In this document: in pieces, positions 1-11,744 of the stretch
How the letters are laid out: each line of letters starts with the position of its first letter
Position numbering within the stretch: the stretch's first letter is position 1
Origin: Thermoproteota archaeon
Lineage (GTDB): Archaea > Thermoproteota > EX4484-205 > JAAOZP01
Assembly (NCBI GenBank): GCA_049700215.1
Contig: JBNAVT010000044.1
Coordinates: 1-11,744 of the forward strand
Direction of reading: 5' to 3'
Length of the DNA stretch: 11,744 bases
Translations under genes and position numbers: made by a program
Notes under the pieces: model-generated
Seen by the model: the letters and a program-made list of their open reading frames with translations, nothing else
Told to the model about the DNA's origin: nothing
Database searches by the model: none

Positions 1-501
1 GAAGGCAACGTTGTTCTCGTTAACATCCACTGCTATAGCCTTGCCATTCGGCTCCTGCAGCTCAACAGTTTTTGAGAAGACAGCCTTCAGGTAGCAGCCA
101 TCAGCCCTCCTGACGAGCCAGGCCTCCCCAACCCTCATCTCCTTGAACTTCTCATGGTATGTTCCATGGAGTAGCTTGAACTCAATCCTGCCTTGTTCAG
201 TCGCTATTGAAGCCTCCCAGCCTTCAAGGTTGATGGTGAAGAGGTGGTCATCCAGCATTATGGCGGGCTTCTTGAATATTGGCTTGTCAGCTTTCGTCAT
301 TCCTCTGCGCTTAAGCTTCCTAAAGCTTTTATAAATTGAGCAGGCCATCTGGCATGCCGTGTAAATGTAATGCGACGGGAGGGTTGGATGCTTAGCCCTC
401 AACTCATAATACTTCTCTGACTTTAGGCGTTTGAAGCTTGTAATTCCCCCTGCCTGAGCGTGGTTAGCGCGCGCGCTAACGGCATGCTCAACAGCCTCCA
501 C
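1..501 (-). CDS. tnpB: IS200/IS605-family TnpB (OrfB) RNA-guided nuclease, partial (runs off window start); 5' end looks degenerate
   Basis: Manual minus-strand translation gives ...HAQAGGITSFKRLKSEKYYELRAKHPTLPSHYIYTACQMACSIYKSFRKLKRRG...PIFKKPAIMLDDHLF...GEAWLVRRADGCYLKAVFSKTVELQEPNGKAIAVDVNENNVAF. This matches the Thermococcales-type TnpB pattern and ends in the RuvC-I motif (AVDVNENN). The only in-frame start upstream of the recognisable homology is GTG at 501. Not in the ORF track. Confidence 0.9.
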   Translation of the reverse strand, partial: MEAVEHAVSARANHAQAGGITSFKRLKSEKYYELRAKHPTLPSHYIYTACQMACSIYKSFRKLKRRGMTKADKPIFKKPAIMLDDHLFTINLEGWEASIATEQGRIEFKLLHGTYHEKFKEMRVGEAWLVRRADGCYLKAVFSKTVELQEPNGKAIAVDVNENNVAF

Positions 502-626
502 AATCCTACGCTTCTTGTGGCTTCTGGCGCCATAAATTCTTCCAGCGAAGCTTGTGGCGCGCGCTTCTCATCCCCCGGCCGCGTGGCGGCTTAAAAACCA
601 TCCATCATTGTTTAAACGGATGTAGA

Positions 627-1268
627 ATGGGTTTAAACCAGTTTCCACAGGCATTCTCATTCTTCAAGACGTTTCTCCCAGTGGTTCTGCTCTGCCCCGC
701 TGCCCTCCAGGACCTGGAGAAGAGGGAGGTCGACGCTTCAACATGGCTCCCAATCCTCCTGCTCGGGCTCTCAACCCTAGTCCTTGAGCTGGCTTCCAGC
801 ATGCTTCTGGAAACGTTTTTCAAGCTTTTTCAAGCCGTCAGCCTGATTGGCCTGCTGCTCCTCCTACGCCTCTACGGGCCGGGGGACGCGTTGATACTGG
901 CAGGCATATGCCTAACCCATGTCTCGACAACCAGGCCCCTTCTCCAGGGACGCTTCCTGCAGCTTTTCTACCCGGATTTCAGCCTCACTGTCCTTTTAAA
1001 CGCTGAAGTATTGTCTTTTACAACGATTGCTTCAAACCTTCTCCGCAACCTGCGTTCAGGAGCCTGGAGAACCCTGCCCAAGGAGGAGCCTCTTGGAAAA
1101 AGGGTTGCTAGCATGCTGCTTCTAAAAACCGTGAGCCAGGGTGAAGCCGCCGGCAGCGGTGGATGCAGAACAGTCTCCGCAAAGCAGACTGTTCCAATGG
1201 CGCTGTTCATTCTTCTCAGCTACGTGGCGACACTCCTCTTCGGAAGCCTCATCCCAGTCTCGGGTTAG
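627..1268 (+). CDS. A24-family (prepilin/preflagellin peptidase-like) membrane aspartic peptidase
   Basis: Multi-pass hydrophobic protein with the A24 signatures AALQDLEKREV (first Asp) and LYGPGDAL (GxGD), plus a C-terminal VPMALFILLSY helix. ATG at 627 is preferred over TTG at 552. Confidence 0.75.
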   Translation: MGLNQFPQAFSFFKTFLPVVLLCPAALQDLEKREVDASTWLPILLLGLSTLVLELASSMLLETFFKLFQAVSLIGLLLLLRLYGPGDALILAGICLTHVSTTRPLLQGRFLQLFYPDFSLTVLLNAEVLSFTTIASNLLRNLRSGAWRTLPKEEPLGKRVASMLLLKTVSQGEAAGSGGCRTVSAKQTVPMALFILLSYVATLLFGSLIPVSG

Positions 1269-1310
1269 CGGGACTAGCGCACGCTAAGGATTGGAGAAGC
1301 GCAGCGAGGC

Positions 1311-1868
1311 TTAAGGTATGAAGACTGCCGCCGCGACGACGGTGGTCCACATGCCGTCCTTATTACCCACTGCGGACTGTGTTACGCTCATCGTTTTAAC
1401 CCTGCGGCCGCTTATCTTCCATATCTCCTTCTGCTCGTCCCAGCTCTTATCTATGTCGAACGGAACCCCGAGCGTTGAGGCGAGCATGAAGGCTGCAAGG
1501 TCCTCAGCGTAGTCTCCAGCCTTCTTCTCAGTCTGGCCGAAGGAATGGTGCTCGCTCAAATAGCCGTAGCTCTCGTCGTCCAGAGGCTTAGCCATGCCTA
1601 TTGAAGCCGCTATAAGCCTGTTAGGCTCGTTCGTCTCGTTCTTAGCCAGCACGACAAAGATCACTTGACCCGGCTTAAGCTTGCTCAACCCCTCCTCCCT
1701 TCCTATCACTCTGCATCCAGGCGGTATTATGCTTGAAATCGGAACCAGGTTGAACTGAGCTATGCCCGCGTCCCTGAGAGCTATCTCGAAGGATGCTAGC
1801 CTCTCCCTGTGGACGCCCACCCCTTTCGTGAAGAACACTTCTCTCGGAACGAAACTGAACCCTTCCAT
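1311..1868 (-). CDS. pdaD: Pyruvoyl-dependent arginine decarboxylase
   Basis: FFTKGVG...SFEIALRDAGIAQFNLVPISSIIPP (Ser-Ser self-cleavage site), YGYLSEHH, and C-terminal WTTVVAAAVF. Confidence 0.93.
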   Translation of the reverse strand: MEGFSFVPREVFFTKGVGVHRERLASFEIALRDAGIAQFNLVPISSIIPPGCRVIGREEGLSKLKPGQVIFVVLAKNETNEPNRLIAASIGMAKPLDDESYGYLSEHHSFGQTEKKAGDYAEDLAAFMLASTLGVPFDIDKSWDEQKEIWKISGRRVKTMSVTQSAVGNKDGMWTTVVAAAVFIP

Positions 1869-1895
1869 TCTTTAACTGTTGGAGAAAGAATCGTT

Positions 1896-1920
1896 AGAAA
1901 GGTTTAAGATAAAGTTTTCC
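1896..1920. promoter_or_regulatory. Probable overlapping divergent BRE/TATA promoters for pdaD and the PHP gene
   Basis: Plus strand reads AGAAAGGTTTAAGAT. Minus strand reads GGAAAACTTTATCTTAAA, roughly 30-45 nt before the pdaD ATG. Confidence 0.5.
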
Positions 1921-2019
1921 CCTCGTGTGTAAACCGTGGCAGGCCCGCCTGCTCTGAGAATGGTGGCATGCGGAAGCCTGGAGGCGTAGCGGCGGGCTGT
2001 TTGAGGAGTGCTGTTTAAA

Positions 2020-2679
2020 ATGGCTGGCGGAAGGATGGGAATCGGGAGGTTCGATCTCCACATACATACTTTCTTCTCTAGGGACTCGCTCCTGAACCCG
2101 AGGCTGCTGCCCAGGGTGGCTGCTTCAAGAGGGCTCGCCGGCCTGGCTGTGACTGATCATAATGCTTTCGGAGCCCACAGGATGCTTGAGTCAAGCAGCC
2201 TCATAATCGTGCCCGGCATGGAGATAAGGACTACGGCTGGGGACATAATAGTCCTCTTCATACAGGAGCCCGTTAAGTCCAGGGATCCTTTCGAGGTTTG
2301 CGACCTGGCTAGGGAGCAGGATGGTGTCCTTATAGCGGCACACCCCTTCGGGTTCCCGAGGCTGGGCGGCAGCGTGGGCGGTGAGGTTCTTAGGCTTCTA
2401 GACGGCGTTGAGGTTGTTAACGCCAGGAACCTTTTGAAAAGCCAGAACGAGAAGGCGCTTCAGCTCGCCAGGAGGCTTGGAAAGGCTGAGACAGGGGGCA
2501 GCGACGCCCATTCTCTGAGGGAAGTCGGCAGGGCTTATACTCTCGCAGACGCCTCAAGCCTTGAGGAGCTGCGTACAGCGATTAGAAGAGGGAGGACCAG
2601 GGGTTCAGGAGGCTTAAGCAGCCCCCTGGCGCACCTGGCAAGCTTTTCAGCAAGCATTATTCACGCTTTAACCCGTTAG
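2020..2679 (+). CDS. PHP-domain metal-dependent phosphoesterase
   Basis: Motifs DLHIHT, TDHN, PGMEI, AHP and GGSDAH. Start is uncertain (2008/2020/2035); GAGGAG lies upstream of the ATG at 2020. Confidence 0.9.
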   Translation: MAGGRMGIGRFDLHIHTFFSRDSLLNPRLLPRVAASRGLAGLAVTDHNAFGAHRMLESSSLIIVPGMEIRTTAGDIIVLFIQEPVKSRDPFEVCDLAREQDGVLIAAHPFGFPRLGGSVGGEVLRLLDGVEVVNARNLLKSQNEKALQLARRLGKAETGGSDAHSLREVGRAYTLADASSLEELRTAIRRGRTRGSGGLSSPLAHLASFSASIIHALTR

Positions 2680-2696
2680 CCCTTGTTTCCCCCTAA

Positions 2697-2807
2697 GCTT
2701 CGACCCCGAGTATTCCCGGTTCGAAGCCGGTTTAATCCGGTGCCCCGTATTGAATGCTGGTTGAAGAACCTGTGGAAACGGTGCGCGCGATAAAGGTTCC
2801 GCTCGAC
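2697..2807 (+). mobile_element. Possible IS200/IS605 left-end remnant with a tnpB 5' stub
   Basis: Hairpin GCTTCGA(2697-2703)/TCGAAGC(2721-2727), overlapping CCGGTTCGAAGCCGG, followed by PVETVRAIKVPLD, which resembles archaeal TnpB N-termini. Confidence 0.4.
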
Positions 2808-2819
2808 TGTTTAAAACTT

Positions 2820-2845
2820 GAAAAGATAAAAAAGGAGAAGGGGGT
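2820..2845 (-). terminator. Archaeal oligo-T/pyrimidine terminator of the micro-gene
   Basis: Minus strand reads CCCCCTTCTCCTTTTTTATCTTTTC, starting about 15 nt after the TGA at 2859. Confidence 0.6.
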
Positions 2846-2858
2846 GATAGAAGTCCCG

Positions 2859-2915
2859 TCAACACTTCTTAGTTGCCTTCTTAGTCTTCTTCTTAGCCTT
2901 CTTCTTAGCGGCCAT
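2859..2915 (-). CDS. 18-aa lysine-rich microprotein MAAKKKAKKKTKKATKKC
   Basis: ATG GCC GCT AAG AAG AAG GCT AAG AAG AAG ACT AAG AAG GCA ACT AAG AAG TGT TGA. BRE/TATA ends 28 nt upstream, an oligo-T tract follows, and all 10 Lys codons are AAG. Confidence 0.72.
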   Translation of the reverse strand: MAAKKKAKKKTKKATKKC

Positions 2916-2943
2916 CTTCAGGAAGATATTATGCAAGCATACA

Positions 2944-2955
2944 CTTAAACTTTTT
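2944..2955 (-). promoter_or_regulatory. BRE + TATA box of the micro-gene
   Basis: Minus strand AAAAAG-TTTAAG, 28 nt before the ATG, which is the spacing of a leaderless or near-leaderless archaeal transcript. Confidence 0.65.
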
Positions 2956-2989
2956 GTTTTTTTAACTTTTCACTCGGCCCGCCGGCCAT

Positions 2990-4156
2990 CTAACCAGTCA
3001 AGCCGTCGAGCGTCTCCAGAAACTCCTCCTCAGCTCCGACGGGTATTGCCCCCGAGGCTGCGACGCTGTGCCCGTCTCCAAACCCCCCGTGCTTCGCACA
3101 GGCGTCTGGAAGAATCTTGGACAAAGGTGGTTTAACACCCTCCTCTATCATCCTTCTGAGCCTTGAGGGTGCTCTCGCCGACACTTTAACATAGTCTTTC
3201 TCAAGCAGGCCGTAGCCAGGTATCTCCCTCGGGATCCTCATGAACCCGATCAAATACTTACTGTCGTCGACAATCCTCTGGTAGCTTAAGAAGGATGTGA
3301 AGCTCCCGAGAACCTTGCCGCCCATTCCTTTGAAAACGCTGCCGGAGTCGAACCATTGCAAACCCTTTTTCTCCCCGAGGCCCCTCCTGATTATCGAGGC
3401 TAGAAGAGCCTTGTTAGCCCTCCTCCTCTCCTCCTCAAGGGTTTCTGAAAGGCTGAGGGTCTCCGGGCTGAAGCCTTTCAAACAGGCTTCAAGAGCCTTC
3501 TCCACGCCACCCCTGTAGTATCCTACTGAGGCGAGTATCGTGATGGCTTGGGAAGCCTTAACCCTCGAGAGCCCGAAGCCTTCTGCAACAATCTTGAAGT
3601 CCCTCCCCGACTGTTTCACAACACCCTCCTTCAAAGAGTCCTCGAGAGCAATCCTGTTGAAGCCCGCTGCCTCACCCGGTGTTTCAACCGAGCCTATCAC
3701 CGCCAGGTGGGAGAGCCTTCTAAGATCGCTGTCAACCCTCCTGGCGAAGAGATAGGCGACTGTTGAGGCTGAAGCATCCCTCTCCCCACGGTAGCCGTAG
3801 AGCTCAGGGTTCAGGTTTAAAACGCTGCTCGTGTGCGAGGGCTGAGTATCATGGTGGTCAAGGATCACCGCCAAGCAGTCCTTCCCAGTGTTCTCCTCTA
3901 TTTTCTCAACATGGGCTGAGCCGATGTCGCTGAACACTGTCACACGGTTTTCAGAAAGGGTTTTCGCAAGAACCTCTGGGAAAAGCTTGTCTACGCAGAG
4001 GGTTTTAACGTTGAAACCCATTTTTTCAAGCGCCGTCTTAACTATCGCGGCTGAGCAAACCCCGTCAGCCTCGTCGTGGTGGATTAAAACAGCCTCGCCC
4101 ACCCTGCGCTTAAGCTCTTCAACAGCCTTAGCAAGGCTTGCTTCAAACCTCTCCAA
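2990..4156 (-). CDS. DHH-family phosphoesterase (archaeal RecJ/GAN-like, with DHHA1 domain)
   Basis: HHDEADG, FSDIGS, ILDHH, LNPEL, DASAS, VSAR and GFGDGHSVAASG (variant of GGGH). Confidence 0.88.
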   Translation of the reverse strand: MERFEASLAKAVEELKRRVGEAVLIHHDEADGVCSAAIVKTALEKMGFNVKTLCVDKLFPEVLAKTLSENRVTVFSDIGSAHVEKIEENTGKDCLAVILDHHDTQPSHTSSVLNLNPELYGYRGERDASASTVAYLFARRVDSDLRRLSHLAVIGSVETPGEAAGFNRIALEDSLKEGVVKQSGRDFKIVAEGFGLSRVKASQAITILASVGYYRGGVEKALEACLKGFSPETLSLSETLEEERRRANKALLASIIRRGLGEKKGLQWFDSGSVFKGMGGKVLGSFTSFLSYQRIVDDSKYLIGFMRIPREIPGYGLLEKDYVKVSARAPSRLRRMIEEGVKPPLSKILPDACAKHGGFGDGHSVAASGAIPVGAEEEFLETLDGLTG

Positions 4157-4177
4157 GCCTGCTTATGTGAAGCAGGC
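4157..4177. promoter_or_regulatory. Perfect inverted repeat between the TATA box and start of the DHH gene (candidate operator)
   Basis: GCCTGCTT-atgtg-AAGCAGGC, with minus-strand TTTATT at 4184-4189. Confidence 0.45.
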
Positions 4178-4219
4178 GGGGGGAAATAAACGTTAGAAAC
4201 AGGCATGGAACTCTCAACA

Positions 4220-4280
4220 CTGAAGCCGGGGGGATTCCCGTCTCCTCGCCCTTGTGGGCTCATCCTGCCGGGTTCAGGAC
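4220..4280 (-). mobile_element. Possible IS200/IS605 right-end / omegaRNA-like remnant or structured ncRNA
   Basis: Minus strand CTGAACCCGGCAGGATGAGCCCACAAGGGCGAGGAGACGGGAATCCCCCCGGCTTCAG. The GGAATCCCC..GGCTTCAG part resembles the 5' arm and loop of IS605 right-end hairpins. Confidence 0.42.
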
Positions 4281-4330
4281 TGTGCCAAAGCATTAATGTT
4301 TAAGGCATGCTTGAGAAAATCAACCAGCCG

Positions 4331-4370
4331 CTTCCCCGGGGAAGGGAAACAGATATAAGCATACGCTTAT
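4331..4370 (+). promoter_or_regulatory. htrA promoter flanked by palindromes
   Basis: CTTCCCCGGGGAAG (4331-4344), then GAAACAGATATAAG (BRE/TATA), then ATAAGC-atac-GCTTAT (4355-4370), with the TATA about 30 nt before the TTG. Confidence 0.5.
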
Positions 4371-4388
4371 CGTTTTTAACGAGGATTC

Positions 4389-5318
4389 TTGCTGGGCGAG
4401 GAGATTGTTAAGGCGGTTGAAAAGGTTAAGCCGAGCATTGTCAACGTGAGCACCGTGAAAATGGTTTACGAGTTCTTCTTCTACGCTTTCCCCGTTCACG
4501 GCGTGGGCTCAGGCATAGTTGTCGACGAGGACGGACTTTTCCTCACGAACCATCATGTGATAAGGGGTTCCGACCGGATTCAAGCCTCGTTCTACGACGG
4601 CCTTATGGCGGAGGGCCGGGTTGTGGGCTCTGACCCCAGCCTAGACATCGCCCTGATCAAGGTTGAGGACGTGAGCCTTAAGCCTGCTGAACTAGGAGAC
4701 TCAGACACGCTTAGGGTTGGCGAGATAGTCATCGCGGTGGGGAACCCGCTCGGCTTGGCTGGCGAGCCGACTGTAACGATGGGTGTTGTAAGCGCGTTGG
4801 ACAGGCAGATAGTTTCGCGGGAGCTTTTCTTCCCCGAGCTTATTCAGACGGATGCTGCGATAAACCCTGGGAACAGCGGCGGCCCCCTGGTGAACCTTAA
4901 GGGCGAGGTTGTGGCGGTTAACACTGCAGTAATACCCTTCGCTCAAGGCATAAGCTTCGCAATACCCATAAGCTCCATCAAGCCTCTCGTCGACTCCTTC
5001 AAGAAGTACGGCAGGATGGTTAAGCCATGGCTCGGCGTCAAGTCGATAGACGTTAACAGGCAGATTGCGAACTACTACTCTCTCGGCGTGGACTATGGGG
5101 CGCTGGTCGTGGAGGTTTCTCCGCGTAGCCCTGCTGAGAGAGCCGGCCTTAGGCCTGGGGACGTTGTCACCATGATAGACGGCAAGCCTGTTAAAAGCTC
5201 AGCCTCCCTGGTGAAGGAGCTTAGAAGAAAATCAGTAGGCCAGAGGATAGAGCTCCTCCTATACAGGGGTTTCAGCAGGTATGTTGCTTCACCGGTTCTC
5301 GAGGAAGCCAGGTTTTAA
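4389..5318 (+). CDS. htrA: HtrA/DegP-family trypsin-like serine protease with one PDZ domain
   Basis: GSGIVV, LTNHHV (His), DIALIK (Asp), QTDAAINPGNSGGPL (Ser), and PDZ motifs PWLGV...SPAERAGLRPGDVV. Confidence 0.93.
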   Translation: MLGEEIVKAVEKVKPSIVNVSTVKMVYEFFFYAFPVHGVGSGIVVDEDGLFLTNHHVIRGSDRIQASFYDGLMAEGRVVGSDPSLDIALIKVEDVSLKPAELGDSDTLRVGEIVIAVGNPLGLAGEPTVTMGVVSALDRQIVSRELFFPELIQTDAAINPGNSGGPLVNLKGEVVAVNTAVIPFAQGISFAIPISSIKPLVDSFKKYGRMVKPWLGVKSIDVNRQIANYYSLGVDYGALVVEVSPRSPAERAGLRPGDVVTMIDGKPVKSSASLVKELRRKSVGQRIELLLYRGFSRYVASPVLEEARF

Positions 5319-5338
5319 AATCTTGGTTAAGCCTCCGC

Positions 5339-5833
5339 CTACTTCTCCCCGACGGCGAGCTCCTGCAGGAGGGTTTGCACAGCCTTCTTGCTTAGCTCCC
5401 TAGCAGCCTGGTCGAGAGTAACGTATTTCAAAGCATCCTTCGGACAGTGTTCAACGCACCTCGGGTAGCCCTGCTTCTCGCAGTAGTCGCAGATGACAAC
5501 CTTCCTCTTATCCAGGTGGAGCCTTATTACTCCAAAGGGGCATGTTTCAACACACCAGCCGCACCCGTTGCACTTGTTCTCGTCTACAACTATGACTCCG
5601 TTAGGCTTCTGCGTTAAAGCGTCTCTCGGGCATGCTTTAACACACGGAGGGTCCTCGCACTTCCTGCATGCTACAGCAAGGTTCAGGAAGGGCTCTATCC
5701 TGACAACCCTTATCCTAGACTTCTTAATGTTTAGGACGCCCTCGCTTGCGAACGAGCACACGTATTCGCATATCCTGCACCCGTTGCACTTGTCAGGGTC
5801 GCAAACAATTATTTTCCTAAGCCTCGACTCCAA
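5339..5833 (-). CDS. 4x[4Fe-4S] electron-transfer subunit (DmsB/HydN/AorA-like) associated with AOR
   Basis: CNGCRICEYVC, CRKCEDPPCVKACP, CNGCGWCVETCP and CDYC...CVEHCP. Overlaps the 3' end of aor and has GGAGGAGG before its TTG. Confidence 0.9.
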   Translation of the reverse strand: MESRLRKIIVCDPDKCNGCRICEYVCSFASEGVLNIKKSRIRVVRIEPFLNLAVACRKCEDPPCVKACPRDALTQKPNGVIVVDENKCNGCGWCVETCPFGVIRLHLDKRKVVICDYCEKQGYPRCVEHCPKDALKYVTLDQAARELSKKAVQTLLQELAVGEK

Positions 5834-7667
5834 CCTCCTCCGCCTCCCTAGATAAGCCGAGCTCTAAAAGCTTGCGTTTCAACGGTATTCCATCCCTGCT
5901 CCAGCCCCTGCACTCGTAGTAGCCGTCTAAAGCCTCCTCGTACTCCTCCCTCTTTATAACCGCCCCCTTGACAACGTCGTCTGGCAACGGATCTTCGAAA
6001 GCCCTTGGAGGCGGGTAGTCGTCCCTCCTGGTTACGCCGCACTTAACGTTGAAGCATCTCGCAGCATTGTGTATTCTCTCACCCGCCTTCAGGATCTGCT
6101 CGCCACTCATGCTTAAACCGGTTACAAGCGTGTAGAGCTTAGCAAGCTCATCCATTGATTGGAAAACTCCTCTGGTGAACTTGCATATTATTAGCGAGTC
6201 TATCACAGCATACTGGTTCTCACCGTCGTAAACTATCTTCCCCCTGCTTTTTTCAAGCCTAAGCCTGTCAACCTTGCCTTTAACATCAACCTGGTAAGAG
6301 CCTGACCTAAGGTAGTCCGCACCCCTGTTTGAGACGGCGAAGCCGAGCGTTGATGTTTGCAGAGACCTTAACTCGTACGCGGCCCACTCAAGCCCTTTGC
6401 AATGCACAGCAAACCTCTCTGAGCCCTTCCCGACTATTTGAGAAGCCCTCCTAACCCCCTCGCTGAGAAGCTTTCCAAGCCTACCCTCTTTAAGACACAT
6501 CCTCCTCAGGGCCTCAAGCAGGGCCTCGTTGCTGCCGAACCTGAGCTCAACACCGTCAGTATCCTCCTTCGTCAGAACACCCTTCTCGAAACACTCCATG
6601 GCCCATCCCACCACGTTGCCAGCGGAAATCGTGTCGACGCCAAGCGTGTCGCAAATCTCAACAGCCTTGGTTACAGCATCCAGGCTACGGATGCCGCAGT
6701 TAGGCCCTAGGAGCGCTAGGCTCTCGTAGTCGACGCTTGAAACCGTGCCAGCGTAGTCCTCCCTAGCCTGGTTAACATGGTCGCAAGCTATGGGGCAGCC
6801 TGCGCAAGCAACAATCTTCTTAACATGCGTCTTAAGCATCATCTCCCCGGAGACTTCCTCAGCATACTCGAACGTGCCCCTCTGGAAATTGTAGGACGGT
6901 AGGCACCCGAGCTTGTTGTGCACGAGAATGTTCGCAGGCGTCCCGTAGAGCCTGTACTTCTCCGTCGCAGGCCCCTGGCAGCGCTCGTTCAGCTCAGCCA
7001 CAAACCTTACGAGGCCCTCTGGGTCCGCGACCTCGACATCCCTAGTCCCCCTTGCTGCGACAGCCTTAAGGTTCTTAGAGCCCATTACGGCGCCGAGGCC
7101 GCACCTGCCGACCTGCCTGTTCCTCTCGTTCGTAATGTTCGCAAGCCTAACCATCCTCTCGCCAGCCGGGCCTATGGATGCGACTGTGAAAGACTCGTCT
7201 CCAAGCTCCTCCTTAATCATCTCCTCAGTCTCCCAGGTTGTCCTGCCCCAGATGCTTGAAGCACTCCGAAGCTCAATATTCTCGTCGTCGATCATAAGGT
7301 AGACTGGTTTCTCAGACCTGCCTGTGAACACGACGCCATCCCAGCCTGCGCTCTTAAACTCCGACGCGAAAAGACCCGAGGAGATTCCGAAGCCGAAGAT
7401 GCCTGTCAAAGGTGATTTCGCGAAAACAGCATACTTGTTCCCGGCTGTCGAAATCGTTCCCGCCAGCGGCCCAGTCCACCAGATTAAAACGTTCTCAGGT
7501 GAAAACGGGTCTACCTCCGCAGGCTTAGGCATCATGTCGTAAAGCATCCTTGCCCCAAACCCGTAGCCGCCTATGTAGTTTAACGCTAGAGACTCGTCAA
7601 TCTTTCCGACGGCTGTCTTGCCGCGTGTCAAGTCGACCATCAAGTATTTCCCAACGTAGCCCTTCAA
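5817..7667 (-). CDS. aor: Tungsten-containing aldehyde:ferredoxin oxidoreductase family protein
   Basis: KSPLTG, SIGPAGE, GRCGLGAVMGSKNLKAV, CAGCPIAC, DYES, DTLGVDTIS, DSLIICKF and YYECRGW; 616 aa; GGAGG before the TTG. Confidence 0.95.
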   Translation of the reverse strand: MKGYVGKYLMVDLTRGKTAVGKIDESLALNYIGGYGFGARMLYDMMPKPAEVDPFSPENVLIWWTGPLAGTISTAGNKYAVFAKSPLTGIFGFGISSGLFASEFKSAGWDGVVFTGRSEKPVYLMIDDENIELRSASSIWGRTTWETEEMIKEELGDESFTVASIGPAGERMVRLANITNERNRQVGRCGLGAVMGSKNLKAVAARGTRDVEVADPEGLVRFVAELNERCQGPATEKYRLYGTPANILVHNKLGCLPSYNFQRGTFEYAEEVSGEMMLKTHVKKIVACAGCPIACDHVNQAREDYAGTVSSVDYESLALLGPNCGIRSLDAVTKAVEICDTLGVDTISAGNVVGWAMECFEKGVLTKEDTDGVELRFGSNEALLEALRRMCLKEGRLGKLLSEGVRRASQIVGKGSERFAVHCKGLEWAAYELRSLQTSTLGFAVSNRGADYLRSGSYQVDVKGKVDRLRLEKSRGKIVYDGENQYAVIDSLIICKFTRGVFQSMDELAKLYTLVTGLSMSGEQILKAGERIHNAARCFNVKCGVTRRDDYPPPRAFEDPLPDDVVKGAVIKREEYEEALDGYYECRGWSRDGIPLKRKLLELGLSREAEEVGVEA

Positions 7668-7670
7668 ACC

Positions 7671-7964
7671 CTATCCTCCTCCAGCCACCGAGGGGGCTAG
7701 AACAATCCTGTCGCCAGGGTTAACACGGTGCTCGCTAATCCTGCTAAGGTCAACAACCCTCCCGTTAACTATTATTAGAGAAGATTCCTCCATGGGCTTA
7801 CCGTCAGGCCCTATGAACTCTGAGCGTAAATCGGTTTTCGTGACCCTGCTAAGCTCCTCGAGGACCTCCAGTAGGCTGGCACCGGGTTTCACATTAATCT
7901 TCATGCTCCTCCTGTTGAAGATTTTTCGGAACCTTCCCACCAGCTCCAGCTCCACCTCGCTCAC
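7671..7964 (-). CDS. moaD: MoaD/ThiS/SAMP ubiquitin-like sulfur carrier
   Basis: IIVNGR...GDRIVLAPSVAGGG with C-terminal di-glycine; first gene of the aor operon. Confidence 0.88.
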   Translation of the reverse strand: MSEVELELVGRFRKIFNRRSMKINVKPGASLLEVLEELSRVTKTDLRSEFIGPDGKPMEESSLIIVNGRVVDLSRISEHRVNPGDRIVLAPSVAGGG

Positions 7965-7971
7965 AATAGGC

Positions 7972-8037
7972 TAGAATGCTTTTAAGCATGATATAAGATT
8001 TTTCTAAGGCCCCCCAAGCATTCTAAAAGTTTTTCTA
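7972..8037. promoter_or_regulatory. Divergent promoter region with repeated AAGCAT(TCTA) half-sites
   Basis: TAGAATGCTT (7972-7981) / AAGCATTCTA (8016-8025) form a perfect 10-bp inverted repeat. ATGCTT-tt-AAGCAT lies at 7976-7989. Minus-strand BRE/TATA is GAAAAATCTTATA. Confidence 0.55.
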
Positions 8038-8065
8038 CTGCTTTCCGAGGCTTTCCCCAGGTTAA

Positions 8066-8887
8066 TTGGCGACAAGGCTGGCTGAGGATGCTACGCTGCT
8101 GACTGTTGAGAGGCGTTTCTACACTGATTACGTTCAACTAGTCCTCGACAGGAGCAAGTGTATCTTCTGCGACGTCTGCATCAAGATGTGCCCCAAGAGC
8201 ACGATCAGGCTTTCGAGGAAAGAGGATGGCTCGCTAACCCTTAAAATAGGGGAGGAGTGTAGCCTCTGCGGCGCGTGCGAACCATTCTGCCCAACTGGCG
8301 CAATAACCATGACGGTTAACGGTAGGCGCGTCAACCCGCTGGTCTCCTCAGGAGGCTTCCCCCTCCCACTGCCTAAGATAAGGGTGGACCAGGCGAAATG
8401 CAGGAGAGACTGCTTCGAATGCTCCAAAGCCTGCCCCACGGGAGCTTTAAAAATAGACTCTGCGCACAACGTTAAGGTTGACGAGGAGAAGTGTTTAAGA
8501 TGCCCGTGGTGCGAGGACGCTTGCCCAGAGAAAGCGGTGAAGGTAAACCCGTTGTTTGAGGGAACAGTTTTCATAGACGAGTCTAAGTGCGAGGAGAAGT
8601 GCGACGCCTGCGTTGAAGCCTGCCCGACTAAAGCCATCGCTAAAACCGGTGGAAGAATACGAGTCAACCCTAGGTACTGCATACTCTGCAACGCCTGCAT
8701 CCATCTGGATGTCTGCAGGAACCGTGCGATAACCGTGGTCAGGCGGAGAGTCCTACACGGGGAGGGCTTCTCAGCAGTCTGGGCTAACGCTGTCGAGAAC
8801 CTCCTGGGTGGAAAACCCTTGGCGAGGGAGCTGGACTCTGAAGGCTACCGGAGGGTCAGGAGGCTGGTTGAGGAGGCGAGGCTCTGA
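8066..8887 (+). CDS. Polyferredoxin, 6x[4Fe-4S], FwdF-like
   Basis: Six Cys motifs: CIFCDVCIKMCP, CSLCGACEPFCP, CRRDCFECSKACP, CLRCPWCEDACP, CEEKCDACVEACP and CILCNACIHLDVC. The N-terminal VERR...LVLDRSKC resembles FwdF. TGATG overlap with hdrA. Confidence 0.88.
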   Translation: MATRLAEDATLLTVERRFYTDYVQLVLDRSKCIFCDVCIKMCPKSTIRLSRKEDGSLTLKIGEECSLCGACEPFCPTGAITMTVNGRRVNPLVSSGGFPLPLPKIRVDQAKCRRDCFECSKACPTGALKIDSAHNVKVDEEKCLRCPWCEDACPEKAVKVNPLFEGTVFIDESKCEEKCDACVEACPTKAIAKTGGRIRVNPRYCILCNACIHLDVCRNRAITVVRRRVLHGEGFSAVWANAVENLLGGKPLARELDSEGYRRVRRLVEEARL

Positions 8888-11322
8888 TGAGCGGGGAGCC
8901 GAGGATAGGCGTCTTCGTATGCCACTGCGGGAAGAACATCGCCGGCACGGTTGACGTCGCGAAGGTCGCCGAGTACGCTAAAACCCTCCCGAGCGTAGTG
9001 TACTCCACCCATAATCTTTACACGTGCTCCGACGCCGGCCAGGCTGAGATAAAGAGGATAATTAGTGAACACGGGCTTAACAGGGTTGTCGTAGCAGCCT
9101 GCAGCCCGAAGATGCATGAGCCCACTTTCAGAGCATGCGTCTCAGAAGCAGGTTTAAACCCGTACCTGTTTGAAATGGCTAACATAAGGGAGCACTGCTC
9201 CTGGGTACACGCGAGAGACCCTGAGGGCGCAACTAGGAAGGCGATGGACCTTGTTAAAATGGCTGTGGCGAAGGCTCGCCTCCTAGAGCCTCTTGAGCCG
9301 ATAATCGTCCCAGTTGAGAAAACCCTGCTCGTCATAGGCGGAGGGATAGCTGGAATGAGGGCTGCGCTCGACGTCGCCGACTCAGGGTACAGCGTTATAC
9401 TTGTTGAGAAAAACCCGGGCCTCGGGGGGAAGACGATGCTTCTTGGAAAAACATTCCCCACGGTTGACTGCACAGCCTGCCTCGTCAACGAGATGGTTAG
9501 CAGGGTTCTCACACACCCACGCATAAGGGTTCTCACGCTCTCCGAGGTTGCTGCAGTAGACGGGTACGTGGGGAACTTCATGGTTACAGTGAGGAGGAAG
9601 CCGTCGCGAGTCTCGGAGAAGTGCGTGGGATGCGGGAGATGCGTTGAAAAATGCCCCGTCCAGGTTGACGAGGAGTTCAGCCACGGGTTGTCCAAGAGGA
9701 GGGCGATCTACCTGGTTGAGAAAACCCAGGGTAACCCTGCATGCGAACAGGGCTTGGAGAAAATACTTCATGTTCAGGGCCTCGTCGGTAAACCGTTGGC
9801 AGCGGTAATAGACGGGGAGAACTGCACGGGCTGCGGGAAATGCGTTGAAGCATGCCCCGTTAACGCGATAAACCTTAAGGCCCCGGGAATCGAGGAAGTA
9901 TTCAAGGTTGGAGCAATAATCCTCGCAACAGGCTTCGACCTCTTCAACCCGTTGAGGAAGCCGGAGTACGGCTACGGCAGGCTTAGAAACGTTTTGACAA
10001 GCATGGAGCTTGAGAGAATGCTGACGCCCGACGGGCCAACCCGAGGCGAGCCGGTAAGACCCTCAGACGGGAAGCCGGCTGGGAGAATAGCGTTCATACA
10101 GTGCGTGGGCTGCAGGGATGAGCAGACAAACATCTACTGCTCAAGAATATGCTGCATGATAACCCTTAAGCAAGCAATACTCCTTAAGAGGAAGAACCCT
10201 GATACTGAGGTAACCGTGTACTACATAGATGTTAGAGCAGGGGGGAAAGAGTATGAAACAATATTCAGAATTGCGAGGGAGAAGGGAGTGAGATTCATCA
10301 GGGGCAGACCCAGCGGAGTCGAGGAAGCAGGCGGAATGCTTAAGATACAGGCGGAGGACACTCTGAGCGGAGAGAGAACAGAGGAGAATTACGACCTCGT
10401 AGTCCTCGCGACAGGAATGCAGCCCTCGGAAGGCATGGATAAGCTTGGAGAAATACTTAGAGTGCCGAGAGACCAGTACGGATTCTTCATGGAGGCGCAC
10501 ATCAAGCTTAAACCGGTTGAAACGGTCGTAAACGGCATATTCCTAGCGGGCTCGTGCGCAGGACCAACAGACATACCGATGACGATAGCCAGGGGGCATG
10601 CGGCAGCATCGAAAACACTAATGCTATTCTCAAAGGACTTCATGGAGCTCGAACCAATAATAAGCTACGTCGACCCGTTGAAATGCAAAGGATGTCTAGC
10701 ATGCACAAAAATGTGCCCGTTCCAAGCGTTGAAGCCGGTGGAAGCCGAGGGCAGGAGAATAATACAGGTCACGCAGTCAATGTGCGCAGGATGCGGAACA
10801 TGCACAGCAGGCTGCCCCTTCGGAGCCCTAAACCAACACCACTTCACAGACGAACAAATATTTGCGCAAATCGATGCAGCCCTAGAGGAAAATCCCAAAG
10901 AAAAAATTATAAGTTTCAATTGTAACTGGTGTTCATACGCGGGCGCTGACTTCGCAGGAGTGTCTAGGCTCGGGTATCCTTCAAGCGTGAGGATAATCAG
11001 GGTAATGTGCTCAGGCAGGGTCAGCGAGAAAATGATTCTGAGAGCATTCGAGAAGGGGGCAGGCATGGTTCTCGTCGCGCCGTGTCATCCGAGCGATTGT
11101 CACTACATTAGCGGCAACGAGTGGGCTAAGAGGAGGGTTGAGGCTCTCAAGAAGAAGCTCGGCAAGATGGGTGTTAATCCTGACCGTTTATGGTTCGTTT
11201 ATGTTTCCGCCGCTGAGGGCAATGTGTATCAGAATACAATTATTAAAATGAATGAATATTTGCAGAAGCTTAAGAATGGCGAGGTAAGTTGGGGTGTTGA
11301 GGAGGCTAAGGCGGTAGTCTAG
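8887..11322 (+). CDS. hdrA: Heterodisulfide reductase subunit A fused to a C-terminal MvhD [2Fe-2S] domain
   Basis: VFVCHCG, ACSPKMHEPTF, ANIREHCSWVH, GGGIAG, KTFPTVDC, inserted and C-terminal ferredoxin pairs, and YCSRICCM. From about 10900 the MvhD motifs CNWCSYAGAD, RVMCSGRV, CHPSDCHY and VSAAEG appear. Confidence 0.95.
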   Translation: MSGEPRIGVFVCHCGKNIAGTVDVAKVAEYAKTLPSVVYSTHNLYTCSDAGQAEIKRIISEHGLNRVVVAACSPKMHEPTFRACVSEAGLNPYLFEMANIREHCSWVHARDPEGATRKAMDLVKMAVAKARLLEPLEPIIVPVEKTLLVIGGGIAGMRAALDVADSGYSVILVEKNPGLGGKTMLLGKTFPTVDCTACLVNEMVSRVLTHPRIRVLTLSEVAAVDGYVGNFMVTVRRKPSRVSEKCVGCGRCVEKCPVQVDEEFSHGLSKRRAIYLVEKTQGNPACEQGLEKILHVQGLVGKPLAAVIDGENCTGCGKCVEACPVNAINLKAPGIEEVFKVGAIILATGFDLFNPLRKPEYGYGRLRNVLTSMELERMLTPDGPTRGEPVRPSDGKPAGRIAFIQCVGCRDEQTNIYCSRICCMITLKQAILLKRKNPDTEVTVYYIDVRAGGKEYETIFRIAREKGVRFIRGRPSGVEEAGGMLKIQAEDTLSGERTEENYDLVVLATGMQPSEGMDKLGEILRVPRDQYGFFMEAHIKLKPVETVVNGIFLAGSCAGPTDIPMTIARGHAAASKTLMLFSKDFMELEPIISYVDPLKCKGCLACTKMCPFQALKPVEAEGRRIIQVTQSMCAGCGTCTAGCPFGALNQHHFTDEQIFAQIDAALEENPKEKIISFNCNWCSYAGADFAGVSRLGYPSSVRIIRVMCSGRVSEKMILRAFEKGAGMVLVAPCHPSDCHYISGNEWAKRRVEALKKKLGKMGVNPDRLWFVYVSAAEGNVYQNTIIKMNEYLQKLKNGEVSWGVEEAKAVV

Positions 11323-11353
11323 TTGGAGGATAGTTGCAGCAGTTAACAGTGTT

Positions 11354-11744
11354 TTAGCTTTCTATTTTACTGAGCATCTTCTTATGAAACTCTTTATACT
11401 CTTTCTTGAAGCCCTTGTCATACAGCTTTCTTGCAGCTGAGACTGCTTCAACCCTCTTCTTTATCTCCTCGAACTTCCTGTCTTCATCCATGCCTCTGGA
11501 GTCAAAGCAAGAGGCAAAGAACGTCGTCCAGTGGCGACTCCTCTCGTCTACCACGACTTTGACCACAATCCCGAACCTCCTGCTAATCTCTTTAGCTATT
11601 TTGTCAGCCCATAGCAGACGTGTGAAAGCATACTTGTAAGGCTTCTTCAAATGCTTCTCAATATTTCTCCTATTTATGAAGTCGTCTAGTATCTCCCTCT
11701 CTTTCCTATCTATTCTGGCGGAGACTTCCTCCCATTTTCTCTTC
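11354..11744 (-). CDS. Hypothetical protein, partial (start lies beyond window end)
   Basis: The frame of track ORF 11354..11650 stays open to the window edge (KRKWEEVSARIDRKEREILDDFINRRNIEKHLKKPY...). Charged, with no recognised motif. Confidence 0.7.
   Translation of the reverse strand, partial: KRKWEEVSARIDRKEREILDDFINRRNIEKHLKKPYKYAFTRLLWADKIAKEISRRFGIVVKVVVDERSRHWTTFFASCFDSRGMDEDRKFEEIKKRVEAVSAARKLYDKGFKKEYKEFHKKMLSKIES

Follow-up and report, generated by a model that had tools for sequence, protein, structure and literature searches.

A candidate stand-alone polylysine micro-gene with archaeal expression signals in Thermoproteota

The C-terminal domain of histone H1, the protamines, chlamydial Hc1/Hc2 and the bacterial H1-like proteins of the AlgP/Bordetella type (NF038053) contain acid-free, disordered repeats of Lys with Ala, Thr or Ser, and these features are shared by the short peptide described here. 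Their common expected action, which is also predicted for our peptide, is the non-specific neutralisation of nucleic-acid charge. Mammalian protamines use Cys for cross-links. The tiny ribosomal proteins eL41 (PF05162), bS22 (PF08213), bL37 and bTHX are Arg-rich, have a fixed length and sequence and fill grooves of the rRNA. With our peptide they have in common the size class (~20-35 residues), extreme basicity, a stand-alone gene and a history of being missed by gene callers. Long-chain and branched polyamines of thermophiles are small multivalent cations of the cytoplasm, to which a stabilising effect on nucleic acids at high temperature is attributed. The leader-peptide attenuators hisL and trpL likewise have a very short ORF that is rich in a single amino acid and precedes a terminator.

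A comparison of these systems with a micro-gene found in a stretch of 11,744 nucleotides from a Thermoproteota archaeon (hereafter the window) shows clear differences. Compared with the H1-tail, Hc1 and AlgP types, the micro-peptide is 5-20 times shorter, stands alone and has neither a globular nor an anchoring part. Its gene is archaeal, with a BRE/TATA promoter and a predicted leaderless mRNA, and neither PF07432 nor NF038053 matches it. In contrast to the tiny ribosomal proteins it has no Arg, its length and repeat period vary, and again no profile match is obtained. Unlike polyamines it would be gene-encoded, made on the ribosome, charged to about +10 and controlled by a promoter instead of a pathway. 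The hisL and trpL attenuators differ from it in that the micro-gene has no co-oriented downstream gene and no alternative RNA structures (fold z=0.03). As judged from the letters, we rate as new a probable stand-alone gene for an 18-mer polycation in Thermoproteota, with predicted archaeal leaderless signals and a terminal Cys. By analogy, its product is rated as probably of an already known kind, either the H1-tail/protamine-like polycations or the tiny basic nucleic-acid-binding proteins.

Anatomy of the micro-gene and its genomic surroundings

The features of the locus are as follows, in window coordinates.

2990..4156, minus strand: DHH/DHHA1 phosphoesterase gene (PF01368, 1.6e-9; PF02272, 8.7e-5), upstream neighbour, outside the unit
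2961..2975, minus strand: A-rich block 5' of the core promoter (region of AAAAGTTAAA...), partly invariant, marking the start of the conserved unit
2943..2960, minus strand: core promoter AAAACAAAAAGTTTAAGT, 18 nt, invariant, with BRE-like AAAAAG at 2955-2950 and TATA-like TTTAAG at 2949-2944
2930..2941, minus strand: dyad-symmetric element TATGCTTGCATA, between TATA box and start, a putative operator
2916..2919, minus strand: predicted transcription start (GAAG), placed by the TATA-to-ATG spacing; the 5' UTR would be ~1-4 nt, i.e. leaderless
2859..2915, minus strand: micro-ORF, 18 codons plus TGA, product MAAKKKAKKKTKKATKKC as read from the sequence, ATG at 2915-2913
2862..2864, minus strand: C-terminal Cys codon TGT, followed by the stop TGA at 2861-2859
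2821..2858, minus strand: pyrimidine-rich 3' UTR with oligo-T terminator, T6 at 2833-2828 and T4 at 2824-2821
2008..2679, plus strand: PHP-domain phosphoesterase gene (PF13263, 1.1e-17; PF02811, 6.6e-6), convergent downstream neighbour

The initial annotation had described a minus-strand ORF at 2915-2859 for 18 aa, with ten Lys all encoded by AAG and arranged in four 12-nt units. Both the letters and TRF agree with this description. The ORF body consists of four 12-nt units, and TRF reports a period of 12 with 3.7 copies over 2865-2908. Lys makes up 10 of the 18 residues of MAAKKKAKKKTKKATKKC (56%), while Asp, Glu and aromatic residues are absent and Arg is 0/18. The hydrophobic residues are limited to the initiator Met and Ala, the net charge is about +10, and the C-terminal Cys is free. 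The pattern AARAARNNNNNNAARAAR occurs four times in the window, always within the micro-ORF, with 0.06 occurrences expected from 200 shuffles. The whole 2.09-Mb genome contains 24,049 ORFs of 10-46 codons that start with ATG, and in none of these except the micro-ORF does Lys reach 35%; the micro-gene is single-copy in this genome. AAG accounts for 61% of the Lys codons genome-wide, and ten out of ten in the micro-ORF corresponds to P=0.007. The codon use of the micro-ORF is thus biased toward the major Lys codon. Two longer frames at the locus were considered and rejected. A 64-aa antisense ORF (2754-2948, plus strand) is open in the window, its frame is not kept in relatives and it has no Pfam match. 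A 65-aa ORF (2668-2865, minus strand) also has no Pfam match, and the other sense frames are likewise not conserved in relatives.

A BRE/TATA promoter 28 nt upstream and an oligo-T tract downstream had also been claimed, and both positions were verified. AAAAAG directly precedes TTTAAG (2949-2944), from which a gap of 28 nt leads to the ATG, and the T6 run begins 25 nt past the stop of the micro-ORF. Both signals are kept in relatives. The 18-nt core promoter is identical in 17/17 genomes of the genus, with the flanking DHH protein down to 68% identity, and the distance from the start of TTTAAG to the ATG is 32-36 nt in all 17. A run of at least five T starting 3-25 nt after the stop is found in 20/20 copies (17 from the genus and 3 from a sister family). 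Across the genome, the sequences upstream of the first ATG of 2,125 long ORFs show a peak of TATA-like hexamers between -38 and -28, so the mRNAs of the host would be mostly leaderless, and the micro-gene fits the same layout. The proposal of a complete transcription unit is strongly supported by the invariant promoter, the intact frame and the T-run in relatives, all of them features of sequence. At this level the micro-gene is equipped with a predicted promoter and a terminator of its own and does not depend on the neighbouring genes. Signals of the bacterial type, namely sigma-70 promoters and terminator hairpins, were not found over 2500-3200, which says little for an archaeal host.

The dyad-symmetric element may serve as an operator for a dimeric regulator. 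In a second clade the dyad position is occupied by ATGTT-N-AACAT, in which both arms are changed and the symmetry is kept. No second promoter with this site was found in the genome, where one loosely similar site is located at C16:631.

The micro-ORF sits in a gap of 310 nt between the stop of the DHH gene at 2990 and the end of the convergent PHP gene at 2679. No co-oriented gene is present downstream. The convergent orientation of the PHP gene rules out that the micro-ORF serves as a leader. Elsewhere in the window there are genes for a pyruvoyl arginine decarboxylase, for an HtrA-like protease and for an aldehyde:ferredoxin oxidoreductase and its ferredoxin-like partners, as well as for an 811-aa protein in which FAD/4Fe-4S domains are combined with an MvhD-like (FlpD) domain. 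No tRNA was found in the window, and Rfam 15 gave 0 matches (gathering score over the whole window; E≤1 over 2650-3020). For the DHH protein, 14 named orthologue records with 68-95% identity are observed, all of them from hot-spring or sediment MAGs. Three of them are labelled Candidatus Brockarchaeota, five Thermoproteota and three uncultured Nitrososphaerota, while Thaumarchaeota, Crenarchaeota and uncultured archaeon are each the label of a single record. Brockarchaeota are the subject of an earlier paper (PMC8065059). At all 14 named loci the micro-ORF is located ~50-100 nt past the DHH match. Synteny with the DHH gene, which had been suggested as a check, holds within the genus and fails in the sister family, where the micro-gene has another context. 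A functional link to the DHH gene was rejected, the synteny being confined to the genus.

Conservation in the genus and occurrence beyond it

The DNA of window positions 3010-2660 was used as the query against the 16 other species-level genomes of the genus. All 16 were matched, which with the window genome makes 17. In 15 of the 16 relatives the alignment is limited to query positions 36-201 (window 2975-2810), the stretch that holds the ORF together with its promoter and terminator; an alignment over the whole gap is obtained for the closest relative only. The intergenic flanks are thus unalignable in 15/16 while promoter, ORF and terminator align, which means that the unit itself is conserved. 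All 17 genomes, which belong to one genus and are kin and not independent samples, contain one copy with an ATG start and an intact frame of 15-23 codons, and all length changes are in frame. The set includes MAGs estimated to be only 70% complete, and the micro-gene is present in these as well. Frame preservation alone is a weak argument, because slippage of a 3-nt or 12-nt repeat also yields in-frame length changes. Frame-breaking repeat changes or a loss of the ATG or TATA box, which the initial annotation had named as the marks of a simple microsatellite, were looked for in the relatives and are absent in 17/17.

The substitution pattern is of the coding type. Lys is encoded 175 times in the 17 orthologues, by AAG in 147 cases and by AAA in 28; AGR does not occur, and GAR and CGT are each found once. 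Changes between A and G are tolerated at codon position 3 and are almost absent at positions 1 and 2, which points to selection on lysine and not on a purine-rich RNA. Of 323 residues in total, 175 are K, 50 A, 33 T, 23 S, 1 E, 0 D and 1 R. The last sense codon encodes Cys in 16/17 genomes (TGT 11, TGC 5) and is always followed directly by the stop codon (TGA 13, TAA 3, TAG 1). The initial annotation had drawn attention to this terminal Cys. Its conservation in 16/17 genomes, with switching between TGT and TGC, stands; however, it is lost in genome G003 and in two metagenome variants and is absent from the three sister-family copies, and the weight placed on it must be lowered. The micro-gene is a single-copy core gene of the genus. 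We consider it very probably a real, independently transcribed and selected unit, and its translation is likely.

Outside the genus the search relied on the N-terminal pattern M-[A/V]-x-KKK-x-KK. This pattern has exactly one match in 16 of the 17 genus genomes, the seventeenth having a shifted spacer, and a reversed-pattern control never matches in the genus genomes. One match each is found in 3/3 genomes of one sister-family genus, with the peptides MVAKKKSKKKK, MVGKKKSKKKTSKKKK and MVAKKKSKKKSKKKK. These three copies have their own TATA box and T-runs, lack the Cys and have neighbours unlike those of the genus. In the other 375 sampled Thermoproteota genomes no tiny ORF with this pattern is found, which other N-termini would escape; the 10 matches there belong to the N-terminal ends of longer proteins (41-509 aa). 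In two further genera of the order, variant tiny ORFs are preceded by TATA-like boxes. These ORFs encode MPKKKAKKKKK(K), present in two genomes, as well as MPQCGKKKTKKKK and MPGTCKSKKKKKKKK; they surfaced through a frame-blind KKKxKK pattern in 9 other genomes of the order, where matches are mostly noise given the AT-rich genomes. Including the sister family, the peptide length is 11-23 residues, and the spacer period changes from 4 to 3 residues between clades.

Metagenomes were scanned with the invariant 18-mer of the promoter, a word too A-rich for specificity. Among the listed matches (at least 119, at 118 loci) 6 are true orthologues, all with a Lys-rich ORF. The other 113 listed include one AAG-rich stretch without such an ORF (L482), and the inspected ones share the 18-mer alone.

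Bacteria and DPANN archaea also contain look-alikes. When 185,579 species genomes were scanned with a pattern of this kind, at least 120 matches were obtained, and among the 120 listed are 48 closed ORFs of 9-35 codons with at least 50% Lys. A terminator-like hairpin with a T-run within 150 nt is present in 37 of these 48, and an SD-like motif in 34. Their last residue is K in 18, H in 18, R in 6 and another residue in 6; the 18 His-ended ones among those listed are all from MAGs, nearly all labelled Acidobacteriota or Terriglobia. A second scan gave, among the matches listed, CPR/Saccharibacteria copies of 20-31 residues and copies labelled Nanoarchaeota or plain archaeon. Having no more than 35 codons, a Lys share above 50% and neither Asp nor Glu, the Thermoproteota micro-gene falls into this polylysine class, which is an informal one. 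The bacterial and DPANN micro-genes share with it, besides these features, their own signals and terminator and independence of neighbours. The Thermoproteota gene differs by its BRE/TATA promoter, predicted leaderless mRNA and oligo-T terminator in place of SD motif and hairpin terminator, and by the final Cys where the listed bacterial peptides mostly end in K, H or R. The sequences are too simple to tell common descent of the bacterial and Thermoproteota copies from convergence.

Searches of families, structures and literature gave no relatives. Neither PF07432 (Hc1) nor NF038053 (H1-like, Burkholderia-type) matched the six-frame translated genome at E≤10, and Pfam and NCBIfam returned nothing at E≤10 for four orthologues of 21-23 aa, searches which have little power on short low-complexity sequence. 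A PDB sequence search with orthologues of 22 and 23 aa (E≤10) was likewise empty and has little power at such length. A collection of ~15 billion proteins contains none of the fourteen natural peptides of 20 aa or more that were looked up, four of them from Brockarchaeota orthologues and ten from the bacterial look-alikes. Searching the literature for stand-alone polylysine micro-genes, by peptide string and by topic, returned nothing relevant; the main text, as distinct from the supplementary tables, of a smORF catalogue (PMC11364881) contains the word 'lysine' 0 times.

Proposed function and competing explanations

The composition of the peptide is kept (Lys, Ala/Thr/Ser spacers, no acid) while its length, sequence and period are free, which suggests a role in bulk electrostatics. 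A variable length and period fits better, as far as the orthologue sequences tell, with a disordered polycation than with a peptide docked in a specific pocket. In our preferred reading, to which we give a probability of about 45%, the peptide would act as a polyanion-binding polycation that neutralises the charge of nucleic acids. From the locus and its relatives we infer a course of events which extends from transcription and start site, through translation and abundance, to the binding partner and the Cys chemistry. The strong BRE/TATA promoter (2960-2943) would start transcription 1-4 nt before the ATG. A leaderless transcript of ~95 nt would result, ending at the oligo-T tract 2833-2821, and its translation would give the peptide of 18 residues with ten Lys, a charge of about +10 and a free terminal Cys. 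This polycation, if abundant and disordered, would bind and neutralise polyanions of the cytoplasm. Its targets would most probably be DNA and RNA, which it would bind much as a histone-H1 tail, a protamine or a long polyamine does. Through the terminal thiol, disulfide or metal-bridged dimers could form in addition; these would double the valence and so provide an optional valence switch. Two observations fit less easily. The ordinary chromatin genes of the genome are one histone-fold gene and two Alba genes (Cren7 was not found in the genome), and with these and the arginine decarboxylase of the window for polyamines there is no obvious gap for a further polycation. Furthermore, the near-invariant Cys of the genus is unexplained by a purely electrostatic role.

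The main rival, which we regard as rather unlikely, is a lineage-specific micro-protein that is bound to the ribosome or the rRNA and fills an rRNA groove. The status of a core gene would suit such a protein equally well: the gene is single-copy in 17/17 genomes of the genus, MAGs of ~70% completeness included, and its promoter is very strongly conserved. It is also tiny, acid-free, basic, stand-alone and unannotated, as the genes of such proteins long were. However, a length of 11-23 residues and a spacer period that vary within one order are unlike proteins fitted to rRNA, Arg and aromatic residues are missing from the peptide, and the tiny ORF is absent from the 375 other sampled Thermoproteota genomes with the N-terminal pattern used. 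Six-frame genome searches (E≤10) with PF05162 and PF08213 (bS22, COX24_C) also miss the locus, the latter giving no match at all and having little power on short low-complexity sequence. For PF05162 the sole match lies elsewhere in the genome, within a frame of 295 aa (C19, E 0.07). This search did not detect an eL41 gene; it is of low power, since 0/14 control genomes passed the cut-off. The earlier statement that the peptide is not eL41 agrees with its Arg content (0 in 18 residues, 1 in 323 in the orthologues) and with the failure of the low-power PF05162 search to touch the locus.

It is improbable, in our estimate, that the act of translation or the RNA itself is what matters, be it as a poly-Lys stalling or Lys-tRNA-sensing mini-ORF or as a purine-rich regulatory RNA or sponge. 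Polybasic nascent chains slow ribosomes, and the predicted transcript is very short and strongly promoted. Its MFE structure would allow pairing between the AAG-rich body and the CU-rich 3' UTR, but the predicted fold (z=0.03) is no better than that of shuffled sequences, 103 of 200 of which fold at least as well, and Rfam has no match. There is also no co-oriented downstream gene to control, the next gene being convergent. The substitutions keep lysine and not merely purines, and a conserved Cys codon in front of a movable stop argues for a selected peptide end.

A peptide of the membrane surface is still less probable. Here a polybasic stretch followed by an S-lipidated or prenylated terminal Cys would hold the peptide on the inner, acidic side of the isoprenoid membrane, much as K-Ras4B is anchored by its processed polybasic-Cys tail. 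Against such an anchor, no CaaX-type motif is present, the Cys is lost in G003 and two metagenome variants, and it is absent from the sister family and from the 48 listed bacterial look-alikes; in its favour, Cys is the very last residue in 16/17 genus genomes with synonymous codon switching, and Lys-rich sequence directly precedes it. We give very little credence to the idea that a peptide-modifying or peptide-ligating system takes the peptide as its precursor or substrate and alters Lys or Cys side chains after translation, as the conserved neighbours include no modifying enzyme: DHH and PHP genes flank the micro-gene in the genus and unrelated genes do so in the sister family. A non-functional AAG microsatellite, open by chance behind a promoter-like A/T-rich stretch, would account for the 12-nt tandem repeat, in which slippage alone keeps the frame, but is extremely improbable when 16-17 of 17 genomes retain each of the ATG, TATA spacing, Cys codon, stop and T-run with flanks diverged beyond alignment, and when codon positions 1 and 2 hardly ever show a substitution.

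The charge-neutralising polycation that we prefer may be part of a wider picture, which we regard as speculative and unlikely. Polylysine micro-genes would then be cross-domain surrogates of polyamines, encoded by genes and missed by annotation. Their products would be abundant oligocations of +8 to +15 under promoter control that tune the charge and compaction of the nucleoid and of RNA and ribosomes, and the Cys of Brockarchaeota would be a redox or metal switch.

Implications

Genes so short fall under every standard gene-caller cut-off. The design of the polylysine micro-gene is also present in Thermoproteota, with purely archaeal expression signals, and this occurrence points either to great age or to repeated invention of one simple solution. 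The conserved Cys and the dyad promoter element offer handles for regulation and chemistry. If the surrogate reading were true, dimers formed through the Cys would have twice the valence, and under oxidative stress they could condense DNA. Should the peptide be produced in the amounts that its promoter suggests, a major cellular polycation would be missing from current models of archaeal chromatin, RNA stability and thermoadaptation.

Promoter region and transcription of the micro-gene

The promoter of the 18-codon Lys-rich micro-gene (minus strand, 2915-2859) contains a symmetric sequence between its TATA box and the start of the gene:

2941-2930, minus strand: dyad-symmetric element TATGCTTGCATA

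The counterpart in the second clade of the genus, found at the same position, is ATGTT-N-AACAT. Both arms of the element are changed there, so that the symmetry is preserved. In the sister family this position is occupied by TGTACA. The element may serve as an operator for a dimeric repressor. A genome-wide look at G000, the genome of the window, found it in no other promoter.

In three second-clade genomes an in-frame ATG is observed within the dyad element (loci L012, L014 and L017; also L034-L036), which lengthens the micro-ORF by 8-9 residues (e.g. MFNIILLK...). This ATG is probably not used for translation, since it lies just 9 nt 3' of TTTAAG, ahead of the predicted transcription start. 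Across the whole genome G000, a sharp enrichment of TATA-like hexamers is seen at -38 to -28 upstream of the first ATG (2,125 long ORFs), so leaderless transcripts probably make up the majority of mRNAs in this Brockarchaeota genome.

No T-run is present between the stop codon of the upstream DHH gene and the micro-gene promoter (2990-2961). From this we infer that transcription of the DHH gene probably continues across the micro-gene and stops only at the micro-gene terminator.

A redox gene cluster spans 5339-11322 of the window:

5339-5833, minus strand: 4Fe-4S protein
5817-7667, minus strand: aldehyde:ferredoxin oxidoreductase
7671-7964, minus strand: ThiS-like small protein
8066-8887, plus strand: poly-ferredoxin
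8887-11322, plus strand: 811-aa protein that combines FAD/4Fe-4S domains with an MvhD-like (FlpD) domain

Other small Lys-rich genes in the genome and the order

A second small stand-alone Lys-rich gene is found in G000:

G000:C30:14811-14969 (L490:312-470), plus strand: 52-aa Lys-rich gene

Its product consists of a Pro/Ala linker followed by a tail of AKK repeats. Its ATG is preceded, at a distance of about 30 nt, by the TATA box TTTATATA, and a T-run is located downstream of the stop. The Lys-rich tail is found again in at least three other genomes of the genus. No family match was found for the product, and its exact sequence is absent from a collection of about 15 billion proteins.

Tiny ORFs downstream of TATA-like boxes are also observed in other genera of the same order (L179 and L182 in genome G019, L205 in G023, L212 in G025). 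Among the tiny ORFs of these genera, MPKKKAKKKKK and MPKKKAKKKKKK are pure poly-Lys, while MPQCGKKKTKKKK and MPGTCKSKKKKKKKK carry a Cys close to the N-terminus, not at the C-terminus.

His-ended ORFs in bacteria

The matches listed from the species-genome scan include 18 bacterial loci, all from MAGs, nearly all of them titled Acidobacteriota or Terriglobia:

L060, L066, L073, L087, L092, L103, L107, L111, L125, L129, L132, L138, L139, L142, L144, L154, L159, L163: stand-alone ORFs of 12-15 codons, e.g. MATKKKAKKKKH

Among these listed matches, His is the terminal residue and an SD-like motif is present in 18 of 18, and in 17 of 18 the scan places a hairpin of terminator type, together with a T-run, 19-86 nt past the stop. 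These ORFs are a bacterial counterpart of the micro-gene with another conserved terminal residue.
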